A stretch of DNA of 64,000 nucleotides, taken from positions 1 to 64,000 of the forward strand of contig JAHPZI010000022.1 of NCBI GenBank assembly GCA_019058295.1. Reading direction: 5' to 3'. A program made the position numbers and the translations under genes. Of this stretch, positions 1-64,000 are shown piece by piece. Under the pieces are notes generated by a model, which was not told where the DNA came from, did no database searches, and saw nothing but the letters and a program-made list of their open reading frames with translations. The stretch is from Promethearchaeota archaeon. GTDB taxonomy: Archaea; Asgardarchaeota; Lokiarchaeia; Sigyniarchaeales; SOKP01. Position 1 is the first letter of the stretch. Every line of letters starts with the position of its first letter.

Positions 1-1
1 C

Positions 2-532
2 CTATGCATTTATTAGCAGAATTTGACTAAGTGAAATTATTATAATGAGACTAACGCTTAATAGAATAATTATAACCATATCTATAGATTTAATTTCTTC
101 TTTTGAGACTTTTTTAATCCATAAAATAGTTAAAATCAAGGATACAATTATAAAAACCATTTCTTTAGTAGGATACCAAAAATCTGGAAAAAAATACTTA
201 AAAAATTGGTTTATAGGTTCATCCGGTAAATTATTAAATTGTAAGAATGAATTTATTGCGCATTGATATAACGAAAAAATAAAAAACCAGCATAAAAAAA
301 TAGTGATTGAATCCAATTTGGGCAAAAAATATAAAACTATAAGTAATCCGGTCCCAAAAATCACAACCATCACAACTCCAAATTCATTTCCGAAAAGTTG
401 AAGTAAAGAATAAACAAAGAGATTTCCCCATTCAATTCCTTGAAAAACAACTTGAATATATATGCCTATGGCATATAGAATGAAGGAAATTATTGTTATT
501 ACGATTAAAATTAATAACTTTTCGTCTCTCAT
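2..532 (-). CDS. hypothetical multi-pass membrane protein
   Basis: 176-aa ORF with about 5 hydrophobic segments; no recognised family motif. Confidence 0.7.
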   Translation of the reverse strand: MRDEKLLILIVITIISFILYAIGIYIQVVFQGIEWGNLFVYSLLQLFGNEFGVVMVVIFGTGLLIVLYFLPKLDSITIFLCWFFIFSLYQCAINSFLQFNNLPDEPINQFFKYFFPDFWYPTKEMVFIIVSLILTILWIKKVSKEEIKSIDMVIIILLSVSLIIIISLSQILLINA

Positions 533-681
533 GATTCATTCAAAATTTAAATTATTATTTAACTACATTAAAACAAATTTATAAATCCTAATTAAGAAGT
601 AAAGTATTTATTTATTTCCTAAAACTTTTATTATTGTTAATGACCCTATTATTAATATAAAAAGAAAAAAAAGTTATATTA

Positions 682-2535
682 TTACTTTTTGAGAATTGCT
701 TTTCGCTTTATAATTACAATTAAAGAGATTATAGCAATAAAAACAAATAGCAGATAGTAATTTCCAAATGGAATTATTTCCTCCTCATCGTCGTCATCAT
801 CGTCATCCCCACCACCTCCACCAGGTTGAGATTTAGTTTTAACATAAACAACTTTACAATCATTATATAAATAAATATTACCTGTACAATATTCATCCCG
901 TATACAAACCGTATTATTATATAAGGTATTGTTCGTTATTCTGTTATAATTGCTGTGTCTTAAAAGTATACCACAATCAAAACTGAAATTTACCATATTC
1001 TTCGTAATATTGTTATAATTTGAATAATCTAAAAGAATTCCAACTTCATTATATGTAAGATTATTTTCTGAGATTGTAGTGTCTTCAATATAACCAATCG
1101 CTATTCCAAAATCAGAATTATTATTAGCAATGTTGCTTGTTATATTAATATTATTGCCAAATCCAACAGCAATGCCCATATGGTTATTATTAGCGATGTT
1201 TTCCTCGATTGTATAATTATTATTATATAATAAGTACATTCCTGCAGCGGAGTTAAATGAGACATTATTGTTAAAGAATACATTATCTCTACAGTAATAT
1301 GTTTGAATTGCTGCTAAAGTTCGAGAAATATTTAAGGATGAGATTTTTGAATTATTACAATTTACTAATATCACTTGACCAGGGAGTCCAGCAATAGTAA
1401 AATCATTTGTTTGAAGTGAAACTTTATCAGTATAGTAATAGAGTGGATTTCCATTAATTTTATTTGATGTATCAATACTTTGTGAAGAAAGTTCCTCAAG
1501 TGAACCACCGAGTACTAATCCATTGTCCTTAAACAAATTTCCAGAAACCGTATTATTCATACTTTCCTCTATCAAAATTGCATTTCCTGCGATATTCGTA
1601 AAATTATTTTTTGAAATTATTGAATTATCACTTTCAGAAAGTATTATCCCATCCTCATAGTGATTACTTATAATATTTTCAGTCATTGTGTTATTATTAC
1701 CTTCAATAATAATTAATCCTGACTCAAAGCTATTAGAGATATTATTTTTTATAAATGTACTATTAAAAGAACGCAATGAGAAAACTCCATCTTCTCCAAT
1801 GTTAGATATATTATTTCCTGAGAATAAATTATAATAACTATCCAATAGAGACATTCCATCATTTTCACAGTTAGTTATATTATTTCCTGAGAGTACATTA
1901 TAATAACTATCGTATAGAACCATTCCATCAACTTTGCAGTTATTTATCGTGTTATTTATTAAATTGCAATTACTACAGCTAATAAGATATATTCCATTAT
2001 CGCCGATGTTGTTAACAACATTATCTGTTACATTAATATTATTACAATATGCTATTTGTATTCCCCTAAAACCACTACTCAAAACGTCATTATCAATTAG
2101 TTCGCCTTTTTGCACACCAAGTAACTCAATTCCTGAAGCACCTAAAGAACCTCCAACATTATAAATTGTACAATTTCGAATTCTAAAGTATTTAGACCAA
2201 GAATTCATAATATGAATTCCATAACTCAAACCGTTTGCATTAATGGAAACGTTTTCTATGACATAAGGATCATCCTTAGTTCCTTCACCATTACACCACT
2301 CGTTAGAAGAATTTATATCATCCCAAGTTGGACCATTATAATCATCAATATATATTGGATCGATTATCCAATTTCCAGTGGTTTTAGGATTGGTAATATT
2401 ATTTTTCTCGATATCTTTGTCGTTTTCATAAACGTTTATTGAAAGATTGCTGATATTATTATTAAAAGCAGTCAATAGTGAGAAAACTATCGCAATAGAT
2501 AGTCCTAAACCTATAATTTTTGTTTTAGATTTCAT
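682..2535 (-). CDS. cell-surface right-handed parallel beta-helix (NosD/CASH-like) protein with C-terminal membrane anchor
   Basis: N-terminal signal/TM, G.GT..DPY.IEN motif, many N-x-I-x-N-N/GI-x-L repeats, Gly/Asp-rich linker, IPFG-TM-KRK tail typical of Lokiarchaeal surface proteins. Confidence 0.85.
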   Translation of the reverse strand: MKSKTKIIGLGLSIAIVFSLLTAFNNNISNLSINVYENDKDIEKNNITNPKTTGNWIIDPIYIDDYNGPTWDDINSSNEWCNGEGTKDDPYVIENVSINANGLSYGIHIMNSWSKYFRIRNCTIYNVGGSLGASGIELLGVQKGELIDNDVLSSGFRGIQIAYCNNINVTDNVVNNIGDNGIYLISCSNCNLINNTINNCKVDGMVLYDSYYNVLSGNNITNCENDGMSLLDSYYNLFSGNNISNIGEDGVFSLRSFNSTFIKNNISNSFESGLIIIEGNNNTMTENIISNHYEDGIILSESDNSIISKNNFTNIAGNAILIEESMNNTVSGNLFKDNGLVLGGSLEELSSQSIDTSNKINGNPLYYYTDKVSLQTNDFTIAGLPGQVILVNCNNSKISSLNISRTLAAIQTYYCRDNVFFNNNVSFNSAAGMYLLYNNNYTIEENIANNNHMGIAVGFGNNINITSNIANNNSDFGIAIGYIEDTTISENNLTYNEVGILLDYSNYNNITKNMVNFSFDCGILLRHSNYNRITNNTLYNNTVCIRDEYCTGNIYLYNDCKVVYVKTKSQPGGGGGDDDDDDDEEEIIPFGNYYLLFVFIAIISLIVIIKRKAILKK

Positions 2536-2711
2536 ATTAAATAATCCTCTTTGAAAACAATTATTTAATGGTTACTAATGTTTATTAAAAAATTTAAATA
2601 TTACAAAAAATTCAAAAAAAAAATTCTGGAAAATCAAAAATGAAGTGTAAATTATTGATACAGAAGAACTTGGAAAGATAGATCTATTGAGGATGCAATT
2701 AATTTTTCTTT

Positions 2712-3401
2712 TTATTTCCTATATCTTTTATGATTCCTAATGACCCTATTATTTTTCTTCATAATAACTTTCATCGCCTTTAAATATACTACAGTCGGTA
2801 TTATTTCTACATGTTGAATGAATTTTATTGAAATAGGTCTATCGCATCTAGAACAAAGTCTCGAATTTTTTAACCATCTCCTAAACTCATCAGCATGGGC
2901 TGGATGTCCACAGTGGGGACAAATAATGATACCTCTTTTCTCATCCGCAGGAAGTGTGGGCAATTGAAAGCAGAAAATACATTTGAAATCTTCTTGATTA
3001 AGGATAGTGCCCTTAGGTTTTAATCTAGTTAAACTATAAGTTTTTTTTCTCGATGCTGAGTTATTGGTATGAGTAGATCTATGAACTGGATTTGAACTTG
3101 TATGGGTATGATTTTGTGTTTTATGGTTAGTCCTTTGTATTGTCCTATTCGTAGTTCTTGGTGGAGATCTCACGGTAGTACGAGAAGATGTACGGTTTAC
3201 TGTTCTTGTTGGTGTACGCACCGTAGTACGAGAAGTGGTGCGATTTACTGTTCTATTAGGAGAGCGAGTAGTAGTGCGAGATGTAGTACGATTTATTGTT
3301 CTATTAGGAGAAAGTCTAATGGTGCGAGATTTAGTACGATTTGAATTTTTTGATTTTGAAAATAAAGAGGTCAGTTTAGAACGTCGTTTTCTTTTTGACA
3401 A
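2712..3401 (-). CDS. RING-like zinc-finger protein with Arg/Thr/Ser-rich repetitive N-terminus
   Basis: CxxC...CxxCxHxxH...W...CxxC (CIFC/CPHCGHPAH/WLKNSRLCSRC); directly downstream of a ubiquitin-like gene. Confidence 0.7.
   Translation of the reverse strand: MSKRKRRSKLTSLFSKSKNSNRTKSRTIRLSPNRTINRTTSRTTTRSPNRTVNRTTSRTTVRTPTRTVNRTSSRTTVRSPPRTTNRTIQRTNHKTQNHTHTSSNPVHRSTHTNNSASRKKTYSLTRLKPKGTILNQEDFKCIFCFQLPTLPADEKRGIIICPHCGHPAHADEFRRWLKNSRLCSRCDRPISIKFIQHVEIIPTVVYLKAMKVIMKKNNRVIRNHKRYRK
3129..3311 (-). repeat. intragenic 48-nt (16-aa) tandem repeat, about 3.8 copies
   Basis: SPNRTINRTTSRTTTR / SPNRTVNRTTSRTTVR / TPTRTVNRTSSRTTVR / SPPRTTNRTIQRT. Confidence 0.85.
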
Positions 3402-3491
3402 TTCTACACACCATCATTTTAATTTTGTTTAATATTATTTAATTAAAATAAAAAAAAAAAAGAAATTTGGGAAGGCATAAAGCCTTCTTAT

Positions 3492-3845
3492 TTATCCCGC
3501 GGTACTAGCAGGGATTAAGAGGACCTCGTCTCCATCGGATACACTATAATTGTCTAAGGGTGAACCTTCATCCATGGTTACCCCGCCTGAAGAAATGTGA
3601 AAATCAGCTGGATTTAATCCAAAAATATTTCCAACGGTTTGCTTGATATCTCCAACGGCATTGCCATCGTCAACGGTTAATTTCTGTTTTTTCTCGCCAG
3701 GACCAATAGTGGATGTGAAATAAAGCGTAATTTTTCTACCTCCCGCAGGAGATTTGTAAGCAGGTGTCTTAGAACGTGTTACTTGTTCTTCAATATTCTC
3801 TTCTAGATCCTCATCAAATTCGTCTTTAAAACTCATATTAATCAC
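3492..3845 (-). CDS. ubiquitin-like (beta-grasp) protein with acidic N-terminal extension, ending in Gly
   Basis: Ubl pattern (KLTVDDGNAVGDIKQTVG...LDNYSVSDGDEVLLIP), C-terminus ...STAG. Confidence 0.75.
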   Translation of the reverse strand: MINMSFKDEFDEDLEENIEEQVTRSKTPAYKSPAGGRKITLYFTSTIGPGEKKQKLTVDDGNAVGDIKQTVGNIFGLNPADFHISSGGVTMDEGSPLDNYSVSDGDEVLLIPASTAG

Positions 3846-4106
3846 TCCTTTTATTTTATTTTTTTTTATTTTGTTGTGTTAAACTTAATAGAAAGATACT
3901 GTTAGTATTATTTGAATGAATTAGGAATAAATGTGAAGAGTTTTTTTATTCTAAATAAGATAAATTGAAACAATCAAGGATTCTCAAATAACAATACTAT
4001 AAATTGAATAAAAGAATTAAATAATTTATAGCCCTTAATAATTTATCTTAGAGAGAAAAAAGTTTAATAAAAACTGGATAATTTAATGCACGTAAAGTAT
4101 TAGGAT

Positions 4107-4781
4107 ATGAGCATCTCGGAAAATGCAGAACATGTTGTTTTAGGGATAGTTAGAGAATATTTATCAAAAAAGCCTTATTTTTCAATGGGAGATATAGTTG
4201 AATTTGTAAATAACCGTGTAAGGAAAAACCCAGACATAAATAAGAACAAAATTGAATTAATCATTAAATCTTTGATAAAAAAAAGAGTTATTATTGCCGG
4301 AACTAAGTTGATGAAGAATGATATCATTGAAAATCCAACAAGGAATGAGATCCTTAATTATATAAGAAAAAATCCGGGAAAAAACATAAACGAAATAATG
4401 AGCCATCAAAAACTTGGAAGTAATTTAGCTTTGTGGCATTTATCTTGTTTAGAAAAGTTCCAATTCATTAGGTCTAAAAAAATGGGGAATCGAAGAATAT
4501 TCTTTAAATTTGATTCTAATCCTAAATTTGATGAAATACACTATTATATGAGAAATAAAGTTGTCCAAACTATTTTGAAATTTATGAAGAACGAAAATAG
4601 GGCGTTAAAGATCACAGATATAGCTGATGGTTTGAAAAAAAATCATAACACAATTAAAAAATACTTAGAAACTTTAACAAATCTGAATTTAGTAGAAATT
4701 GAAAAAGAAAAATCTAGAAAATTATACAAAATCAATCAGGAGAGGTTTTTAAAAGCAGTTAAATTGGTGCGTAGTGGTTGA
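4107..4781 (+). CDS. multi winged-helix transcriptional regulator (ArsR/HTH-like)
   Basis: R.EILNYI..NPG....I...LG...LWHL..LE plus a second wHTH (ITDIADGLKKNHNTIKKYLETL). Confidence 0.8.
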   Translation: MSISENAEHVVLGIVREYLSKKPYFSMGDIVEFVNNRVRKNPDINKNKIELIIKSLIKKRVIIAGTKLMKNDIIENPTRNEILNYIRKNPGKNINEIMSHQKLGSNLALWHLSCLEKFQFIRSKKMGNRRIFFKFDSNPKFDEIHYYMRNKVVQTILKFMKNENRALKITDIADGLKKNHNTIKKYLETLTNLNLVEIEKEKSRKLYKINQERFLKAVKLVRSG

Positions 4782-4863
4782 ATTTGAATTACTTCATATT
4801 TAATCCTATTGCATTTTTATTGAAATTTGAATGTAATAATAATGAGAAAATGATGATAAAACT

Positions 4864-5691
4864 ATGAGTAAAAATACACCGAAAAAAAATAAAACTTTAA
4901 TTGTAATTCTTATAGCTCTTTGTGCTATTTCTATACTAATCTATCTCATTTTTTTCTTAAATAATCTTCTTTTGTTTTTTGTGTTGGTTATTGGGAGTGC
5001 CACAGTGGTATCTACAAGCACGATTTATACCGTTATACATCAAGTGGGTTCAACAGATGAGAGGGTTAGAGAAAAGAAATTCTTATCTAAAGCAAAGGCA
5101 CTCGAAAAGAGAAAAAAGTTAGTTAAAAAGGGGCAAACATCTGATATTATTGAGGAGTATATGAAAAATATGCCTTCTATCCAAAAGTATGCTGATTCTG
5201 ATAAATCTTACGAAGAAATGCCTATAATTGATAAGTTCATTTTTACAGAACTCAGTCCTGAAGAAAGGATAAAAATAAATCGTTTAGGATTATCCGATAT
5301 CGATAAAAAGCAATTCATTAAGGAAATTATATATTTTACTAAAGAAGACAGAATGAATTTAATTGATAGTATGTTTGAGAATCGGGATAAAACTGACGGT
5401 GAAATCATATATATTCCACCTATGACAGTGGTTGAAGCGATAGAAACTTTTCGTGTTTACGTAATATCATTAGTTAAATCAGGGGAGAAGAGAAAGATAA
5501 TTACTGTTGAAACATCAGATTTTATAAGTGATGTCAAGGAACAATTGGGTATTTTGTTTGATTACGATTTAGACGATTTCCTATTGTCCACAGGGGGATT
5601 AATCATGCTTGAAGATACGCAAATAAAGGACTACAACATCGAAGATGAGGATCAAATTGTTCTGATTCCTTCAAGAAAAGCTGAGAAATAA
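4864..5691 (+). CDS. membrane-anchored protein with C-terminal ubiquitin-like domain
   Basis: two N-terminal TM helices; last ~80 aa align by eye with the Ubl at 3492-3845 (GEK.K..TV...GG..M....DY...D.D...LIP) but lack a terminal Gly. Confidence 0.7.
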   Translation: MSKNTPKKNKTLIVILIALCAISILIYLIFFLNNLLLFFVLVIGSATVVSTSTIYTVIHQVGSTDERVREKKFLSKAKALEKRKKLVKKGQTSDIIEEYMKNMPSIQKYADSDKSYEEMPIIDKFIFTELSPEERIKINRLGLSDIDKKQFIKEIIYFTKEDRMNLIDSMFENRDKTDGEIIYIPPMTVVEAIETFRVYVISLVKSGEKRKIITVETSDFISDVKEQLGILFDYDLDDFLLSTGGLIMLEDTQIKDYNIEDEDQIVLIPSRKAEK

Positions 5692-5711
5692 ATTCAGACG
5701 GTTTTCATTGA

Positions 5712-6170
5712 TTATAATTCTAATACTTGAAGTCTTGAATAACCTTGTTTAATAAAATCATAATCTAATAATTCGATTTTCTCAGGTATAATTTTTAAAA
5801 GTAGCTTTCTTCTTCCTCGGACTATTTTCTGTGCTTCTTTAAATCCTTCATCGCCCTCTTTCATGAAAATTAACCTTTCATTTCCAGTAGCGGTAATCTG
5901 CATACCTTGAATCTTACCAGTATCCATTGGAGTATAAATTCCAATACTTACAACAGGATTTTCTTCTATATTTTTTACTTTTCTTCCCGGAGCTGGCCCT
6001 ACATAGATGTTAAAATCATCAGACTTTTTATCTGTATAAAAATCCATTGGTGTGGCACGGGGTATATTATTTGCACATGTGCATAAGACTAAAATTTTTC
6101 TTATTGTTAAAAAGTCTCGAATTTCTTCTTTTAATTCTTCTTCTGGCATTTTCTGCATTTTCTTATCCAT
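5712..6170 (-). CDS. pyridoxamine 5'-phosphate oxidase-like (flavin/F420-binding split barrel) protein
   Basis: LVLCTCANNIPRATPM...RKVKNIEENPVVSI pattern. Confidence 0.8.
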   Translation of the reverse strand: MDKKMQKMPEEELKEEIRDFLTIRKILVLCTCANNIPRATPMDFYTDKKSDDFNIYVGPAPGRKVKNIEENPVVSIGIYTPMDTGKIQGMQITATGNERLIFMKEGDEGFKEAQKIVRGRRKLLLKIIPEKIELLDYDFIKQGYSRLQVLEL

Positions 6171-6206
6171 TTTAAATCTACCTAAATATTCCTTTATTTT
6201 CTTTCT

Positions 6207-7022
6207 TTATTCCTTTTTAGCATATAACATATACACTCCCATAATAGTTTCTAGACTGGGATCCCCCTCTTCAACGCTAAATCCTTTTTTTTCCAATAAA
6301 TTTGTAAGTTCATTCATTAAATTTGCTCCTCCTTTTATATGGGTATGAACTTCCATTGCTATCTGCTGTATTTTTCCCCAATCATCATCTTTAATTCCTG
6401 CGAGCACTTGCCATTCATAATTTTCAGCATCAATTTTCATTAAATTAATTTGTTCTATGTTATTTTCTTGTATAATTTGTGAAAGAGGTCGTATTTGACA
6501 TTGAACAATTTTGCCTCTGTATACGGCTTTAAGCCCAGCTTCAACTAATCCCTTACGTTGATCCTCAGGGATATTTTTTGCTTGAGGCATATCTTTACAG
6601 ATTGTTTCTTCATAGTTCTTTAAGAAGAGATCCACTTTTAGATCCCAATCAAATGGAATAATAGCTGAATCTCCACTACATTTGGGATAGTAGGTAATAT
6701 CAAGGGTCTCTTCTTTTTTTCCTAAGCCAATATTGAAATTTTTTATATCAGCATTAACGTCTTTAAGATTTGCTTCTAATACATTAAATATTGCAGGTAT
6801 TGGCTCAAATGTAAAAATTTTTAGATTATTTGCTTGAGTAGAGATAAAACGAGAGAATAAACCAATATTAGCACCTACATCTAATATTATATCTCCATCC
6901 TTAACGTTAATTCCACGCTTTAAATAAACCTTATCAACATAAATCTCGTCATAGATATATTTTGCTGTTAATCTATCTATTATCGAAATTTTTTCACCAT
7001 TAGGTAGTGTAAGAGTTTTCAT
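6207..7022 (-). CDS. FkbM family SAM-dependent methyltransferase
   Basis: DVGANIG, FEP, LMKIDAENYE, MEVH motifs. Confidence 0.9.
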   Translation of the reverse strand: MKTLTLPNGEKISIIDRLTAKYIYDEIYVDKVYLKRGINVKDGDIILDVGANIGLFSRFISTQANNLKIFTFEPIPAIFNVLEANLKDVNADIKNFNIGLGKKEETLDITYYPKCSGDSAIIPFDWDLKVDLFLKNYEETICKDMPQAKNIPEDQRKGLVEAGLKAVYRGKIVQCQIRPLSQIIQENNIEQINLMKIDAENYEWQVLAGIKDDDWGKIQQIAMEVHTHIKGGANLMNELTNLLEKKGFSVEEGDPSLETIMGVYMLYAKKE

Positions 7023-7185
7023 TAATTTTAATAATCCTTTTAGAATTAATATATTTTCTACGCTAAGGAGAAGTAAGAAACAATAAATAATTTAAAGATT
7101 TAGTTTTCAATATTATTAATTTGTGAATTTGATTTAATTTTTAAATCATTTTGAAAATCAATTATAGACTTAGGTCTTAAAAAAA

Positions 7186-8226
7186 ATGAATTCTGAAAAT
7201 AATAAAGTAATGACAATAAAAGAAGCAGTATCTAAATTCGTTAAGGATGGAGATATGCTTAATCCTTGTAATTTTGTGTATGCAATCCCTTTTGCTATTG
7301 TTCATGAAATAATTAGGCAGAGAAAGAAGGATCTAACATTAGCTTCTAATGCTTTTATTGAGGAAGGTGATTTATTAATAGGAGGAGAGTGTATATCTAA
7401 GATTATTACAGCGTATTCTCACAGAGGTGGAGGGCGTCGTTATAAAAATGAATTAGATCGAGCATTACGCGCAAAAACTGTTGAATTTGAAGATTATTCA
7501 AATTTTACTATGGTTGCAATGTTTAAAGCAGGTGCTTTAGGATATACATATATGCCAGTAATGAATGCTATAAAAGAAACCGATATGTTTCGTCTAAGAA
7601 CTATAATGGGAGAAAATAAGTTTAAAATTATTAAATGCCCCTTTACAGGTAAAGAATCTGTTGTAGTACCCGCTTTAAATCCTGATGTTGGAATTTTACA
7701 TGTTCAAAGAGCTGACAAATATGGGAATGCTCAATTTTGGGGTAGTTTAGGTACATTAAAGTGGGGTGCTTTATCCTGTAAAAAATTAATCGTTTCATGT
7801 GAAGAAATTGTGGATCACGAGAAAATTAAGCGTTCACCTTTTTTAACTATTGTACCTGGATTTAGGGTTAACGCAGTATGTGAAGAACCCTGGGGTGCAC
7901 ATCCAAGCGAATTAGCTGGATACTATGACGTCGATAATGGGTTCCGTGCGTTTTATTTTGCTCAGACTCTTTCCAATTTAGCCAATAAAAAATGGATGCA
8001 AGAATGGATTTACGATAGAAAGGATCGAAAAGATTATTTGGATCATTATATAGAAAGATTTGGTAAGGAACCTTTAGAACATTGTAAAGTAAATGAATAC
8101 TTGTCGGATCAAATAAATATGGGATATAAAAAGAAATATTGGCAAGATGATTTTTGTCATAAAATAACACAAACAAGAGAAGAATATTTAGAAAAAGTCG
8201 AAAAATATGGAGAGTTGGAATTATGA
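7186..8226 (+). CDS. family I CoA-transferase subunit A (glutaconate CoA-transferase-like)
   Basis: EAVSKFVKDGD, HEIIRQ, PALNPDVGILHVQRADKYGN, EPWGAHPS motifs. Confidence 0.9.
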   Translation: MNSENNKVMTIKEAVSKFVKDGDMLNPCNFVYAIPFAIVHEIIRQRKKDLTLASNAFIEEGDLLIGGECISKIITAYSHRGGGRRYKNELDRALRAKTVEFEDYSNFTMVAMFKAGALGYTYMPVMNAIKETDMFRLRTIMGENKFKIIKCPFTGKESVVVPALNPDVGILHVQRADKYGNAQFWGSLGTLKWGALSCKKLIVSCEEIVDHEKIKRSPFLTIVPGFRVNAVCEEPWGAHPSELAGYYDVDNGFRAFYFAQTLSNLANKKWMQEWIYDRKDRKDYLDHYIERFGKEPLEHCKVNEYLSDQINMGYKKKYWQDDFCHKITQTREEYLEKVEKYGELEL

Positions 8227-9059
8227 AGTATATGCGTGTAGAATTGTTAATAATAACAGCAAGTAAAGAGATTAAAGATGGAGAATTATGTATTATTGGT
8301 CAAGGAATCCCGTTCGCAGCAGGCGCATTAGCTAAACGAAAGCACGCGCCAAATGCCATAATTCTATGTGAAGCAGGAATGGTTGACCTTAATCTATTTC
8401 AAACTCTAGAAGATATATCAGATCCTGGTTCAAGTAAAGGATTTTCATATTCAATTGGTTTGTTTGATATTTTTACAACAATTGCTAATCGCGGTTATGC
8501 TGATGTATGTCTTTTAGGAGCCGCCCAAGTTGATAAATATGGAAACATAAATAGTACGGTTGTTGGGGATTATTATATAAGTAAGAGAAGCGATTTTAGA
8601 CTCTCAGGAGCTGGAGGAGCTCCCGAATTTTCAGGTCATTCTAATCGTACAGTTTTAACTTTGGTCGGCGGTCAGTTTGTAAATAAATTAGATTATATTA
8701 CTAGTCCAGGATGGTTAACGGGAGGTGAATCGAGGCGTAAGGCAGGTCTTCCAGGTGGACCTTCCGCATTAATTACTAAGTATGGTCTCTTCAGATTTGA
8801 TGAAAATTCAAAAGAGATGTATCTGGCAGGTCTATTTCCTCAAACTACTGTTGAAGATATTAGAGAACAAATCCCATGGGATTTAAAAGTTGCTGAAGAT
8901 TATGGAAAAACTTTAGAAAAAATACCATCTCCTAAAATTGAGGATTTAGAATTTTTAAGGGAATTTGATCCTTTTTTTGGAATTAGCGCTCATGAAGGAC
9001 GCAGATTACAAGCACAAGCATTGCCCGTTTTTTATGAACGTGGAGCCGCCAATGATTAA
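8223..9059 (+). CDS. family I CoA-transferase subunit B
   Basis: LGAAQVDKYGNINST, GAGGA, DYITSPG; stop/start overlap with subunit A. Confidence 0.9.
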   Translation: MKYMRVELLIITASKEIKDGELCIIGQGIPFAAGALAKRKHAPNAIILCEAGMVDLNLFQTLEDISDPGSSKGFSYSIGLFDIFTTIANRGYADVCLLGAAQVDKYGNINSTVVGDYYISKRSDFRLSGAGGAPEFSGHSNRTVLTLVGGQFVNKLDYITSPGWLTGGESRRKAGLPGGPSALITKYGLFRFDENSKEMYLAGLFPQTTVEDIREQIPWDLKVAEDYGKTLEKIPSPKIEDLEFLREFDPFFGISAHEGRRLQAQALPVFYERGAAND

Positions 9060-9079
9060 TTACAAGAAGATAAAAAAAA

Positions 9080-10261
9080 ATGAAGTATGAAGTAATTGTG
9101 TCAGGAGCAGGACCAGCAGGGTCAAAATGTGCTGAAGTTATATCAAGGGCGGGGTATAAGGTTGCACTAATTGAAAAAGATATAAATTTCCGAAAGCCAT
9201 GCGGGGGGGGATTACCTAGATCAAGTATCTACCGGTATTACCCGCAATTGAAAAAATTAAATTTAATCAAAAAAAATACATTGGCAATGTTTTCTGCTGA
9301 TGACCATAAACTCGAATATTCATATGAAGATTCTGAAGATAACCCAATTGTAATAGATAGGTTAGAATTTGATAATCTAATAAGAAATGTAGCTGTGGAT
9401 GCGGGAGCAGAGCTTTTTGATAAAAATGTATCATACAATTTCATATATAAAGATCGAAAAAGAGTTGGAATTAAAACAAGAACGCCCTCAGGCACCAAAA
9501 CATACTTAGCTAATATAATTATTGTAGCGGATGGGATGAGCTCAAAATTAGCTCACAAATCAGGATTGAGAGGGAAATGGAGACCTTTAGATATAGGTAT
9601 AGGTAAAGCACAAATATTAGAGGGCAAAAACAATTTAAATGGGAAGGGTACGTATTTTTTTTTTAAAAAGTATGGTTATAGTTGGATATTTCCTATAGAC
9701 AAACAAAAATTTAATCTTGGTTCAATTACTTATTATGAAAACAATTTAAAATATAATGTAAATGATTTATTTAATAATTTCCTTAAAGAATTACGGATTA
9801 AAAAATTAATATCTAATATAGATTATAAAATGATATGGTCAGCAATATTTCCCGAACCTGCCACGGGAGTTCTAGAAAAAAGTATGTTGGACGATAACTT
9901 AATTCTTGTTGGTGATGCAGCTGGATTTGTAGCTCCAATCAGTGGAGAAGGTATTCATGGTGCAATTGTTTCGGGACAAGTAGCAGGAGAAACTTCTATA
10001 AAAGCCATAGAAAGAGAAGATTTTTCGGCAGATTCTCTTAAGGAGTTCAAAAGGCATCCAAATATCAAAAAAATCATTAGATTGTTTAAATTTCAACGTA
10101 AATTTGTAAATTTCTTTTATGAAAATGAAGGTGAAAATCTCAATAAGATTTTTAAAATGGCGGAAAAAAATAAAGAATTTAAGGAGAATGTTATAAATAT
10201 TTTTATTTTCGGCCGAACACCTCCAAAAGATTTTATCTCAAAAATAAAAAGTACTCATTAA
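9080..10261 (+). CDS. geranylgeranyl reductase family FAD-dependent oxidoreductase
   Basis: GAGPAGS, KPCGGG, ADG, GYSWIFP, GDAAGFVAPISGEGI. Confidence 0.9.
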   Translation: MKYEVIVSGAGPAGSKCAEVISRAGYKVALIEKDINFRKPCGGGLPRSSIYRYYPQLKKLNLIKKNTLAMFSADDHKLEYSYEDSEDNPIVIDRLEFDNLIRNVAVDAGAELFDKNVSYNFIYKDRKRVGIKTRTPSGTKTYLANIIIVADGMSSKLAHKSGLRGKWRPLDIGIGKAQILEGKNNLNGKGTYFFFKKYGYSWIFPIDKQKFNLGSITYYENNLKYNVNDLFNNFLKELRIKKLISNIDYKMIWSAIFPEPATGVLEKSMLDDNLILVGDAAGFVAPISGEGIHGAIVSGQVAGETSIKAIEREDFSADSLKEFKRHPNIKKIIRLFKFQRKFVNFFYENEGENLNKIFKMAEKNKEFKENVINIFIFGRTPPKDFISKIKSTH

Positions 10262-10300
10262 AAAATATTAAATAGAAATAATTGAAAATAGTGGTGTGTT

Positions 10301-11485
10301 ATGTATGACGTCCTAATTTCGGGAGGAGGTCCTGCCGGTTCCAGATGTGCTGAAATTATAGCGGAGGCGGGTTATAAAGTAGCGTTAATTGAAAAAGATA
10401 CTAATTGGCGAAAACCCTGTGGAGGAGCTGTTAGTGCGAGAATAATGTCTAAGTATTATCCTCAGTTAAAGAAGCTTAATCCTCATAAATTCAGTGGTGC
10501 TATAATGTTTTCTGGTGATTATCATAAAATAGAATATAGTTGGGAAAAATTAATTGCAGATACTATAATTGTCGATCGTTTGGAATTTGATACTTTTATA
10601 AGGAATATCGCAGTTGAGAAAGGAGCAGAGCTTTATGATAAAAATATTTCATTTGATTTTGTAGTAAAAGATCAAAAGAAAATTGGTATAAAGACAAAAA
10701 CACCCTCGGGGATTAAAGAATATTTAGGAAAAATCATTATTATTGCTGATGGAATGAGTTCTAAATTAGCCGTTAAATCTGGTTTAAGAGAACGTTGGAA
10801 AGTTGAAAATTTAGGTTTAGCGAAATGTGCGATTCTTGAAGGCGAAAATAATCTTGATAAGAGAAGAATGTATCTTTATTTTAGAGAATACAAAGGATAT
10901 GGTTGGATTTTTCCAATAGGTGAAAACCGCTATAATATTGGATGTGGTACTTTTGCTGAAGATAATCTTAAATATAATTTGAATCAGATCTTTGAAGACT
11001 TTTTAAATGATCCTCACATTAAACAATTTTTCCCAAAATCTAATTATAAAAAAATCTGGGTTGGATCTTACCCACTATCGGCAAAAGGAGTATTAGAAAA
11101 CAGTCTATGTGGGGATAATATTATGATTATCGGAGATGCAGCTGGATTTGTATCTCCTATTAGCGGTGAGGGTATACATCCTAGCATAGTGTCTGGTCAA
11201 ATCGCTGCAGAGGCCGCAATTCAAGCACTCCAGACTGATGATATCTCTAATCGTACATTGAAGTACTACAAAAACCATAAATATATTAAGAAGATGATTA
11301 GAAATTTCAAATTGAAACGTTCAATGGTAGAATTTTTTTATGAAAAACAAGGGGTAAATCTTGATAAAATGTTCGAATTAGCGGAAAAAAATGTTGATTT
11401 TAGAAACGAAGTCATTAAAATGTTTTTTTTTAATGCAGCGCCCTCAAAAGATTTTTTTTCAAAAATAAAAAACCTTGAAGGTTAA
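10301..11485 (+). CDS. geranylgeranyl reductase family FAD-dependent oxidoreductase (tandem paralog)
   Basis: GGGPAGS, KPCGGA, GYGWIFP, GDAAGFVSPISGEGI; colinear with upstream paralog. Confidence 0.9.
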   Translation: MYDVLISGGGPAGSRCAEIIAEAGYKVALIEKDTNWRKPCGGAVSARIMSKYYPQLKKLNPHKFSGAIMFSGDYHKIEYSWEKLIADTIIVDRLEFDTFIRNIAVEKGAELYDKNISFDFVVKDQKKIGIKTKTPSGIKEYLGKIIIIADGMSSKLAVKSGLRERWKVENLGLAKCAILEGENNLDKRRMYLYFREYKGYGWIFPIGENRYNIGCGTFAEDNLKYNLNQIFEDFLNDPHIKQFFPKSNYKKIWVGSYPLSAKGVLENSLCGDNIMIIGDAAGFVSPISGEGIHPSIVSGQIAAEAAIQALQTDDISNRTLKYYKNHKYIKKMIRNFKLKRSMVEFFYEKQGVNLDKMFELAEKNVDFRNEVIKMFFFNAAPSKDFFSKIKNLEG

Positions 11486-11534
11486 AATCTTATTATCATC
11501 TATTTTATTAATTCTTAAATTTATACTATAATTA

Positions 11535-12974
11535 ATGGAAATTAAAAAGGATATTATCCCGTTAAAAACAAAAACATATTACGGATTAGGTTCCTTTGGG
11601 CTCCAATTAACAACGGGCTTATTTGCGGCTTGGACTTTAATATTTTACATAAAAATCGTCAAGATTGACCCATTATTGTGGGCTCTTGCGTGGATTATTT
11701 ATTTAGTTTGGAATGCTGTAAATGATCCTCTTTTTGGATTTTTTTCAGATAATACTCGTACTAAGTACGGAAGAAGAATTCCTTTTATAATGGTGGGTGG
11801 ACCATTAATGTCAGTAAGTTTTGTTTTACTTTATTTAACTCCAACCGACAGCGAACAATGGGTATATTTTATCTGGTTATTAGTTACTTTAATTATTTAT
11901 GATAGTTTTTTTACAATTGTCGGCTTATGTTTCAATTCTCTCATGAGTGAATTATCTATTGAGCCAGATGAACGAGCAAAAATGAATTTATTTGCTTCTA
12001 TTGGGGGTGGTTTAGGAATAAGCATAAGTTATGCTCTTCCTATTCTCTTCATTCAAAATGTCCAACCATATAGTCAAAATCGCCCAATATTTTTAACGAT
12101 TGTTATTGTTGTAGCGATATTAGGTTCTATTTTTTTATTATTTACAGCTTTTGGGATAAAAGAAAGACCGGAGCTATTACCAGATGAACAAGAAAATTTA
12201 GGATTGCTGGCATCTACAAAAACTACTTTAAAGAATAAGAATTTCTTGATTTTTGTTGCTTTTAATTTTATGATGACTTACGTTGTATTAGCTGTTATGT
12301 CAAACCTTCCGTTTTATATTCAAGATGTTTTGAAGGTTTCAAGCGATTCACTTCTTGCCACCCTGCCTTTATTAATGTATCTGGGTTTTTCATTGATAGG
12401 TCTTCCTTTAGGAATTATAATGAATAAAAAATTTGGCAATAAATATGCTATACTATATTTATCTTCTGTAGTTATTATTGGCTTTATAATGGTGACTTTT
12501 GCAAATAACATTATTCTTGCGAGTATCAGTTTTGCTATTATTGGATTCGGTTTTTCAGGTCAAACTGTATTAGTTTTTACATTATTAGCAGATATAATAG
12601 ATGAAGATGAATTAGAAACTGGTGTAAGAAGAGAAGGGATGTATTTTGGAACGAATGCTCTAATTACAAAACCGGCTCAATCTGTCTCAGCCGCTGTATC
12701 TGGTTTAATATTTTATTTCTTTGCTTACGATCAAGATTTGGGTCCTGGCGAATCTCAACCAGCAAGTGCTATCTTTGGGATAAAAATTTTGGTGGGGCTT
12801 ATCCCTGCAATTTTTATTATAATTGGTATGATCTTTTTATGGTTATACCCTCTCAATCCTAAAAGCGAGGAGTATAAAGAAATGAAACAAGCGTGTAGTG
12901 ATTTACATGATGAAAAATTACGCCGATGTCGGGAGAGACTAGCTTGTTTAGAAGACGAAAATAGAAATAAATAA
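11535..12974 (+). CDS. MFS transporter, GPH/MelB-like family
   Basis: WNAVNDPLFGFFSD..RTKYGRRIPF, ADIIDEDELETGVRREG, 12 TM segments. Confidence 0.9.
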   Translation: MEIKKDIIPLKTKTYYGLGSFGLQLTTGLFAAWTLIFYIKIVKIDPLLWALAWIIYLVWNAVNDPLFGFFSDNTRTKYGRRIPFIMVGGPLMSVSFVLLYLTPTDSEQWVYFIWLLVTLIIYDSFFTIVGLCFNSLMSELSIEPDERAKMNLFASIGGGLGISISYALPILFIQNVQPYSQNRPIFLTIVIVVAILGSIFLLFTAFGIKERPELLPDEQENLGLLASTKTTLKNKNFLIFVAFNFMMTYVVLAVMSNLPFYIQDVLKVSSDSLLATLPLLMYLGFSLIGLPLGIIMNKKFGNKYAILYLSSVVIIGFIMVTFANNIILASISFAIIGFGFSGQTVLVFTLLADIIDEDELETGVRREGMYFGTNALITKPAQSVSAAVSGLIFYFFAYDQDLGPGESQPASAIFGIKILVGLIPAIFIIIGMIFLWLYPLNPKSEEYKEMKQACSDLHDEKLRRCRERLACLEDENRNK

Positions 12975-13011
12975 AATAACGAAGTAAGATTAAATCTAAC
13001 ACTTCAGTTTT

Positions 13012-13536
13012 TTAAGATGTCGCTCTTTTTAGAAGAATCTCTGTTAAGGTTTCAAACGCTTCTTTAACATTTTGTCCGGTCTTTGAGGATAATTCAACGA
13101 ATGATGCTAGTTTATGTTTTCTTGCAGCCTGTATTCCATCTTCCCTATTAATTGCTCGAAATCTATCTAAATCAAGCTTCGAGCCAACTAGCATTATTGG
13201 AATCTTTCCAGCGTTGCTTTTTACGCAATCTGTCCAACTGGAAATACTCTCAAGAGTAAGGGCGTTTGTAATATCATACAGAAAGAAGGCTCCATTGGCT
13301 CCTAAAGAATAATGCGGAAGGAGGAATCTAAACCTTTCTTCTCCACCAAAGTCCCAAATTTGTAATTTTACTTTTTTGCCACTAACGGTAAGGATTTTAG
13401 AATAAAAATCAACGCCTATAGTGAGTTTAAGATCTTCTGTAAAATATCCAGAGATATATCTAAGGGTAAGCGAGGTCTTACCAACGCTAGCATCTCCAAG
13501 CATCAGAACTTTAAATGTATAATCATAATCAGTCAT
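13012..13536 (-). CDS. Rab-like small GTPase
   Basis: GDASVGKTS, TIGVDF, WDFGGEERF, SKLD, SSK motifs. Confidence 0.92.
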   Translation of the reverse strand: MTDYDYTFKVLMLGDASVGKTSLTLRYISGYFTEDLKLTIGVDFYSKILTVSGKKVKLQIWDFGGEERFRFLLPHYSLGANGAFFLYDITNALTLESISSWTDCVKSNAGKIPIMLVGSKLDLDRFRAINREDGIQAARKHKLASFVELSSKTGQNVKEAFETLTEILLKRATS

Positions 13537-13716
13537 AAAAAAAATTCCTGATTTTTTTAAAAAAATTTATGATATTATTAGACAAATAAATATTAAATTG
13601 TTGTCAATAAAAACTTTTAATTTTTGATCAAATATAAATCAAATTCTAATAAAAATCAAAAAATTTAGTATCTCGTTACAATTATTATTGTTCCTTTTTT
13701 TATAATTCTCTTAAGG

Positions 13717-14988
13717 ATGTTAAAAACTAATTCTATAAAAGTAGACGATAAAGAATTTGATAGTGCTTCGAATAGTTTAAATAATATCGGTTTAACAAAA
13801 GAACAAATCTTATTGAAAGATTTGAAGTATATTGCTCAAGAATATGTTGAACTTGAAGAAGTAAAAGATAAATTTTGCACTGCAATCCTCAAAAATCTTA
13901 ATGATTTAGACTTTTCAGATTTAATAAAATATCCTAAATATAACATTAAAGAAACACAAATAAAAAAAGAAGTTTCAGCCTCTTGTATCAGTGGATTGAA
14001 TTTCGTGAGTGTTGATGGTAGTTCAGTTATTAAGAAATTTATGAATGTAGACTTTTCGTTTTTGAAAGCGTTGGCCGTTAAATATTACTTTTATAAAGAT
14101 GGTAAAAGCGCAAGAATTGAATATTATCCGGACTTAAACGGCTTCAACAATTATTCCATACAAGGTAATTTTCTTAACAGGGATGAAAATCTTGTGCAAA
14201 ATAAAATTTCAATGGATATGACTTTCATGGAAATAAAGTTATTAAATAAGTTAATAAATAGGTCAACGGATATTGATTTCATCATAATAGATGGATCAAT
14301 CGTACCAACACCTATTAATTTACTTTTTTCTCAAGATTTTGAAATTTCCAAAAAATATGATGAATTATTGAAGGAATACCATAAATTATATTCAAATTGC
14401 AAAGAAAAAGGGATTATCTTAATTGGTTCAATCAAGGACACTCGCACATCTGCATTATCGCATTTGTTAAGAGATACAATACAACTATTAAAACCAAATA
14501 AAGATTATTTAAACGATTTTATTAAAATAAATTATCGAAAATTAATTGATTATTTTTCTGATTTAGAATTATTCAATAAACTGCTAAAAAAGTCTGAAAG
14601 AAGTTGTATTTTTATGTGTAAACGAGAAATTGATAAAATTCGAGATACAGGGATTAAAAAAGAAATACCCTATTACTTTCCACTTACATTTTATGCATTT
14701 TATCTAAAAACTGTTAAATATGATACACCTTGTAGAATTGAATTTTTCACGGACGAGAGTACTAACTTTAAAAAAGCAGCTGAAAAAGCAGATTTAATTT
14801 CTTCAATGCTTTTACCTATTTCTTGTCTAAACGAACGATATGGTTTGCCCATACCTCAAATTGAGGCCCATAATAGAGCAGTTTTTAAACCTCATGAAAT
14901 TAATTTATTATTTAATAATTTAACGAGAATTTTAAATCAAAATGGTATTAATCTTCTCGAAAAACGGCGTGCCCGAAGACCCTTTTAA
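13717..14988 (+). CDS. nurA: NurA family nuclease
   Basis: VDGS, IIIDGS, IKD, YGLP.P.IEAH motifs. Confidence 0.82.
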   Translation: MLKTNSIKVDDKEFDSASNSLNNIGLTKEQILLKDLKYIAQEYVELEEVKDKFCTAILKNLNDLDFSDLIKYPKYNIKETQIKKEVSASCISGLNFVSVDGSSVIKKFMNVDFSFLKALAVKYYFYKDGKSARIEYYPDLNGFNNYSIQGNFLNRDENLVQNKISMDMTFMEIKLLNKLINRSTDIDFIIIDGSIVPTPINLLFSQDFEISKKYDELLKEYHKLYSNCKEKGIILIGSIKDTRTSALSHLLRDTIQLLKPNKDYLNDFIKINYRKLIDYFSDLELFNKLLKKSERSCIFMCKREIDKIRDTGIKKEIPYYFPLTFYAFYLKTVKYDTPCRIEFFTDESTNFKKAAEKADLISSMLLPISCLNERYGLPIPQIEAHNRAVFKPHEINLLFNNLTRILNQNGINLLEKRRARRPF

Positions 14989-15653
14989 GTAGCCTCTATT
15001 TCTAATTTATTTAAGATAATATCTTCAAAGAAAATATGCTTTTTTGCCAAGATCTCATTTTTAAAACCTAATTTTTTTATGTATTCATTTAATTGGGTTA
15101 AATCTGACTTACTTGAACTGATAAAATAGATATAAGCATCTTTCTTGACAAAATCCTTTACTTCGCATAAAAATCTCATAATCACCTCAATTCCTTTTGG
15201 TCCTCCATCCCAACTAACATCACTTCTAGTTTTATTATTAGATTCTGTAAACTTCTGTAATGATGGTAAATAAGGGGGATTAAAAATAACAATATCAAAT
15301 AATTGTTTAAGGTATTTTGGAAAGGATTTAAATAAATCAGAAATAATAAAATTCAGCGTATTATCGAAATTGTGGGTATTTGCGTTTAATTGCGCACATT
15401 TTATTGATTCTTCTAAAATATCAGACGCAAAAATTTTTGGATTAAAATTTGGATTGTTAACTTTAATCAATTGGAGAAATATTGCAATTATCCCGGTTCC
15501 TGTACCAAGATCTAAGATATGTTTAATATTACGTATGGTTTTCCCATCGAAGCTATCATTTTTAATATTTTCTTTAAAATAATCAATAATTAAATAAGTG
15601 TCATCGGATGGAGTATAGACATTTTCGAAATCATAATGTATTAATGGCCTTAT
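14985..15653 (-). CDS. HemK2/MTQ2 family release-factor glutamine methyltransferase (start extended to a putative ATA)
   Basis: the frame continues upstream of the track ORF and contains VYTPSDDTYL and LDLGTGTG; FNPPY and WDGG downstream; in-frame TAA immediately before ATA at 15653. Confidence 0.85.
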   Translation of the reverse strand: MRPLIHYDFENVYTPSDDTYLIIDYFKENIKNDSFDGKTIRNIKHILDLGTGTGIIAIFLQLIKVNNPNFNPKIFASDILEESIKCAQLNANTHNFDNTLNFIISDLFKSFPKYLKQLFDIVIFNPPYLPSLQKFTESNNKTRSDVSWDGGPKGIEVIMRFLCEVKDFVKKDAYIYFISSSKSDLTQLNEYIKKLGFKNEILAKKHIFFEDIILNKLEIEAT

Positions 15654-15664
15654 TTAAATCACGT

Positions 15665-16510
15665 TCATTTATTTAATTTTTCGTAATTAAAAAAAATTTT
15701 ACTCAATTCTATAAAATCTTCAATTCTTAGGCTAAATAGCTTGATATTTTCAAAATTATTGCTTTTTAAAATTTGTAATATTTCTGTTTTATCTCTTTTT
15801 AAATATAATTCTAAAGCATTTGCAAGATTTTTATTTTTATAAGGCATAATTCCAGCAATGAATTTTAGATAATAATTAATATTTTCGGTGTTCATTAGAA
15901 ATTGATGGATATTTTCTTTTGGCATTACTTTTATAAGGGATAAATCAATTTTTGGTAAGGGATAAAAACAATTTCGCAATATAGGAAAATTACTGACTGG
16001 ATGCATGAATGAATTAAAAGAAACAGTAATTCTAGAAAAAGTTTTATAATTTCTTTCAGAAAAAATACGGTTAGCAATATTGCTTTCAATAGTAATAATT
16101 CCTTGAGGAGGATTGGATTTAAAAAATACTTTTTCTAAAATTGGACCGGTGATTGAATATGGAATATTAGCCACAACTTTATTGAATTTAGGAATTTGAA
16201 TTTTTAGGATATCCCCTTCTATGATTTCTATATTATTATAATTTTCAAATCTTTTTGAGAGGTACTCGCAAAATTTTGGTTCTATTTCAACAGCGTAAAT
16301 CTTATTTACCTTTTCCACTAATAATTCCGTTAATACTCCTAGCCCAGGACCAATCTCTAATATAACATCGTTATTTGAAAGGTTAGATTCTATTATGATT
16401 TTTTTCGCAATATTTTTATCAATTAAGAAATTTTGGCCTAAACTCTTTTTAGGTTTAATTTTTAATTGTTTTAAAATTAGCTGAATATCTCTTTTATTCA
16501 TACCTTTCAT
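15665..16510 (-). CDS. rsmA: 16S rRNA adenine dimethyltransferase RsmA/KsgA/Dim1
   Basis: KKSLGQNFL, LEIGPGLG, ANIPYSIT. Confidence 0.95.
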   Translation of the reverse strand: MKGMNKRDIQLILKQLKIKPKKSLGQNFLIDKNIAKKIIIESNLSNNDVILEIGPGLGVLTELLVEKVNKIYAVEIEPKFCEYLSKRFENYNNIEIIEGDILKIQIPKFNKVVANIPYSITGPILEKVFFKSNPPQGIITIESNIANRIFSERNYKTFSRITVSFNSFMHPVSNFPILRNCFYPLPKIDLSLIKVMPKENIHQFLMNTENINYYLKFIAGIMPYKNKNLANALELYLKRDKTEILQILKSNNFENIKLFSLRIEDFIELSKIFFNYEKLNK

Positions 16511-17166
16511 TCATATTTTTGCGTTTTGCTGAATAAGTAGTACTTAACATCTCTAGATAACTCTTTAATTATTCTAAGGGCTATTTGCTTGGGTGGATTA
16601 CTAATACTCGTCCGGTCCGCTATATCTTGAAACGTTACAAACTTTTGTTTCTCTCTTGCGTCTATTATCTCCCACATGTGCTTTTTTCCTATCCCGGGTA
16701 GTAATTTTAAGGCATGCATTCTAGGAGTTATTGCTGTAGAATTATTAAAGAAATTTATAAATTCTTCTTCATAATTTAAAATTTCTTTTTCGAGCACCGG
16801 TTGGATCAATGCTTTGGAGGTACTAGTTAAATCATTATAATCGATTTTTTTCAGAACTTCTTTTAATTTACCTGTTTGTAAAAATTCTTCGTAAAAGCCC
16901 TTCTCTTCAGGTTTGAGATTGGAGTTTTTATCAATTTTTACTTCATATAGGACGAAATCAGGAAAAGTAAGAACCTGTGTGAGTGGTGTCTTTGTCCAAC
17001 TAGGCTTATCTTCCTCGGGATGGCCATGCGGCAAAATATCTAATATAATTAGCAATCGAGACTTTTTTATAAATTGTTTTTTTTTTCTTGGTTTTCTGTC
17101 TCGATAAGGTGGACCCTTGCGATACGAAGGTTTTCTGTATCGATCTCTTCTTTCCATAACCACCAA
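16507..17166 (-). CDS. DUF655 family RNA-binding protein
   Basis: ILD.LPHG, ITPRMHALKLLPGIGKKHMWEI; conserved position between rpo4 and rsmA. Confidence 0.88.
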   Translation of the reverse strand: MVVMERRDRYRKPSYRKGPPYRDRKPRKKKQFIKKSRLLIILDILPHGHPEEDKPSWTKTPLTQVLTFPDFVLYEVKIDKNSNLKPEEKGFYEEFLQTGKLKEVLKKIDYNDLTSTSKALIQPVLEKEILNYEEEFINFFNNSTAITPRMHALKLLPGIGKKHMWEIIDAREKQKFVTFQDIADRTSISNPPKQIALRIIKELSRDVKYYLFSKTQKYE

Positions 17167-17344
17167 CTATAAAATTTTCTACTTTTCTGATATCCATAAT
17201 TTTTTTTTTTTTTTAAGATATAAATTAAATTCTTAATGTTTAATGGGATTACTCATTAGTATTAAAAACGATAAAACTTATAAATTCATCGTTCTAAGTT
17301 TGTAATAAACTTATCTTACAATTAATATAATGAATTGAATTTTA

Positions 17345-17719
17345 TTAAGAGGTTTTTAAATCATTTATTTGAGATAAGAGTTCTAGAAGTTTCTCGTTAT
17401 TCAAAGTTTTTCCAGTAAAACTCTTCTCTAACACAATTCTCAATTCTGGAACGGTTTGGGGATTAATATTGATTATGTTAATCGCAAACATTTCTTCAAG
17501 GTCATATTTCTCCATTAGAAACTTTTTAATTTTTTTAGCATCTTTATCAGACATTTTAGCATAATGATTTACATAATTATAGGTAATTTCTTGAAAATGG
17601 CTCATGCCTTCTTCAGGATCGATTTCATCTACTCGTTTTTTGACATTTTCCATAATCTTCTTTACTTCTGGTATGGATACCGTCTTTTCATCTATTTTCC
17701 TTCCAGACAATATAAACAC
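17345..17719 (-). CDS. rpo4: RNA polymerase subunit Rpo4 (RpoF)
   Basis: VSIPEVKKI...Q..TY.Y...AINIININPQTVPELR; operon context; true start may be TTG at 17710 after AGGTG. Confidence 0.88.
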   Translation of the reverse strand: MFILSGRKIDEKTVSIPEVKKIMENVKKRVDEIDPEEGMSHFQEITYNYVNHYAKMSDKDAKKIKKFLMEKYDLEEMFAINIININPQTVPELRIVLEKSFTGKTLNNEKLLELLSQINDLKTS

Positions 17720-17775
17720 CTTAATTTTATTTTTAATTTGCAGTTAAATTATTAAAAAAAATCGTCTTTTATCAA

Positions 17776-18084
17776 TTATTCTATAATAGAGATATGGTTT
17801 AATCTCAAATGTTCTTTTCCTATTATTAAAAGCTTTTTTGATTTTCCTAACTTTACTTCGACCTCGTAGCAGCGACCTCTTATTCCAGTAATTACTCCAG
17901 TTCGACCATGATATCTGCGATGCGGCATTCCACGTTTGTGTTGAGAAGGATCTGTTATGATATCCACTTTATCATTAATTTTATAATCTATTAAATGCTT
18001 TTCAATCGATCCTAAGCCACGTGCTCGTACTTTTTTTCTATGCTTTTTTCTGCATTTATTACGGTAACCTTTATGTATAGTCAA
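17776..18084 (-). CDS. rpl21e: 50S ribosomal protein L21e
   Basis: KGYR..CR, D.VDI..DPSQH.RGMPHRRYHGRTG...EHL. Confidence 0.95.
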   Translation of the reverse strand: MTIHKGYRNKCRKKHRKKVRARGLGSIEKHLIDYKINDKVDIITDPSQHKRGMPHRRYHGRTGVITGIRGRCYEVEVKLGKSKKLLIIGKEHLRLNHISIIE

Positions 18085-18201
18085 ATTCTTTAACCTTAAG
18101 GCAAGTTAAAATAATAATTACTCTATTATTTTAGTTAATTTATGAATTATACTTTATTTATTTTATGATTTAGTCAATACGTTATTTTTTAATTGTTTTT
18201 T

Positions 18202-19563
18202 TCAATAATCTACATTAATAACATCCAATTCTTTACAAATTAAGGGGCTTTCAAATATTTCTGCAAAAGAGGGAATTGTCTTACCATTATCTCCATTTAT
18301 TAATTCTTTTATATAGGTTCCTCCCTGTGTTTCAATTATAAACTGGAATAGATTCGGTTTTATCTGTTTAGCTTCTATTTTATAAATAATTTTTTTCCTT
18401 ATTATATCAGCACGTCGATGAGAAACCCTAGTAGGAGTTCTTTGATTAACTTGTTGATTTTCAAATATTTCTTTTAATTCTTTTATATTTTTGTTAAATT
18501 CCTCAAGATTTAATTCTTTTTCGGCTTCTACTAATACTTTGTATGTTTTTCTTGACGTTTCTGCTTTAGATTTAATTCTTATGACTTCTTTTTTGTTGCT
18601 ATATCTTAGATCACAGATTTTTATTTTTCCAGCATTAGTTTGATTAACCCTAGTTTCAATATTATCTAAATCTAAAGTTCTTACTTTTGGACTCTTTAAT
18701 TCAAGAATGAATGGCCTCCCAGTGCCTAACATCCTCACATCAATATCTTCCCGCCCAGCACCATGAAATTTTGAATCTGTCGCTTGGGTTTCTTTAAAAA
18801 ATTCAGGAGTAATTAATTCTTCAACGCTTATCTCATATTGTTTGCCAGAAAAATTACAAATCTCACAACCTTTTCCTTGACAATTTCTGCACATCCAATG
18901 AGTTTGAGGGATGCCTCTAATTAGTTTATTATATCTTCCAGCTATAAAGACAGATTTTATAATTAATTCTATTTCAAAATTTTTAAACCCAATTGAATAT
19001 AAAAAAAGTATATCAGGGTTGCTAAATTCAGCAGGTTTATTTAATTCTGTGGAGATTGTTTTTCCAACAACGCGATTAAAATGGCTTTTAAACGATTCTG
19101 AACTTAAGATATTGAACTCTGCTTTAAATTTATCTTCTCGATTAATTATTTCGGAATCTGGACTTGTACCCACTAAAATACTATTAAACTCGATATTTTT
19201 AACTAATTCTTTTGCTTTATCTATATAGATTTGTAAATTGAGATATATATCATTGCATAAATAACATTCTTTTATCTCATTACATAAGGTATACTCTATT
19301 CCCTCGTTTTCTAATACTTTTTTTGCTGGTATGAATCTAGCATTTTCAGCTAATATACGCAAATTAACAAGAGCAACTTCTTCTTTGTCCTTTTTTCTTG
19401 ATAAATAAAGATCATGATTTTCCATTGTGATTGAAAGAAGTAGAGAGTTACCTCTCTCTATATTTGTCGTAGCAGTTCCCAACAAAGCAAAACATCGACC
19501 AAGGCAATGTGGACAAATATAATATTTCCGATAAATTTCTATAACTTTAGATGAAATATTCAT
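18202..19563 (-). CDS. pus10: tRNA pseudouridine(54/55) synthase Pus10
   Basis: GRYNKL.RGIPQT.W, FHGAGREDIDVRMLG.GRPF, QRTP.RVSHRRAD, GGTYIKEL. Confidence 0.95.
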   Translation of the reverse strand: MNISSKVIEIYRKYYICPHCLGRCFALLGTATTNIERGNSLLLSITMENHDLYLSRKKDKEEVALVNLRILAENARFIPAKKVLENEGIEYTLCNEIKECYLCNDIYLNLQIYIDKAKELVKNIEFNSILVGTSPDSEIINREDKFKAEFNILSSESFKSHFNRVVGKTISTELNKPAEFSNPDILFLYSIGFKNFEIELIIKSVFIAGRYNKLIRGIPQTHWMCRNCQGKGCEICNFSGKQYEISVEELITPEFFKETQATDSKFHGAGREDIDVRMLGTGRPFILELKSPKVRTLDLDNIETRVNQTNAGKIKICDLRYSNKKEVIRIKSKAETSRKTYKVLVEAEKELNLEEFNKNIKELKEIFENQQVNQRTPTRVSHRRADIIRKKIIYKIEAKQIKPNLFQFIIETQGGTYIKELINGDNGKTIPSFAEIFESPLICKELDVINVDY

Positions 19564-19749
19564 AATCCCATTTATGATAATGATAAATAGCTTTTTTTTT
19601 TGTTGATTTTATTTTATTTTAGGAAAAGGGATTAAAAAGATTTTAAAATAATTTATTTTTTTATAACTTAAATTAAAACATATGAATTAAGATATTTTAA
19701 ATAAATTTATATTCCTACAATAGTACTAAACTTGATTAAGTGTTGTAAT

Positions 19750-20064
19750 ATGGCAAAGAAAAAAGGAACGGCAGAAGGTAGTCGAGTAACCGGACACGTG
19801 AAAAATTAAATCGATCTCCGATTAGCTTAATATTGAAATTAAGCATTTAATTCATAATGGTTCGATTACAAAAAAGGCTATGGATTTATTTCCGTAGATG
19901 ACCGGGACGATATTTTTGTCCATTTTTCTAATGTTGAGATGGAGGGTTTTAAGAAGTTAGATATGGGAGACACAGTTGAATTTGAAATTCAAGAAAATTC
20001 AACGAAAGGAAAAGGACCTGAAGCATTAAAAGTAAAAATACTTGTGAAAGATCGTCGATATTAG
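19750..20064 (+). CDS. cold-shock domain protein, two exons (19750-19803 + 19858-20064), 86 aa after splicing
   Basis: exon1 MAKKKGTAEGSRVTGHVK + exon2 WFDYKKGYGFISVDDRDDIFVHFSNVEMEGFKKLDMGDTVEFEI...KGPEALKV...; RNP1 (KGYGFI) and RNP2 (IFVHF) intact; absent from ORF track. Confidence 0.9.
19804..19857 (+). other. putative 54-nt bulge-helix-bulge (BHB) mRNA intron
   Basis: central helix GTGA(19798-801)/TCAT(19852-55), 3-nt bulges AAA(19802-04) and AAT(19856-58), inner helix ATTAAAT/ATTTAAT, exon-exon helix 19786-97/19859-69; canonical cut sites rejoin GTG AAA|TGG TTC. Confidence 0.85.
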
Positions 20065-20185
20065 AGAATTTAAATTTTTAAATTTTTAAAACTCTTTTAT
20101 TTTAATTTTACTTAAATATATCTGAATCTACTATCAATTTTATTTAAAAAATAGAATAATAAATATCTAAAAAACGATTTAAAAT

Positions 20186-21208
20186 TTAATCTTCTTCGTC
20201 CCAACCAAGATCTTTTAAAACTGAATCTAAAGCTTCAGATTCTTCTTCTAAAATAAATTCAGTTTCATATTCTGTAGCTGCAAATTCTGATTCAAAATCT
20301 GGGGGTGCTAGAGCATCAAGAGAAGGTAATTGATCGAGAGGTGGCAATTCTTCCTTTACAGGTTCGGCAACGACTTCTTCTGTAACTACTTCTTGAGAGG
20401 GTGCTTCTTGAGGGGCTTGTTCATCAACATCCATAGGAGTATAATCTTCAAGTGGAACAGGTGGAACCTCATCTTTATATAATTTAAATTCACTTTTAGT
20501 ATCTTGGTCAATTTCATCAAGAGTTGCTTCAGGGATGGATATAGTTTCAGTATCGTTTTGAGATTTAACCATCATCGATTTGGGAATAGAAACAATATTA
20601 TTAGTTTCTAATTCTTCTACATCCTCAATACCCATTGCTTCCTTTTCTTCTTCATCCCAATCGTCCAAATAGTTTAATAATTCGTCCATGGCTGCTTTAT
20701 CTTCGGCGACAGAAGGTATAACATTTGAAACTTCTTGAGCTTCTTCCTCTACTCTTTTTTGTTCTATTTTTTGTAATTCTTCTTCTTGTTGTAAGAGTGA
20801 AACTTCACTAATTTCGCCTCCAGAAATTAAAATATTCAGTTTTTTTGTCAATTCTCGGAGATACCCTAAATAATATCCTATACGATAAGCGGCACTCAAA
20901 CCGCCAAATACAATATAGTTCTCGTTAATTGCCATTAAAATACTATAACCCGCAGCGTTATGTAAAAGGATTTCCTTCAATGAACCATGTTGAGTAGCGT
21001 CTGAAAGCCTTACTCCTAAATCTATTAATGCCGTACTTGAGGCAGATGTTGTATCAGCATCTAATTCGAATGAAGTGGCTGACGCGACCTTCAACCCTAC
21101 CGTAGAGAGGACTATTAAATTATCTAAATCTGTTTTGGCTTCCTCTATTTTTAAAGCAGTCATCAATTTCTCTCTAACAGCATCCGATAATTCTTCTGAT
21201 ACGGCCAT
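20186..21208 (-). CDS. roadblock/LC7 domain protein with long acidic, Pro-rich disordered tail
   Basis: IVLSTVGLKVAS...SASSTALI.LG..L......GSLKEILL....GYSIL roadblock pattern; E/D/P-rich C-terminal 200 aa. Confidence 0.8.
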   Translation of the reverse strand: MAVSEELSDAVREKLMTALKIEEAKTDLDNLIVLSTVGLKVASATSFELDADTTSASSTALIDLGVRLSDATQHGSLKEILLHNAAGYSILMAINENYIVFGGLSAAYRIGYYLGYLRELTKKLNILISGGEISEVSLLQQEEELQKIEQKRVEEEAQEVSNVIPSVAEDKAAMDELLNYLDDWDEEEKEAMGIEDVEELETNNIVSIPKSMMVKSQNDTETISIPEATLDEIDQDTKSEFKLYKDEVPPVPLEDYTPMDVDEQAPQEAPSQEVVTEEVVAEPVKEELPPLDQLPSLDALAPPDFESEFAATEYETEFILEEESEALDSVLKDLGWDEED

Positions 21209-21299
21209 TTATTTTCACTCGAATGATTTCTGTTGATATTATTTTGATAAAAAATCACTTATTATGTCAAATATGACAATCATTCTTAATATATTTACT

Positions 21300-22019
21300 T
21301 TATTTAATAAATTCTTTTATACTCATTTGATTTTGTGGTGGTTTTACAATCTTTTTAAAATAATAACCCGATAAATCAACAATAATTTCTTCTATTTCTT
21401 TTAAAACTTCTTCCGCAGTCAAATTTTCAGTGTTAACAATAAAAATTTTGTCCTTTTCCTTTTTCTGTAGAAGAAATTGATTATAAAAAGAAATAATTTT
21501 CAATAAATATTCCTTTTCCTCCTCATTCCACTCTCTCCTGATCTTTTCCAGAGATCCTCTTCGAATTATTCTTTTTAATATTGTATCAGGTTCTGCAGTT
21601 AAGTAAATTATATAATCTTCTCTCCATTTAACTGAATTATACATGTCTAATAATAGTTGATAATCTTTTTCTTTCAAATTTAGACTTTTTGAGTAAATCA
21701 ACACGCAAATTGGAGTCCTGTCTAAAAGAATTATTCTTCCATTGTATTTTTCATCAAATTTTAGAATATTTGTATTTCTTTTTGTTAGTTGTTGGAGGAA
21801 GTGAAATTCACTTCTAAATGCGATTTGCTTATCATGGGAACCAAAAGGGAAAGGGGGTATTTTTTTATATCTCTCCGGAAAAAACTTAAATTTGGCGTTG
21901 TCTCCAACTTTTTTTTTAAAAAGAGTGTAAATGGTTGTTTTACCAACCCCGTGAGGTCCAGCAATTGAAATTACAATGTTATCTTTAGAACCTTTATTTC
22001 GATAAATATTTTTACTCAA
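21300..22019 (-). CDS. deoxynucleoside/thymidylate kinase-like P-loop protein
   Basis: GPHGVGKTT, LLDRT, IYLTA..DTILKRI.RRG. Confidence 0.8.
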   Translation of the reverse strand: MSKNIYRNKGSKDNIVISIAGPHGVGKTTIYTLFKKKVGDNAKFKFFPERYKKIPPFPFGSHDKQIAFRSEFHFLQQLTKRNTNILKFDEKYNGRIILLDRTPICVLIYSKSLNLKEKDYQLLLDMYNSVKWREDYIIYLTAEPDTILKRIIRRGSLEKIRREWNEEEKEYLLKIISFYNQFLLQKKEKDKIFIVNTENLTAEEVLKEIEEIIVDLSGYYFKKIVKPPQNQMSIKEFIK

Positions 22020-22158
22020 TCTGTATTACTCCAGAAGAATTAAATTTTGTCGGATTAATTAATCGTATTAATTAGAGAAGTGGAAATAAATAATAACACT
22101 AGAGATATTAGATTTTTCGGATTATTAAATTTTTATATTCACAAAATAATTTTTGAAA

Positions 22159-23244
22159 TTATAAGAAATATATCAAGATTATCATCATATTAAAATAAAG
22201 AATACTAGCGATAATTGTATTTAAAATGTTTTTATTTATTTCATAAAGAATACCGAGTAGCAGAAAGACTAAAAAATTTAGAATAAAAAAGATTATCCCT
22301 ATAAAATAAGAAAATAAGATGGATACACCAGAATAAACCAATGCGATAATTAAAATTACTTTTAATTTCCCCGCCACATCTTTTTCATCCTTTTCAAATC
22401 TTTCCTTTAATGTGTTGTGTAAAACGCCTCTAAATACTATTTCTGTTGAGATTGCTTGTAAACTTAGCATTATTAATAATAATATTATCCATAGAAAGCT
22501 AGCTTCTTTAATTGCTTTATTCTCTTGTGCAAGATATTCACTAATATCAAAAAATTTTAAACCAATCTCAATAAGAAAGCTTATAATTAAATCAGATACG
22601 TAATTTATTGCCACTAATGATAATCCTCCCACAATTCCAATAAGAATGGCTAATGCGATTTTCTTTGAATCAGAAGTAAAACCTAATTTTTCACTTTTAT
22701 GTTTATTAGAGTATATATACCATAAAGGATAAATCCCTAGAGCTATACCAGGTATTTGACTTATTAGAATTAAATTAATATTTATTTTCGATGTTGATTC
22801 ACCTAGTTGGGACCATATGAACATAAATAATAATACCTGGACGATGACATATATAAATAGGGATAATATAAAAATATTTAACCCTTCTTTCATATTCCAA
22901 GAATCTTTTTTTATTATTAATTCTTGTTCCGATTTCAGTTTTTTATCTTCAAAAATGAAACCAGGTTTAGATTTTGTTGGTTTTAGGGAGTCTGGGACAG
23001 GTTCTAGAAGAGTATTACATATAGGGCATTGTTCGAGAATAGTGGAAGTTATAATTGATCCGCAACCAGAACATTTACGTGAGATTTCTTCTGATACGGG
23101 GGAAATTTTGTCCCTTTGAAGTTTTTCTACTCTTGGTTTACCCGGGCTAACCAATTTGCCACAATTAGGACAATATGCCTGACCTTCCGTTTTCGCTCCA
23201 CAATATACGCAATATTTTAATTTTTTTTCGTTTTCATTCGACAT
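22159..23244 (-). CDS. double zinc-ribbon + CPBP/Abi (CAAX protease-like) membrane protein, degenerate active site
   Basis: four CxxC pairs at N-terminus; STEIVFRG motif; His motifs not seen. Confidence 0.75.
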   Translation of the reverse strand: MSNENEKKLKYCVYCGAKTEGQAYCPNCGKLVSPGKPRVEKLQRDKISPVSEEISRKCSGCGSIITSTILEQCPICNTLLEPVPDSLKPTKSKPGFIFEDKKLKSEQELIIKKDSWNMKEGLNIFILSLFIYVIVQVLLFMFIWSQLGESTSKININLILISQIPGIALGIYPLWYIYSNKHKSEKLGFTSDSKKIALAILIGIVGGLSLVAINYVSDLIISFLIEIGLKFFDISEYLAQENKAIKEASFLWIILLLIMLSLQAISTEIVFRGVLHNTLKERFEKDEKDVAGKLKVILIIALVYSGVSILFSYFIGIIFFILNFLVFLLLGILYEINKNILNTIIASILYFNMMIILIYFL

Positions 23245-23312
23245 TATTTAAAAATAATCAACATAACTCTCTTTTGTTAATTATATTAATTTCAGAATTA
23301 TATAATTTTTGA

Positions 23313-24584
23313 TTATATGTCTTTAATCTTTTTTTTTAAACTTTTTTTAGTTATTGAGTAAATTTCCATGAAAAGTAACCCTTGATAATATGAAATTGAA
23401 TCAAAATATCCCTCACCTTCTTCTATACCAGCTTGGACTAACGCTAATTGAGCATTAAGAGCCGATCTCATTAATAATTCCAGTCCATTATATATTAAAT
23501 TAGGACTCCACATTCCGTGGATTGAATTCGACCACCACAATGGACAACTATATAATCCTCTATCATAAAAATATCTCGCTGTTTGATAATAGTTTGAGAC
23601 CTCCCAATTCTTGGTAAGATCTAGTTTATCTGCTAATTCCATTAAATTATTTAAGCTCTTCAAAATTTTCCAGTAAAATTTATGAATATTATTTTCAGGA
23701 TGGTTCCAAAGAGGGTAAGGAACTTTATCTTCGAGATCTTTGGGAGATGTACTCCAACTTGAATCTTTTGGATTTATTCTTTTATTATTGATCGGAAAAT
23801 AGTTTTCTAATTCAGAAATAAAAACAATCTTTATACCATCATCCTTTTCGATTAGGTTTAGCGCTTTTCCTAAAAATGTTTTTTCATATTGCTTTATGTG
23901 CCAGCCGAATGTCTCACCGTCCATCGCTGTGAGCAGATATCTGTCAATTTCCTTAGTTTTATCCATTTTAGAGTTTTTCTCTGGTAGGAAAATCTCCTTA
24001 ATACTTATTAAAAATTCTTTAACTTTAATTTTCTTAAAGGAAATTTTATTACTAAGTATGTCGTCGCGAAAAAACAGTTGAAGGCCATTCGGCGAACAAT
24101 AAATCTTATCATAAGGCCAATCTTCTGGACATGCAATCCCGCTCATTACGACCCATTTATAACCTAGCTCATGAATAATTGGTAAAACTTTTCGGGAAAT
24201 TGCCAATTCAGGTGGAAAAAATCCATTTCGCTGCCAAATATTGCCAAATTCTTTTCTATTAATTTCTTCATTCATACCTATCTGATGATAGACTTCCTTT
24301 TTCGGAATTAGTGGCAAAATTGGATGATATTTTGCGGTTCCTACAATCTCAATCTTATTTTCTGAAACGAGATTTCTAAGAAAATCCATGGTATCGCCTA
24401 ATCCATATTCATAGAGGAGTTCAATTAGAATTCCATTAATGTTTAAAGTGAATTTGGAATTATCATGCTCATCTATCATTGAAAAAAGTGGTTTATAGCA
24501 CTCTTTATCAATCTTTTTCAAGATCTCTATTTCTTGGGTTGGCGGCTGATAAATATGAAGTAAAGGTGCCCAATAGACTGTCAT
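23313..24584 (-). CDS. glycoside hydrolase family 57 protein
   Basis: HIYQP, HPILPL, GFFPPELA, AMDGETFGWH, SSW. Confidence 0.9.
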   Translation of the reverse strand: MTVYWAPLLHIYQPPTQEIEILKKIDKECYKPLFSMIDEHDNSKFTLNINGILIELLYEYGLGDTMDFLRNLVSENKIEIVGTAKYHPILPLIPKKEVYHQIGMNEEINRKEFGNIWQRNGFFPPELAISRKVLPIIHELGYKWVVMSGIACPEDWPYDKIYCSPNGLQLFFRDDILSNKISFKKIKVKEFLISIKEIFLPEKNSKMDKTKEIDRYLLTAMDGETFGWHIKQYEKTFLGKALNLIEKDDGIKIVFISELENYFPINNKRINPKDSSWSTSPKDLEDKVPYPLWNHPENNIHKFYWKILKSLNNLMELADKLDLTKNWEVSNYYQTARYFYDRGLYSCPLWWSNSIHGMWSPNLIYNGLELLMRSALNAQLALVQAGIEEGEGYFDSISYYQGLLFMEIYSITKKSLKKKIKDI

Positions 24585-24619
24585 TATTAGTATTTTCTTG
24601 AAATATTATAATTAAAAGC

Positions 24620-25009
24620 CTATTCTTTATCAAAAAATTTTTTTATGATTAGATCCAATTCACCATTCAGCCAGCATAATTCGGCATAGGACAAATTATT
24701 ATGAAATATCACATCTGCCTTTTCGCTAGTATCCCTTATAGAAAGTGGAGTTCCCATTTTATAAGTCTTTTTTAATATTTTTTCGGCTAATAACCAACAG
24801 AGATCGTTATATGATAAACCTGCCTGACTAATAAAATAAGCAGCAACTTGAACTTGCTCGTGGAAATCATCTTCTAATTCTCTTTCATCTAGATCTTCAG
24901 CTAGTTTTTCAATTTCATCAATTTTTTTTTGTGTTTCTTCCTTCTCTTTTTCAAGAGGGGTTTCTCTGTATGTTAACAATTGTTCTAACCATTTTTCTAT
25001 ATTCGACAT
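24620..25009 (-). CDS. hypothetical protein with duplicated LSYxxLCWL helical motif (DUF2934-like)
   Basis: AAYFISQAGLSYNDLCWLLAE and ADVIFHNNLSYAELCWLNGE. Confidence 0.65.
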   Translation of the reverse strand: MSNIEKWLEQLLTYRETPLEKEKEETQKKIDEIEKLAEDLDERELEDDFHEQVQVAAYFISQAGLSYNDLCWLLAEKILKKTYKMGTPLSIRDTSEKADVIFHNNLSYAELCWLNGELDLIIKKFFDKE

Positions 25010-25064
25010 TTAATCATCAATAATATTATTTAATTTATAATACAAAAAACTTGATTTTTAGATT

Positions 25065-26177
25065 TTATTTCTCAATTATTGTTTCTTTAATAGCAGTGCC
25101 AAAATGAGTCGCTCCAGGTCCTATATGGACTAAAATTTCATCTCCAACTTTTATATCAACAACTGATTTAGCATTTCCATTGGCATCGACTAATCTAATA
25201 GTTTCAGCATTTTGACATATGCAACTTAATGGAACTGTTTTATCTCCCCTTGATGCTTCTAATTCAAATCGCAACATTGGTCTAGTCTCGATCTTTACAC
25301 GTCCAATTGAAACAATTCGCGCTTCTCCTTTATTGGTCACTGCTAATACCTTCTTCCCTCCCTTTAATTCGCTCAAATAATTAGTACGATATATCTTATC
25401 AGGATCATTATTAGGGACTAAAATGTATGCAGAGACATCTCCGGCATTTACCCGAAATGGGCGAGATGCTACAAATTGAGTTTCAAATACTTCGGCATGA
25501 ACTAAGGCGAATCCCATTGCTGTACTCCCTATTAGCATCCCTTCTCCTGGTCGTAATAAAGATGCGGTATCTATACACACTCGTTCTGCTTCAGGGATAT
25601 TGTCGATTTTAATCACTTTAGCTTCTGTTAATTCTATGGTAAAGGTTTCAAACATAAGATTTTTAAGATCTACTAAATCATTTGCATCTTTAGGCGTCAT
25701 TAGTATGCCATCGACCCCAATCTCTAATGTTTTTAGCATCAATTCTGCTTCTTTTATATCCTCTACTTCTGCGATAAGGTCAGTTTCGTTATTATGCATT
25801 TCTGCGATAAGATTTTCAAAAGGAATGATTTTCCAATCTTTTGCAGATGCTATTATAAAGTCAACATTTCCTGTTTTTGAAAGCTCTATTATTTCTCTCT
25901 CATCATCTTTTGATTTAAGTTCAATATGAAAGCCTAAATTTCCCTTAAGATCTCCCTTCGCTATAGCTTGCATTAAAATATCCTTATCAGTATATATACG
26001 TAAATCGGGAGATATGTCTAAATCTTTGGAATAAATCTTGACACGTTCAATATTCTTAAATTCTGAATGCGTTTCTTTAGAAACTAAGAAATTTAAGATA
26101 TCTTTATTAAATGCTTCTTGCACTAATTCTTTAAAATCGCTGCCTTTATTCTCGAAATTTAATATTATTTTTTTCAT
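25065..26177 (-). CDS. aroB': 3-dehydroquinate synthase II (archaeal type)
   Basis: DWKIIPFENLIAE, RVCIDT, RPFRVNAG, T.YLSEL, KIE.RP, QNAETIRL. Confidence 0.93.
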   Translation of the reverse strand: MKKIILNFENKGSDFKELVQEAFNKDILNFLVSKETHSEFKNIERVKIYSKDLDISPDLRIYTDKDILMQAIAKGDLKGNLGFHIELKSKDDEREIIELSKTGNVDFIIASAKDWKIIPFENLIAEMHNNETDLIAEVEDIKEAELMLKTLEIGVDGILMTPKDANDLVDLKNLMFETFTIELTEAKVIKIDNIPEAERVCIDTASLLRPGEGMLIGSTAMGFALVHAEVFETQFVASRPFRVNAGDVSAYILVPNNDPDKIYRTNYLSELKGGKKVLAVTNKGEARIVSIGRVKIETRPMLRFELEASRGDKTVPLSCICQNAETIRLVDANGNAKSVVDIKVGDEILVHIGPGATHFGTAIKETIIEK

Positions 26178-26362
26178 ATCACTATTTTTTTCATATCAAA
26201 ATTGGTCTATACAACATTTATTTATTAAGATTTATTTGTTTTTCTAAATTAAAATGTTAATGCTTCAAAATAAATTTTTAAGGTAAAAAAATCATATTTA
26301 ATATAAAATTAATAAAGATTATTATAATTTTAAATCCCAAAAAAACAGAGACGATGTAAAAA

Positions 26363-27019
26363 ATGGGAAAATTAGGTAAAAAACTGTTCCCCAGGAAAGG
26401 CGGAAGTCAAGATAAATTAATTACAACAGTAAAACGTTATACTCGACAATTAGGACTTCGAGCTAAAGCTCATCAGAAAAGAGCAGAAGTAGCCCGCCAA
26501 AACGCGAAAATAGCATTACAGAGAGGAGAAAAAGCACGTGCAAAAAATTATCTTATTCAATACAAAAACTATCAAATAAAAGTAGATAGAGCAACTAACA
26601 TAAGAGCTAAATTCGAAAGACAAATTGAAGCTATAGAAGAAGGTTCAGCAATCGCACAATCAGGAAATTTTATGGCTCAAATGCGTGATGAGCTAAAAAC
26701 AATAGCAACTAAGGCATCCCCCGTAAAAATTGCAGAAGTTGCTGAAGATTCTGAATTATATGTCTCCGAAATTGAGGAAGCAGGAGATATCCTCGCGGGA
26801 GATCCAGAAATAGATTTAGGTATTGATGTAACATCAGAATTAAACCAACTTGAAACCGAAATATTGCTTGATGCTAGCGGATCGATGCCAACGGTACCTA
26901 CTGGAGGAGAAATGCCCCAATATATTTCGGACGTCGATCTCGATTTCGAAGCTGAGGAAGCCACTTCAAAGGCTAAACTTGAGGAAGAGATAGAAAAATT
27001 GAGGAAGGAACTAGAATAA
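26363..27019 (+). CDS. Snf7/ESCRT-III family protein (Vps20/32/60-like)
   Basis: basic N-terminal helices (AKIALQRGEKARAKNYL), acidic C-terminal half, terminal LEEEIEKLRKELE helix. Confidence 0.8.
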   Translation: MGKLGKKLFPRKGGSQDKLITTVKRYTRQLGLRAKAHQKRAEVARQNAKIALQRGEKARAKNYLIQYKNYQIKVDRATNIRAKFERQIEAIEEGSAIAQSGNFMAQMRDELKTIATKASPVKIAEVAEDSELYVSEIEEAGDILAGDPEIDLGIDVTSELNQLETEILLDASGSMPTVPTGGEMPQYISDVDLDFEAEEATSKAKLEEEIEKLRKELE

Positions 27020-27075
27020 TAAAATAATATCTTCTTTTTTAAAAAATTTAAATTTAGTTGGCGAAAAATATACTT

Positions 27076-28098
27076 CTATTTAATTTCCTGTAAAGCCTTA
27101 ACCATATTACTTAATTTTCCTAGAGCAATTTTATATCCATTTGCTTCTCCAAACGTTTTAAGTAAAGGGCCAAATCCACAATCGGGTTTAATAACTAAAT
27201 TCTCCTTGCCGTATAAATCAATTGCTTTTTTTATATATTTTTTAAGAAAATCAATTTTCTCCACATAGTCCTCTATTTCACCATTTTTCATGGGAGCTAC
27301 TTTAGTTTTTACTGTACCTATAGCTAAATATTTATCAGTATTCTCGAAATGTTTTTTTTCAAATATTCTAAAGTTACTTTCATTATCAATGAACTCGTGG
27401 TCCATCACCTTTACATCAGTTTGTAAAAGTAAATCACGTAATTTTGGACTGATTTTGCCACAACAATGCACAGATGATAAGTCTTTTATCCCAGAGAGAG
27501 CCTTATTAAGTGTTTCCACAATAAAATCTTCTGTGTGGAACCAAACCTTTCTTCCTACTAGAAGTCCTAATATTGGTTCGTCCATAGAAATGATATTTAT
27601 ACCCATATCGCTATATGCTTTTCCTATTTTCTTCATAATCTCAGCTAATTTATCTACAATCCATCCTTCCATTATTGCTCTTGCTTCTTTAAAAATCACA
27701 GGATTTATTCCTTCAGCAAGCTTATCTTTTAAAATGATTTCACTAGCTAAAGTAAAGGGGCCTGTTAAACATGCTTTGGTACCTTTTATTAGACTTTTAA
27801 GCCCAGGATTTTCATTCAGAAAATCAACCATAAATTGTCCATATTCTAAAGCAATAGGCTTATCTGGAATCTTAAAATCATCATTTAAAAAGAACTTTTC
27901 ATCAATTTCATCTAATGGGTCAATGATTTTAGCTAAGGGTGATAAGAATTGATAATTCATTCCAATAAGTTGAGGATAGCATGGGTAATCAATTCCAATA
28001 TTAATCTCATCATTGAATGCTTTTTTCATGTTTTCCTCAGTATTACTTAAGGGAAAGCTGCCAACTACTGTAGTAAACAATCCTTCTTTTTTTACCAT
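27076..28098 (-). CDS. methionine synthase-like protein (MetE C-terminal/URO-D fold)
   Basis: TTVVGSFP, TGPFTL, DEP, HCC, KPDCGF Zn ligands. Confidence 0.85.
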   Translation of the reverse strand: MVKKEGLFTTVVGSFPLSNTEENMKKAFNDEINIGIDYPCYPQLIGMNYQFLSPLAKIIDPLDEIDEKFFLNDDFKIPDKPIALEYGQFMVDFLNENPGLKSLIKGTKACLTGPFTLASEIILKDKLAEGINPVIFKEARAIMEGWIVDKLAEIMKKIGKAYSDMGINIISMDEPILGLLVGRKVWFHTEDFIVETLNKALSGIKDLSSVHCCGKISPKLRDLLLQTDVKVMDHEFIDNESNFRIFEKKHFENTDKYLAIGTVKTKVAPMKNGEIEDYVEKIDFLKKYIKKAIDLYGKENLVIKPDCGFGPLLKTFGEANGYKIALGKLSNMVKALQEIK

Positions 28099-28187
28099 AA
28101 AAATAAATAAGTAATAATAATTTTTAAAACTCGTAGAAAAAAATAAAATACAGAAGTGTGTATTGCTTTTTTAAAATAAATTGTCTT

Positions 28188-30155
28188 TTAAGAATAATAT
28201 CCTTTTTTATTGAATCTTCTTCTTAAAGACTTATCATTTTTAACCTTGTTAGTTAAAGATTTGATTTTCTTTTCAATTAAGTAAACTTCTTTTTGTAGAT
28301 TTTTGAATGTCTTGAAATACATTGCTTGATCAATAATACCTTCATTGAATTTGGCATCAAGTTTTTTTATTGTTTCCTTTAGACTAAATCTTTCCTTTTT
28401 GAGGTCGATCAACTTATTATAAAGCTTTTTATCAAATTCAAATAAATGGTCGTCATCGTATAAGATGTTGTCTATTGGAGGTTCTTCATGGTTAAATAGC
28501 CCATACAAATGATTTTTATGAAAATCATTAAATGAATGATTAATATTTCCGGGGAAGGGTGGATTAAAATCCCGATAATTATCTCTTTCGTTGAATAAGT
28601 CCCCTGATAATCCATAATTAGGATGTGGAAATTGTTGATCAAACTTTTGGGCTTTTTTTAATCTTTTCATCAAGATATTTCTTTCATCAACGTCGCGAAA
28701 TCTTCCATTATATTGATGATTATCCATAGGTCGGAAATTCTGATGCATGTAAGGGTTATAGATATTTCTATAATAATTATGATCTTCTGGATTTGGCGAT
28801 TGAGAATTAATATCACTAAATAAAATTGATTCTTCGTTTGGGTCATTCATAGAATAGTTGTTATATCCTTTTTGAGCCCAATATTGCGGATAATTTAGAG
28901 GATTGTTGAAATAAACTTCATCTTCTTTATTTTTATTGTTAATAATATCTTGATTTATTTGACATTTTATACTAAAAAATGAATGGATGCTTTCTTCAAT
29001 ATATCTTACTAAATCGCTCAAATCTAAATCCATTTCATGAAGTTGTTTTGCTGAAGCATGATCGTATATATCATTTTCTTTAAATGCTCTTGCTAAAAGA
29101 ATATATTCCATTATTTTTGAAACCATATTCGACGGAAATGAAAATTCATATTTTCCGTAATCGAATTGTAAAAATAATTTTCTGAATAATTTTCCTTTAT
29201 CCTTAATTTTAATTAAATCATCAATAGGAGCTTTAAAAATTAAGTCTTTTCTTTTTTTAATAAAACCAGATTCATGTACAAAAGATAAATCAAAGTTGGT
29301 AATAAATAAAATCCCTTTACTTTTCCTTAATCTTTTTTGAGGATCTAATCCATTCATAAGTGTGGTATTAACTGCATAAATTGGCTTCTCTTTCTCTGCT
29401 AAATTTAGAAATTGCTGGTTAGGTAAAAAGATCTTAGTTATCTTATCAATGAATTGTAAATTTTTTTGGAAATACTCTAGTTTTTCATCAATTTCTTTTA
29501 TATTTTTATTAACGAAATTATTAATAGAATCCTGATTTTGAGATACACTTTCTAAAATATTCTCTATTATCCTTATATTTGAATTAGGCTGATTATAAAT
29601 ATCAAAAAAATATTGCTTATTCAGTGCTAAATGACGGAAGTGTGCTTTGATTTTTTCTAGTAAATTCTCTTTTATATAGACAATTTGATTAAAAATAGCT
29701 AACAAATCTGATTCCATTTTGGGATAATGAAAACATCTTATTGGAGGACTCCTCGCATTTTTTATCTTATGTCTTATTAAATATAATTTGTTAATTATAT
29801 CCTTGTCTGGTATAAACGAGCGAGATAATTTAATTAATTCCAAAAATTTCTGTTCGAGTTCTTCTTTTTTTTCGTAAATATTAAGAACGTTATGAGAATG
29901 ACACTTTGGGCAGGATTTAAAATGTTGAGTAATTTTATGCACGTTTTCCTTTCCGCATTCTTTACATACTTTTTTTTCCTCTTTCTCGTTATAAGTAATC
30001 TCCTTAGAATTGCAATCTTGGCATATAAAATCGTCTATGAAATCGTCGCGCAAACAGTCAGAACAACATGATATACCACAATCTTCGCAATAAAATAAAA
30101 CATTCATTTCTCTATTACAAAATCGGCACAATTGCTTACTTTTTTGGACTGACAT
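28188..30155 (-). CDS. Zn-finger / coiled-coil / PH(GRAM)-like / low-complexity / steadiness-box (Vps23-like) multidomain protein
   Basis: six N-terminal CxxC pairs; GILFITN..L.F PH-like block; C-terminal SLKETIKKLDAKFNEGIIDQAMYFKTFKNLQKE resembles the ESCRT-I SB helical hairpin. Confidence 0.65.
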   Translation of the reverse strand: MSVQKSKQLCRFCNREMNVLFYCEDCGISCCSDCLRDDFIDDFICQDCNSKEITYNEKEEKKVCKECGKENVHKITQHFKSCPKCHSHNVLNIYEKKEELEQKFLELIKLSRSFIPDKDIINKLYLIRHKIKNARSPPIRCFHYPKMESDLLAIFNQIVYIKENLLEKIKAHFRHLALNKQYFFDIYNQPNSNIRIIENILESVSQNQDSINNFVNKNIKEIDEKLEYFQKNLQFIDKITKIFLPNQQFLNLAEKEKPIYAVNTTLMNGLDPQKRLRKSKGILFITNFDLSFVHESGFIKKRKDLIFKAPIDDLIKIKDKGKLFRKLFLQFDYGKYEFSFPSNMVSKIMEYILLARAFKENDIYDHASAKQLHEMDLDLSDLVRYIEESIHSFFSIKCQINQDIINNKNKEDEVYFNNPLNYPQYWAQKGYNNYSMNDPNEESILFSDINSQSPNPEDHNYYRNIYNPYMHQNFRPMDNHQYNGRFRDVDERNILMKRLKKAQKFDQQFPHPNYGLSGDLFNERDNYRDFNPPFPGNINHSFNDFHKNHLYGLFNHEEPPIDNILYDDDHLFEFDKKLYNKLIDLKKERFSLKETIKKLDAKFNEGIIDQAMYFKTFKNLQKEVYLIEKKIKSLTNKVKNDKSLRRRFNKKGYYS

Positions 30156-30302
30156 TTTAATTTTTAATCCTAACCTAAATTTAATGAGAATTTAGTTTTA
30201 ACAATAAAAGATATAATTTAGTTCAAAAATGAGTATGTTATTTGTGTATTATCTCTGAAATAAAAAAAAATAGATTTTTAAGTGGATTTTCTCTATTAAA
30301 TA

Positions 30303-30390
30303 CGCAAGGGGAGGGATTCGAACCCTCGAATGACATTATATCATTATCGGGATAGCAACCCGACGCACTCGACCACTATGCGACCCCTGC
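30303..30390 (-). tRNA. tRNA-Ser(GCT)
   Basis: anticodon arm TCGGG TTGCTAT CCCGA, long variable arm, G73. Confidence 0.93.
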
Positions 30391-30399
30391 TTATATAAG

Positions 30400-30487
30400 C
30401 GCGACGGGTAGGATTTGAACCTACGGTGGTGTTGAGCCACTCCCACTCTCAAGGCGGGCACAATCAACCGAGCTCTGTCACCGTCGC
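30400..30487 (-). tRNA. tRNA-Ser(TGA)
   Basis: CCCGC CTTGAGA GTGGG, long variable arm, G73. Confidence 0.93.
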
Positions 30488-30499
30488 TTTTTTTATGAA

Positions 30500-30583
30500 T
30501 ACGGGAATGCGGATTTGAACCGCAGAACCTCCTTTGAGGAGTGAAGTTTGAATTCACTGCCTTTACCACTCAGCCATTCCCGC
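30500..30583 (-). tRNA. tRNA-Leu(CAA)
   Basis: GTGAA TTCAAAC TTCAC, long variable arm, A73. Confidence 0.92.
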
Positions 30584-30588
30584 TTTTT

Positions 30589-30672
30589 TACAGGGAGAGG
30601 GACTCGAACCCTCGTAGTTCCTGCGAACCCTGAATCCTAAATCCAGTACCTTTGCCGCTTGGTTATCCCTGC
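30589..30672 (-). tRNA. tRNA-Leu(TAG)
   Basis: CTGGA TTTAGGA TTCAG, long variable arm, A73. Confidence 0.92.
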
Positions 30673-30681
30673 TTAATAGAA

Positions 30682-30767
30682 TACAAGGGGAGGGATTTGA
30701 ACCCTCGTACTCCCTGTGGAGAATAGATCTTAAGTCTATCGCTTTTACCTTTCTTAGCTACCCTTGC
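30682..30767 (-). tRNA. tRNA-Leu(TAA)
   Basis: ATAGA CTTAAGA TCTAT, long variable arm, A73. Confidence 0.93.
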
Positions 30768-30777
30768 TTACTTAAAA

Positions 30778-30850
30778 TGGGCTGGAGGGGACTTGAACCC
30801 CCGACCTCCGAGTTAAAAGCCCGTTGCGCTACCTGCTACGCTACCAGCCC
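30778..30850 (-). tRNA. tRNA-Lys(TTT)
   Basis: GGGCTGG/CCAGCCC acceptor; loop CTTTTAA. Confidence 0.93.
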
Positions 30851-30858
30851 ATTTTTGA

Positions 30859-30934
30859 TAGGAGTGGAGAGGATTGAACTCTCGACCACTGCGTTATAAG
30901 CACAGGGCTCTACCAATAACTAAGCTACACTCCT
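30859..30934 (-). tRNA. tRNA-Ile(TAT)
   Basis: CTGTG CTTATAA CGCAG; acceptor AGGAGTG/CACTCCT-A identical to the Ile(GAT) gene in the same array. Confidence 0.9.
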
Positions 30935-30939
30935 ATTGA

Positions 30940-31012
30940 TACACCCGGTAGGATTCGAACCTACATCCCCTCGCTTCGAAGGCGAGTATCCTCTCCATTG
31001 GACTACGGGTGT
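30940..31012 (-). tRNA. tRNA-Arg(TCG)
   Basis: CTCGC CTTCGAA GCGAG; A20 in D loop. Confidence 0.93.
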
Positions 31013-31018
31013 GAAGTT

Positions 31019-31095
31019 TGGTACGGGCGTGTGGATTTGAACCACAATCCATGACTTATGAGACCATAATTCTTACCAGATTAAACTACGCCCGT
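31019..31095 (-). tRNA. tRNA-Met(CAT), probably elongator; CCA encoded
   Basis: ATGGT CTCATAA GTCAT; lacks the three G-C pairs of initiator anticodon stems. Confidence 0.85.
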
Positions 31096-31103
31096 ATATA
31101 TAG

Positions 31104-31177
31104 TGGGGTTGGAAGGATTTGAACCCTCAACCTTTGATTTTGGAGACCACTGCTCTAAACCGCTAAGCTACAACCCC
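31104..31177 (-). tRNA. tRNA-Trp(CCA), intronless
   Basis: loop CTCCAAA; GGGGTTG/CAACCCC-A. Confidence 0.9.
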
Positions 31178-31185
31178 ATATTTAA

Positions 31186-31258
31186 TGAGGGTGGTAGGAT
31201 TCGAACCTACGACCTTTAGATTAGAAGTCTAACACCTTATCCGCTAGGCTACACCCTC
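31186..31258 (-). tRNA. tRNA-Arg(TCT)
   Basis: TTAGA CTTCTAA TCTAA; A20. Confidence 0.93.
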
Positions 31259-31266
31259 ATAATTAA

Positions 31267-31341
31267 TAGGAGAGATCGGATTTGAACCGATGCAGTCTTC
31301 CTCGTAAGGGAAGATCCATAACCAGGCTAGGAGACTCTCCC
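31267..31341 (-). tRNA. tRNA-Val(TAC)
   Basis: CTTCC CTTACGA GGAAG. Confidence 0.88.
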
Positions 31342-31348
31342 AAGATAA

Positions 31349-31422
31349 GGGGCATAGAGGGAATTGAACCCTCGATCCTACGATTAAGAGTCGCATGCTT
31401 TCCCTAACTAAGCCATATGCCC
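31349..31422 (-). tRNA. tRNA-Lys(CTT)
   Basis: TGCGA CTCTTAA TCGTA. Confidence 0.92.
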
Positions 31423-31437
31423 ATAGATGTGCCAATA

Positions 31438-31516
31438 TGGTAGGAGTGGAGAGATTTGAACTCTCGAACCTATAGTTTATCAGACTATCGCTCATTCCAG
31501 GCTGAGCTACACTCCT
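31438..31516 (-). tRNA. tRNA-Ile(GAT); CCA encoded
   Basis: ATAGT CTGATAA ACTAT. Confidence 0.93.
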
Positions 31517-31553
31517 ATTATTAGAAATTGAATTTGATATCTGATAACAAGAG

Positions 31554-31625
31554 TGGGATCAGAGTGACTTGAACACTCGCCCCAAGATCTTCATTCTTGT
31601 GCTCTCCCAGTTGAGCTATGATCCC
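31554..31625 (-). tRNA. tRNA-Phe(GAA)
   Basis: CAAGA ATGAAGA TCTTG. Confidence 0.9.
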
Positions 31626-31687
31626 TAAAATCTCCTCTGATTTTTTGAAGTCCACCTTTGGTCATTCTTAAATGACAATTTTTTCAT
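31625..31687 (-). CDS. putative 20-aa micro-ORF MKKLSFKNDQRWTSKNQRRF inside the left tRNA operon
   Basis: ATG at 31687; TAG overlaps G1 of tRNA-Phe; GAGGTGA 16 nt upstream. Confidence 0.35.
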   Translation of the reverse strand: MKKLSFKNDQRWTSKNQRRF

Positions 31688-31725
31688 TTTTTTTTTTATT
31701 TTTTCACCTCATTTTTTTTATTTTA

Positions 31726-31798
31726 CGCCCCTAGTAGGGTTCGAACCTACACCGCCCGATTAACAGTCGGAGATGCTACCTATTAACACTATAGAGGC
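31726..31798 (-). tRNA. tRNA-Asn(GTT)
   Basis: TCCGA CTGTTAA TCGGG; G73. Confidence 0.93.
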
Positions 31799-31917
31799 AT
31801 GTTTGAAGTTGTTGAATTAAGATAAAAGAAAAAGTATAATGCAAAAGCTAAGAGCTATGAGAATATCTTGGAAGTACAAAAGATAAATAAGTGGATTGTC
31901 AGATTTAAGTAAAGAAT

Positions 31918-32004
31918 TTACTGAATCAAACTGGAGGAGAGAAGATTATTGACGAGATTCACTCGCCACCTTTTCGATCTTAACTTAAATCTAAGTGAGG
32001 CCAT
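31918..32004 (-). CDS. putative leader peptide of left tRNA operon, MASLRFKLRSKRWRVNLVNNLLSSSLIQ (28 aa)
   Basis: ATG 25 nt downstream of a TTTAAATA box; 26/28 residues are amino acids of the downstream tRNAs. Confidence 0.7.
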   Translation of the reverse strand: MASLRFKLRSKRWRVNLVNNLLSSSLIQ

Positions 32005-32029
32005 AATACTATCATTATTATTAATTAAG

Positions 32030-32044
32030 TATTTAAATGTTTTG
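32030..32044 (-). promoter_or_regulatory. BRE/TATA promoter for left tRNA operon
   Basis: minus strand CAAAACA-TTTAAATA, box at 32037-32030. Confidence 0.65.
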
Positions 32045-32068
32045 TTTAAATGGCTAAAACGATTAAAA

Positions 32069-32115
32069 TGGGAAAGAAATGGGTAAGATAGTGAATGTGG
32101 GAAAAGAATGGGTAA
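32069..32115. repeat. 18-bp direct repeat between the divergent promoters
   Basis: TGGGAAAGAAATGGGTAA (32069-86) and TGGGAAAAGAATGGGTAA (32098-115). Confidence 0.75.
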
Positions 32116-32122
32116 TTTTGAA

Positions 32123-32137
32123 CGAAATATTTAAATA
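32123..32137 (+). promoter_or_regulatory. BRE/TATA promoter for right tRNA operon
   Basis: CGAAATA-TTTAAATA, box at 32130-32137. Confidence 0.65.
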
Positions 32138-32162
32138 TTTAATTTGTGATATTATAAATACA

Positions 32163-32252
32163 ATGAGACGTGCAAAAGTGGCAACAACCACCTACCAGGA
32201 TATAGGCGCCCCCGAGCAGGGGCAATATGATAGCGAATGCTATCACCAATAA
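32163..32252 (+). CDS. putative leader peptide of right tRNA operon, MRRAKVATTTYQDIGAPEQGQYDSECYHQ (29 aa)
   Basis: ATG 25 nt downstream of TTTAAATA; 22/29 residues are amino acids of the downstream tRNAs and all ten are present. Confidence 0.7.
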   Translation: MRRAKVATTTYQDIGAPEQGQYDSECYHQ

Positions 32253-32390
32253 AAAATTTTACCCGTCTCTATTGATTTCCTTATTCTTTCCTTAGTTTTC
32301 CTAACCTTGATCGCCGTTTTCTATATACTTTAAAATCCATTTATCACGTTACTTATTTTTTCAGAAAACGGGTAAAAGCTTCATAATGAA

Positions 32391-32463
32391 GGACTGTGTA
32401 GTGTAATGGCATGCATTGAAGTTTGTGAATCTTCAGGAGGTGGTTCGATTCCGCCCACAGTCC
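32391..32463 (+). tRNA. tRNA-His(GTG)
   Basis: encoded G-1:C73, loop TTGTGAA. Confidence 0.88.
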
Positions 32464-32497
32464 TTCTTTCATAAATATAACGCATAGAAAATAAAAA

Positions 32498-32571
32498 GGG
32501 GCTGTAATATCAATCGGAAGATACTTGGTGTTGCATACCAAGGGTTGTAGGTTCAAGTCCTACCAGCTCCA
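32498..32571 (+). tRNA. tRNA-Ala(TGC)
   Basis: G3.U70, loop GTTGCAT, A73. Confidence 0.9.
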
Positions 32572-32578
32572 TAAAAAT

Positions 32579-32651
32579 ACTCCCGTAGTGTAGAGGACAA
32601 GCACTCCAAGCCTTGGACTTGGTAACGTCGGTTCGAATCCGTCCGGGAGTA
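32579..32651 (+). tRNA. tRNA-Gln(TTG)
   Basis: A1-U72; CCAAG CCTTGGA CTTGG (C33). Confidence 0.85.
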
Positions 32652-32668
32652 GTAATTTCATTGGAATT

Positions 32669-32742
32669 CTTGCTGTAGCTCAGACAGGTAGAGCAGGGGA
32701 CTGTAGATCCTTGGAGCGGAGGTTCAAATCCTCCCAGCAAGA
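32669..32742 (+). tRNA. tRNA-Tyr(GTA), intronless
   Basis: C1-G72, short variable loop, GGGGA CTGTAGA TCCTT. Confidence 0.93.
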
Positions 32743-32751
32743 CTAAGAAGC

Positions 32752-32826
32752 GGGGCACTAGTATAGTGGCTAGTATTCGCGACCGTCTATCGTGAGAAGG
32801 GGGATCGATACCCCCGTGCTCCGCCA
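32752..32826 (+). tRNA. tRNA-Asp(GTC), atypical; CCA encoded
   Basis: CGCGA CCGTCTA TCGTG, G73; carries G3.U70, C33, U37, A54. Confidence 0.82.
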
Positions 32827-32847
32827 AAAAGCATTGGAAATAATCGT

Positions 32848-32922
32848 GCGGGATTCATCTAGCGGTCAGGATCATCGCCTTCCAAGTGATTCACGGGTGT
32901 TCAAATCGCCCATCCCGCACCA
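32848..32922 (+). tRNA. tRNA-Gly(TCC); CCA encoded
   Basis: GCG/CGC-A acceptor end; ATCGC CTTCCAA GTGAT. Confidence 0.92.
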
Positions 32923-32927
32923 ATAAA

Positions 32928-33005
32928 GGCACTGTGGCCAAGTTTGGACAAGGCAGCTTCCTTGTAAGTAGCCGAGCGGGGGTTCGAATCCTCCCAGTGC
33001 CTCCA
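32928..33005 (+). tRNA. tRNA-Thr(TGT); CCA encoded
   Basis: loop CTTGTAA; GGCACTG/CAGTGCC-U. Confidence 0.85.
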
Positions 33006-33014
33006 GTAAAATAG

Positions 33015-33090
33015 GCATGCGTGGCTGAAAAGTTGAGGCGGGAGACTGCAGATCTCCTCTATGCAGGTGCAAGTCCTGCCGCGTGCTCCA
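33015..33090 (+). tRNA. tRNA-Cys(GCA); CCA encoded
   Basis: GGAGA CTGCAGA TCTCC; U73; T loop TGCAAGT. Confidence 0.9.
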
Positions 33091-33095
33091 ATCAA

Positions 33096-33170
33096 GCCCC
33101 TGTCATCTAGTAAGGTCAAGGATCCATGATTCTCAATCATGAAACGCAGATTCAAATTCTGCCAGGGGTA
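33096..33170 (+). tRNA. tRNA-Glu(CTC)
   Basis: CATGA TTCTCAA TCATG. Confidence 0.9.
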
Positions 33171-33175
33171 TAAAT

Positions 33176-33250
33176 GCTTCCATGGTGTAGCTAGGTCAAG
33201 CATCGTAGGTTTTCACCCTGCGGACTCGGGTTCGAATCCCGATGGAAGCA
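33176..33250 (+). tRNA. tRNA-Glu(TTC)
   Basis: GTAGG TTTTCAC CCTGC. Confidence 0.93.
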
Positions 33251-33260
33251 CTCATTAAAT

Positions 33261-33334
33261 GGGAGGGTAATCTAGCATGGAAGGATCCTCGCTTTGGAAG
33301 CGAGATGTCGGGAGTTCAAATCTCCTCTCTCCCA
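33261..33334 (+). tRNA. tRNA-Pro(TGG)
   Basis: GGG/CCC-A acceptor end; CTCGC TTTGGAA GCGAG. Confidence 0.9.
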
Positions 33335-33341
33335 TTTTAAT

Positions 33342-34265
33342 TTAAACAAAAGCATCTAAACATGTTTGATTTTTAACTACTTGAATCCTCTTATTTGCGA
33401 GTTCAATGTATTCCTTTGAGATTTCATATCCTACATAATGTCGTTTTAGTTTTAAGGCAGCAATTGCAGTTGTACCTGAACCTATAAAAGGATCTAATAT
33501 TACATCTCCCTCAAAGGAATAAATCTCAATTAAACGACGAGGCAATTCTTCTGGAAATGGAGCAGGATGCCCTATTTTTTTGGCTGAATCTGCTGGAAAA
33601 TTCCAAATAGATTTTGACCATTCAACGAAATCTTCCTTTTTTATCGTATTTACTTTGTTTCCTTTTTCAAGTCTATTTGAAAGTTTTGAGAATACTAATA
33701 TATACTCGTGTATATCTCTGAGACAAGGATTACTTGCCGAAGCGAAAGATCCCCAAGCGGTTGAAACACCGGCTGATGCTCCCTTATTCCAAATGATTTC
33801 GCCGCGCATATGAAAACCAATTTGATGCATTATTTCAATAATATATGCGTGTAATGGAATGTATGGTTTCCGCCCAACATTTGCAATATTTATTGCAGCT
33901 CTACCTCCAGGTACTAAAACTCTCCAAGTTTCTTTAAGAACATCTTCAAGTAATTTTAAATATTCAACAAGAGTCAAATTATCATCATAATCTTTTCCAA
34001 CGCCATAAGGAGGACTGGTTATCATTAGATGTACTGAATTATCAGGTAATAAGTCTATTTTGCGACTATCTCCTTGAATTATCTGATCTAAAGCTTTTTT
34101 TGGAATTTTATCTGAATTATCAACGTATTTAACTTTTTGTAGTTTGTTTAAACCTTTATATAAATTTGAATTATAAAAGAGAGATGAATCGTGGTTTTCC
34201 CGTTTTGAAACTCCAAAAGAACTAGTTTTTGTACCTTTTTTTGGAGTTTCCTTTTTATTTACCAT
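33342..34265 (-). CDS. site-specific DNA methyltransferase, beta class (N4-C/N6-A)
   Basis: TSPPY before HPAPFP and DPFIGSGTT. Confidence 0.92.
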   Translation of the reverse strand: MVNKKETPKKGTKTSSFGVSKRENHDSSLFYNSNLYKGLNKLQKVKYVDNSDKIPKKALDQIIQGDSRKIDLLPDNSVHLMITSPPYGVGKDYDDNLTLVEYLKLLEDVLKETWRVLVPGGRAAINIANVGRKPYIPLHAYIIEIMHQIGFHMRGEIIWNKGASAGVSTAWGSFASASNPCLRDIHEYILVFSKLSNRLEKGNKVNTIKKEDFVEWSKSIWNFPADSAKKIGHPAPFPEELPRRLIEIYSFEGDVILDPFIGSGTTAIAALKLKRHYVGYEISKEYIELANKRIQVVKNQTCLDAFV

Positions 34266-34359
34266 TATTAAAGAAGTAGAATAGAAGATATTTAAAACTC
34301 GATAACACCATGTTATTAAGAAAATTATGACTTAAAAAAGTAAACTTCTGGCAAGTTAT

Positions 34360-35091
34360 CTAACTAGAATCTGAGAAAATCTCTATGAGAATGATGAAGA
34401 TCCTAATTATAACGTTTATCATATCTAAGAAAATTTCTATAACTGCTAACATCCAATATCCTTCACTCACAGTCTGAGGTAATCGAGATCCATCCCAGAG
34501 GATAACACCAAAAAGCCAGATTAAAACAAGAATGCTAGTAATTATTAATATTGGATTGGAACCAAAAATTAATATTAGGGAGAACTCCAAAATAATAAGA
34601 ATGCCTCCAAATAAAAGTAAAGGATAGATCCATTTTATACTAATTTTATCTCTAAAAATTAAGCCCATTATTAGTAACCCAAGCGTAACCAGAAACCCAA
34701 CTAAAAAAGCAATGAAAAATAAGCCCAGTACTATTTCTAATATGAAAATGGAGGAAGCCCATATAAGTAGAGTGGAACTTAACATTCCAGAAACTAAACT
34801 AGCAAAAATAAAAATCACCATTGATAAGATATTTTGTCTTTTAAGTGCCATGATGACGGTTACTATCCATAATACAATATAAATGATTAATAAAAAAATG
34901 ATAAATCCTACTGTCATTGGTAATATAACTGGACCTACAAGACCACTAAAACCTATAGTAGTTCCAACCCATATTATCAGCCCAATCAAGAATACAGGTA
35001 GAGTTTTATAATAAAAATCCTTACCTAATATCTTATCACCTTCCTTTCGTTTAGTTTGCGAGCTTAAAACCATCGTTTTCTTCTCCTCCAA
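34360..35091 (-). CDS. Bax inhibitor-1/YccA (TMBIM) family membrane protein
   Basis: 7 TM segments; ILWD...A..IFLD.IN.IIRIF conserved di-Asp pattern. Confidence 0.75.
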   Translation of the reverse strand: MEEKKTMVLSSQTKRKEGDKILGKDFYYKTLPVFLIGLIIWVGTTIGFSGLVGPVILPMTVGFIIFLLIIYIVLWIVTVIMALKRQNILSMVIFIFASLVSGMLSSTLLIWASSIFILEIVLGLFFIAFLVGFLVTLGLLIMGLIFRDKISIKWIYPLLLFGGILIILEFSLILIFGSNPILIITSILVLIWLFGVILWDGSRLPQTVSEGYWMLAVIEIFLDMINVIIRIFIILIEIFSDSS

Positions 35092-35230
35092 AGTCTAAAT
35101 CTATTACTCTGAGAATTCATGATTTCTTTTTTAATTATGATATTAATTGTTTGAAAGATTTATTAAATATTTACAATAAATAATAAAATAAATAAAAAGA
35201 TCCTTATTACTCAATAAAAAAAATTAAAAA

Positions 35231-35518
35231 CTATTTGATAATTTTTACTTTTTGTCCAAGGGCTTGACCTGGAACGCCTGCCTTCTTGAAATGAGCTCTT
35301 ACAGCACCATTATTTCCATGGGCACGGCTAATTACTCCTTTTAATTCTTTACCAGTGGGAGTTACCCAGACAACAGTTCTCCCAATCAATTTGTTTGCCT
35401 CTTTCCTTGTCTTAATATTTGGAAATACCAATATACAATGTTTTGGGTGGACTGTATGCCGACCTCGTCTATAATTTGAAATAACGCCCGTCATACCTAA
35501 TAATCCCTGGGAACTCAT
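35231..35518 (-). CDS. rpl35ae: 50S ribosomal protein L35Ae
   Basis: YRRGRH, G.ISRAHGNNGAVRA.F...PGQALG. Confidence 0.95.
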   Translation of the reverse strand: MSSQGLLGMTGVISNYRRGRHTVHPKHCILVFPNIKTRKEANKLIGRTVVWVTPTGKELKGVISRAHGNNGAVRAHFKKAGVPGQALGQKVKIIK

Positions 35519-35648
35519 GATTTTTTTTTTATATTTTTAATTACTATTTTTCTCGAGTAATTGTTCAAATATTTGAAAAAATAAAAAATTTTTGATTTTT
35601 AGCACCCATATATCCCATAAAATCAAAAAAAAGTATCCTTTGGTTTAA

Positions 35649-36965
35649 TCATGATTCTTGTTTAATTGGTTCTTTTCTTTTCTTATTTATAATCAATGAA
35701 ATTACAACTATCACAGCAAGAATGATAAGTATTATCATTAACATCATCCAGAATGGTATAGATTCATCACCAAAATCAATGTCAAGATCTTCATCTTCCT
35801 CCTCAGCTACTACAGCAATCGGAGGTGTCCAATAAAATAAATAAACTTGATTATCTTCACTACCTATTACCAAATATTTACCATTCGAGGAAATTGCCAC
35901 GGATTTTATAATCCCTTCTGTTTCATCGATCAAGTATGGAGTCTTGCTTGATCGAACTAATAAGTAGCTTTTATTATCATTACTGCCTATAAGTATATGA
36001 TTTCCGTCGGAAGAGATGGCAACTGAATTGATTGAATCACCACTAGTATACGTCCAAATTGGAGTTTTACTCGACTTACCAAATATATACGTTTTATTAT
36101 CATTACATCCTGCTGCGATATAATTCCCATCTGAAGTCATAGCTACCGATGTTATTTCACCTCCTGTTTTATATCTCCATACTGGTCCAGTCCAACCCCT
36201 ATTAAAAAGATAAATTTCTTTATCATTACTGCCTGCTACAAAATCATTTCCATTTGAAGAAATTGCCACTGCTCTCACATCGCCACTTGTTTGATATTCC
36301 ATTAATGTATTATTGGAATTATCATCAAAAAGATAAATCTTATCATCTCCACATCCTACTACGATATAAGTGCTCTCTGATGAGATTGCGATGGAATGGA
36401 TTGAATCTCCAAAAGTATAATTCCATAATGGTGTAGAACTCGAATTTTTAAGAAGAGATATCATATTATAGCTACTTTCAGCAATAATATAATTCCCATC
36501 AGATGATATTGCTACAGTATTTACATTATCTCCCATTGTATAATTCCATTTTGGTGTAGAATCAGATACATTATTAAATAAATAGGTATGATTATCATTG
36601 CTTCCTGCGATAACATAAAATTTATCCGATGAAATTGCAACAGAAGTCACGTCATCACCAGTAGTATAATTCCACATAGGTATTTTTGATTCGGAACCTG
36701 ATTTATTAAATAGATATGTGTTGTTATCATTGCTTCCCGCAACAATATAAGTTCCGTCTGATGAAATCGCCACAGAATTCACATCATCACCCGTCGTGAA
36801 ATTCCATAGGAGTGTAGTACCAGATTGATGTGGGATTAAAACATTTAACTTCTTATAATTTTGAGAATGAAATGATATGTTTGTTTCAGGCAAGAAAACA
36901 CAGAGTAAAAAAGTAAAAATGAGAATTGATATAAAAAAATGCCTAATATGTAATTTTTTTACCAT
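35649..36965 (-). CDS. secreted, membrane-anchored WD40 beta-propeller protein
   Basis: 8 repeats of W.YTTG..V.SVAISSDG.YI.AGS.D...YLF; signal peptide and C-terminal TM. Confidence 0.9.
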   Translation of the reverse strand: MVKKLHIRHFFISILIFTFLLCVFLPETNISFHSQNYKKLNVLIPHQSGTTLLWNFTTGDDVNSVAISSDGTYIVAGSNDNNTYLFNKSGSESKIPMWNYTTGDDVTSVAISSDKFYVIAGSNDNHTYLFNNVSDSTPKWNYTMGDNVNTVAISSDGNYIIAESSYNMISLLKNSSSTPLWNYTFGDSIHSIAISSESTYIVVGCGDDKIYLFDDNSNNTLMEYQTSGDVRAVAISSNGNDFVAGSNDKEIYLFNRGWTGPVWRYKTGGEITSVAMTSDGNYIAAGCNDNKTYIFGKSSKTPIWTYTSGDSINSVAISSDGNHILIGSNDNKSYLLVRSSKTPYLIDETEGIIKSVAISSNGKYLVIGSEDNQVYLFYWTPPIAVVAEEEDEDLDIDFGDESIPFWMMLMIILIILAVIVVISLIINKKRKEPIKQES

Positions 36966-37000
36966 ATATTTTAATTTTTAATTATTCATTTTAAAGATTT

Positions 37001-38206
37001 TTAAATATTTATTGATTTTATTGATCTTTCCCAAGCTTCTTTATTTAATATTCTAGCTTTTTGAATAAATTCTTCATTTGATATTATTTCGTCATCCTTT
37101 ATTTTAGTAACTATTTCTAGTTCAATGTTTCTTATTTCTTTTATATATTGTTCTCTTTCTGGAATGCTTTTTTTAGGTTTTTTTTTATGAGATTTAATAA
37201 ATTTCGTATGTCTATTCCAAAACCAATCTGGATTGATTTTTTTATACGGTCCTGGTTTTAAAACATTCTGGTCTTCTATAGGAAAAACATAAGGTTTATA
37301 AATACTTAAACAGGGAAGAGTGGATCCCGTAAACCAATGAACTGTTTTGTTGTTTCCTTGTTTTAAGTGAGATACTTGAGAACCAGCTGATTCAAATGCT
37401 CCATGCATGCAAATTCCCGCATCATCGTGCTCTCTTAAAAAATTCATCATTAATTCTGATTTAATATTCCCTTTATTCTCAGACAATAAATACATTGACT
37501 TACCAGGACGAGATGATATTGGAAATTTATCAGGAATATATGAATCAGAAAAAACATTTGCAAAATCAAAATTCTCATCATCATTACAATATCCCTTTTC
37601 AATTGCATGTTGAATAATTCCTTCTCTTCTAAAATCACCTTTCCCTCTAATTGAAACATTATTTGATATTGATCTTACATCCTTAACTCTTTCTGCCACC
37701 CACCATTCGTCAGCAGTTTCTAATACATAGGCTTCTTTAAAATCTGCAATTATATATGAGTTATGGTATAACCAATTAGGAGCTCCAAACCCACAACCTC
37801 CTCCTTGACCATACTTTTCTAATAATTTAGTTATAATTTCTAATGATTCCCGCGCATTTTTACCTCTTTCTAATCCTAATCTTAGTAGATCCATTCCTAA
37901 GAGCCCTTTTTGTCTTAATGGTTCTCTAGTATAAATTGCTTCGTTTCCTATCGCGACTCCATATTCATTACAACCACTTTCAGCGCCCCACATCCACCAT
38001 GGTTGACTTAATATCACAGCAAAAGTCTCAGAGACTTGTGGAATGGAAATATAAGTACATTTTAACTCCTCTCCCTTAGAATATCGTTTTTGTGGAGCAT
38101 AAGTTATTAATTGAGCCTCTGATTGGGGTCTATCGCTGTTTTTACCAAACACGACGCTTTTTCCATCAGAAGTTGAATTTCCAAGGGCTACGAGAGTATC
38201 ACACAT
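37001..38206 (-). CDS. secernin / peptidase C69 family Ntn hydrolase
   Basis: N-terminal MCDT, FGKNSDRP, WMWGAE.G.NEYGV.IGNEA, GMDLLRLGLERG. Confidence 0.92.
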   Translation of the reverse strand: MCDTLVALGNSTSDGKSVVFGKNSDRPQSEAQLITYAPQKRYSKGEELKCTYISIPQVSETFAVILSQPWWMWGAESGCNEYGVAIGNEAIYTREPLRQKGLLGMDLLRLGLERGKNARESLEIITKLLEKYGQGGGCGFGAPNWLYHNSYIIADFKEAYVLETADEWWVAERVKDVRSISNNVSIRGKGDFRREGIIQHAIEKGYCNDDENFDFANVFSDSYIPDKFPISSRPGKSMYLLSENKGNIKSELMMNFLREHDDAGICMHGAFESAGSQVSHLKQGNNKTVHWFTGSTLPCLSIYKPYVFPIEDQNVLKPGPYKKINPDWFWNRHTKFIKSHKKKPKKSIPEREQYIKEIRNIELEIVTKIKDDEIISNEEFIQKARILNKEAWERSIKSINI

Positions 38207-38481
38207 AATTTATTCGATATTATTTCTTTAAGAAATTTATTTAAATCTATTTTAATAATTTTTTCATGATTTTAAATAATATAGAATTAAAATTTGGTTA
38301 TATATCTTCATGTAAAATCCCCTCATTTTTGTTTTTGATTTTTGTCGTAGTAATTGCTACTAACATAGGTTAATATCTCAAAATAATTAAAGATCAAAGA
38401 TCAATTATTATTTAATAAAATAAATTTCAACCTTTTTTGGAATTTAATAAGAGTTTTCAAAAAAAAAAATAATGAGAAATT

Positions 38482-40248
38482 TTGATTGGTAATAAAAAAG
38501 TTTGGGTCTTTACATTTGAGTACGCGGGCATTGCTAAAGTAGGAGGTCTTGGTGAAGTACCAGCAAACCAAGCAAAGAATTTAGTAGATCATTTCGATCT
38601 CACTGTTTTTATTCCTTCTCATGGGCAACTCGAAAGATTAAAAAAATTTAATAAAGTATCTAGGTTACCATTTAATTGTATAGGACAATTGGACCTTTCC
38701 CCACTTGGATTAAATGAACCAGTAAATAGTTATGAAATTTCTTTTTATAAATTAAATCTAAATGGAGTTAATATTGTTTTATTATCTGGGGAAAACACAT
38801 TTACGCAAAAATATTTAGACGATGACAGTGTCTATAATGCAGATACTTTCGCCGGAAAATTATGCCTTTATAGTATTGGAATGCGATCTTTTATTGAATA
38901 TTTAATAGATCATGAAGAAGATTTACCCAACATTGTACATATGCATGATTTTCATGTTGTAATACCATTTATAGGAATTAAGCAAGAATTAATTAAAAAC
39001 GGATTAGATGTCTCTTCAATAATTACATTTCACTTACTTACATGGCCAAGATATAATATTGATTTTTACCATGCCTGTGGTATTGACGATACTCCTATTA
39101 AAATCCTTATGGTAGATGGAAATAAATTAATGTCTATCACAGAAATATTTACCCTCTGTAAAGAGGAAGGAAAATATCATCCACCAACCGTTGAAAAAAT
39201 TGGTGCCGTTGTTAGCGATTTAGTAACAACAGTAAGCCAATCCTATTTGAGATCTGATATTATTCCAAATTTAGGACAAAATCTAATAGAATTTAAATCC
39301 AATTTTATATGGGATGGATGCGATTGGGAGTATAATGAAATATATCAAAGAGTATTTAACACTTTAGGAGCTGAAATGCATGAAGTTTTAAATATCCCTC
39401 ATGAATCTCCAATAACTAGAAAAGACATGAAAAAATATTTATTAAGATATAAAATTGGCCATTTGAGGGAAAGCCCTCTAATTAACTCATCCAAAATAAT
39501 TAATGCTATAGATAAAATTGCTTTTGGAAATCCTTATATAAAAAATGGAAATGTAAAACCTTTTTCTGAGATTGGCCCTTTATTAATCGCAACAGGGAGA
39601 ATATCGCATCAGAAGGGATTTGAGACTATTTTAGAATCAATTCCTAAAATTGCTAGGGTAATTCCAGACGCAAAGATTTTATTACTTCTCTTGCCTACTG
39701 AATATAGTTTAAATGAACTAGAGACGTACGCTAAGTATGTGAATATATATCCAGATAATTTACGAATAATTTTTGGTTTAACCGCTGAAATTTTTTATCT
39801 CGCTCATATGGCTGCGGATGTTTATGCTGTCCTTTCTCGGTGGGAGCCGTTTGGTATTAATGCCTTGGAAGCGATGTCGTCCAAAATACCGATAATTGCA
39901 ACTAAGGTTGGAGGATTACAAGAAACTGTTATTGATTTTCGGGAGGATCCTGAAAACGGCACTGGCATGTTAATTGAAAAGGATAATACATCTCAATTTG
40001 CAGATGCTTTAATTTCCTTCTTTTTAATAGCCCAAATTTCTGAAAACGTTAAAAATGGAAAGTCTATTTATGATCCAGAAATTATGTATTTAGTGAACGA
40101 AATTCCAGACCCAATATTGAAATCTCAAGTCTTAATCAAACCGAATTATTATGATAAAATAAAGGAGAATTGTTATAACCGAGTGAATAATAACTTTAGA
40201 TGGCCTATAGTCACTAAAAAGTTAGTAGAATTATACAATCGGTCATAA
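38482..40248 (+). CDS. glgA: glycogen synthase (GT5)
   Basis: KVGGLG, HMHD.H, TTVS, GRI..QKG, SRWEPFG..ALEAM. Confidence 0.88.
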   Translation: MIGNKKVWVFTFEYAGIAKVGGLGEVPANQAKNLVDHFDLTVFIPSHGQLERLKKFNKVSRLPFNCIGQLDLSPLGLNEPVNSYEISFYKLNLNGVNIVLLSGENTFTQKYLDDDSVYNADTFAGKLCLYSIGMRSFIEYLIDHEEDLPNIVHMHDFHVVIPFIGIKQELIKNGLDVSSIITFHLLTWPRYNIDFYHACGIDDTPIKILMVDGNKLMSITEIFTLCKEEGKYHPPTVEKIGAVVSDLVTTVSQSYLRSDIIPNLGQNLIEFKSNFIWDGCDWEYNEIYQRVFNTLGAEMHEVLNIPHESPITRKDMKKYLLRYKIGHLRESPLINSSKIINAIDKIAFGNPYIKNGNVKPFSEIGPLLIATGRISHQKGFETILESIPKIARVIPDAKILLLLLPTEYSLNELETYAKYVNIYPDNLRIIFGLTAEIFYLAHMAADVYAVLSRWEPFGINALEAMSSKIPIIATKVGGLQETVIDFREDPENGTGMLIEKDNTSQFADALISFFLIAQISENVKNGKSIYDPEIMYLVNEIPDPILKSQVLIKPNYYDKIKENCYNRVNNNFRWPIVTKKLVELYNRS

Positions 40249-40255
40249 ATTCACC

Positions 40256-41167
40256 TCATATTGATTTTTTCTCTGGCAATTTATGTACTTTCTTTATTTT
40301 TAACACAATCATAGTACATGCGTTAATTATAATTATATTAGTAACCAAAAGGATAAAGCTTCCAATAGAAAGAGATAAATCTCCATACATTAAAGCGAGA
40401 CCTATATTCACAGCGGGAGGCATTAAGGCCAAAGCAATCGCAGCACCTACAAGAGTCGATTTCACAGTACCAGTAATACAGAATCCAACAGCGATACCAG
40501 CACAAATAGCGATAATGATATCAAGATAATTTGGAAAGCGTCTTGCAGCCATTTCTGAAGTAATTTGTGGGTTCTTAACCAGACATATTGTAAGATACCC
40601 TAAAAAGATTCCAGAACAGATGGAAATTAATACACCAAAAACTTGGGCTATTGTACTATTTCTTATCATCTTACCATCACGGGTTGTAATACCGAAGGAT
40701 AAACCTAGGATAGGTCCCATGAGTGGTGATATAATCATAGAAGCAATTACTATTGCGGGTGAATTTAGTATAAGTCCTGCACCTGCTACAATCGCAGATA
40801 AAATTATGAATATAAAATAATTAAAGGTAGGGTTAGCGCCTTCTTCGATATCGCTCCTTATTTCTTCTAAGGCTACTCTCTCTGGAACTCTGTCTTTTTC
40901 TTCATCAAGGGTTTCCACCAATTCTGGGATGGTCGCTTCCAAGGGTAAAATATCGATAATTCCATAATCAATTCCGATCCCTATGTTATTTAATCTATCA
41001 ATTAATTCCGGTACAAAGGTTCTCCTTTGCCTTATAATAATAAGGGATTTTTTTTCCCCTTTTAATAGAATCGTATGTCTAATGTTAAGATCGTCATGTA
41101 TGATTCCTAAAACTTTTTGAATAAGCTCTTTTTGCTCGTTTTTTAGCGTTATTTGTACTTGTCTTAT
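40256..41167 (-). CDS. TIGR00341/DUF389 family membrane protein (start extended to a putative ATA)
   Basis: NSPAIVIASMIISPLMGP, GAAIALALMPP; frame is open 75 codons upstream of the track start (IRQVQIT...), bounded by an in-frame TGA. Confidence 0.85.
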   Translation of the reverse strand: MRQVQITLKNEQKELIQKVLGIIHDDLNIRHTILLKGEKKSLIIIRQRRTFVPELIDRLNNIGIGIDYGIIDILPLEATIPELVETLDEEKDRVPERVALEEIRSDIEEGANPTFNYFIFIILSAIVAGAGLILNSPAIVIASMIISPLMGPILGLSFGITTRDGKMIRNSTIAQVFGVLISICSGIFLGYLTICLVKNPQITSEMAARRFPNYLDIIIAICAGIAVGFCITGTVKSTLVGAAIALALMPPAVNIGLALMYGDLSLSIGSFILLVTNIIIINACTMIVLKIKKVHKLPEKKSI

Positions 41168-41256
41168 TTTAACTCACTTCCTTATTATTGTGCTATAATT
41201 TAATACTCACTAATATTTAAGTTTTAAAAAGTAAAAAAAAAAAGAAAATTTAGTTT

Positions 41257-41721
41257 TTAAGATGCCGAACAGTAAGCAACTATAATATCAGCAATAACTG
41301 AAAATTCGATGAAAGTAAAAAAAATAAATAAAAATTCAGAAAAAATATTTTTTGAGATATTATGGTTTCCGTAATATATCATTATTGAAATCGCTGCAAG
41401 GAAGCATGTTATCCAAGTTAAACAGATAAAAAAGAATCCTACCTGGATTGATTCACAGTAAATTGCTGTAAATTTTATAAATGATACAATGAAAATGAGT
41501 ACAATAAATGATATTGCGATACCATTATAAACACATAAACCTAAAAAAGTGTCGAATTTTTTGAAACCTATTGTTAACCATATAGTCGCAAGAACAACAG
41601 ATCCAATAAAAAATGGAATAAAATAGAATATAATTACTGCTTTTTCTAAGTTATCTATTTCATTATCTGTGTCATTTTCATCCTTATTTGAATTTTGCTC
41701 TTTATCCATTAAAAATAACAC
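41257..41721 (-). CDS. hypothetical 4-TM membrane protein
   Basis: GGAGGTG SD upstream of ATG (MDKEQ); four hydrophobic segments. Confidence 0.65.
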   Translation of the reverse strand: MLFLMDKEQNSNKDENDTDNEIDNLEKAVIIFYFIPFFIGSVVLATIWLTIGFKKFDTFLGLCVYNGIAISFIVLIFIVSFIKFTAIYCESIQVGFFFICLTWITCFLAAISIMIYYGNHNISKNIFSEFLFIFFTFIEFSVIADIIVAYCSAS

Positions 41722-41837
41722 CTCCTTCGAGACAATAATCGAAGTTTTACAAAAACCCCATTAAAAAAAATGATAATATTCCTATTTAAATGTTATTTTT
41801 CATCTCGCGTAGCTTCTTGCTTAATTATATAATTTTT

Positions 41838-42602
41838 TTATTCAATTTTTTTATATAAATTTAGCAATCCATACGCCATTATTGAAATAGTTATAATATT
41901 CAATATGTTTATTATGGTCATGAAAATAGTTAAACTTATTAAATTTGATTGAGTTGGATTTACTCCTAATCTATATGTGAAAAGAATTGAAAATAGGTTT
42001 AATAACACCCGTATTAAATATCCGAAAGCAACGAAAAATGCATTTCTTCTATATTCTCCAGAAGATCTCAAACCAATTAAGAAAAAACCCCCTACAAAAA
42101 ACAAAGTCTGAGTAAGGATAAGTCCCATAATAAGAAAAGTATTCAATAAAACTGGAGTATCGATGAATTGGAAGATGAGATATAACAAATCAAATGTTAT
42201 TAAAAAAGCAATAATTAGAATTTGAATTATTGATACTATGTGTTTGTTTTTAATAAGTGATTTTTTAAACATTTGCTTCTCTAATATATAGATTAAAGGC
42301 ATGGTTCCTATTATTGTTGTAATATATCCAATGAGTCTTAATATCATCATAGGATGGGCAGTACCCGCAGATATCCCTGTTCCAAAATTTGTAGTTTTAT
42401 TAAAGATATAAATCATAATTTGGCCAATTAAAACACAAAGAAAGAAAATACTCATTGTAAATAAAAATGGTTTAGCTACCATATCCGCTTTCTTTAATCG
42501 GATTAATAAAAAGATAATGATAATTCCAAATACAAAAAATAATGAAAAAGCACTAACGTCGTAAAAAATCATATAAATAGACATTATTATATCAGATATC
42601 AA
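41838..42602 (-). CDS. hypothetical 7-TM membrane protein
   Basis: seven hydrophobic segments. Confidence 0.7.
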   Translation of the reverse strand: MISDIIMSIYMIFYDVSAFSLFFVFGIIIIFLLIRLKKADMVAKPFLFTMSIFFLCVLIGQIMIYIFNKTTNFGTGISAGTAHPMMILRLIGYITTIIGTMPLIYILEKQMFKKSLIKNKHIVSIIQILIIAFLITFDLLYLIFQFIDTPVLLNTFLIMGLILTQTLFFVGGFFLIGLRSSGEYRRNAFFVAFGYLIRVLLNLFSILFTYRLGVNPTQSNLISLTIFMTIINILNIITISIMAYGLLNLYKKIE

Positions 42603-42672
42603 AAAGATTTTTAATATTCATATATAGAACTCTTTTTCATATAAATATTGCATTAAATTTTTGACAAAATTA

Positions 42673-44676
42673 TTAATTCCAAAAGGGATATAAATTCTGT
42701 GTTATTGCATCTTTTGTATCTGGAACAACCTCAAGCTCTGATTTAACCCAATCGGATATCCATTGATATTTCTGTTTAAATCTGCTGTCCATGAATATAA
42801 TAGCACCTTTGTCTGATATTTTTCTTATTGGACGCCCAGATGCTTGGTTTGCGCGTTGAATAGCTGGATATAAATATCCAAAATTCCATCCTTGTTTATT
42901 AAATACCTTATCATAATAATCAATTTTCGCATTCACCCGAGGAGTTGGCAAATGATAAGGAAATCCCGCAACTACCACAGCATTCATAAAATCTCCGGGA
43001 TAATCCTCTCCCTCAGAATTTCGTCCACCGCATACACCTAGTAAAACCCCACCATTATTTTGCGAATTTGCCATTGACTTAAAATCATTTACTAAGATAG
43101 CATTCTCTGACGCCCTTAAGCCAGGTTCTTCAACAAACAATTTTTTATTATTTTTTTCTACAACTGAGTCTATACCATTTGAAAGCAATCCTTTTAATAT
43201 TTTATATGAAGCACAGAATATACCTACATTTGCAGGAGTACAATATAAAACTTCATCTATCTTAGAAATCATCTTTTTAAACATACTTGCTGTTCTACTT
43301 TCTCTCTTCGTATCAACTCCTTCGATAATAAGCGCTTTAATATTTTTCTTTTTAAAGGGTGAGTCTGCGATTATACCCTTATAACTTTTACCACTTTCTT
43401 GAAGAGCCATTAGATTATTAAATACGTAAGGATTTACAGTTCCTGAAAGATTTAGACAAGTATAACAGCTTTTTAAAATAGGGATGGCAATTTCTCTTGG
43501 ATCCAATGCTAAAATTTCAAGAGCAATATTTTTTTTTCCTTTTCTTTCTTGGATTCTATAACAAAAAAAATAGCTGTCTAACGCGTAAGTTTTAATCCAT
43601 TTAAGCCAAAATTCTGCTAATGAGCCAAGAAAATCCCTTGAAATTTCACCATTTGCAATTTTTTCTTCGTGGATAGACTCACTAAAATCGTACAAATCAT
43701 TGATAAAATTTTTAAATTCGTTTAGATCTGAGAATCCAAGTTTTTTATATATTAATTCTATTAAAACATTTGGAGCTATTGCCTTCTCGTCTACCTTTAA
43801 TGAATTAATCTTCTTATCCAAATGTTCTTTTAAAATAGTAACAAAGCTTTGCATAAGAATTGGCGCTTGATACATTTCTAAGTCTTTTAAACATAACTTT
43901 AAAGAATAAGGAGTAATTCGAGCCGAATTTACTTCTGTTGCAACGTCTATAATATTATGACATTCATCAATAACTAAAATACAGTTTTGTAATTCACGCC
44001 CAATAAATTTTAAAAAAGTCTCACGTATAAAAGGATTAAAAATCCACTGATAATTGCAGATAATAACGTTCATTTCTTCTAATAAGAATTTACTTAGAAA
44101 ATATGGACAAAGTTTCTTGTCTTTACAAAATTTTATTAGCTCTTCAGCATCAATTGGCTTATTAAATAATTCAGGAGCAATAAAAACAGGATTCTCTAAT
44201 TCACTTTTTTTTTTCAATAAATTTAAGAAATGAGAGCAGTTTTTATTTCTTCTCAAATCTTTACATACAGACATGGAATCCATTGGATTAAGTTTCATTG
44301 ATAATAGTGTTTTATTTAAACACATTTCGTTTCTACCACGGATTGAGATTCCATTTATTGTAAAATTTAAGTTGTTTTCTTTAATGAAATTAGAAATTTT
44401 AACTAACTCCTTAATAACCCTAGTGTTTTGAGCGTGTGTACGACAAAGATATATTATTTTCAATTCTTTTTTAATTATTAAGGGGAGAAGGGCACTTAAA
44501 GCAATAATGGTTTTTCCTGTTCCATTTGGAGCTACGAGCAATATGTTCTTTTTAGTGTGAGCACTTTTTTCTATTTGTTTTATAATATCTTCTTGTGAAA
44601 CTCTAAATTGTTCATACGGGAAAAATTGCAAATAATTGTGAGAAGTCAATAATTTATCTCCAAGGTTTTGATTCAT
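42673..44676 (-). CDS. xpd: XPD/Rad3-like Fe-S DNA helicase
   Basis: APNGTGKT, RGRNEMC, CPYF, DECH, SGT, SEG.D, QA.GR.IR. Confidence 0.92.
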   Translation of the reverse strand: MNQNLGDKLLTSHNYLQFFPYEQFRVSQEDIIKQIEKSAHTKKNILLVAPNGTGKTIIALSALLPLIIKKELKIIYLCRTHAQNTRVIKELVKISNFIKENNLNFTINGISIRGRNEMCLNKTLLSMKLNPMDSMSVCKDLRRNKNCSHFLNLLKKKSELENPVFIAPELFNKPIDAEELIKFCKDKKLCPYFLSKFLLEEMNVIICNYQWIFNPFIRETFLKFIGRELQNCILVIDECHNIIDVATEVNSARITPYSLKLCLKDLEMYQAPILMQSFVTILKEHLDKKINSLKVDEKAIAPNVLIELIYKKLGFSDLNEFKNFINDLYDFSESIHEEKIANGEISRDFLGSLAEFWLKWIKTYALDSYFFCYRIQERKGKKNIALEILALDPREIAIPILKSCYTCLNLSGTVNPYVFNNLMALQESGKSYKGIIADSPFKKKNIKALIIEGVDTKRESRTASMFKKMISKIDEVLYCTPANVGIFCASYKILKGLLSNGIDSVVEKNNKKLFVEEPGLRASENAILVNDFKSMANSQNNGGVLLGVCGGRNSEGEDYPGDFMNAVVVAGFPYHLPTPRVNAKIDYYDKVFNKQGWNFGYLYPAIQRANQASGRPIRKISDKGAIIFMDSRFKQKYQWISDWVKSELEVVPDTKDAITQNLYPFWN

Positions 44677-44752
44677 AAATATTGATGAAATTCAAAATTT
44701 ATATAAAAGAGGACCATAAAAATTTATTTATTAAGGATATTTAATAAAAAAA

Positions 44753-45631
44753 ATGAATGAGAATTATAATCTAAAATTAAAAGATATTTATTCTGAAAGT
44801 CTTGTAAGAGATTTAGTTCTATTCTTTTTTCTATTTATTTTAGTTGTTGCTCAAAAATGGGATAATATTCTATTATTACTATTTCCTCTAATATCTTTTA
44901 GCTTCGCCATTTTTTTTAAAATTATAGATATTATTAAGAAGAGGAGCGAGGGAGATAATAGTCAAATTATTTATAATCCCTTAGGTAATGAAAAAAAACA
45001 TGCAAATCGATTAGTTTTTTGTGCTCTATTACAATTAATTTTATTATTCTGGTTTGGCGCTGAATCATTCTATCATCCACAATTGATTGATAATTATTAT
45101 ATTTATTTCATCTCTTTTATCATATTTTTCTATACATTTGGTTTTTACTGGATGTTTCTTGATTTATGGAAATATAGTAGGATTGAAATTCTAAAAGAGG
45201 GAATCGAAGTTAAAGATTCTCAAATACTCTCCAAAAATATAGACAATGTCGTTTCTTTTCTCAAAATGAAAAATTTTAAAATAATTTCTTTTATTAGCTT
45301 GTTAATTTTTATAATCTTAAACTTATTAAATGTATTTTTTGCATTTTTAATTCACCTCGGAATTATGCCAGGAATAAATTATACTTTACCAGGTTCTGGC
45401 ATTGAAGAATCAGATCCGATTAGTATCTCGTTTTTTATCTATGGAATTATTGCTATATCACCTTCAGCATCTATAATCTTTCTCTTTTTAAACTATAGAG
45501 ATATAAATAATATAAATAAAGAAAAATTTTATAAAGTTATAGATTCTTTACCTAAGGATGTAAAAAATAAAATTATTGAAAATCTCGAAACACTTAATAA
45601 AAAATTAAAGTTTATATTAAGACTGGAATAA
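44753..45631 (+). CDS. hypothetical membrane protein
   Basis: about 6 TM segments, 292 aa. Confidence 0.7.
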   Translation: MNENYNLKLKDIYSESLVRDLVLFFFLFILVVAQKWDNILLLLFPLISFSFAIFFKIIDIIKKRSEGDNSQIIYNPLGNEKKHANRLVFCALLQLILLFWFGAESFYHPQLIDNYYIYFISFIIFFYTFGFYWMFLDLWKYSRIEILKEGIEVKDSQILSKNIDNVVSFLKMKNFKIISFISLLIFIILNLLNVFFAFLIHLGIMPGINYTLPGSGIEESDPISISFFIYGIIAISPSASIIFLFLNYRDINNINKEKFYKVIDSLPKDVKNKIIENLETLNKKLKFILRLE

Positions 45632-45650
45632 TTATAATTATAGGAGAAAA

Positions 45651-46181
45651 ATGACTACTAGGTTACTATTCAAAATAATTGTCGTTGGTGACGGAGGGGT
45701 CGGAAAATCTACTATGATCCAAAGATTAACGACTGGGCAATTTATTCCAATGAAAATTACGATTGGAACCGATTTGATCACTCATGATGTAGCAATAAGT
45801 GATACTGAGCTGGCAAAATTACAGATTTGGGATTTTGGGGGGGAGAAACGATTTCGATTCTTTTTACCGAATTATTGTCGAGGAGCTGTTGGATGTTTAC
45901 TATGTTATGATATTACACGCTTTAGAAGCTTAGAAAATTTGGAGGAATGGTATAATATTGTAAAAGAAAACACGGTAGATCCGGTTATTATTTTAGTTGG
46001 ACAAAAACAAGATTTAGCAGAAGAAAAGAGAGTTGTAAAAGTTTCTGATGCAGAAGCATTTCAACAAAAATATAGTCTTCCCTATTTTTATGAAACTTCT
46101 TCCAAATCTGGATACAATAACGAATTGATTTTTAGAATACTAACTAAAGCAATTATAGTAAAACAAAAGAAAGTATTATAG
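45651..46181 (+). CDS. Rab-like small GTPase
   Basis: GDGGVGKST, TIG.D, WDFGGEKRF, QKQD, TSSK; GGAG SD. Confidence 0.92.
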   Translation: MTTRLLFKIIVVGDGGVGKSTMIQRLTTGQFIPMKITIGTDLITHDVAISDTELAKLQIWDFGGEKRFRFFLPNYCRGAVGCLLCYDITRFRSLENLEEWYNIVKENTVDPVIILVGQKQDLAEEKRVVKVSDAEAFQQKYSLPYFYETSSKSGYNNELIFRILTKAIIVKQKKVL

Positions 46182-46247
46182 AGTTCTTAGTTTTTCATTA
46201 AAAAATAAAATAATAATAAGAAAAAAAATATTAAAAAAAAGAATTGG

Positions 46248-47186
46248 TTAATCCTCAAGTAGCTCTTTAATTTCCTCTGCATTTAATTTTAAATATTTAG
46301 CAGCAATTAAATCCTTACCTAAGAGAGTTTTAAAATTCTTTTTACGTTTTTTATTAATAAATTTTTTCATTTCACTTAAGTCAGGGTTCTTGTTAGTGAT
46401 ATCTATCAATCCCATCTCTACTGCTGCATCGACTACTTTCTGCCCGATATCCGTCCTTATTATTAATAATGCTTCTCCATCTGGAGCTCCCCACGGTGAG
46501 TGTGAAATGTCAGAAAACTCACCTGAGAAGTCAGTACAATATCTACATCCTGCCATTCCACCTGAAGAGCAAGCATTAGCAATTCTGAGAGAAGTGCGCT
46601 CTATCCCTGTGTTAAAATCAGAAACCATAATTTTTGCGACGCCGCGAATATGACAAGGGTTACCAAGAATTCCGATATCCTTCTTTTTATCTAAATATGC
46701 TTCACCAATTCCTGTTACTAAAGGTCCGGCACTCTCAAGAGTAAGTTTAGGTATGTATTGTTTAGCATCATTTGCATTATCGACAACAATAGGGAGCGCA
46801 AGAGGGGGGCTTTTTTGTTTTGGTTCTCCTAAGACCATATGCTTAACGATTCCTTTTTCAAAAGCTGCTGCGATAAGATTATATAAGATTTCATCGCTGT
46901 TTTTTGATTTAACTTGAATTATATCTTTATAAACGCCAACAGCTAAATCAATTCTGCTTGAACCAAAAAGAGACTTTTCGATCTCGCTCACTGGAAAAAA
47001 TGTTCGAGGACAAGAATTATAGCATAATCCTATTGTCTCTGAACAATTATCTACGACATATGCTTCTCCTGTTTCTAGATTGAAATCCATATGCGGGCAA
47101 AAAGAATTGCAGCTTCCGCAATGAATGCATAAACCTTGAAATATTACTTCTGCTTCAAGATCTTGGCTTGATTTTTCTACTTTCAT
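46248..47186 (-). CDS. coenzyme F420 hydrogenase/dehydrogenase beta subunit (FrhB/FdhB-like) with ferredoxin domain
   Basis: CIHCGSCNSFCP, GLCYNSCPR, GNPCH, GCRYCTDF...SDIS, IIRTDIG. Confidence 0.85.
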   Translation of the reverse strand: MKVEKSSQDLEAEVIFQGLCIHCGSCNSFCPHMDFNLETGEAYVVDNCSETIGLCYNSCPRTFFPVSEIEKSLFGSSRIDLAVGVYKDIIQVKSKNSDEILYNLIAAAFEKGIVKHMVLGEPKQKSPPLALPIVVDNANDAKQYIPKLTLESAGPLVTGIGEAYLDKKKDIGILGNPCHIRGVAKIMVSDFNTGIERTSLRIANACSSGGMAGCRYCTDFSGEFSDISHSPWGAPDGEALLIIRTDIGQKVVDAAVEMGLIDITNKNPDLSEMKKFINKKRKKNFKTLLGKDLIAAKYLKLNAEEIKELLED

Positions 47187-47397
47187 GATTTTTCTTCTTA
47201 AAAAATTTTTTTTTTAACTTAAATTGCAAAATTTTTGAATGCAAATAAAATTTAGTGTGAAATTTCACACATTGAGTGATATTCACAAATATCAAAAAAC
47301 TAAAGTAGTTTTCCCTTAACGTATAAATTTTAGTATATTTTATGTATTTAGAGAAAGAATAAAAAATTAAATCATTAATTTTTTTGATATTCTCTGT

Positions 47398-47691
47398 TCA
47401 TTCTTCCCTCTCAACTAAAAATCTACTACATGTATCGTCTAATTTTTCAATTATTTGTTCACGATCTTTCCAAATTATCCATGTAGATCCTGATTTTTCA
47501 AAATTATATCCAGTATATTCTTCTTTTTTCAACCGTTCTAATGTTTTTTTAACGAAACTCCAAGAAAAACCAGTTTTATCAACAATTTCTTTTATAGTAA
47601 TTGGGTGATTCGTTTCGAGTTCATTATTAATAAACTCTAAAATCTTTTCAAATCCAGTTTTTAGTGGTGAATCTACATTTTCAGATGACAA
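47398..47691 (-). CDS. small winged-helix DNA-binding protein
   Basis: TIKEIVDKTGFSWSFVKKTLERL. Confidence 0.7.
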   Translation of the reverse strand: MSSENVDSPLKTGFEKILEFINNELETNHPITIKEIVDKTGFSWSFVKKTLERLKKEEYTGYNFEKSGSTWIIWKDREQIIEKLDDTCSRFLVEREE

Positions 47692-47732
47692 TTTTAGTTC
47701 AACAATTATTATTTGTGTTTTATTTAAAATAA

Positions 47733-48923
47733 TTATTTCCTCATCTTAAGAAATTTCCCTGATTTCATTAATTCACATGGTTTAAAGTATTCTTTACCCG
47801 ACTTCTTTACGAAATCCTCTAATAATTTTGACCATTTTTCATAATTCCTTTTACCAGCACCAAACGGTCCAGGCATACTCATTCCGGCTAACATTGTATC
47901 ATCAATGACCTTATATCCAGAAACGACACCTTCCTCTAAAAGTCTACAACCTTCATTTAATTGAACTGCCATGAATAGATCGAAATCAATGAGATTTGCT
48001 TTTTCTGCTTCATTTATGATGGGTTTACCATCTTTCTTCCATTCATAGAAACCTCTTCCAGTTTTTCTTCCTAAATTACCCTCATTAATTAATTTAGTAA
48101 TAGCTTTACTGGGAGCAAAATCTGGAGAGAGAACTTCCTCAAAATATTTTAATGTGTTATAGATGGTATCTAACCCTAAATAATCTAATCTCGCACATGG
48201 ACCTAATTCTTGTAGATCTTTAACATCAGCATCAAGACTTTCCCATGGGAGTCCTTTTTTCATCGTTTCATCAAAGAGCCAGTTTAGATACGCACTACTT
48301 GCTATAGTTAATCTATTTACAATAAATCCCGGGCTCTCTTTTTCAATTCGAGCAATAAATCTTTTTCCCTTAAGACATGGAAGTTTCTGGCCAACTGAAA
48401 TAGTAATTTCCATAGTTTCTTCGGATGTTTTCTCTCCTTTAATTACTTCAATTAAACGTAAAACTGGAATAGGGATAAAATAGTGCATACCAACCACTTT
48501 ATCTGATCTATTACAACTCTCAGCAATTTTAGAAATGCTCATAGTAGAAGTATTTGTTGCTAAAACCGCATGTTCCGGAGCAAATTCCCCTAATTTTTTA
48601 AATAATTCCTGTTTAAGGTTCATTTTTTCTGGTATTGCTTCAACAATAAAATCTGCCTTTTGTACAGCCTTAACTAAATCTAATTCTTTCATGAGTTTAT
48701 TCATGAGCAAATCAGTGGTAAAACCCTGACTTAACTTACCTTTTCCTTCGATCTTTTTCAAGCCGTTTTCAATGTAAATACTTGCATCTTCAAGGGCCTT
48801 TTGACTAATGTCGTTTAATATAACTTTTTTAAAACCAGCCATCAGAGAAACTTGAGCGATTTCACGCCCCATGACTCCCGCTCCGATAACGGTAAATGTC
48901 TTAATATTACTAATATCGACCAT
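47733..48923 (-). CDS. 3-hydroxyacyl-CoA dehydrogenase
   Basis: GAGVMG, EAIPE, ATNTST, GMHY, PGFIVNR, LGRKTGRGFY. Confidence 0.93.
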   Translation of the reverse strand: MVDISNIKTFTVIGAGVMGREIAQVSLMAGFKKVILNDISQKALEDASIYIENGLKKIEGKGKLSQGFTTDLLMNKLMKELDLVKAVQKADFIVEAIPEKMNLKQELFKKLGEFAPEHAVLATNTSTMSISKIAESCNRSDKVVGMHYFIPIPVLRLIEVIKGEKTSEETMEITISVGQKLPCLKGKRFIARIEKESPGFIVNRLTIASSAYLNWLFDETMKKGLPWESLDADVKDLQELGPCARLDYLGLDTIYNTLKYFEEVLSPDFAPSKAITKLINEGNLGRKTGRGFYEWKKDGKPIINEAEKANLIDFDLFMAVQLNEGCRLLEEGVVSGYKVIDDTMLAGMSMPGPFGAGKRNYEKWSKLLEDFVKKSGKEYFKPCELMKSGKFLKMRK

Positions 48924-48960
48924 TTTTAATCACTAAATTAATATTAATAAATTTATATAT

Positions 48961-50031
48961 TTAGAGAATAGAAACAATATACCACGTAAGGAGCATTGTA
49001 CCTATTCCTAGAAAAATAGATATTGGTAGTCCTGGTAAGATTTTATTTTTTTTTAATCCTTGAATTGTAATTCCAGTTCCGATCATTATAGCAATGGCAG
49101 TTAAAATCATTACTATTAAACTGCCAGTTATTATTAATGCAGCTGAAGTTAACATGCTATAAAATGCTAAGTCACCAATTCCAATTTCTAATTTTGAAGT
49201 ATCATATATAGCCTCACCACTCTCAATTTTCTTTGCTAATTCCTCTTCTGATAATTCTTCCTCAGTATTATTTTGGGAAGCAATATCGATCATTTGTTTT
49301 ATTGGCCCGCTTTTAGCTTTTACAGCAAAAATGTCCCATATCGAGAATCCAATTAGTATAGCTAAAGTGGTCCAAAGTGGCATGATGACTCCAAACATAG
49401 CTCCAACTAAAAAACTTACGTATAAAACAAAGAAATTTTTAGTTAAATAAGATTTAGTAGTAAAATACTTATAAAGCATAATAATTATAAAAGCTCCAGA
49501 ACCGAATAAAATAATATAACTAACAATGATATAATATATAAAAACGATTTCAGTATTCGGCAAATTATAGAAAATTATATATGTTATAATTTCGGCAAAG
49601 AAATAAGTTAAAATGAATCCAAGAAATCCAAATGAAAAACCAAAAACAAATTTTAGAATCCCTATTCCGAACTTTTTAACTAAGAAAATGATAATGAAAG
49701 AAGATATCGCTGCAACCAAAACAAAGATTAATCCATTTATTAAGCCAGCAGTTAACCCATATTCTTCTTCTGAAATATAGCCGCCTTCTACTTGGACACC
49801 TGCTAATACATAAGTAGCATAAGCTAAAAAACCCGCACATATAACAGCTATAATTATAGGAAGTGGATATAAATTGCGAGAAATCCTAAAAGTTGGGAAA
49901 AAATGGGGAATAAAATCCTTTTCGATTATTTCACTTTCTGATTGTTTTTCAGCTAAGGTATTTTTTAATTTTTCTCGTTCAGCTTCTACTTCAATTGAGG
50001 AATCATTTGTATCTTCTGGTTTATCTGACAT
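48961..50031 (-). CDS. presenilin-like intramembrane aspartyl protease (A22)
   Basis: WDIFAV...GP, GIGDLAFYSML, LPGLPISI; 9 TM segments. Confidence 0.9.
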   Translation of the reverse strand: MSDKPEDTNDSSIEVEAEREKLKNTLAEKQSESEIIEKDFIPHFFPTFRISRNLYPLPIIIAVICAGFLAYATYVLAGVQVEGGYISEEEYGLTAGLINGLIFVLVAAISSFIIIFLVKKFGIGILKFVFGFSFGFLGFILTYFFAEIITYIIFYNLPNTEIVFIYYIIVSYIILFGSGAFIIIMLYKYFTTKSYLTKNFFVLYVSFLVGAMFGVIMPLWTTLAILIGFSIWDIFAVKAKSGPIKQMIDIASQNNTEEELSEEELAKKIESGEAIYDTSKLEIGIGDLAFYSMLTSAALIITGSLIVMILTAIAIMIGTGITIQGLKKNKILPGLPISIFLGIGTMLLTWYIVSIL

Positions 50032-50161
50032 AATGATAAAAAAGTTTGTTTAAATATTATATGAATTAATTTATTATATCTTTAATGACTTAAAAAGTAT
50101 AAAATTATAAACTAGAACTAATTAAAATTTTAGAAAAGAAAGATATTAACCTCTAAGAAAA

Positions 50162-51403
50162 TCAGAAATTCACTCTAGGTAGGTGTTGTACAAATTCTTT
50201 GACTAATTCTACTCGATGTTTTCTTTCTTTATTATAATATCTAAGCGGATACAACTCGTCAATTGTAAATTTATACAGTTTAATCCATGTTTCAGCAATT
50301 TTACTAACTCTATAATTTTCAGCGATTTTTTGAGCATTTTTTCCAAACTCTGCCCTAAGATCGTCGTCTTTAAATAATTTTATAACATAATCAGCGAACT
50401 CATCTAAATCATCCGCAAGATATCCAGTTTGTCCGTGTCTAATTACATCGCTAATACCATATCCATTAGCACCTACACTTGGAGTCCCTTGTGCCATTGC
50501 TTCTATCAATACAAGCCCTTCTGCTTCAACCCAAGACCATAAACAGGTAAGATCGGCAGTGTTAAATAACTTCAATAAATCATTGAAGGGCACTCTTCCA
50601 GCACAGCTAACATAATCTAATTTACTTGATAAACTCTCTACATATTCAGATGAGGGTCCATCACTTCCAACGATCAAGAGATGAGAATCTGGTACCTTTT
50701 TATGAATTTGCTTGAATTTTTTAATAACGCTTATCATGTGCTTTTCGGGGGACTTTCGAGAGGCATATAGTAAAAGTTTATCATTAGGAGATACATCGTA
50801 TTTTTCTCGGATTCCATTTCTCTTTAAATTTTGAAAATAGTGATCATGGATTCCATTTGTAAAATAAACAATTGGTTCTTTGAATTTATTATCTCTTAAT
50901 TGTTGCTTTTTAGATTTAGTAGCAACATGTATTAAATCATATTTATTAAGTACATGACGTTCATAATTCCATAATATTGAAGATTTGGATATAAGCTTGC
51001 CGATAAGTGGAAAATACTGTCCAGCATAAAATTGAAGAGGAGAATTATGCGTTCCTATCATTGGGATTCCTAGATATTTGCACCAGTTTATAGCCATGCT
51101 CCCGATTGTAGTGTGTGTCATTATATGACCAATATCTAAATGGTCGTGAGGGCAAAAGAAAATTTTATGAATAGGGACACAAATTACAAATTCGGTGCTA
51201 CCTCGGAGTCTTGCACCCCCAAGATCGTGAAGATATAAATTATTAGGTGTTTCATAACCATTTGTAATTTTTGGTGCAAAAACATGAACGTTATGTCCAG
51301 TTTTAGCAATTGCCTCTGATAAAAATCTCACAGCATGAGCAGTACCGTTTGTTTGCGAATACATCACGCTAAAAAATCCTATATCGAGTACTTGCTTAGC
51401 CAT
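50162..51403 (-). CDS. GT4 glycosyltransferase (1,2-diacylglycerol glucosyltransferase-like)
   Basis: NG, R..PEK, EAEGLVLIEAMAQGTP. Confidence 0.88.
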   Translation of the reverse strand: MAKQVLDIGFFSVMYSQTNGTAHAVRFLSEAIAKTGHNVHVFAPKITNGYETPNNLYLHDLGGARLRGSTEFVICVPIHKIFFCPHDHLDIGHIMTHTTIGSMAINWCKYLGIPMIGTHNSPLQFYAGQYFPLIGKLISKSSILWNYERHVLNKYDLIHVATKSKKQQLRDNKFKEPIVYFTNGIHDHYFQNLKRNGIREKYDVSPNDKLLLYASRKSPEKHMISVIKKFKQIHKKVPDSHLLIVGSDGPSSEYVESLSSKLDYVSCAGRVPFNDLLKLFNTADLTCLWSWVEAEGLVLIEAMAQGTPSVGANGYGISDVIRHGQTGYLADDLDEFADYVIKLFKDDDLRAEFGKNAQKIAENYRVSKIAETWIKLYKFTIDELYPLRYYNKERKHRVELVKEFVQHLPRVNF

Positions 51404-51636
51404 ATTTTATATCCTAAAATTAATGTAATATTTAATCAAATGATTGTCTTATTAATAAATAATTTGCTTTATTAAAAAAATATTAATTTCTTAATAAGTT
51501 AATATTTCTATCTTTTCCTCTCTAATTTATACATCTTTTCAAAAAAAAATTTAGTAAAAAATTTATATAAAGTTTAATCAAAAAATTTTTTTGACTTCCA
51601 TAATTATTTAATTTACAAATCGAGAGTGTATGAAAT

Positions 51637-51810
51637 ATGGAAGATGAAAAGAAAATAATTGAAGATATAATAAATCAAAGAAGATTACCTTATTCTATTC
51701 AGATTGTAAAAATTGAAGGAGATAACTATACAATAACTAATAATTTTGGGAGCAAAATTGTATATATAAAGAAAGGAGAGAATTATTTTCTAGAAGAAGA
51801 ATTAAAATAA
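51637..51810 (+). CDS. small hypothetical protein (57 aa)
   Basis: MEDEKKIIEDIINQRRLPYSIQIVKIEGDNYTITNNFGSKIVYIKKGENYFLEEELK; purine-rich coding-like island in an AT-rich spacer; below track cutoff. Confidence 0.65.
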   Translation: MEDEKKIIEDIINQRRLPYSIQIVKIEGDNYTITNNFGSKIVYIKKGENYFLEEELK

Positions 51811-52006
51811 AGATAATTATTTATTTATGATTTATAAATAAAGGTTATTCCTATAACTCTTTCATGGATTGAATTCAGAACTTTTATATAGATTTATGAG
51901 ATTTTTTTTAAATATTATATTAATAAAATAAATTAGATAAGAATTTAAGACTAAAGTTTTTTATTTTAAATAATTAAAACATTTTTTTAATATTAATAAT
52001 AAAACC

Positions 52007-53098
52007 ATGCGGCGCCGTCGAGTAAGGTCAGATAATACAGAGAGTAAAAAGTTCGAAAAATTTCGATCTGTTGTTGATGATAGTACTTCTCTATCAATAT
52101 ATAATAAAGGAGGAGAACGTTCATTTGTTGTTATTCGTAAAGACTTAGTAAAAGATTATGAGATTGAAGTACAACCATCTGAAGCTCCAATTTTAAATAA
52201 AGTATTAACCGAACCAGAGCCTTATGAAAGTTCCTGTGCCGATATTAAAATTTTAGAGGATGCTGTGTTTCCCGTAAACGATGCAATTAAAAAGGTATTT
52301 GGTGACACGAAGGATCTTAAATTGCATAGAATTAAATTAGCTATTGGTGGAAGTAATACCGATTATGTTACAGTTGAGGAACAAGATTTAAGAAAATTCG
52401 ATGTAAAACCTACTCTTGATGGATTAATGGATTTTATTAAAGAAAATCGCGAGAGTATATTAGGATTCTTGGATCGGGAATATATTAACGAAGAAGGCAA
52501 TCTTATATACATAGATTGTATAAAAAAAAGTGTTTCAGATAATATTTTTTCAATTAAGTTAAAGATTTTAGCTTCAATGCATCAAAGGGGCTTTTTTCTT
52601 CAACAGGAGCATAAATACTATGGACTTCAACTTTATATTATTATTGAATCAAGAAAAACTGATGATGATAGATTATTAGAGTTATTAAAAGAACTTGGAA
52701 TCGATTGGGAATTAATATTTTTTAGAAGACGGTTAGCCATCCACGATTGGACAGAAATAGAGTGTGAAAGAAATTCTGAAAATTTAAGGAGCTATTTGCG
52801 CTCTAAGCATGAAACTTTAAATTATTTTGATGTAAATAATATTACTCGATTAGTGATTAAAAATCAATTACCTTTCATTGTAGCTGATAAAATGGCTTCT
52901 TTGTTATTTCAAATGAAGGAAGAGCGAGCTGCTCAACTTCAAGAAGATGGATATTCAGTAACGCTAAAAAAAGCTGAAATTGTGGCAGCGGCTAAACTTG
53001 CATGTGCTTATTTAGGAATTCAAGCGGAGATACAATATGATAGAGATATTTCTATGGAGGATGTTTTAAAATACGAGGAAGAACTCTCTAATATGTAA
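52007..53098 (+). CDS. hypothetical protein
   Basis: 363-aa soluble ORF, no recognised motif. Confidence 0.75.
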   Translation: MRRRRVRSDNTESKKFEKFRSVVDDSTSLSIYNKGGERSFVVIRKDLVKDYEIEVQPSEAPILNKVLTEPEPYESSCADIKILEDAVFPVNDAIKKVFGDTKDLKLHRIKLAIGGSNTDYVTVEEQDLRKFDVKPTLDGLMDFIKENRESILGFLDREYINEEGNLIYIDCIKKSVSDNIFSIKLKILASMHQRGFFLQQEHKYYGLQLYIIIESRKTDDDRLLELLKELGIDWELIFFRRRLAIHDWTEIECERNSENLRSYLRSKHETLNYFDVNNITRLVIKNQLPFIVADKMASLLFQMKEERAAQLQEDGYSVTLKKAEIVAAAKLACAYLGIQAEIQYDRDISMEDVLKYEEELSNM

Positions 53099-53171
53099 AT
53101 TCTCTTTTTCTAAAATACGGAAAGAATATATTTAAAAAAAAAAATCGGATTATAGAAAAGAAAAATAATAT

Positions 53172-54158
53172 TTAACTTAATCCGTAAGATTGCTTTAATA
53201 ACTCGTGATTTTTTTCTCCTACAATTATAGAATTTCCAGTTTTTATATTTTTTACCTTATATATTGCTGGAGCAAATAATCCTGGATCAATTTTATAAAA
53301 ATCATAATTAGCTTCTTTAAAAATTTTATTGAATGGTTTTCCATAGCTAGATGATTGATTAGCAGGGGCAGCTTTAATCAGTTCAAACAATTCTGCTTCT
53401 TTCTCTTTTTCTGCATTAATTGTATAAGAGGTTTCTCCAGCAAAAATAATGGAATCGTTGGTAAGTCCCATTGCTGCGAAATCATCCTTAGCAATAGGAG
53501 CTATTGGAGCGGTTCCAAAACCATCCTGGATAACTTCTAATGGAAAATGCAGCTCATGAAATTTATGTATACCTGTTTCAACTACTCTAGCAGAAACTTG
53601 AATAGATCCTGTTAAGCAAGCAGTGGGAGCACACACAGCATATGTTTTACTAGGATCAACATTACATTTTTCTGTAACTATTGCCATGACTTCATCGTTT
53701 GGCATTTTTCTTGTTTCAAAGACAATGATTGCACAATCAGAATCGTCATTATATTTAATCTCTTCAAATAATTTTTCAACTTTCGCCTTTGCTCGTGCTG
53801 GTCCCGAACCTAATGATTGAAACACTACTTTCTTCTTTATTTTTCCGTCCTTTTCTACTTCTTTTTTTAATTTTACGCTCCAACCGGCTAATTGAGAAGC
53901 CATACAGGAAATTATTGGTTCTGATGTAGTTACTTTAACAGAATCTAGTTTATGCCCATCTAAGTCGTAAGAGCCTAATTCTACAGATCCTAAACCCCCC
54001 ATACAAATCTCAGCGACAATTTTTCCACCAATATTCGAAGCATTTGTGCAATCTATAACTGTAGAACCATTGCTCAATTCGATTACTTCGATATTATAAT
54101 TCAACTTATTATCTATTAACTTCTTTACTAATTCTAAAGAAAGTTCATTTATCTTCAT
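53172..54158 (-). CDS. mch: methenyltetrahydromethanopterin cyclohydrolase
   Basis: EICMGGLG, SQLAGW, GSGPARA, GSIQVSARVVETG.HK, FYKIDPGLFAPA. Confidence 0.95.
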   Translation of the reverse strand: MKINELSLELVKKLIDNKLNYNIEVIELSNGSTVIDCTNASNIGGKIVAEICMGGLGSVELGSYDLDGHKLDSVKVTTSEPIISCMASQLAGWSVKLKKEVEKDGKIKKKVVFQSLGSGPARAKAKVEKLFEEIKYNDDSDCAIIVFETRKMPNDEVMAIVTEKCNVDPSKTYAVCAPTACLTGSIQVSARVVETGIHKFHELHFPLEVIQDGFGTAPIAPIAKDDFAAMGLTNDSIIFAGETSYTINAEKEKEAELFELIKAAPANQSSSYGKPFNKIFKEANYDFYKIDPGLFAPAIYKVKNIKTGNSIIVGEKNHELLKQSYGLS

Positions 54159-54232
54159 TTTAATTGCCTAAATTTTTTATTTTTATTCCTTCATAAATAA
54201 TTTTTGGATTATTAAATATATTTTTATATATA

Positions 54233-55792
54233 TTGTTAAATAAGAAATTAAGGAATATTTTTGATTCTTTGAAAATGTATGATCCAGCTAAAAAATTAGA
54301 AAATTTAAAGGTTGACCTTGAGAATGCTAAAAGTTATTTTTTTAAGAATATTGAAAAGATGGAGTCAACGGTTCATATTTATACCCATATAGATGCGGAT
54401 GGCCTAGCAGCGGGGGCAATTCTTGGAAAAGCACTTTATAGGGCAAATATTCCTTTTCAAATTACAGTACTTAGACAATTAGAGAGGGAAGAAATTCTAA
54501 AAATAGCAAATAGTGAAACTAATAATTTCATTATTTTTTCTGATTTTGGGAGTGGTCAATATTTAGAACTTCAGGAAAAATTAATTGAAAATGGTCATTT
54601 AGCTCCTTTTATAATTTTAGATCACCATTTACCTCAAAATATCGCTAATAAGGAAGACTTTGATTCCATCAAAGATATTCATCAAAAAACAACTCCTTGG
54701 CAAATAAATCCATATTTTTATGATATCGATGGGAGTACAGAGATATCGGGAGCAGGACTTTGTTATTACTTTGCAAAGTGTTTAAACGAAAAAAATTTAG
54801 ACCTCTCTCCAGTAGCGATCGTCGGTGCTATTGGAGATATACAGAATCAAGGTACGAACAGATCTTTTATGGGATTAAATTCACTGATTGTAGACGAGGC
54901 GAAAAGAAATGGATATATTGAGATTATTGATGATTTAAATTTCACATCATTAAAGCCTTTAAACGAAGCTATTGCCTATTCATCTGAAATAATATTACCG
55001 GGATTGACTAACAATGTTAATAGAACATTAAAATTTTTACAGACTTTAGGTATTTTAATGGAGAATTCTGAAGGGAATGTAAGAACTTTACAAGATTTAA
55101 ATAAGGATGAAAAACAAAAACTATCGAGTGCGATAATTGAATATGCGTCTCTTAAATTAGATATTGAACCAAGTGAAATTATTAAAAAACTAATTGTAAA
55201 TCGTTATTTGATAAAAAATGAAATTAATTATTCAGATCTTTATGATTCAAGAGAATTTTCATTTATTCTAAATGCTTGTGGAAGAACTAATAATGCGGCT
55301 TTAGGAATTGCTATTGCAATGGGAGATAGGAAAAATTCCTATGAACAAGCTAAAGATAATCAATTAAATTATAAAAAATTACTCATGAAAGGACTTTCAT
55401 GGATTAAAGAAAATGATAAAATACAGCAAATGGATTTTATTCAATACTTTTTTGGAGAAGATATAATTCCAGAAAATATTATTGGAACAGTTTCCTCAAT
55501 GTTAATTAGAAGCAAGCTTATTAATATAATGAAACCAATTTTTGGAGTAGCCCTCCGAGAAGATGATGATGTATACAAAATCTCAGGAAGGGCTCATGAA
55601 CAAATTGTAGATAAAGGAGTAAATCTTTCAGAAGCAATTAGAGAGGCACTAAAACTTACAAACTTAGATTCTTTAGGTGGCGGACATCCTCCCGCAGCTG
55701 GTACTATCGTTCCTGTCAATAAAATCGATCTTTTTTTAGAAAATTGTAATGAAATTATTAAAAAGCAATTAAAAACTTTAAACAATTTGTAA
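54233..55792 (+). CDS. RecJ/GAN-like DHH phosphoesterase
   Basis: HIDADG, DFGS, LDHH, GDIQ, GGGHPPAAG; start may be ATG (MYDPAKK). Confidence 0.9.
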   Translation: MLNKKLRNIFDSLKMYDPAKKLENLKVDLENAKSYFFKNIEKMESTVHIYTHIDADGLAAGAILGKALYRANIPFQITVLRQLEREEILKIANSETNNFIIFSDFGSGQYLELQEKLIENGHLAPFIILDHHLPQNIANKEDFDSIKDIHQKTTPWQINPYFYDIDGSTEISGAGLCYYFAKCLNEKNLDLSPVAIVGAIGDIQNQGTNRSFMGLNSLIVDEAKRNGYIEIIDDLNFTSLKPLNEAIAYSSEIILPGLTNNVNRTLKFLQTLGILMENSEGNVRTLQDLNKDEKQKLSSAIIEYASLKLDIEPSEIIKKLIVNRYLIKNEINYSDLYDSREFSFILNACGRTNNAALGIAIAMGDRKNSYEQAKDNQLNYKKLLMKGLSWIKENDKIQQMDFIQYFFGEDIIPENIIGTVSSMLIRSKLINIMKPIFGVALREDDDVYKISGRAHEQIVDKGVNLSEAIREALKLTNLDSLGGGHPPAAGTIVPVNKIDLFLENCNEIIKKQLKTLNNL

Positions 55793-55807
55793 AACCTTTT
55801 AATCCAC

Positions 55808-57106
55808 TTATATTTTGTAAACCTCTCCTATTTCTGGAGCAACAGAACTATAAGATTTTTTTGCCATCTCGTTTGCTAAAGTAGTAGTAGCTTCTTTATC
55901 TCCGTGAATACAAAAGATAAATTTTGAATCATCACGAAATCTTAAATCTTCAATGTATTGGCGAAGATGAGCACCGTCAGCATGACTTGAGAAGTCAAAA
56001 TAATCGTAATCGCATTTAGCTTCAATTTTAAAATCTTCCATATATCCTCGTCTATATTTTTCCTTAAATTCAATAACTCCATTATCTAAAAGACTTCTTC
56101 CAGGGGATCCTTCAACTTGGTATCCAATTAAATAAATAGCTGAATTTGGATCTTTTAAAAAAGATTTTACAAATTCAATAGCGGCACCCCCTTTTAACAT
56201 ACCAGAAGGAGCTATAATCACTCCATTAGATTTCTTTGCTATATTTCTTCCCTTTCTTGATAAAAATTGAGCTTTATTTAGTGCTTTTCTATACATTTTT
56301 ATATTCTTAAGAGATTCAGGAAAATTTAATAAAAGAGTAGATATTTTTCTTGCCAATCCATCAATAAAGATTTTGCCCTCATAACCATATTTTTGTAGTA
56401 TTAATAAGGCTTCTTGAGAACGAGCCACTCCAAAAGCAGGAACAAGAACTTTTCCACCGTTTTCAGTTATATCTATTATATTTTCTGCAAAATTTTTCTC
56501 AAGATCCTCTCTACTTGGATGATTTCTAAGAGTATATGTACTTTCAGTAATTAAAGCATCAATTTCTGGTATAAAAGAAGAGCTTGTCGGATTAACTAAA
56601 TTTGTTATTTGATTATTAATATCTCCTGTATATAAAATTATCTTATTATCTACTTCTATTAAAATTGAAACACTTCCAGGGATATGCCCAGCATTAATAA
56701 ATGAGATATAAAAATCTTCACTTATTTTTTGACGCACTCCATTCTCTAAAAAGCGTGTATATTGCATCATTTTATTTAAATCTTTTAACCCAAAAGGGTA
56801 TGCATAATTTGATATTCTTATCATATCTCTTATAAGAATTTCAGTTATTTCTAGTGATACAGCATTAGTGAAGAGTGGTACAGAATTATTTTTAAAAATA
56901 AATGGCAATGCTCCTGAATGATCTATATGGCAATGGGTTAGAGCGATAGCTTTTAAATTACTATAATCAAAATCAAGAGGAAGTCTTTCCTTGCCTCGAA
57001 AACGAATTCCATAGTCAATGACACATTTTTCTTGGTTTTTAGACTCAATTAAAACGCCAGATCGACCAACTTCTCTGCAACCACCTAAAAATGTAATTTT
57101 TACCAT
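55808..57106 (-). CDS. beta-CASP metallo-beta-lactamase ribonuclease (aCPSF2-like)
   Basis: LGGCREVGRS, HCHIDH, AGHIPGS, TGD, SSHAD, IHGD; no KH domains. Confidence 0.9.
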   Translation of the reverse strand: MVKITFLGGCREVGRSGVLIESKNQEKCVIDYGIRFRGKERLPLDFDYSNLKAIALTHCHIDHSGALPFIFKNNSVPLFTNAVSLEITEILIRDMIRISNYAYPFGLKDLNKMMQYTRFLENGVRQKISEDFYISFINAGHIPGSVSILIEVDNKIILYTGDINNQITNLVNPTSSSFIPEIDALITESTYTLRNHPSREDLEKNFAENIIDITENGGKVLVPAFGVARSQEALLILQKYGYEGKIFIDGLARKISTLLLNFPESLKNIKMYRKALNKAQFLSRKGRNIAKKSNGVIIAPSGMLKGGAAIEFVKSFLKDPNSAIYLIGYQVEGSPGRSLLDNGVIEFKEKYRRGYMEDFKIEAKCDYDYFDFSSHADGAHLRQYIEDLRFRDDSKFIFCIHGDKEATTTLANEMAKKSYSSVAPEIGEVYKI

Positions 57107-57171
57107 TAGCTACAATATCCCCTAAAAAATTTAAAAAAAAAATAAATAGAAGCTACTAAAAATTAAAACTG

Positions 57172-57921
57172 TTATTTCATCTTTTTTATGGTATTAGTTA
57201 ATAAAGCGATAACATTATTAACATTTTTTCCAAAAACTTCTAATATTTCCTCCCAAGTAACAGGAGCCTCATCAACTTTCCAGCAATCATAATCAGTTGA
57301 CATTGCGACAGCTGCATATGGAATTCCTGCTTCATTTGCCAAAGCTGTTTCAGGGGCAATGCTCATGTTTATTACGTCTGCACCCCATATTCTAAACATA
57401 TTTGATTCAGCTCTCGTAGAAAATCTTGGACCTTCAATGGTAACCACTGTACCTTTTTCATGATGCTTAAGATTCAATTCCTTAGCGGTCTCTATAAGGA
57501 GATTTCTTAATTCTTCAGAATAGGGATCAGCCATAGGAGTATGCTTCATATCTCCAGGAGCAAATTCTTCAAAAAAAGAGATTTTCCTAAGTCTTGTGAA
57601 ATCGATAAATTGATCCAAAATAACTAAATCACCTCTATCAATTTTTTCTCTAAGGCTTCCGCAAGCAGTTGTTGCTAAGATATGAGTACAACCTTGATCT
57701 TTTAACGCCTGTATATTAGCCCTATAATTTACTTGCGTTGGAGGTATTGTATGCTCCCGTCCATGCCTAGCTATGAGAACAACCTCAACATCATGTATCT
57801 TGCCAATTTTTAAATTAGACGTAGGATTACCATAAGGTGTTTTAACTTTTATTTCTTTAACATCCTTTAAAATGTCAGGATTATCTAATCCTGAACCTCC
57901 AATTATTCCAATTTTTGCCAT
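57172..57921 (-). CDS. mtnP: S-methyl-5'-thioadenosine phosphorylase
   Basis: GIIGGSG, RHG..H.IPP, EGPRFSTRAES, TDYDCW. Confidence 0.95.
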   Translation of the reverse strand: MAKIGIIGGSGLDNPDILKDVKEIKVKTPYGNPTSNLKIGKIHDVEVVLIARHGREHTIPPTQVNYRANIQALKDQGCTHILATTACGSLREKIDRGDLVILDQFIDFTRLRKISFFEEFAPGDMKHTPMADPYSEELRNLLIETAKELNLKHHEKGTVVTIEGPRFSTRAESNMFRIWGADVINMSIAPETALANEAGIPYAAVAMSTDYDCWKVDEAPVTWEEILEVFGKNVNNVIALLTNTIKKMK

Positions 57922-57944
57922 AAACTTCCCCAGTTTCTTATATT

Positions 57945-58472
57945 TTATTCCTCAACAGGAATTTCTAAAAGAGTAAAAATATCATATCCTTTTAATTTGT
58001 CTCTTCCATGTAAACTACCCGTAAGTTCTATTATAAAAGCTATTCCTTCAACAGTACCTCCTGATTTTTCAACAAGATTACAAGCTGCCTTAGCCGTTCC
58101 TCCTGTTGCTAATAAATCATCAAATATTAATACCTTTTCGCCTTTTTCAATCGCATCACTATGCATTTCAATGGAATCGGTACCATACTCTAATTCATAA
58201 GTCTCGATAATTGTGTTTGCAGGTAGTTTACCAGGTTTTCTCATTAATATAAATCCCGCACCTAATTGATATGCGATAACACCTCCCCAAACATAACCTC
58301 TAGCTTCAATTGCAGCAACTTTTTCTATTCCTTTTTTCTTATAATGCTTAATTATCTTATCACAAGACTCTTTAAAAGCAGAATAATTTTTGCATAAGGT
58401 AGTTACATCTTTAAACTGAATCCCGGGTTTAGGAAAATCGGGAACATTTCTTATATGTTTTTCCAAATCCAT
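57945..58472 (-). CDS. apt: adenine phosphoribosyltransferase
   Basis: PDFPKPGIQFKD, EARG, RKPGKLP, LEYG, DDLLATGGT. Confidence 0.96.
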   Translation of the reverse strand: MDLEKHIRNVPDFPKPGIQFKDVTTLCKNYSAFKESCDKIIKHYKKKGIEKVAAIEARGYVWGGVIAYQLGAGFILMRKPGKLPANTIIETYELEYGTDSIEMHSDAIEKGEKVLIFDDLLATGGTAKAACNLVEKSGGTVEGIAFIIELTGSLHGRDKLKGYDIFTLLEIPVEE

Positions 58473-58645
58473 AATTAAAAACTCGTCTTTTTTTATGTTT
58501 CAATTATTTTTAACTAATTAAATTTAAAATAATATTTAATATTTTTATTCAAGAAGAATTTACAAAAAATTAAATAAACTGATTAAATGTTATATTATAA
58601 TAAATGTAAATCTTCATATATTTATCATTTAAAGGTGAAATTTCG

Positions 58646-59602
58646 ATTAAGATATTACTGTTTGGTCCTGCTGGAGCTGGAAAAACTAGTTTGATGAGAA
58701 CAACCTGCCTAGGATACAACTTTATGAAAGTGGCAAACATTAAACCAACAAAGGGTATTTCCCGTGAAAATTTTATATTTCGTGGCATAATGGAATTGAC
58801 TATTTGGGACGCTGGAGGTCAGGAACGATATTTAGAAAGGTATTTCTCTGAATCTCAACGAGAACTTATTTTTTCAGAAGTTACTACGTCAGTTTTTATG
58901 GTTGATTCTACAGTTATAAATCATAAAGTAAAAGAAGTTTTTGATAAATTTTTAGAATATATAATTCAGTTTTCTCCTAATCTTGATAAAATCTATGTTC
59001 TATTGAATAAAATTGATTTGGAAAATTCAAAGGAAGATGACGTCTTTAAATTTTTGTCTGAAAATGTATCCGAAAATTTACGAGATAAGCTTGCTTTTAC
59101 TCCTGTCTCTGTCAAAGAGGGTAGTGCTCAGCATAGATTAATTGAAATTTTAGATTTTGAAATTCAAAAGTCAACATTAAGTATGCAAAAGCTGGGTAAA
59201 ATTAGATCCTTATTGGATAATTTAAAAACAAGTTCTTTATCTGAATATCTTCTATTTAATCAACCAGATGGATTATTAATCGCTTCTACATTTGGTAAAT
59301 TTGAGAGTAAGCCATTAGAATTCATAAGGTTTGAAATGGGTACATTGGACTCCAATCTTTATCAAATATACCAACAAGCAATGGAAATTTTAAATGTAAA
59401 AAATCTTAGTCCTTTAGGCCTTTCCACAATTATCTATGAATCAGATATTTGTTATGTTTTAGTTAAGGAAGTCAGCGATGGAGCCGTTTTAATGACAATT
59501 TCGAAAAATAAACGACCCGATGTGTTTTCAAATATTATAACAGCCCTAAATAGTCCAGACTTTGAAAGCTTAAAGAAATTTGTAAGCACTTCAGAACTAT
59601 AA
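58646..59602 (+). CDS. Rag/Gtr-like GTPase with C-terminal roadblock-like domain (start extended to a putative ATT)
   Basis: P-loop IKILLFGPAGAGKTS lies upstream of the track start; WDAGGQE.Y.E.YF...QRELIF, NKID; AGGTGA SD 7 nt before ATT 58646. Confidence 0.85.
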   Translation: MKILLFGPAGAGKTSLMRTTCLGYNFMKVANIKPTKGISRENFIFRGIMELTIWDAGGQERYLERYFSESQRELIFSEVTTSVFMVDSTVINHKVKEVFDKFLEYIIQFSPNLDKIYVLLNKIDLENSKEDDVFKFLSENVSENLRDKLAFTPVSVKEGSAQHRLIEILDFEIQKSTLSMQKLGKIRSLLDNLKTSSLSEYLLFNQPDGLLIASTFGKFESKPLEFIRFEMGTLDSNLYQIYQQAMEILNVKNLSPLGLSTIIYESDICYVLVKEVSDGAVLMTISKNKRPDVFSNIITALNSPDFESLKKFVSTSEL

Positions 59603-59685
59603 ATCAAATTATTTTTAAAAAAATACAAAAAAATAAAAATAAAGGAAAAAGAAAGTTTAATTTCTAATTTTTTCAAGTTTTTAAT

Positions 59686-60540
59686 TTATTGTTCTTTATC
59701 CATTAAACCTCTTTTTGTTAGAAATTGTTGCTTGGCGTGATGAGGTTTCCTAAGAACAGTATCGTTAGCTTTCTCTATTTCTCTAGCTTCATAACACATA
59801 AGTGCTGCGGTCGACATCATCTCGTGAGCCGCGGCTAATAAAGGCATATATTCAGCTCGTTCCTTTAATACAAAACATGCTTTTGCAGTTACTTTAGATA
59901 CAGATGCAGCTAATTCAAAGGCAGCTATTGCTTTAGCTTTAGCATAAGGATTGGAAAAGCCCGCAGCTTCAGTTGCAACGTTTGCATCTATAATAATTTG
60001 AGGTAAAATAGGATTTCTTCCTTCCAACATGTCCAATATAACTTTATTTAACTCTTCAGCTATGACTCTAAGTGCTCCAGTAATAGCAAGAACTTTTAAT
60101 AAATCCGCGTTAAAAATACTCATTTCAATAGGGTCTAAGAATGGTCGTCGTGCGCCAATCATACTGTCGCAATTAACAAGGATATAGCCCATTCCCTTTT
60201 CCTTAATTTCATCAACAGCCTTCTTAGCTGGTGAATCAGAAATAATTATGGTTGGAATTCCTGCTTCTTTTGCCTTTTCTCTGCATGCTTTAGGGCCTCC
60301 TAAGGCGGCATTAGGGCTAGACATAAGAATTAATTCAGGGTTCATTTCGAGTAATTTATCAATCGTTGGTAAACATATTTCTGGAGGGTGCATTTTAGCT
60401 CCAGATGTAACTTCTACTACATTGATCCTTTTTCCTTCAGCTCTTTCATCCATAAGGAAAGCAAGCAACAGAGAGCTTCCGATAGTTCCGTTCTTGAGTA
60501 TCCCGATCTTTAATACCTTGTCTTCACTCATAATTAACAA
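59686..60540 (-). CDS. mtd: F420-dependent methylene-H4MPT dehydrogenase
   Basis: MDERA, SGAKM, SPNAA..GP, DSMIGARR.FLDP.EM..FN.D, NPYAKAKA, AAHE; likely start ATG 60531. Confidence 0.95.
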   Translation of the reverse strand: MLIMSEDKVLKIGILKNGTIGSSLLLAFLMDERAEGKRINVVEVTSGAKMHPPEICLPTIDKLLEMNPELILMSSPNAALGGPKACREKAKEAGIPTIIISDSPAKKAVDEIKEKGMGYILVNCDSMIGARRPFLDPIEMSIFNADLLKVLAITGALRVIAEELNKVILDMLEGRNPILPQIIIDANVATEAAGFSNPYAKAKAIAAFELAASVSKVTAKACFVLKERAEYMPLLAAAHEMMSTAALMCYEAREIEKANDTVLRKPHHAKQQFLTKRGLMDKEQ

Positions 60541-60663
60541 CTTTTTTTTATTATTTCAATTAAAAATTTGATATCTCTTAAAATATTCCAAATGTTTTAA
60601 TTATTTTTTAAAATTAAAGATATCATTGAGTAATAATTTTCAAAAAAAAATGGTTGATGAAAA

Positions 60664-61587
60664 ATGATTTTAAACGGAGTAGAAATAGAGGATACCTATT
60701 GCGAAGGTTTTGGAGGGTTTTTTACCCGGATTTTGGTGACTGCGAAAAATGAAAAATGGGTGAAAATCGCTGCTCAAGAAGTTACCGGTTATGGTACGTC
60801 AGGTATTGGTTGTGATGCTGAAGCTGCTATTGATGTATTCGTTCCAGCAGATAAGACACCGGACAAACGCCCAGGAGTAATCCTAATGTTTTTTATGACT
60901 AAGAAGGATAAAGTTAGTGATGTCATGTTACATCGAATAGGTCAATGCATTCTTACTTGCCCTACTACTGCTTGTTTTGATGCTCTGAGTGGATCATTAG
61001 ATCCCGTTAAAGAATTTGCAATTAAAACAGGTTTTTTCTTGAAATTTTTTGGAGATAAATATGAAGAAAAAGTTGAAGGTGTCTACCCATTTCCTGCATG
61101 GAAAATCCCAATTATGGGTGGAGAATTTATAGTTCAAAGTACCTTTAAAGTAGGTAAAGGAATTGCTGGAGGAAACTTTTTAATAATTGGTAAAGACCAA
61201 GATTCAACTCTAAAGGCTGCAGAGAAAGCTATCGAAGCAATAAAAGATTTAGAAAATCTTATTACCCCCTTCCCTGGAGGTATAGTCCCCTCTGGATCCA
61301 AAGTTGGAACGAGGTATGAAAATATCCCTGGACTTTTTGCAACCACGAACCATAAATATTGTCCGACTTTGAGAGAAAATATTGAGGATTCTGAGTTGCG
61401 AGAAGGAGATGGATGTGTTTTTGAAATTGTTTTAGATGGCGCTACTGAAGATGTAATAAAAAAAGGAATGAAAATAGGAATAGAAGCAGCTGTGAAAGTT
61501 CCTGGAATAAATCGAATTTCTGCAGGCAATTACGGTGGGAAATTAGGAAAATTTCTATTTAAACTTCATGAGCTAGGTTTAGAATAA
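60664..61587 (+). CDS. ftr: formylmethanofuran:H4MPT formyltransferase
   Basis: NGVEIEDTYCE, TPD.RPG, RIGQCILTCPTTA, GIAGGN, SAGNYGGKLG. Confidence 0.95.
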   Translation: MILNGVEIEDTYCEGFGGFFTRILVTAKNEKWVKIAAQEVTGYGTSGIGCDAEAAIDVFVPADKTPDKRPGVILMFFMTKKDKVSDVMLHRIGQCILTCPTTACFDALSGSLDPVKEFAIKTGFFLKFFGDKYEEKVEGVYPFPAWKIPIMGGEFIVQSTFKVGKGIAGGNFLIIGKDQDSTLKAAEKAIEAIKDLENLITPFPGGIVPSGSKVGTRYENIPGLFATTNHKYCPTLRENIEDSELREGDGCVFEIVLDGATEDVIKKGMKIGIEAAVKVPGINRISAGNYGGKLGKFLFKLHELGLE

Positions 61588-61631
61588 AAATTATCAGAAA
61601 TAATTTGTTGTTAAATACCAAATTTTTTCTT

Positions 61632-63350
61632 TTATTTTAATTTTCTTTTTATTTTTCGTGGTTTTCTAAGTTCTTTTTTCTCAGGTTTTTCCTCTTCAAT
61701 TAGTTTTTTCGTTGGTTTTGGTTTAGTAGGAGTAGGTTCTGGTTTTTTGGGTTTTTTCTCCTTTTTAGATCTTTTCTCCAAAGCTTCTATCTTTTCTTCA
61801 GGTTTATAAATTAACATTTTTGATTTCATAGTATAATAAGTTATTCCAGTGGCAACCAGAATACCGATGATTAACCCGATTATTAACATAATCCAAGGTA
61901 AAATATTACTTAAAATATCTGGAATAACCGTAATTTTTTGGGGTGCTGTGTCGAAATCGTCATCTAAACCTACAGTTGCGCCATCAGTGTCAGTCACATA
62001 AACATAAACTTCCCAAGTTCCAGTAACTAATTCTGCCGTTCTAACAGTAATTTCAAGATCATCTTCGTATTCCCTTGTGATTTCATATTCATCATCGTCT
62101 TCATTTATAAGCAAGAGGGTTATGTAAGCAACTCCCTCAATATCATATACATCAAATTCAAAGACTAAATCTTCTCCATAATTCACAGATATGCTTTCGT
62201 CGGTATCATAATCATTAATTTCGTATCCATCGATTCCAGGGAGATTGTTTTTTACACTTATCGTACCCTTATATTCTTCAATTTCTTCGAAATTGTATAA
62301 GGTTTTGATTATATAATGATATATTCTCGCAGGATAGGTAGCATCAATAGAAAAAGTTGTTTTAAATCTTCCATCATATTTATTTGTCAATTCCGGGATA
62401 TAAATACCACTATCTATAAGATTAAAAGATACATTTATTAATTCAATCCTTAAATCATTCTGAATATAGCTTACATTCGTATCAAGATTACAACTTTGCT
62501 CCCTAAATATTGAAGTTGGATTAAATATTATTGAAGTTAATATAGAAACAGGTAATAGAACTTTAAATTTAAAATATGCAACAGCTATCCTTTTATAATT
62601 ATTATTTACATCAGTCATATTTACTTTTATGAAATAATTTTTATTCGTTTGTTCGTAAGTCTCGTTGATTTCTATTTTAATATGAAATAAATCATTTCCC
62701 ACGTTAAAAATATTTTTTTGGATGCTTTCATCTACGTTATCTACGACGGTTATATTCCATTTAAAACTATATGGAACGAAATCATAGACAATCAACGATG
62801 TTTCTAATGTTTCTCCTCTACGATATTCGGATTTTTCTGGATCTAAACCAATCAAACAATTTGATTTTACTGTAAAATTTGATATTGTTGTTTGAGTATT
62901 TAAAATATCATCAGTTTTATTATAAACTACAAATTTAACTTCGTGAAATCCTAATGGAGCATTATATACTGGTCTATAAGTATATGTAAAGTTTCCTTCC
63001 TGTCCAGTTACATTGTTCATAGCAAAAATTCCAACTGTATTATCGGGAAAATTAATTTTTATTTCCATACGTCTAACAGATTGAAAACCAGAAGCATTAA
63101 CTGTAAAATTAACTGAATGTAAATCTTGTAAAAATCCTCTGTATATTTCCGATGCATTTTGGTGGATATTTGAATAATTCAGAGGTTTTAGTCCATTAGA
63201 CATTTTTGGTTTAAATTTTATATCTAATTTATCTAAATCTTTGTTTTCTTCATTGGTTTGATTATTTGAAGAAATTATAGTAAAATTAAGAAATAAACCA
63301 AACAATAAAAAAAATATTAAGATTGTTGAAATGGTATTTTTTCTTTTCAA
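61632..63350 (-). CDS. secreted, membrane-anchored beta-sandwich surface protein
   Basis: signal peptide, beta-rich body with many NxT/S sequons, C-terminal TM and Lys/Pro-rich tail; GGAG SD. Confidence 0.8.
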   Translation of the reverse strand: MKRKNTISTILIFFLLFGLFLNFTIISSNNQTNEENKDLDKLDIKFKPKMSNGLKPLNYSNIHQNASEIYRGFLQDLHSVNFTVNASGFQSVRRMEIKINFPDNTVGIFAMNNVTGQEGNFTYTYRPVYNAPLGFHEVKFVVYNKTDDILNTQTTISNFTVKSNCLIGLDPEKSEYRRGETLETSLIVYDFVPYSFKWNITVVDNVDESIQKNIFNVGNDLFHIKIEINETYEQTNKNYFIKVNMTDVNNNYKRIAVAYFKFKVLLPVSILTSIIFNPTSIFREQSCNLDTNVSYIQNDLRIELINVSFNLIDSGIYIPELTNKYDGRFKTTFSIDATYPARIYHYIIKTLYNFEEIEEYKGTISVKNNLPGIDGYEINDYDTDESISVNYGEDLVFEFDVYDIEGVAYITLLLINEDDDEYEITREYEDDLEITVRTAELVTGTWEVYVYVTDTDGATVGLDDDFDTAPQKITVIPDILSNILPWIMLIIGLIIGILVATGITYYTMKSKMLIYKPEEKIEALEKRSKKEKKPKKPEPTPTKPKPTKKLIEEEKPEKKELRKPRKIKRKLK

Positions 63351-63360
63351 ATTAATCTCC

Positions 63361-64000
63361 TTATCTTCTTAATAATTTATGTTTTAGATATTTGCTTTTA
63401 TAATGTAAAATTATCCCTATGAAAACTACTACGGGAACCACATAAAAAAATATTAAATTCATTGTTGACAATTCAATTTCATATTCAAAATAATCCTCAA
63501 CAATAAGATTATCGGAGTCGTCTTCGATTTCAATATGGCAAAATTTAATCCCAAATTCATATGGATTCCATGTTGGTACAAATTTATATTCAATCCTGTT
63601 TCTTCCAGGAATCAATTCATCTATTTCTGTTTTTACTTTATCATCGTTAATAAATAAAGAAAATTCTTCTGATTGGCGTTCATTATTCTGAATTAATATA
63701 ATGAGATGAGCATCAGTCCCTTGTATTATTTTTTCTGGAAATTCGATGCTAATTATCTCGAACCTCGGAACGATTTCAACAGTTAAAATTTCAGTGTATA
63801 ATATTTCCTTTCCTATTGAAATAGTCATATCTATTTCAATTGAGATAGTTCGTATATTTGAAATAGTAGCTATGGAATAGGGTGCTGTTTTCCTTTTATT
63901 TTTTTCCAATGATTCTGTATTATTTGATTTAGTACAGTATGTACCTGAAAAAACCACATTAAAATTTTGTGTTACATTTGGTGATTGATTAATTAAATCT
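63361..64000 (-). CDS. membrane-anchored surface protein, 5'-truncated by window edge
   Basis: frame stays open to the window end; Ig/CARDB-like strands and C-terminal TM. Confidence 0.75.
   Translation of the reverse strand, partial: DLINQSPNVTQNFNVVFSGTYCTKSNNTESLEKNKRKTAPYSIATISNIRTISIEIDMTISIGKEILYTEILTVEIVPRFEIISIEFPEKIIQGTDAHLIILIQNNERQSEEFSLFINDDKVKTEIDELIPGRNRIEYKFVPTWNPYEFGIKFCHIEIEDDSDNLIVEDYFEYEIELSTMNLIFFYVVPVVVFIGIILHYKSKYLKHKLLRR

What the first reader, a model, noticed from the sequence alone, without database searches (positions are those of the whole stretch)
19750..20064. Cold-shock protein gene interrupted by a bulge-helix-bulge intron: candidate EndA/RtcB-spliced mRNA in an Asgard archaeon
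Seen: the CSD motif G-H-V-K|W-F is split by a 54-nt insert (19804-19857) with in-frame stops, so the unspliced frame ends after 19 aa. The boundaries fold into a textbook BHB: exon-exon helix, 3-nt bulge, 4-bp helix GTGA/TCAT, 3-nt bulge, 7-bp intron helix. Two internal hairpins are also present (AATCG/CGATT and GCTTAAT/ATTAAGC). Cutting after the second nucleotide of each bulge, the known rule for archaeal splicing endonuclease, gives exactly GTG AAA TGG TTC and an intact 86-aa protein. Established: BHB introns occur in archaeal tRNA/rRNA; in mRNA the well-known case is crenarchaeal cbf5. Inference: splicing-gated expression of an RNA chaperone, where the AU-rich helices could make splicing temperature dependent. 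It is conceptually parallel to non-spliceosomal HAC1/XBP1 splicing in eukaryotes.
Basis: partly seen in the sequence, partly recalled or inferred. Interest (0 to 1): 0.93.

Follow-up and report, generated by a model that had tools for sequence, protein, structure and literature searches.

The report
tRNA-type intron splitting Asgard cold-shock gene
A small cold-shock (RNA-binding) protein gene of an Asgard archaeon is interrupted by a 54-base insert shaped like a tRNA intron, and related genomes show that such inserts are kept at two different sites of this gene, so the message almost certainly has to be cut and rejoined before the protein can be made, although no spliced RNA has been seen.

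Summary
Window 19750-20064 encodes a cold-shock-domain (CSD) protein split by a 54-nt insert (19804-19857) with an in-frame TAA. A 4-bp helix (GUGA/UCAU) with two 3-nt bulges sits at its borders. Cutting after the second bulge base joins GTG AAA|TGG TTC and gives an 86-aa CSD protein.

The insert is a real bulge-helix-bulge (BHB) intron, not a pseudogene lesion or an assembly error.
- Nine of 76 orthologs in this Asgard family, all next to Pus10, carry inserts of 29-54 nt at two sites (VK|WF and R-K|G).
- All nine obey the same rule, and the intron side tracks synonymous changes on the exon side.
- Exon 2 is under purifying selection, while the intron interior diverges faster.
- The genome encodes two EndA paralogs. 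RtcB was not found in this 79%-complete assembly but is present in 10 of 10 relatives searched.
- I also verified BHB-split uL11 and Sec61beta genes in this genome, and a split rtcB gene in two relatives.

I found no RNA-level evidence.

In the papers I could search, coding-sequence BHB introns are documented only for crenarchaeal cbf5. This scan has noted the same kind before on other DNA, including csp genes of other Asgard genomes.

The parts
19750..19803 (+). Exon 1 of the csp gene: ATG plus 17 codons, ending ...T-G-H-V-K.
   Evidence: The G-[HFY]-V-K motif directly precedes WFD in the intronless orthologs.
19791..19797 (+). 5' strand of the exon-exon (outer) helix: CGGAC, a bulged A, then C. 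It pairs with 19859-19864.
   Evidence: Folds. Only 1 bp is contiguous with the 3' bulge.
19798..19801 (+). Central BHB helix H, exon strand (GUGA).
   Evidence: It forms 4 of 4 pairs with 19852-19855. Slid registers give 0-3 pairs.
19802..19804 (+). 5' bulge AAA. The predicted cut lies between 19803 and 19804.
   Evidence: The rule 'between the second and third bulge residue' is stated in PMC2738675. Applied here, it restores the frame.
19804..19857 (+). The 54-nt intron, with an in-frame TAA at 19807-19809 and a single copy in the genome.
   Evidence: Homologous 53-nt introns occur in G005 and G007, with 47-48 of 54 positions identical.
19805..19851 (+). Inner (intron) helix h': AUUAAAU (19805-11) pairs with AUUUAAU (19845-51). 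It encloses hairpin 1 (19809-13 with 19819-23) and hairpin 2 (19825-31 with 19838-44).
19852..19855 (+). Central BHB helix H', intron strand (UCAU).
   Evidence: It reads UCAC in G005, G007, G002 and G006 (G.U becomes G-C). It reads UUAU in G024, opposite exon GUAA, which is a compensatory change.
19856..19858 (+). 3' bulge AAU. The predicted cut lies between 19857 and 19858.
19858..20064 (+). Exon 2 of csp (68 codons plus TAG), carrying the rest of the cold-shock domain.
   Evidence: Pfam PF00313, profile positions 7-64 of 66, E 2.3e-21. The protein is 100% identical in G005 and G007.
18202..19563 (-). Divergent neighbour gene Pus10. It is a synteny anchor and not part of the intron system.
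   Evidence: Pfam Pus10_C and Pus10_THUMP_arc. Pus10 lies next to the csp ortholog in 20 of 21 related loci.

Best explanation
The insert at 19804-19857 is an archaeal bulge-helix-bulge (tRNA-type) intron inside the coding sequence of a cold-shock-domain gene.

Proposed mechanism:
1. In the pre-mRNA, the last bases of exon 1 (GUGA) pair with the last bases of the intron (UCAU).
2. This presents two 3-nt bulges on opposite strands, flanked by an intron helix and an imperfect exon-exon helix.
3. The heteromeric splicing endonuclease EndA cuts after the second base of each bulge. This genome has one catalytic and one non-catalytic paralog.
4. An RtcB-type ligase joins 19803 to 19858.
5. The joined mRNA encodes an intact 86-aa CSD protein. 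The intron is released, probably as a circle.

Shown here: the structure, the exact frame restoration, its conservation with compensatory changes across relatives, selection on the exons, and the presence of the enzymes in the lineage.

Inferred: that cleavage and ligation actually happen in the cell.

The intron is best seen as one of a population of mini-introns in protein genes of this lineage, not as a csp-specific regulatory device.
For: 1. Exact rule. In all 9 intron-bearing csp orthologs and in rtcB of G006, a 4-of-4-paired helix plus a cut after the second bulge base restores the conserved protein. The restored motifs are GxVK|WFD, DxRK|GYGF and GGVGY|DINCG. Slid registers never reach 4 of 4 pairs.

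2. Compensatory change.
- Site 1 helices: GUGA/UCAU, GUGA/UCAC and GUAA/UUAU.
- Site 2 helices: UCGU/GCGA, CCGC/GCGG and CCAG/CUGG.
- The intron side follows the choice of synonymous codon on the exon side.

3. The inserts measure 29, 30, 31, 53 and 54 nt. The 29-, 31- and 53-nt inserts are not multiples of 3, so no read-through can rescue those genes.

4. Orthology. Every locus lies beside Pus10. The four g1 site-1 carriers in the Pus10 tree (G000, G007, G002, G006) form one clade with 100/99 support; G005 was left out because its Pus10 is truncated.

5. Selection.
- G002 versus G006 exon 2: 7 synonymous and 1 nonsynonymous codon change.
- G000, G005 and G007: 0-1 differences in 207 nt of exon 2, against 6-7 in the 54-nt intron.

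6. Not an artefact. The same intron is found in independent MAGs: SDNY01000136 (AMARA_1S) and SDNM01000093 (TEKIR_6S).

7. Machinery.
- Two EndA paralogs score above the Pfam cut-off. One carries Y/H/K, and the other lacks the His.
- Asgard EndA is reported as the (alpha-beta)2 type with the L1 loop for relaxed motifs (PMC5829648).
- RtcB is present in 10 of 10 relatives searched.
- ARAGORN of 44 tRNAs in this genome as intron-bearing.

8. Other split genes in the same genome have strict BHBs. They are uL11 (30 nt, outer helix 7 bp, inner helix 6 bp) and Sec61beta (32 nt, outer 9 bp, inner 6 bp).
Against: - There is no RNA-level evidence. The spliced junction was not found in JGI metagenome contigs. 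No spliced-form protein was found among 5.8 billion proteins. This lineage may simply be unsampled.
- RtcB was not found in this 79%-complete assembly.
- The outer helix is imperfect here and nearly absent next to the site-2 introns, so the motif is relaxed (HBh'-like) rather than strict.
- The unconstrained MFE fold does not draw the two bulges.
- Two intronless csp paralogs exist in the genome, so this copy could in principle be dispensable.
Confidence: 0.88

Rival explanations
1. The gene is a decaying pseudogene. A short insertion disrupted one of three csp paralogs, and the BHB-like fold is a coincidence of AT-rich sequence.
For: The genome has two intact csp paralogs. Loose BHB-like motifs are very common in this 31%-GC genome: 307,025 candidates. 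Some intronless orthologs in other genomes do carry in-frame stops (G085, G068, G083, G072).
Against: Exon 2 is under purifying selection in the intron-bearing genes (7 synonymous to 1 nonsynonymous change; 0-1 differences in 207 nt against 6-7 in the intron). The insert is retained in 5 species of one clade (4 in the Pus10 tree, plus G005) and in 4 further species. All 9 satisfy the exact cut rule, with compensatory changes. No other lesions are seen in the exons.
Confidence: 0.04
2. The ribosome bypasses the insert by programmed translational hopping, as in phage T4 gene 60, and no RNA splicing takes place.
For: A stop codon follows one codon after the putative take-off codon. The gap is structured and about 50 nt long, which resembles gene 60 on the surface.
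Against: No landing codon matching the take-off AAA precedes TGG. The preceding bases are ...CAUAA here and ...CACUC in G002. Inserts of 29-31 nt at a second site, with different flanking codons, obey the BHB rule but offer no matched take-off and landing pairs. The same motif splits uL11, Sec61beta and rtcB.
Confidence: 0.02
3. It is a BHB intron whose removal is regulated (by temperature, or by limiting EndA or RtcB), so that it gates production of the cold-shock protein.
For: The host gene is a stress-type RNA chaperone. In the nearest-neighbour model, the probability of the central helix in the window sequence changes strongly with temperature, from 0.01 at 4 C to 0.51 at 37 C.
Against: The modelled trend runs the wrong way for cold induction. 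It is also not shared by orthologs: about 0.9 at all temperatures in G002, and about 0 in G024. Of 75 assessable orthologs, 66 lack any intron. Like introns sit in constitutive genes. Nothing has been measured.
Confidence: 0.06

Closest known systems
BHB intron in the cbf5 (pseudouridine synthase) pre-mRNA of Crenarchaeota (Watanabe 2002; Yoshinari 2006; Yokobori 2009, PMC2738675)
   Same: Both are short introns inside a coding sequence, bounded by a (often relaxed) bulge-helix-bulge motif. The cleavage sites lie between the second and third bulge residues. Removal depends on a hetero-oligomeric EndA. Distribution among related species is patchy, which implies gain and loss.
   Different: The host gene differs (cold-shock domain protein) and so does the phylum (Asgard). 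Two separate insertion sites occur in one small gene. cbf5 splicing was shown by cDNA and in vitro cleavage, whereas here it is inferred. In this lineage the csp intron is one of several mRNA introns (uL11, Sec61beta, rtcB).
Archaeal tRNA and rRNA BHB introns, including the many non-canonical tRNA introns of Asgard archaea (PMC5829648; bioRxiv 10.64898/2026.10.13.758758)
   Same: They share the motif geometry (4-bp helix, two 3-nt bulges), the size range (13-54 nt in this genome's tRNAs) and the enzymes.
   Different: Here the substrate is an mRNA, so the reading frame has to be restored to the exact nucleotide. [quoted passage not shown]
BHB-dependent processing in the 5' UTR of a Haloferax volcanii mRNA (Schwarz et al. 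2020, PMC7714728)
   Same: EndA acts on an mRNA.
   Different: That site lies in an untranslated region. It does not interrupt a coding sequence or rebuild a protein motif. I take this from the title, the abstract and an earlier scan note, and I did not read the details.
HAC1/XBP1 unconventional mRNA splicing in eukaryotes
   Same: Both are non-spliceosomal cut-and-rejoin events on an mRNA, and both use RtcB-family ligation (metazoan XBP1).
   Different: The eukaryotic nuclease is Ire1, not the tRNA splicing endonuclease. Its cleavage sites are stem-loops, not a BHB. That splicing is a demonstrated stress switch, and no regulation is shown here.

Membership tests
Archaeal BHB (EndA-type) intron | A 4-bp central helix flanked by two 3-nt bulges on opposite strands | tested here: met
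   GUGA/UCAU forms 4 of 4 pairs, with bulges AAA and AAU. The same holds in all 9 csp introns and in the rtcB intron.
Archaeal BHB (EndA-type) intron | Cutting between the 2nd and 3rd bulge residues gives the functional mature RNA | tested here: met
   The cut joins GTG AAA|TGG TTC and yields an 86-aa CSD protein collinear with the intronless orthologs. The rule is quoted from PMC2738675.
Archaeal BHB (EndA-type) intron | Flanking helices h (exon-exon) and h' (intron), i.e. the strict hBHBh' form | tested here: inconclusive
   The inner helix h' is present (7 bp, or 4 bp together with hairpin 1). The outer helix h has only 1 bp next to the bulge, then a bulged A, then 5 bp. The site-2 introns have no adjacent outer helix. 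This fits the relaxed HBh' class that (alpha-beta)2 EndA is reported to accept (PMC5829648).
Archaeal BHB (EndA-type) intron | The structure is conserved through compensatory changes in relatives | tested here: met
   Six distinct H/H' combinations are all fully paired. Cross-pairing H and H' between lineages with different H gives 4 of 4 pairs in only 5 of 50 cases.
Archaeal BHB (EndA-type) intron | The host encodes the splicing endonuclease and an RNA ligase | tested here: inconclusive
   EndA: two paralogs above the Pfam cut-off. RtcB: not found in this 79%-complete assembly, but found in 10 of 10 relatives.
Archaeal BHB (EndA-type) intron | Removal observed at the RNA level (spliced junction or excised intron) | not testable with these tools
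   No spliced junction was found in JGI metagenome contigs. No spliced protein form was found in the protein collection. No transcriptome of this organism is at hand.
Cold-shock domain protein (Pfam PF00313) | A match to the CSD profile with the RNP1/RNP2 motifs | tested here: met
   Exon 2 scores 75.9 bits (cut-off 27) over profile positions 7-64. KGYGFI and VFVHFS are present. Exon 1 supplies the first strand, GHVK.
Group I, group II or spliceosomal intron | A catalytic RNA core or GU-AG boundaries with a branch site | tested here: not met
   The inserts are 29-54 nt, too short for a ribozyme core. Rfam found nothing at the site. The boundaries read AA|A...AA|U.

The most novel reading that the evidence does not exclude
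Asgard archaea of this family carry an actively turning-over population of EndA-type mini-introns inside protein-coding genes. These introns insert repeatedly and independently. Support for this: two different sites within one 86-codon gene, the same site in two distant genera, and the ligase gene rtcB itself split in two species. That would be a prokaryotic precedent, in the closest relatives of eukaryotes, for intron gain in mRNAs and for genes whose expression depends on an RNA cut-and-rejoin pathway, including a self-referential loop for RtcB.
Probability: 0.3. Interest if true: 0.9.

Novelty: new member of a known kind. Interest (0 to 1): 0.74.

Why it matters
In the papers I could search, endonuclease-type splicing inside an archaeal coding sequence is documented for one gene family only (cbf5, Crenarchaeota). 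A 2009 paper states that no other case had been confirmed. I found nothing on Asgard mRNA introns.

Here the same mechanism is implicated in the closest archaeal relatives of eukaryotes. It affects a gene with two intron sites and clear presence/absence polymorphism at a syntenic locus. It also sits alongside split ribosomal, translocon and ligase genes.

This has practical consequences. Annotation pipelines truncate or miss such genes: NCBI calls only exon 2 of the G002-type gene (P0010, 74 aa). Completeness estimates and metabolic reconstructions of Asgard MAGs will therefore be biased.

Conceptually, it makes one question testable: how introns are gained and lost in protein genes before the spliceosome existed.

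Tried and rejected
1. Ab initio census of BHB-split genes in the whole genome.
- The criteria were H with 4 of 4 pairs, an inner helix of at least 4 bp, an outer helix of at least 1 bp, and ORF restoration.
- This gave 307,025 motif candidates and thousands of 'restored ORFs'. Frame-shifted controls gave equally many, so the approach has no discriminating power in this AT-rich genome.
- Only the strictest setting showed a modest excess: 97 against a control mean of 79. By eye it yielded just uL11 and Sec61beta.

2. Search for RNA evidence.
- The exact spliced-junction pattern had 0 hits in JGI metagenome contigs.
- A protein search found no spliced-form protein for any of the 9 intron-bearing genes.
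- A profile-based scan of metagenome contigs returned 9 Asgard-type csp loci, 7 of them plainly intronless; L110 has a deletion but no insert, and L111 lies at a contig edge and could not be assessed. It gave no further intron variants.

3. Mobile-element idea. The 54-nt intron has no second copy in the genome.

4. Rfam found nothing at the locus.

5. Temperature-switch idea. Modelled helix probabilities are inconsistent between orthologs.

6. My strict scan did not recover a frame-restoring BHB there, so I leave it open.

7. The split N-terminus of PFK was not resolved, because the output was cut.

Full report
**What is in the window**

The + strand at 19750-20064 holds a small gene in three parts.
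- Exon 1 (19750-19803) reads MAKKKGTAEGSRVTGHVK.
- The next 54 nt (19804-19857) continue the frame as N, then TAA.
- Exon 2 (19858-20064) opens directly after another TAA. It reads WFDYKKGYGFISV...KDRRY*.

Exon 2 alone matches Pfam CSD (PF00313) at positions 7-64 of 66, with E 2.3e-21. The missing first strand is what exon 1 ends with.

The gene lies between a divergent Pus10 gene (18202-19563, minus strand) and a 340-aa gene with no Pfam match (20186-21208, minus strand).

**The motif**

- GUGA (19798-19801) pairs with UCAU (19852-19855).
- AAA (19802-19804) and AAU (19856-19858) are the two 3-nt bulges.
- AUUAAAU (19805-11) pairs with AUUUAAU (19845-51) to form an inner helix.
- Two hairpins lie inside the intron.

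[quoted passage not shown] Applied here, it joins 19803 to 19858, giving GTG AAA|TGG TTC and an 86-aa protein.

The motif is not quite textbook.
- Only C19797:G19859 abuts the 3' bulge. A bulged A comes next, followed by CGGAC/GUUCG.
- The free MFE fold shows a 4x4 loop rather than two bulges. The BHB-constrained fold is only 1.0 kcal/mol worse.

**Relatives**

A protein search of 135 species genomes of the same family found the ortholog in 76. I read every one of these loci.

Nine carry an insert.
- Site 1 (VK|WF):
  - G000, G005 and G007: 54 or 53 nt.
  - G002 and G006: 30 nt.
  - G024, from another genus: 30 nt.
- Site 2 (after WFDxR, inside the Lys codon): G023, G011 and G030, with 30, 29 and 31 nt.

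One locus is masked. Four intronless orthologs have stray stop codons. The rest are intact and intronless.

All loci with enough flank lie beside Pus10, so these are positional orthologs. In a Pus10 tree, four g1 site-1 carriers (G000, G007, G002, G006) form one clade (100/99 support), separate from the intronless genus-mates (G005 was left out: its Pus10 is truncated). G024 groups elsewhere, with the site-2 genus. This means either two gains at site 1 or an old intron with many losses.

**The rule holds everywhere**

For all nine csp introns, and for an rtcB intron described below, the helix in the register demanded by exact frame restoration has 4 of 4 pairs.

| Site | Exon strand / intron strand |
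|---|---|
| csp site 1 | GUGA/UCAU, GUGA/UCAC, GUAA/UUAU |
| csp site 2 | UCGU/GCGA, CCGC/GCGG, CCAG/CUGG |
| rtcB | UUGG/CCAA |

- The exon strand varies with synonymous codon choice, and the intron strand follows it.
- Sliding the 3' partner by 1-3 nt in either direction never gives 4 of 4 pairs.
- Pairing H of one lineage with H' of another lineage that has a different H gives 4 of 4 in only 5 of 50 cases.
- The 29-, 31- and 53-nt inserts are not multiples of three, so those genes are frameshifted unless spliced.
- The site-2 introns lack an adjacent outer helix. That makes them relaxed HBh'-type motifs, which (alpha-beta)2 EndA with the L1 loop is reported to accept. The same enzyme type is reported for Asgard archaea (PMC5829648).

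**The gene is alive**

- Between G002 and G006, exon 2 shows 7 synonymous codon changes and 1 nonsynonymous change.
- Among G000, G005 and G007, exon 2 has 0-1 differences in 207 nt, while the intron has 6-7 in 54 nt.
- The intron occurs in independently assembled MAGs from different samples (AMARA_1S and TEKIR_6S), so it is not an assembly artefact.
- It has no other copy in the genome, so it is not a repeat element.

**Machinery**

- The genome encodes two roughly 200-aa EndA paralogs above the Pfam cut-off. One has the Tyr/His/Lys catalytic residues. The other lacks the His.
- RtcB was not found in this 79%-complete assembly. It is present in all 10 relatives searched.
- ARAGORN calls introns in 10 of 44 tRNAs.

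**Not an isolated case**

- In this genome, uL11 (C30, minus strand) carries a 30-nt insert with an internal TAA. It has a strict BHB (outer helix 7 bp, inner helix 6 bp), and its removal restores GPPIGPV|VGPTGINIKD.
- Sec61beta (C30, minus strand) carries a 32-nt insert (outer 9 bp, inner 6 bp) that joins PLGGAGL|MRFFED. The Pfam match starts exactly at exon 2.
- In G006 and G002, the rtcB gene itself is split by a 29-nt strict BHB. Its removal restores GGVGY|DINCGCR.

**What is not shown**

No spliced RNA has been seen.
- The junction pattern was absent from JGI metagenome contigs.
- No spliced-form protein exists in the large protein collection.
- The lineage seems to be sampled only as MAG DNA.

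- Most orthologs lack the intron.
- Housekeeping genes carry similar introns.
- The modelled temperature dependence of the helix differs between orthologs, and in the window sequence it runs opposite to cold induction.

**Rivals**

- Pseudogene: contradicted by selection and by conservation of the rule.
- Translational bypass: there are no matching take-off and landing codons, and the same motif occurs at unrelated sites.
- Self-splicing intron: the inserts are too short, and Rfam found nothing.

**Comparison and novelty**

The closest known case is the cbf5 pre-mRNA intron of Crenarchaeota. It shares the motif class, the cut rule, the enzyme type and the patchy distribution (PMC2738675).

In the library I could search, I found no report of BHB introns in cold-shock genes or in any Asgard protein-coding gene. 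A 2026 preprint on Asgard tRNA introns does not mention mRNAs.

Earlier notes of this scan describe the same kind of intron on other DNA, including csp genes of other Asgard genomes (e1-5425605, e1-5426177). They also note further split genes in this genome. I tested two of those leads myself (uL11 and Sec61beta).

I therefore file this as a new member of a known kind. The wider pattern, recurrent mini-introns in Asgard protein genes, is the more novel reading.

Noticed in passing
L037:459-487 (G006:C13:33458-33486); same split in G002:C3:15844-17180: In two species of the window's genus, the RNA ligase gene rtcB is itself interrupted by a 29-nt strict BHB insert. The helix is UUGG/CCAA, the bulges are AU|A and AA|A, and the inner helix is 8-9 bp. 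Removing the insert restores the conserved GGVGY|DINCGCR motif. If this is right, the ligase mRNA would need ligase activity in order to be made.
   Followed up: partly
G000:C30, minus strand, intron starting near 126724 (uL11) and near 56110 (Sec61beta): Two more protein genes of this genome are split by strict BHB mini-introns of 30 and 32 nt. Their outer helices are 7 and 9 bp. Removal restores the conserved motifs GPPIGPV|VGPTG and PLGGAGL|MRFFED.
   Followed up: partly
G000:C1:158644-159027 (-): The uS11 gene has an internal TAA (…SSPYAAIK*FISNSLLKQCGFR…). My strict scan found no frame-restoring BHB, so a relaxed motif may be needed.
   Followed up: partly
window 30303-33334: Rfam finds 26 tRNA genes packed into two back-to-back clusters. 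An earlier agent of this scan has already followed this up as a tRNA array.
   Followed up: no
L020:1400-1475 (G023): The site-2 intron-bearing csp of G023 has no in-frame ATG, GTG or TTG before GFVKWF. The nearby ATG behind a GGAGG lies in the +1 frame. Possible explanations are a non-canonical start, a sequencing error or a further small interruption.
   Followed up: no
window 19634-19665 and the equivalent upstream regions of L008, L010, L012-L016, L039-L090: A conserved AT-rich element (AAAAATTTTAAAA, a few bases, then TTTATTTTTCTAT) lies about 60-100 nt upstream of the csp start in most orthologs. It is probably the promoter plus the start of a long 5' leader.
   Followed up: no
P0010 (NCBI, 74 aa) versus L007: The public annotation of the G002-type gene calls only exon 2, with three extra residues read from intron sequence. 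BHB-split genes are therefore being annotated as truncated proteins.
   Followed up: partly
L047, L075, L082, L090 (G085, G068, G083, G072): Four intronless csp orthologs of genus g11 carry one or two in-frame stop codons at scattered positions. These could be pseudogenes or sequencing errors.
   Followed up: no
L110 (Ga0209636_10046254): A metagenomic csp variant reads MPKSVKGYGF..., so it lacks the VKWFDYK segment. This looks like a deletion between the two KGY repeats rather than an intron.
   Followed up: no
L022 versus L020 and L021: The site-2 intron of G030 sits 1 nt upstream of the position in G011 and G023 (phase 1 versus phase 2 of the Lys codon). Its Arg codon is AGA instead of CGN. 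This is either intron sliding or an independent insertion.
   Followed up: partly

Follow-up and report, generated by a model that had tools for sequence, protein, structure and literature searches.

A supernumerary tRNA array behind codon-matched leader ORFs in a Promethearchaeota (Asgard) archaeon: a candidate demand-sensing back-up set

Introduction

Why would an archaeon keep 27 tRNA genes for all 20 amino acids in two compact divergent blocks, and how might such blocks be controlled? To our knowledge, the regulation of individual tRNA genes by cells is largely unknown. In Anabaena sp. PCC 7120, the trn operon, a bacterial L-array, is silent until translation is impaired (PMC8421152), and its repressor is TrcR (PMC10272220); the authors of the Anabaena study regarded their own results as the first indications of tRNA gene regulation. 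The present locus was analyzed in a window of 64,000 nucleotides, the whole stretch of DNA examined, from a Promethearchaeota archaeon (GCA_019058295.1, JAHPZI010000022.1:1-64000).

Gene content of the array

The array and its parts were located as follows.

30303-33335, 16 genes on the minus and 11 on the plus strand: tRNA array of 27 genes (ARAGORN)
30303..31799, minus strand: left operon, 16 tRNA genes (ARAGORN, Rfam, cloverleaf covariation across orthologues)
32391..33335, plus strand: right operon, 11 tRNA genes (ARAGORN, Rfam, cloverleaf covariation across orthologues)
30262..30270, minus strand: T9 run, likely terminator of the left operon, about 35 nt past its last tRNA gene

In the order of transcription, the left operon encodes tRNAs for Asn, Phe, Ile-GAT, Lys-CTT, Val, Arg-TCT, Trp, Met, Arg-TCG, Ile-TAT, Lys-TTT, Leu-TAA, Leu-TAG, Leu-CAA, Ser-TGA, and Ser-GCT, and the right operon encodes those for His (with G-1 encoded in the gene), Ala, Gln, Tyr, Asp, Gly, Thr, Cys, Glu-CTC, Glu-TTC, and Pro. 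All 27 genes are intron-less, and most are separated by 5-15 nt. Twenty-six of them scored above the gathering score of Rfam RF00005, the only miss being tRNA-Asp (32752-32826). With 27 genes in 3033 bp, the density is 8.9 per kb, which falls within the tRNA array unit as defined by Tran et al. 2016 (PMC4758250), with at least 20 tRNA genes at no fewer than 2 per kb.

Each anticodon occurs once, all 20 amino acids are covered, and the two operons have no amino acid in common. The eight four-codon boxes are served by U34 only (TGA, TAG, TAC, TGC, TCC, TGT, TGG, and TCG), NNY boxes by G34, and NNR boxes by U34, to which a C34 tRNA is added in the case of Leu, Lys, and Glu; the last two members of the set are Met-CAT and Trp-CCA. 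The tightly spaced divergent layout, the unrepeated anticodons, the division of amino acids, and the U34-only boxes had all been claimed by the sequence-only reading and were confirmed using ARAGORN, with the Rfam scores agreeing on 26 of the genes.

When about 20 arrays with 60-84% identity were compared, compensatory changes were found at 342 of 561 stem pairs, and 94-100% of the stem cells were paired in the cloverleafs. Judged from these compensatory changes, the array tRNAs appear to be functional, and purifying selection acts on them. Several are non-canonical, such as tRNA-Asp with C33/U37, whose odd loop is conserved. The only CAT tRNA of the set carries A1:U72 together with A73, an initiator-like trait that is invariant across all arrays; the array Ile tRNAs likewise have A1:U72, and the anticodon stem of the CAT tRNA is without three G:C pairs. 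CCA is encoded in 6 of the 27 array genes and in none of the dispersed tRNA genes examined.

Distribution and accessory status

A survey across relatives, which the sequence-only reading had suggested, was run on 161 genomes of the class; 9 of them carry the array, and these belong to three genera of one family. The same order and divergent layout recurred in the 8 other genomes and in 11 metagenome contigs; therefore, the array is no chance cluster. One relative (G004) has an empty syntenic site.

The genome-wide search proposed in the same reading also revealed a separate set of tRNA genes dispersed elsewhere in the array-bearing genome, many with introns, which contradicts the notion that the array holds the only tRNAs of the genome. 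Among the dispersed genes, Gly-TCC, Ser-TGA, Lys-CTT, Pro-TGG, and Thr-TGT duplicate array anticodons, and Val-CAC, Arg-GCG, Gly-CCC, Leu-CAG, Thr-GGT, and Pro-GGG supply G34 or C34 anticodons that the array is missing. About 13-17 tRNAs other than those of the array were detected in this genome, which is 79% complete. Dispersed match counts in array-bearing relatives were as high as in array-less ones, and equally low counts were obtained from array-less relatives that are 98-100% complete, because intron-bearing tRNAs are under-detected. The dispersed host genes have a TATA box 25-40 nt upstream and no leader. Moreover, identity to dispersed Asgard tRNAs reaches 80-89% for the Lys, Glu, and Arg-TCT tRNAs of the array, which are therefore of native origin.

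Based on the dispersed duplicates and the unchanged dispersed counts, the array is supernumerary to the housekeeping tRNA set, as L-arrays are; a housekeeping operon would not be absent from most relatives and accompanied by other copies of its isoacceptors. The array is thus an accessory set and not the housekeeping set, as had been proposed, with the 9 of 161 genomes and the empty site pointing the same way. In sum of content and location, it is a supernumerary, complete, and intron-less set on the chromosome of a Promethearchaeota (Asgard) archaeon.

Leader ORFs in the spacer between the operons

The 590-bp spacer between the operons contains two divergent promoters, each with a small ORF 25 nt past its TATA box.

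32030..32037, minus strand: left promoter TATA box (TTTAAATA), ending 25 nt before the leader ATG
31918..32004, minus strand: left leader ORF, 28 codons (ORF listing, statistics, orthologues)
32130..32137, plus strand: right promoter TATA box, with BRE-like CGAAA before it, ending 25 nt before the leader ATG
32163..32252, plus strand: right leader ORF, 29 codons (ORF listing, statistics, orthologues)
32069..32115, no strand assigned: G-rich motif in two copies (TGGGAAA..TGGG.AA) between the two promoters (alignment)

Across arrays, the distance from the end of the TATA box to the leader ATG is 22-26 nt, and among 14 unique Asn-type leaders, the TATA box lies at a fixed position of -30 to -33 in 13. 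The Asn-type leader of L043 starts with GTG, and its promoter spacing is odd. As the left TATA box ends 25 nt before the ATG, the mRNA is predicted to be leaderless or nearly so. The right leader has a further ATG upstream in the same frame, at 32079, which overlaps the promoter; the extension that would begin there is closed by stops in most orthologues. The leader stop codon is followed by the first tRNA gene after 112-181 nt. A second promoter near the first tRNA was considered and seems less likely: many spacers have TATA-like motifs there, but their positions are unconserved, and several spacers lack them.

The composition of each ORF corresponds to the operon behind it. In the left leader, 25 of the 27 residues after Met belong to the ten amino acids of the left operon, and its codons sample 15 of 16 isoacceptors, missing Ile-TAT only. 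In the right leader, every one of the ten amino acids of the right operon occurs, 22 of 28 residues after Met belong to the set, and none of the 11 isoacceptors is missed by the codons (11 of 11). The binomial P values for in-set enrichment were 1e-4 and 7e-5 for the two leaders of this window and reached down to 3e-8 in orthologous leaders. Among 5727 small ORFs genome-wide, all ten right-set amino acids were covered by 0.07%, and the right-set fraction of the right leader was reached by 0.017%; the sampling of 15/16 and 11/11 isoacceptors was matched in the null by 0.5% and 0.03%, respectively. All 36 unique leaders keep the leader frame open; of the two alternative frames, one is closed in 35 and the other in 36. 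Differences between leaders were spread nearly uniformly over the three codon positions and were mostly non-synonymous; therefore, the peptide sequence is not conserved, and the open frame, length, and composition are.

An independent test of this correspondence was provided by four arrays (G057, G060, G012, and L031) in which the Leu and Ser tRNAs form a separate block. This block has its own leader of 21-25 codons, with about 14 Leu/Ser residues that sample its five tRNAs, and the Asn-operon leader of the same arrays has 0-1 Leu and no Ser. Leader composition thus co-varies with operon content. The enrichment is weak in the His-type leaders of G003, G009, and G057 (P 0.08-0.26), a few His-type leaders are without one cognate amino acid, and no evident K/F-rich leader was seen in front of the Lys-CTT/Phe mini-operon of G057.

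A conserved folded element at 32163-32270 was considered as an odd tRNA or sRNA, a reading that was rejected when the ORF was recognized with its composition. An Rfam search of the spacer at permissive thresholds gave nothing credible. The G-rich motif is kept in other arrays in either orientation and is a candidate binding site for a protein regulator, which may act in addition to, or instead of, leader control.

Predicted RNA pairings and T runs

The segments involved in the predicted pairings and the T runs are given below.

31977..32004, minus strand: left leader region 1, codons 1-9, predicted to pair with region 2
31891..31916, minus strand: left leader region 2, starting 2 nt past the stop codon
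31829..31833, minus strand: T5 run in a pyrimidine-rich spacer before tRNA-Asn
32164..32180, plus strand: right leader region 1, core GAGACG, in the first codons, predicted to pair with region 2
32255..32270, plus strand: right leader region 2, core ACCCGTCTC, starting 3 nt past the stop codon
32356..32361, plus strand: T6 run between the right leader and tRNA-His, candidate regulated archaeal terminator
32362..32378, plus strand: right leader region 4, complementary to region 2, ending 12 nt before tRNA-His

A stem enclosing the ORF is present in all three unrelated leader types. In the left leader, the 1:2 pairing was calculated at -17.2 kcal/mol compared with -6.1 for shuffles, and in the duplex test of its region 2, cognate pairs gave -16.4 kcal/mol compared with -10.7 for non-cognate pairs. 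The same test on the His-type 1:2 pairing was uninformative, as its two arms hardly vary. Across leaders, region 2 begins 1-13 nt past the stop codon and is common to the 1:2 and 2:4 pairings; in the right leader, its alternative partners are region 1 or region 4. The 2:4 duplex was found in 18 of 18 unique His-type leaders, with compensating changes on its flanks; among Asn-type leaders, it was weak in G000, in G005, and in the g4 genus. The leaders thus combine a conserved short ORF near the 5' end of the putative transcript, enrichment in cognate codons, and mutually exclusive predicted pairings (1:2 versus 2:4), as attenuators do.

Archaeal termination requires oligo-T alone. T runs of at least five (T5-T10) were present at variable positions in 27 of the 36 unique spacers, and the remaining 9 had none; no conserved hairpin-plus-U-tract terminator was found among them. 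A local 3:4 hairpin was considered as a terminator and was visible by eye in G000 and G003, but it was not conserved.

Proposed mechanism and alternative explanations

Since the leaders are written in the amino acids of the tRNAs that follow, the set is probably switched on when those tRNAs run short. We judge it reasonably probable that the array is a demand-sensing back-up tRNA set of two divergent operons gated by codon-matched leader peptides through an attenuation-type switch. Each operon would start with a leaderless small ORF whose codons poll the isoacceptors encoded downstream. The stem enclosing the ORF would form between its first codons and the segment just past the stop codon, and this segment could alternatively pair with the one just upstream of the first tRNA, T runs lying between. 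If any polled tRNA became limiting, ribosomes would stall in the leader and the RNA would refold, whereupon transcription or maturation would continue into the tRNA genes; with fast decoding, the operon would be held low. Co-transcription of each block and translation of its ORF are presumed in this scheme, as are the direction of the switch and its trigger, which may be tRNA damage, starvation, or translational stress. The role in translational stress that the sequence-only reading had proposed is indirectly supported by the codon-matched ORFs and the predicted RNA switch ahead of each operon. The further proposal of an autonomous decoding module, in which each operon is gated in cis by a multivalent leader and any one depletion induces the whole block, seems to us about evenly balanced. 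We know of no experimental demonstration of ribosome-mediated attenuation in archaea.

Alternatively, the array might be a constitutive gene-dosage supplement of extra U34/G34 tRNAs for an AT-rich genome, with the small ORFs being independent small-protein genes or promoter-proximal sequence of no sensing role, and any regulation exerted through a protein at the G-rich motif, in the manner of TrcR and the Anabaena trn operon. This explanation, which we consider unlikely, gains from the conserved G-rich repeat between the promoters, from the control of the Anabaena L-array by a repressor and not a leader peptide, and from the lack of a conserved canonical terminator hairpin; however, it leaves unexplained why the composition and codons of each ORF fit its own operon, why the match follows the Leu/Ser block once this is split off, and why a stem surrounds all three unrelated leader types. 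Still less credible is that the array is the housekeeping set or else a decaying pseudogene cluster. The 13-17 other tRNAs and the non-canonical array tRNAs such as Asp might be read in this way, but the equally low counts in near-complete array-less relatives and the absence of the array from most relatives speak against a housekeeping role, and strong compensatory evolution that keeps every cloverleaf, together with the conserved odd Asp loop, speaks against decay. Both versions are already contradicted by distribution, dispersed counts, and covariation, and we give them almost no weight.

The remaining alternative is about where the array came from and could hold together with the sensing mechanism: the array may be cargo or a remnant of a mobile element or virus directed against tRNA-cleaving systems, the leaders being a viral invention. 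The patchy distribution and the empty site would suit this, as would flanks that differ in G003, G009, G024, and G012, a LAGLIDADG endonuclease and a DNA methylase adjoining the G009 array, a methylase 6 nt from tRNA-Pro in this window, and the CCA encoded in 6 array genes but in none of the dispersed genes examined. However, no mobility genes were seen near the arrays, and no integrase, capsid, or other viral genes occurred in any array flank examined; the flanking genes are typical of an Asgard host (LRR, WD40, Arf/Roc GTPases, and Snf7), a search of IMG/VR with the leader pattern gave no match, and the tRNAs mentioned above are of native type. The array is thus unlike a viral or phage tRNA cluster in its host-type flanks and the missing IMG/VR match, and we regard a mobile or viral source as quite improbable. 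An orthologue of the methylase next to tRNA-Pro is present in G006, which has no array. A flanking 655-aa protein, without a Pfam family, was ruled out as part of the system because it is present in array-less relatives. Matches to the leader pattern in bacterial genomes and soil contigs (50-59% GC) were dismissed as chance matches, no tRNA arrays being found there.

Comparison with known systems

Enterobacterial attenuators, such as the ilvGMEDA, thr, his, and trp leaders, place multivalent leader peptides before amino-acid operons. The present leaders resemble them in having a short ORF at the putative transcript start, product-linked codons, and exclusive pairings followed by T/U runs. In contrast, the genes regulated here would be tRNAs and not biosynthetic enzymes, a leader would poll 10 amino acids, with as many as 16 isoacceptors, where the enterobacterial leaders poll 1-3, the mRNA is predicted to be leaderless behind an archaeal promoter with a 1:2 versus 2:4 topology, and a conserved hairpin-plus-U-tract terminator is lacking. 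Minimal U34 "superwobble" decoding sets are used by mitochondria, plastids, and Mollicutes. The array likewise reads each four-codon box with a single U34 tRNA, NNY with G34, and NNR with U34/C34; however, those sets reflect genome reduction, whereas the minimal set here comes on top of a more extensive dispersed set that includes G34 and C34 species.

Similar to bacterial L-arrays, the locus is a dense group of >20 tRNA genes that supplement a housekeeping set and are patchily distributed. L-arrays are disseminated by horizontal transfer; the same may be true here in view of the patchy distribution, the differing flanks, and the empty site, but the array is confined to one family, no mobility genes were seen, and in G007 and G005 the MAG contigs end at the array. 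Unlike the Anabaena trn operon, it is archaeal and chromosomal, divides the 20 amino acids between two divergent operons with none in common, and has a minimal, non-redundant anticodon set; moreover, control in cis by codon-matched leader ORFs is proposed instead of a repressor. Redundant tRNA clusters in archaeal genomes were described in Halobacteria and Methanobacteria, including one of Haloarcula vallismortis with all 20 isotypes, in a survey that reported no Asgard clusters and no leader ORFs (Morgado and Vicente 2019, PMC6333295). The present array is comparable as a redundant archaeal cluster but differs in that its gene order is fixed and is kept in different genera. Phages and mycobacterial plasmids also carry tRNA arrays as compact, near-complete sets, which are thought to secure translation under attack (PMC5966550, PMC6409571, PMC12803027), whereas the present array has no viral context, no IMG/VR match, and Asgard-type tRNAs.

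If the proposed mechanism is correct, it would add a new principle of regulation: a cis sensor by which the ribosome reads tRNA supply directly and acts back on the tRNA genes. Ribosome-mediated attenuation would then apply to tRNA genes and work in archaea, and leader-peptide control would extend to this domain, in which translation is carried out by the machinery most similar to that of eukaryotes. A further implication would be that the tRNAs of Asgard archaea are repeatedly under specific threat, for example from anticodon nucleases or starvation. A free-living organism would also be seen to treat a U34-only set of 27 tRNAs as sufficient, which would bear on superwobble and minimal-code design. 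The system is compact, comprising a control region of about 600 bp and 3 kb of tRNAs.

The tRNA array and its distribution

ARAGORN called 27 tRNA genes at 30303-33335 of the window, 16 on the minus strand (left operon, starting with tRNA-Asn) and 11 on the plus strand (right operon, starting with tRNA-His), and 26 of the 27 were also recovered by the Rfam tRNA model; the tRNA-Asp gene (32752-32826) fell below the Rfam gathering score. The divergent array recognized in the sequence-only reading was thereby confirmed. The gene calls likewise agreed with the anticodons described there, as each anticodon was present once, the two operons shared no amino acid, and all eight four-codon boxes were served by U34 only. 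NNY boxes were read by G34 and NNR boxes by U34, with an additional C34 species for Leu, Lys, and Glu, and none of the 27 genes contained an intron.

Selection on the tRNAs was evaluated with approximately 20 arrays (9 genomes and 11 metagenome contigs), in which isoacceptors were aligned one by one. The mean identity was 60–84%, while 94–100% of the stem positions were still paired, and changes on both sides were found in 342 of 561 stem pairs. Moreover, the divergent layout and the gene order were kept across arrays. Judged from this sequence comparison, the array tRNAs are functional.

A MAG of 3.2 Mb (31% GC, 79% complete) supplied the 281-kb contig whose first 64 kb make up the window. 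Approximately 13–17 more tRNAs, many with introns, were found elsewhere in this genome, so the array tRNAs are not its only ones. The dispersed tRNAs included repeats of the array anticodons Gly-TCC, Ser-TGA, Lys-CTT, Pro-TGG, and Thr-TGT, and further ones were G34 or C34 species missing from the array. Their low number is a detection limit because relatives without an array, although 98–100% complete, also gave just 15–27 Rfam tRNA matches; array-bearing relatives at 99–100% gave 47–49, of which approximately 25 were array genes. Within the class, the array showed a patchy distribution, being present in 9 of 161 genomes, all in one family and in three genera (4/10, 4/4, and 1/6). The genes flanking the array varied from genome to genome. 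At the syntenic site of one relative (G004), both flanks were approximately 650 bp apart with no tRNA between them, and that of another (G001) held a different filler of 3 kb. The duplicated anticodons, the patchy distribution, and the empty site in G004 support the earlier proposal of an accessory set; the array is accessory, not housekeeping. Some of the absences are assembly gaps, since contigs of two relatives, G007 (95% identical) and G005, broke exactly at the array locus, and array presence is probably under-counted in MAGs. In G007, contig ends (G007:C158 and G007:C119) lay on both sides of the locus. The array Lys, Glu, and Arg-TCT tRNAs were 80–89% identical to dispersed Asgard tRNAs, and the array genes are thus native in origin.

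Leader ORFs matched to the operons

Alignment of the inter-operon spacers of six arrays revealed two conserved blocks, each corresponding to one small ORF. In the window, these were as follows.

31918-32004, minus strand: left leader ORF, 28 codons
32163-32252, plus strand: right leader ORF, 29 codons

In the left ORF, 25 of the 27 residues after Met belonged to the left-operon set of ten amino acids (N, F, I, K, V, R, W, M, L, and S). In the right ORF, each of the ten right-operon amino acids (H, A, Q, Y, D, G, T, C, E, and P) occurred at least once, and together they made up 22 of the 28 residues after Met. Compared with the proteome composition, the in-set enrichment of the two ORFs gave binomial P values of 7e-5 and 1e-4. 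Genome-wide, there were 5727 small ORFs, of which 0.07% included the complete right set of ten amino acids, 0.017% reached the right-set fraction of the right ORF, and 0.8% showed a right-set depletion equal to that of the left ORF. Multiple testing was negligible, as the spacer held just five ATG ORFs of at least 20 codons. The match extended to codons, with 15 of 16 own isoacceptors sampled by the left ORF (null 0.5%) and 11 of 11 by the right ORF (null 0.03%). GC-ending codons, which are rare in this genome, were used in the leaders at approximately twice the expectation, and RNA structure may be a further driver of this bias.

Leader orthologues were found in every array with sufficient upstream sequence. 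The leader frame was open in all 36 unique leaders, the other two frames being closed in 35 and 36, and length differences were whole codons. Since the majority of the substitutions were non-synonymous, the composition of the leaders was kept rather than their sequence, as would be expected for a regulatory leader. Coverage of the isoacceptors of the own operon was usually 90–100%.

The strongest test of the match between leader and operon is provided by arrays in which the five Leu/Ser tRNAs are split off as a block of their own (genomes G057, G060, and G012 and locus L031). This block had its own leader of 21–25 codons with approximately 14 Leu/Ser residues and codons for all five tRNAs, ending 116–148 nt before the first tRNA. 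In arrays with the split block (seen in G057, G060/L035, G024, and L031), the leader of the Asn operon had no Ser and 0–1 Leu, whereas it had 7–13 Leu plus Ser where these tRNAs stayed in the operon. The split probably represents one or two evolutionary events, as the split arrays have the leader type in common, yet it is highly specific.

Promoters and RNA pairings

For the leaders before the left operon (Asn-type), the right operon (His-type), and the separate block (Leu/Ser-type), a BRE/TATA element (TTTAAATA or TTTATATA) ended 22–26 nt before the leader start codon, a spacing that matches a leaderless archaeal mRNA. TATA-like motifs closer to the tRNAs were not conserved among arrays. Dispersed host tRNAs had a TATA 25–40 nt upstream and no leader. 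A G-rich motif between the promoters was conserved, which suggests that a protein regulator is also involved.

In all three leader types, which are unrelated, the first codons (region 1) paired with a segment starting 1–13 nt after the stop (region 2). In His-type leaders, region 2 could alternatively pair with region 4, which ended 7–26 nt before tRNA-His, in 18 of 18 unique leaders (−13 to −25 kcal/mol); this 2:4 pairing beat shuffles in 8 of 8 tested, and its flanks covaried. Among Asn-type leaders, roughly half had a strong version of this alternative, and the one in the window had a weak version. T runs of at least 5 occurred in 27 of 36 spacers.

These features are most economically read as a leader-peptide attenuator polling the supply of exactly the tRNAs under its control. 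By analogy with enterobacterial attenuators, a ribosome stalled in the leader would leave region 2 free, permitting read-through or maturation of the tRNAs, and smooth translation to the leader stop would mask region 2. Candidates for the controlled step are oligo-T termination, factor-dependent termination, and 5′ leader processing. We infer the direction of the switch, the co-transcription of each operon, and the translation of the leaders.

Arrays of tRNA genes are known from bacteria, phages, and two euryarchaeal classes, and a survey of archaeal tRNA clusters reported none in Asgard (PMC6333295). In Anabaena, induction of the array by translational stress runs via a repressor (PMC8421152, PMC10272220), in contrast to the proposed control of the present array by codon-matched leader ORFs. 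A full-text literature search gave no paper that connects leader peptides with tRNA operons.

Neighboring genes

Products encoded in the flanks include Snf7/ESCRT-III and WD40 proteins, and related array-bearing records were named Promethearchaeota or Promethearchaeia, with one 'Hermodarchaeota'; both bear out the earlier assignment to Asgard archaea. The Snf7/ESCRT-III family gene (26363-27019), a marker of an Asgard host, lay 3 kb from the array. Neither an integrase nor a viral gene was detected near the arrays, and the leader pattern had no match in IMG/VR. An N6/N4 DNA methylase gene (33342-34265) ended 6 nt from tRNA-Pro; a methylase 33% identical to it lay 2.5 kb from the array in G009, and an orthologue 79% identical was found in G006, a genome without any array. 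Nuclease genes adjoined other array copies. In that of G009 (L011, G009:C14, 8245-9120 and 2865-4364), these were a LAGLIDADG endonuclease gene, immediately following the last tRNA, and one for a beta-CASP/RMMBL RNase, and in that of G003 (L010, G003:C308, 9193-10278), a gene for an NYN-domain protein.

Unusual features of the array genes

The 3′ CCA was encoded by 6 of the 27 array genes (Met, Ile-GAT, Asp, Gly, Thr, and Cys), conserved in part only among orthologous arrays, and by none of the dispersed tRNA genes examined. The tRNA-Asp(GTC) had a non-canonical anticodon loop, CCGTCTA (C33, U37), and in this genome an odd T-loop as well; this anticodon loop was also kept in the arrays of L036, L031, L050, and G012, and G003-type arrays had a normal one. 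A tRNA-Ile with a UAU anticodon (30857-30935) was kept in nearly all arrays, so AUA would be read without a CAU tRNA needing agmatidine; the ATA codon was present in the right leader and absent from the left. In the sole CAT tRNA (31019-31095), A1:U72 and A73 were invariant across all arrays and positions 2–7 covaried. These invariant positions resemble those of an initiator, but there are just two G:C pairs in the anticodon stem, and A1:U72 is common to the Ile tRNAs.

In the metagenome array L050 (Ga0180433_10008873), additional A34 tRNAs, Ala-AGC and Thr-AGT (at 6008 and 6636), accompanied the U34 ones and were not sampled by its leader under strict pairing. The spacer between tRNA-Asn and tRNA-Phe (31626-31724) was unusually long at 99 nt and rich in A on the transcribed strand; across arrays, this spacer measured between 8 and about 100 nt. 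In L041 (Ga0114922_10049903), the tRNA-Asn upstream of tRNA-Phe at 983, which was missed by ARAGORN, carried an insertion of approximately 30 nt in the T-loop region that may be a non-canonical intron gained by an array gene.

Follow-up and report, generated by a model that had tools for sequence, protein, structure and literature searches.

The 64,000-nucleotide stretch of DNA analysed here (the window) contains a cluster of 27 intronless tRNA genes within 3 kb, arranged in two divergent blocks and identified with ARAGORN and Rfam. Together, the two blocks cover all 20 amino acids, with no amino acid common to both. The divergent region between the operons is 591 bp long and holds two TATA boxes and two mini-ORFs, referred to here as the left and right leaders; the ten amino acids served by each operon are referred to as the left and right sets. 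The coordinates of these features are listed in Table 1.

Table 1. Features of the divergent tRNA array and its surroundings (window coordinates unless a locus is named).
Feature	Position	Strand	Remarks
Left tRNA operon	30303..31799	-	16 intronless tRNAs; ARAGORN; Rfam RF00005, 49-76 bits; in transcription order Asn, Phe, Ile-GAU, Lys-CUU, Val, Arg-UCU, Trp, Met, Arg-UCG, Ile-UAU, Lys-UUU, Leu x3, Ser x2
Left spacer (leader stop to tRNA-Asn)	31800..31917	-	transcribed strand 46% T, 5% G; one T5 run
Left leader mini-ORF	31918..32004	-	28 aa; 26/28 residues from the left operon's ten amino acids
Left TATA box	32030..32037	-	TTTAAATA on the minus strand; 25 nt 5' of the left ATG (32004)
Bipartite motif RTGGGAAA-N4-TGGGTAA, two direct copies	32068-32086 and 32097-32115	+	between the TATA boxes
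Right TATA box	32130..32137	+	TTTAAATA; 25 nt 5' of the right ATG (32163)
Right leader mini-ORF	32163..32252	+	29 aa; 22/29 residues from the right operon's ten amino acids
Small conserved hairpin ATAGC-GAAN-GCTAT	within 32163..32252	+	stem kept; loop base varies, giving Cys, Arg or Gly
Right spacer	32253..32390	+	43% T, 9% G; T6 run at 32356-32361
Segment 2	32257-32269	+	TTTTACCCGTCTC; begins 5 nt after the right leader stop
TATA-like box in spacer	32329-32336
Segment 3	32362-32378	+	CAGAAAACGGGTAAAAG; able to pair with segment 2
Right tRNA operon	32391..33335	+	11 intronless tRNAs; ARAGORN, Rfam; His, Ala, Gln, Tyr, Asp, Gly, Thr, Cys, Glu-CUC, Glu-UUC, Pro
tRNA-Met(CAU) gene	31019-31095	-	within the left operon
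655-aa ORF	28188-30155	-	adjoins the Ser end of the left operon
N6/N4 DNA methyltransferase gene	33342-34265	-	at the Pro end of the right operon
Same gene, L059	8107-9033
Same gene, L065	1600-2676

The window belongs to a 3.2-Mb, 31% GC, 79%-complete metagenome-assembled genome (MAG). A conserved 3-dehydroquinate synthase II encoded near the array shares 99% identity with its counterpart in a Promethearchaeota (Asgard) MAG and 60-80% with those of many others. Proteins typical of Asgard archaea (WD40, LRR, small GTPases, XPD) are encoded in the flanks. The Asgard archaeal setting given in a preliminary description of the locus, made from the sequence alone, thus held. Outside the array, 13-17 scattered tRNAs, often with introns, were detected in this incomplete genome.

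Several features of the array and its neighborhood were recorded separately. The array tRNA-Met(CAU) has the A1:U72 pair that is a hallmark of archaeal initiators. It lacks, however, the three G:C pairs in the anticodon stem, and its 3' CCA is encoded. The 655-aa ORF had no Pfam match, and a homologue flanks the L036 array. In three different types of array, an N6/N4 DNA methyltransferase gene adjoins the right operon at its Pro end, and it seems to move together with the array. LAGLIDADG homing-endonuclease-like ORFs lie beside several arrays or detached Leu/Ser units (L065, 8245-9120; L037; L070, 212-1035), which hints at mobility or targeted insertion.

The preliminary description had reported divergent TATA boxes, an exact 25-nt spacing from each to an ATG, and the translations of both mini-ORFs; all of these held on re-inspection. 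In the host genome, TATA boxes peak 21-26 nt before the ATG of long ORFs, and leaderless mRNAs are therefore in use. The TATA-to-ATG spacing of the leaders falls within this leaderless peak, and the position of the left box relative to its ATG implies a leaderless mRNA. The bipartite motif has only three matches in the 3.2-Mb genome, two of which are those between the TATA boxes of the window.

Composition of the leader mini-ORFs

The codons of the left leader match 14 of the 16 tRNA species of the left operon, and those of the right leader match all 11 species of the right operon, including both GAA and GAG. The counts made earlier (26/28 and 22/29 own-set residues, 14/16 left isoacceptors and all ten right-set amino acids) were confirmed. 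When all possible 10/10 amino-acid splits were ranked by how well they sort the 57 leader residues of the window, the true split ranked 1 of 184,756 (p=5.4e-6). Stop-avoiding, composition-preserving shuffles of the two ORFs gave p=5e-5 (left) and 1.5e-3 (right). Since the enrichment survives shuffles that preserve the base composition of each ORF, the GC-richness of the right ORF does not explain it. Among the small ATG-ORFs of the same genome (n=7,737), 0.85% equalled the set richness of the left leader and 0.026% that of the right. All ten right-set amino acids occurred together in 2 of 4,631 null ORFs (0.04%), and one null ORF in 4,255 covered all 11 right tRNA species. The first 7-9 codons of the right leaders, and of the Leu/Ser leaders described below, are not drawn from the leader's own set.

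Homologous arrays and their leaders

Eight genomes of Promethearchaeota (Asgard) and about 15 metagenome contigs from sediment carry homologous divergent arrays. A DNA-level search among 60 relatives recovered the same divergent arrays in G005 (94% identical) and in G003 and G009 (~73%), and parts of them in the genus g4. A pattern search for the right leader matched 7 of 400 genomes of the phylum, all from two genera of one family, and 32 metagenome contigs, mostly from marine sediment. Some 15 of these contigs carried real arrays; about half of the metagenome matches were high-GC chance matches and were removed. In IMG/VR, the same pattern found no viral array. Its sole match there, in 51% GC DNA without tRNAs, was due to chance, and a viral origin was rejected.

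Given this restricted occurrence among relatives, the array is accessory and patchy. It meets the description of an accessory tRNA array in being dense, additional to the scattered tRNA set and patchily distributed. That it serves as a "back-up" set, as the preliminary description had it, is an inference; only the patchy, accessory distribution is shown.

The promoters are conserved together with the arrays. The distance from TATA box to start codon is 25 nt for right leaders (27 in L045), counted for homologues whose box matches the search consensus, 22-25 nt for left leaders and 26 nt for Leu/Ser leaders. The bipartite motif (RTGGGAAA-N4-TGGGYAA) lies 5' of the TATA box for all three leader types. 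A near-unique motif before every type of array promoter points to a dedicated regulator whose effect would be added to that of the leaders; we infer that the motif is probably an operator, and the regulator is unidentified. In the genus g4, the divergent operons are separated by an inserted 3-4 kb gene encoding an LRR protein (L060, 6813-9908; L062, 5913-9716), and in G024 a second copy of the operator and TATA box lies 5' of the inserted gene.

The ORFs are conserved as ORFs. No in-frame stop occurs in any of the 19 right, 10 left and 4 Leu/Ser unique leaders, as compared with 1-5 stops in the other frames (1-4 in each other frame of the 19 right leaders). Right leaders are 29, 31 or 33 aa long, their length changes are whole codons, and the leader stop codon switches from TAA to TGA in place. 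The dN/dS between types of right leader ranges from 0.24 to 0.9, such that the sequence is weakly conserved and the composition is kept. The middle of the g4 right leader is almost wholly rewritten between G012 and G031 and still is open and of the same composition. Thus, a short conserved ORF (20-33 aa) lies between promoter and tRNAs, as expected of the attenuator class. ORFs with N-terminal extensions (57 aa at 32079-32252; 59-72 aa in the G003 type) were rejected as not conserved; the extension of the left leader is broken in L055 and L056, and every extension would begin upstream of its own TATA box.

The composition of the leaders followed the tRNA content of the operons downstream. Codons for 88-100% of a leader's own tRNA species were present in 23 of 24 leader instances, the exception being one g4 right leader (9/11), against a null mean of 50-60%. 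Right leaders hold codons for 9-11 of 11 species (null mean, 5.6) and left leaders for 14-15 of 16. Left leaders of all types draw 83-96% of their residues from the left set despite very different sequences (e.g., MEYRRIKVRSSRRILRSVSNKKLLW in the G003 type), and every one contains a Trp codon, which was present in only 27% of null ORFs. Right leaders begin with MRR and a hydrophobic stretch and consist of right-set residues afterwards; all ten right-set amino acids are present in 16 of 18 unique array-linked right leaders. Cys and His shift position among right leaders yet are retained. The Cys codon lies in the motif SECY, or three codons upstream when that codon of SECY encodes Arg or Gly, and L048 has both. 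Since the homologues share ancestry, the p values obtained for individual loci are not independent.

The co-variation was most evident where an operon had been split. In the metagenome locus L029, an inversion has placed the three Leu and two Ser tRNAs in a separate unit. The main left leader of this locus, MDHRIFKIRMFRRRVNVVIINRFKW, contains no Leu and no Ser and has codons for all 11 remaining tRNA species. A separate leader for the split-off unit was predicted before inspection and was then found: a TTTATATA box lies 26 nt before the leader MISNKNNNLSSSLLLSSLLLL, whose five Leu and five Ser codons cover 5 of 5 tRNAs. In the four g4 genomes, this Leu/Ser unit lies on a different contig, and the main left operons have no Leu or Ser tRNAs. 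A homologous leader, with a GTG start in two cases, precedes the unit in three of the four; in G031 the contig stops 65 nt before the first tRNA of the unit. The Leu/Ser leaders of L029 and g4 are 20-21 aa long with 13-14 Leu or Ser residues (~70%), a richness reached by 0 of 7,910 null ORFs, and have a TATA box 26 nt upstream. The main left leaders of L029 and g4 contain 0-1 Leu or Ser residues; the null probability of none is 0.9%. By an exact dynamic-programming count of three-way partitions, the true 8/2/10 partition in L029 was the best of 8,314,020 (p=1.2e-7), and p=3.6e-7 was obtained for G190 and G024.

The match has exceptions. G003 and L045 lack Leu tRNAs, yet keep 3-4 Leu codons in the leader, and the His codon is missing from three of four g4 right leaders (G190, G031 and G024). 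Shuffle p values ranged from 5e-5 to 1.5e-2 across leaders except for the G009 right leader. In the G003/G009 type, only 14-16 of the 28 residues of the right leader belong to its own set, and 10-11 of 11 tRNA species are still covered; the G009 leader itself (50% own-set, 10/11 tRNAs covered) gave p=0.41.

These results bear on three sequence-level checks named in the preliminary description, all of which supported it. Homologous leaders had to be open, and open frames were found in all homologous arrays. Composition had to follow the downstream tRNAs, which held apart from the Leu codons of G003 and L045 and the His codons of g4. Enrichment had to persist after control for base composition; it did in the window and failed for the G009 right leader. 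Taken together, partition rank, shuffles, coverage and Leu/Ser co-variation establish the codon enrichment that defines the attenuator class, and the leader codons match the downstream tRNAs and co-evolve with them.

Other variations among the homologues were noted. Anticodon changes occur inside conserved array slots (L034, 1445; L063, 2180; L055, 1893; L064, 7776): the Asp slot reads GTT (Asn) in G031 and L034, the Val slot was called Leu-TAA in L055, and the Ile-UAU slot was called "Tyr-ATA" in G003. L051 holds an orphan right promoter and leader (ORF at 1234-1323 on the strand of the pattern match) with no tRNA within 1.2 kb upstream; the peptide looks degenerate, most of its right-set residues being gone, and the contig ends 61 nt past the stop. 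The C-terminal NNLLSSSL of the left leader of the window (31918-31950) resembles NNNLSSSL of the L029 Leu/Ser leader, a likeness that could reflect fusion or splitting of homologous leader modules or merely low-complexity convergence.

Spacers and RNA structure

The spacers between leaders and tRNAs are U-rich and G-poor. In both directions, they are 110-230 nt long, with 37-46% T and 5-15% G on the transcribed strand, and 18 of 24 contain runs of T5-T10. Archaeal transcription termination uses U-tracts, which set its efficiency, and the termination factor FttA/aCPSF1 prefers U-rich nascent RNA (PMC8716108, PMC11616081). No canonical terminator hairpin was found in the leader regions.

To search for long-range pairing, the first 45 nt after the leader stop were compared with the last 75 nt before the first tRNA. 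In the right spacer of the window, segments 2 and 3 form a duplex, termed helix 2:3, of -14.7 kcal/mol (shuffle p=0.006). Equivalent duplexes were significant, with z of -2.7 to -6, in 8 of 10 right leaders, in the left leaders of the G003 type, L029 and L059, and in the L029 Leu/Ser leader. No significant duplex was found in the left leader of the window or in the g4 left leaders. Helix 2:3 is thus statistically supported. Because its 5' arm begins 1-12 nt past the stop codon, a terminating ribosome would cover or melt the arm. The position of the T run relative to the helix varies: a T6 run directly follows segment 3 in the G003 type, where the helix is 12 bp long, and the run precedes segment 3 in the window.

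Further structure was limited. RNAalifold of 15 right leaders gave -5.8 kcal/mol, due to the small hairpin only, and the minimum-free-energy z-scores were -0.8 and -1.5 for the leaders of the window and -2.65 for L053. With such weak values, a strongly structured noncoding RNA was not accepted. A known RNA family was likewise rejected: an Rfam scan of 29500-34000 by E value returned only tRNAs and weak chance matches, with no T-box. A helix closing the ORF, formed between its 5' part and the sequence after the stop (GAGACG/CGTCTC and analogues), was dropped: in most leaders it spans 6-8 bp, and it did not reach significance in the shuffle comparison.

A TATA-like box is also found in each spacer, 54-78 nt 5' of the tRNA. 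The scattered tRNAs of the host have TATA boxes ~20-30 nt upstream, whereas the first array tRNAs lack such a proximal box. A second promoter in the spacer, bypassing the leader, remains possible and is not excluded.

Proposed mechanism, rival explanations and known systems

Without a functional link between decoding of the ORFs and the downstream tRNAs, it is difficult to account for the codon match, for its completeness down to individual isoacceptors and for the joint movement of leader and tRNA modules. In our preferred reading, each transcription unit of the array would start with a leaderless mini-ORF acting in cis as a test track. Because nearly every downstream tRNA species is represented by at least one codon that a ribosome would have to decode, ribosome progress would report the supply of those charged tRNAs, and this progress would be coupled to the amount of transcript reaching the tRNA genes. 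The U-tracts in the spacer would serve as archaeal termination signals within RNA of the kind bound by FttA/aCPSF1, and a ribosome positioned at the stop codon would cover the 5' arm of the long-range helix. The logic would most likely be homeostatic, such that slow decoding of a unit's own codons gives more read-through into that unit. The archaeal setting (leaderless ORF, U-rich spacer and no hairpin terminator) points, by inference, to factor- or U-tract-dependent attenuation.

In the absence of transcript data, we consider this combination of a cis-acting test track, termination in the U-rich spacer and homeostatic ON logic slightly more likely to be wrong than right. It is inferred that the leaders are translated and co-transcribed with the tRNAs and that regulation acts at termination, and its sign is inferred as well. 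The preliminary description had proposed that stalling switches the operon on, with premature termination on a shared transcript, and these elements remain inference.

Three rival explanations were considered. The strongest, which is possible, retains the codon-matched sensors and reverses the sign, such that starvation lowers the synthesis of tRNAs that cannot be charged, in a stringent-like manner, or else places the output in precursor processing or stability. In its favor, the G003-type helix is directly followed by T6, and if this hairpin and U-run acted as a terminator, a stall would be predicted to turn the unit OFF: helix 2:3 forms only without a ribosome at the stop, and termination would be favored when ribosomes stall upstream. 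It has also been proposed that uncoupled RNA polymerase is more exposed to FttA (PMC11616081), which supports this rival. Against it, the T run follows segment 3 only in some types and precedes it in the window, a hairpin dependence of archaeal termination is not established, and starvation shut-off of an accessory duplicate set explains the sampling of every isoacceptor less well.

The second rival, which we regard as unlikely, treats the mini-ORFs as separate small genes for trans-acting peptides, one basic and hydrophobic and the other acidic and polar. The tRNAs would then be transcribed from a second promoter in the spacer, and the partition match would be a by-product. Conserved motifs (the MRR start and GQY.SE.Y end of right leaders, the R.K.R pattern of left leaders) and the conserved position of the spacer TATA-like box speak for it. 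It fits poorly with partition ranks of 1 of 184,756 and 1 of 8.3 million, with coverage that reaches the isoacceptor level, and with a Leu/Ser module that moves with the Leu/Ser tRNAs. Moreover, dN/dS reaches 0.9, replacements are chemically radical yet remain within the set, and the spacer boxes, 54-78 nt from the tRNA, are unlike host tRNA promoters.

The third, that the conserved stretches are noncoding RNA or DNA elements (processing stems or protein-binding sites) with incidental open frames, can draw on the 50% GC of the right ORF in a 31% GC genome, the preserved ATAGC-GAAN-GCTAT stem with its variable loop base and the conserved GAGACG/CGTCTC complementarity, but is very unlikely given that 33 unique sequences from three unrelated types of leader preserve the frame, that indels are whole codons, that the rewritten middle of the g4 right leader stays open with unchanged composition, that fold z-scores are weak and that an Rfam family match is lacking.

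If the test-track reading is correct, tRNA genes would be under direct decoding feedback, separately for each transcription unit. It is poorly understood how the supply of each tRNA is adjusted to demand in cells. The reading would also offer, in the archaea most closely related to eukaryotes, a testable case of transcription coupled to translation for regulation. With its compact design (promoter, track of 20-30 codons and spacer), the system lends itself to testing and might find use as a switch responsive to tRNAs or amino acids. An accessory, intronless array with minimal anticodons and its own putative operator suggests an emergency or mobile decoding set, an idea that bears on conflicts in which tRNAs are targeted. 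A bolder version, toward which we lean slightly less than toward rejecting it, is a modular Asgard controller of tRNA supply with one isoacceptor-sampling leaderless ORF per unit, re-assorting with tRNA blocks, in which ribosome progress on the ORF would gate read-through of the spacer by FttA/aCPSF1-type termination. If true, it would represent the first case of translation-coupled attenuation among Archaea, and also the first of an attenuator that has tRNAs as its regulated products.

To our knowledge, no ribosome-mediated attenuation system is established in archaea. In the searchable literature, we found no leaders before tRNA arrays, no Asgard tRNA arrays and no archaeal leader-peptide attenuation; the earlier claim of novelty thus met no contrary description. 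A survey of archaea reported tRNA clusters solely in Halobacteria and Methanobacteria (PMC6333295). The locus resembles known prokaryotic and phage tRNA arrays (Tran et al. 2016; Morgado and Vicente 2018; PMC6333295), which also are dense, accessory and patchy, and, like them, it has ~27 tRNA genes for all 20 amino acids.

As regulators, the putative leaders resemble T-box riboswitches in being cis-acting 5' elements that would sense tRNA status and control genes for tRNAs or aminoacylation. A T-box, however, binds one uncharged tRNA through a specifier codon without a ribosome, whereas the array leaders are multi-codon ORFs whose translation is inferred. Leader ORFs also control factor-dependent termination, as in E. 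coli tnaC with Rho and in Salmonella mgtL/mgtP. There, as here, the leader ORF is followed by an unstructured, pyrimidine-rich and G-poor spacer on which a termination factor could load, and a ribosome at or close to the stop codon would mask adjacent RNA. The array differs in that its factor would be FttA/aCPSF1, for which there is no experiment, and in that its codon set is matched to the downstream tRNA genes.

By analogy, the closest known logic is that of a multivalent leader-peptide attenuator. The enterobacterial attenuators (ilvGMEDA for Ile/Leu/Val; thr for Thr/Ile; trpL, hisL and pheL) likewise have a short 5' ORF rich in the codons that report and conservation of codon identity over peptide sequence. 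They also have stop-adjacent RNA segments capable of alternative pairing, which in the array is only predicted, helix 2:3 being supported and the ORF-closing helix not. In the array, however, the tRNAs themselves lie downstream rather than biosynthetic enzymes. Its leaders sample 2, 8 or 10 amino acids, with up to 16 isoacceptors, most of which appear only one or two times instead of in single-codon runs, and they are associated with a TATA promoter, a predicted leaderless mRNA and, in place of a hairpin-plus-U terminator, a termination step that is only inferred.

Follow-up and report, generated by a model that had tools for sequence, protein, structure and literature searches.

A candidate ribosome-sensed, two-state RNA leader upstream of a tRNA array in Lokiarchaeia

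Comparison of homologous sequences supports, with moderate confidence, the conclusion that the right-hand leader of a divergent tRNA array in Lokiarchaeia acts as an attenuator-type RNA element, ribosome sensed and with two states. The preliminary description of this DNA had proposed a switch architecture, and that proposal is upheld: the strand that follows a short leader open reading frame (segment 2) can pair either with the first codons of the ORF (segment 1) or with a strand just upstream of tRNA-His (segment 3), and both partnerships are kept in 17 of 17 homologous leaders. As read from sequence, the sensor and its two states are the well-supported part of this reading; the output, termination at a U tract through aCPSF1/FttA, and the direction in which it would act, we only infer. 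The strongest new evidence for leader-peptide sensing is a set of paralogues upstream of dapA and asd. Their codon content tracks the function of the next genes, which is the hallmark of such sensing.

The locus and its leader open reading frames

The window (the whole 64-kb stretch analyzed, contig C22) belongs to a genome of 3.2 Mb with 30% G+C and 79% completeness. It contains two divergent tRNA arrays separated by a 590-nt gap that holds both leaders. The minus-strand arm has 16 tRNA genes (30303 to 31799) and the plus-strand arm, downstream of the right leader, has 11 (32391 to 33335; His, Ala, Gln, Tyr, Asp, Gly, Thr, Cys, Glu, Glu, and Pro); jointly the arms cover all 20 amino acids, and none is common to both. 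With 27 genes between 30303 and 33335 (∼8.9 per kb), the block falls within the definition of a tRNA array unit (20 or more tRNA genes, 2 or more per kb) and resembles the array units of bacteria and phages in its number of tRNA genes (at least 20), in its density, and in being accessory within the genus. The array neighbors, which include genes for 3-dehydroquinate synthase II, Snf7/ESCRT-III, ribosomal protein L35Ae, and an XPD-type helicase, are archaeal and chromosomal. The Snf7/ESCRT-III family gene, at 26363 to 27019 on the plus strand, lies near the array and is consistent with an Asgard host. Immediately next to the end of the plus-strand array is a gene for an N6-adenine DNA methyltransferase (33342 to 34265, minus strand); L112 has a 72% identical copy beside the array, and L020 has a 32% relative.

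The 27-tRNA array is accessory and intronless, and only some genomes of the genus carry it. Of 154 genomes of the order, 7 carry the exact right-leader pattern. The array is absent from three sister genomes in the same genus (92 to 99% complete), which have dispersed tRNA genes instead, many of intron length, and a tRNA-His-Ala-Gln DNA query gave no match in five sister genomes. The window's genome also keeps dispersed tRNA genes, often intron bearing, whose anticodons duplicate those of the array. In the lineage of L031 and L057 (genome G031 and a metagenome contig), the position usually held by tRNA-Asp(GTC) is occupied by tRNA-Asn(GTT) according to ARAGORN, and the leader peptide has two Asn residues and no His. 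A 2019 survey of archaeal tRNA clusters reports clusters in Halobacteria and Methanobacteria only, and a term search of it found no mention of a leader or a promoter (PMC6333295).

The right leader is preceded on the plus strand by a BRE/TATA-like promoter (32122 to 32137) whose TATA box, TTTAAATA at 32130 to 32137, is kept in sequence and spacing in homologues. Farther 5′, two G-rich direct repeats, GGGAAAGAAATGGGTAAG and GGGAAAAGAATGGGTAAT (32069 to 32115, plus strand), form a candidate factor site. The corresponding G-rich motif, GGGAAA(N3-4)RTGGGYAATTTTGA, lies directly 5′ of the TATA box in the window and in homologues; it faces the right promoter in the window and the left promoter in the G003 clade, and in G024 it is also found 5′ of a protein gene (L007). 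The leader ATG lies 26 nt 3′ of the TATA box, and the left leader has the same box at the same spacing (∼26 nt). A start of both ORFs ∼26 nt after a consensus TTTAAATA box fits leaderless messages, and the right-leader transcript is probably leaderless, starting at or beside the AUG.

The right-leader ORF (32163 to 32252, plus strand) has 29 codons and a stop and would encode the peptide MRRAKVATTTYQDIGAPEQGQYDSECYHQ. All 17 array leaders keep this frame open, at 29, 31, or 33 codons; indels are multiples of three, and the stop, TAA or TGA, stays at the same site. In 13 of the 17 peptides the full set of amino acids that the downstream tRNAs serve (H, A, Q, Y, D, G, T, C, E, and P) is present, and in the other four, nine of these ten; the Cys codon shifts between positions 23 and 26 and the His codon among positions 16, 28, and 29, and neither is lost through these shifts. 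Among 4,631 random ATG-to-stop ORFs of 25 to 33 codons from the same genome, two have the full set of ten, and the window's count of 22 of 29 residues is reached by none.

The left leader (31899 to 32004, minus strand), which heads the 16-tRNA array, has the same design in unrelated sequence. In its 28-codon ORF (31918 to 32004; peptide MASLRFKLRSKRWRVNLVNNLLSSSLIQ), 26 of 28 residues belong to the ten amino acids that the left array serves, a share that only 9 of the 4,631 random ORFs match, and this composition is kept in homologues. Codons 4 to 7 (31983 to 31994) pair over 12 of 12 positions with 31899 to 31910, past the stop codon.

One explanation for a maintained ORF could be that the 29-residue peptide is a functional small protein acting in trans and that the RNA pairings are secondary. 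ORF length and stop position are kept, and the peptides share a recurring end motif, Y-x-S-E-C/R-Y. However, variable sites are spread almost evenly over the three codon positions (12, 13, and 13), which means that no protein sequence is being conserved; the amino acid sequence evolves neutrally, with 421 nonsynonymous and 133 synonymous differences, close to the neutral expectation. Moreover, the conserved codons coincide with RNA helices, and the paralogues described below keep the RNA scaffold while changing the peptide. We therefore consider a function of the peptide in trans very improbable.

Two competing helices and their conservation

Every sequence string quoted in the preliminary description is present at the position given there. 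Segment 1 (32165 to 32177, plus strand) spans codons 1 to 5 and is the 5′ partner of the closing helix, and segment 2 (32250 to 32269, plus strand), comprising the stop codon, an A/U run, and ACCCGTCTC, is the strand common to both helices. The proposed pairing of segments 1 and 2 (helix 1:2) stands in its outer part, where GAGACG (32165 to 32170) and CGTCTC (32264 to 32269) form 6 bp, but its inner part, GCAAAA with TTTTAC, is imperfect, with U·C and C·A mismatches; the extension that does form is a G-C pair plus AAAA/UUUU. Four small hairpins had been described within this helix (32178 to 32245, plus strand): GTGG/CCAC at 32178 to 32191, CCTA/TAGG at 32191 to 32206, GCCCC/GGGGC at 32208 to 32223, and TGATAGC/GCTATCA at 32228 to 32245. 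RNAfold predicts all four in the window, but the consensus of 15 homologues retains just two parts, the closing stem and 5 bp at the top of the last hairpin. Two compensatory pairs occur in the internal hairpins in genus g4.

The alternative partner, segment 3 (32363 to 32377, plus strand), ends 13 nt before tRNA-His and consists of ACGGGTAAAA (32368 to 32377) together with AGA at 32363 to 32365. As proposed, TTTTACCCGT (32257 to 32266) and ACGGGTAAAA are perfectly complementary over 10 bp (P = 0.003 versus shuffled sequences). Since helix 1:2 and the helix of segments 2 and 3 (helix 2:3) each take the whole of segment 2, their mutual exclusion is complete. Between segments 2 and 3 lies the spacer (32270 to 32362, plus strand), and its description as a G-poor, U/C-rich tract is borne out by a composition of 7% G and 73% pyrimidines; it includes CCGTTTTCT at 32314 to 32322, a TATA-like TTTAAAAT at 32329 to 32336, and a T6 run at 32356 to 32361.

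A third pairing had also been put forward, between AGAAAACGG (32363 to 32371) and CCGTTTTCT. It is a perfect 9-bp match in the window, but its P value versus shuffles is only 0.036 and it is broken in the nearest relatives. We rejected it as a conserved feature: L062, L065, and G005 do not preserve it, no conserved counterpart exists elsewhere, and its presence in the window is probably due to chance. The minimum free energy structure predicted by RNAfold for 32155 to 32395 combines the closed ORF element with this third pairing (−49.2 kcal/mol; z = −2.1).

Homologous leaders were collected by BLAST, by an exact pattern, and by scans of genome and metagenome collections (lokiarchaeial metagenome-assembled genomes and metagenomes), which yielded 15 distinct right leaders. 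A covariance model built on these 15 recovered two more outside the pattern, L118 (g6) and L122 (g4), for a total of 17. For the 15 homologues the search pattern fixes ATGAGACG and AGCGAAYGCTAT, and the invariance of these strings is therefore uninformative. Pattern matches at L009 and L017, at bacterial loci, and on three viral contigs (without tRNAs) were discarded as chance. All array leaders lie 214 to 253 nt 5′ of the tRNA-His gene that heads the same array.

The homologues were one of the tests that the preliminary description had named for its pairings: helices 1:2 and 2:3 are kept, with compensatory changes, but the pairing of 32314 to 32322 is lost. For helix 2:3, an ungapped complement of the 20 nt around CGTCT was found before tRNA-His in 15 of 15 leaders, with 6 to 13 bp (8 to 13 bp in all except L062), P values of 0.001 to 0.04 versus shuffles, and an end 11 to 34 nt before tRNA-His. 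A duplex computed in a short window, from the stop codon to about +24, has energies of −14.7 to −26.5 kcal/mol in the 15 leaders (z = −2.5 to −6.0; P = 0.002 to 0.018). In L118 and L122 the helix is present by eye.

The register of helix 2:3 differs by clade. In the window clade it pairs TTTTACCCGT with ACGGGTAAAA and is lengthened on the stop-codon side (UUUU/AAAA); the helix of the G003 clade pairs ACCCGTCTCTTT with AAAGAGACGGGT and is lengthened the opposite way (CUCUUU/AAAGAG); and in genus g4 it pairs CTCGTCTA with TAGATGAG, with CUCGUCUA/UAGAUGAG as the strand. In an anchored pair table, an 8-bp core is paired in 12 to 15 of the 15 sequences. Two positions of this core show double compensatory changes (C-G to U-A, and C-G to A-U or G-C), and all other single changes are wobble compatible. 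Relative to the window, L062 and L065 have A:T in place of T32257:A32377, and one-sided changes give L065 two more pairs. The stop-proximal subhelix has unrelated sequences in each clade that nonetheless still pair: AAGCAU/AUGCUU, AAAGUA/UACUUU, and AAAAAUAUC/GAUAUUUUU. Helix 1:2 is likewise kept in all leaders; index positions 3 to 7 and 9 are paired in 15 of 15, partly by ascertainment, and covariation is seen deeper in the helix, at positions 12, 14, and 16.

As isolated duplexes, helix 2:3 is stronger than helix 1:2 in 14 of 15 leaders. When the full leader is folded with either core forced, the gap between the two states ranges from −4.6 to +8.3 kcal/mol; in the window it is 4.5 kcal/mol in favor of helix 1:2. 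The spacers of the 15 array leaders contain 3 to 11% G and 62 to 75% pyrimidines. T5 to T6 runs adjoin segment 3 in most g1 leaders, on differing sides, and are absent in L041 and L033, two g4 leaders.

A wider RNAduplex comparison, of the final 70 nt with all of the leader upstream of them, gave z scores no stronger than −0.2 to −2.8, since random sequence also scores well when long interior loops are allowed. RNAalifold, given segment 2 and segment 3 windows that had been aligned automatically, returned no structure, owing to the clade-specific registers. In the remainder of the leader and tRNA-His, no fourth segment or hairpin terminator after segment 3 rose above chance. Only tRNAs reach the gathering score of an Rfam family in the window; between 31780 and 32420, the best other match scored 16 bits versus a cutoff of 80, and neither a T-box nor any other family was found.

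The position of helix 2:3 raises another explanation, namely that it is a processing or stability stem of a polycistronic pre-tRNA, as in rRNA operons, and that the ORF is incidental. Consistent with such a stem, the short-window duplex ends 4 to 26 nt before the mature 5′ end of tRNA-His in all 15 homologues and loops out an unstructured spacer, and in three clades other than the window's own the left leader has an analogous helix with a pre-tRNA-Asn segment 11 to 18 nt before tRNA-Asn. However, the same helix recurs in the dapA/asd paralogues, 110 to 200 nt from any processed RNA; inspection of the window by eye revealed no bulge-helix-bulge motif; and a processing stem leaves both the competing helix 1:2 and the codon content unexplained. 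We regard it as quite improbable.

Paralogues upstream of dapA and asd

Covariance models R1 and its extension R2 were used to find the scaffold elsewhere. In order, the scaffold consists of the TATA box, AUGAGACG, a UAUAGC..GCUAUA hairpin, the stop codon, (U)CGUCUC, the G-poor spacer, and AGAGRCGA. Paralogues were found 211 to 382 nt 5′ of dapA (TIGR00674; 329 to 343 bits versus a cutoff of 206) and asd (TIGR00978; 370 to 387 bits versus a cutoff of 301), not beside tRNA genes. The window's own genome has an asd paralogue (G000 C9:11035-11148, minus strand, which is L133:1501-1614, minus strand) 211 nt upstream of the gene, with the peptide MKIRRIYCLETQTKDKAPRKGKLYSKQYTQ, and related dapA or asd copies are present in at least eight other genomes. 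With strict filters, the scaffold family was detected in 14 of 126 sampled genomes of the taxonomic family and in 0 of 24 from neighboring families.

The paralogue peptides contain 6 to 9 Lys, or 6 Thr, in 21 to 30 residues, compared with 0 to 2 Lys in the array leaders. Their RNA follows the array leaders closely: helix 1:2 has energies of −11 to −13 kcal/mol and helix 2:3 of −14 to −25 kcal/mol (P = 0.003 to 0.023), and the spacers contain 5 to 11% G and 65 to 80% pyrimidines.

The scaffold family also has weaker members, 127 nt 5′ of a lone tRNA-Ala gene (L127, in G004) and ∼230 nt 5′ of a lone tRNA-Gln gene (L129, in G128). In G001, a genome without the array, the right-leader-like MRRVTLVAPTRRMDTLSCTRQVAAPNIH is followed by AACCCGTCTCTATTGATTTC and GGGGCGGGT (L134:1501-1613, plus strand) and then by a strong GGAGGTG Shine-Dalgarno sequence and a 40-codon acidic ORF, with no tRNAs; this element may be a relic or a reused leader.

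Promoter-like sequences downstream of the scaffold bear on a further alternative. Within the spacer of the window, the TATA-like TTTAAAATCC (32329 to 32338) is the same motif as one found ∼22 nt before a tRNA-Pro gene of the host, and by eye TATA-like boxes occur 25 to 40 nt 5′ of segment 3 in every clade. Clear BRE/TATA boxes also lie between the leader unit and dapA or asd, including asd in the window's genome, and several dapA/asd paralogues have a U-rich run directly 3′ of the complete helix 2:3. Given these boxes, the downstream genes may have promoters of their own, and the array tRNAs may thus be transcribed from within the spacer. All of these observations would suit an ORF element that is a self-contained small transcription unit (a structured small RNA or mini-mRNA) with helix 2:3 as its terminator or 3′-end structure, an array served by a separate spacer promoter, and no regulatory switch for the tRNAs. 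Such a unit, however, does not account for peptide content that tracks the downstream genes or for the competition of segment 1 for segment 2. In addition, the array leaders lack a U run after helix 2:3, and tRNA genes of the host have their TATA box 25 to 32 nt from the mature 5′ end, but tRNA-His has none at that distance. We judge a self-contained unit unlikely.

Proposed mechanism and comparison with known systems

In the ribosome-sensed reading that we favor, transcription would start at the TATA-determined distance, at or next to the AUG, and the 29-codon ORF would be translated as a leaderless message. The ∼95-nt G-poor spacer, which should be unable to pair with the pyrimidine-rich segment 2, would act as a delay. 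If the ORF were cleared fast or never translated, helix 1:2 would close while the polymerase crosses the spacer, leaving segment 3 and the adjacent U run (T6, 32356 to 32361) single stranded, and transcription would stop, either at the U tract intrinsically or through aCPSF1/FttA. If one of the ten aminoacyl-tRNAs were scarce, ribosomes would linger on the ORF, and segment 2 would be free to pair with segment 3. Formation of helix 2:3 would then block access to the U run, since the segment 3 helix would sit exactly between the U run and the polymerase, and the polymerase would read into the tRNA array. We assign the lingering state to read-through, that is, to negative feedback, because each leader samples only the amino acids of its own arm. 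This output step and its polarity are our preferred guess, which we offer tentatively and hold to be somewhat doubtful.

aCPSF1/FttA binds exposed U-rich RNA, as does a lokiarchaeal orthologue (PMC8716108), and it needs such RNA to be exposed 30 to 36 nt behind the polymerase (PMC8716108, PMC11616081); mutual exclusion of the ribosome and FttA has been hypothesized (PMC11616081). Several features complicate the proposed output. Most of the U-rich tract is made before segment 3 exists, so only the T6 run could be controlled. The position of the U runs varies from clade to clade, two g4 leaders have none, and segment 3 is followed by neither a fourth segment nor a terminator hairpin. A ribosome stalled at codons 10 to 24 covers neither segment 1 nor segment 2, and blocking helix 1:2 would therefore require queued or initiating ribosomes. 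The U-rich run that follows helix 2:3 in several dapA/asd units would fit the opposite assignment, with helix 2:3 as the terminator. Given the possible downstream promoters, read-through from the leader might add to dapA/asd expression or interfere with it.

Taken across loci, the leaders could represent a modular, leaderless leader-peptide attenuator within one family of Lokiarchaeia, with Lys or Thr codons for dapA/asd and ten single codons for the tRNA array, switched on when the relevant tRNAs or their charging run short and operating by hiding a U tract, not by a terminator hairpin. We consider this generalization possible, at a little under an even chance. The scaffold would comprise an AUG-proximal strand, a post-stop strand, a distal strand, and a G-poor delay spacer, which the codons of the mini-ORF would reprogram; a shortage of any tRNA in one half of the backup set, or of its charging, would turn on that half.

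If this generalization is true, it would amount to ribosome-mediated attenuation in Archaea, with decoding speed as a direct feedback on tRNA genes, and the dapA/asd paralogues provide an internal control for the idea. It would bear on the regulation of archaeal termination and on the purpose of accessory tRNA arrays, which could be backup decoding under tRNA depletion or starvation. To our knowledge there is no earlier case of tRNA genes controlled by a mini-ORF that samples the same tRNAs, and these would be the first known to be under a mini-ORF sampling the very tRNAs that it governs. Our literature searches on archaeal leader-peptide attenuation and on Asgard tRNA arrays found nothing relevant.

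The classical bacterial leader-peptide attenuators are trpL, hisL, thrL, ilvL, and pheL. Like the right leader, bacterial attenuators have a short ORF after the promoter whose codons match the product of the regulated genes and whose peptide is not conserved as a protein, and they have an RNA strand that can join either of two partners but not both, with one partner linked to the ORF (thr and phe examples are given in PMC3082878). Unlike them, the right leader is archaeal (from a lokiarchaeial family), is probably leaderless, and has three segments in place of four, with no hairpin and U-run terminator beside the array. It also uses single codons for ten amino acids and not runs of one, and its targets are tRNAs and not biosynthetic enzymes.

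Closer in some respects are the leaderless polycysteine short ORFs of mycobacteria, which are Cys-responsive attenuators (bioRxiv 10.1101/834739). They would share with the right leader a leaderless sensory mini-ORF on which paused ribosomes prevent an RNA duplex, and one scaffold that is reused at several loci (a "ribulon"). The downstream genes here are tRNAs, so the output must lie in transcription, processing, or stability.

Factor-dependent attenuation through leader ORFs is exemplified by tnaC and mgtL, with Rho. If FttA takes the place of the factor, the likeness lies in a leader ORF followed by an unstructured, G-poor, pyrimidine-rich tract and in RNA pairing that could hide or expose the binding site of the factor; the literature searched contains no report of a link between a leader ORF and FttA. 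With T-box leaders the right leader would share only its purpose, the coupling of expression to the state of the tRNA pool through alternative antiterminator and terminator forms. Whereas a T-box binds one uncharged tRNA directly and without translation, the right leader would sample ten amino acids through the ribosome.
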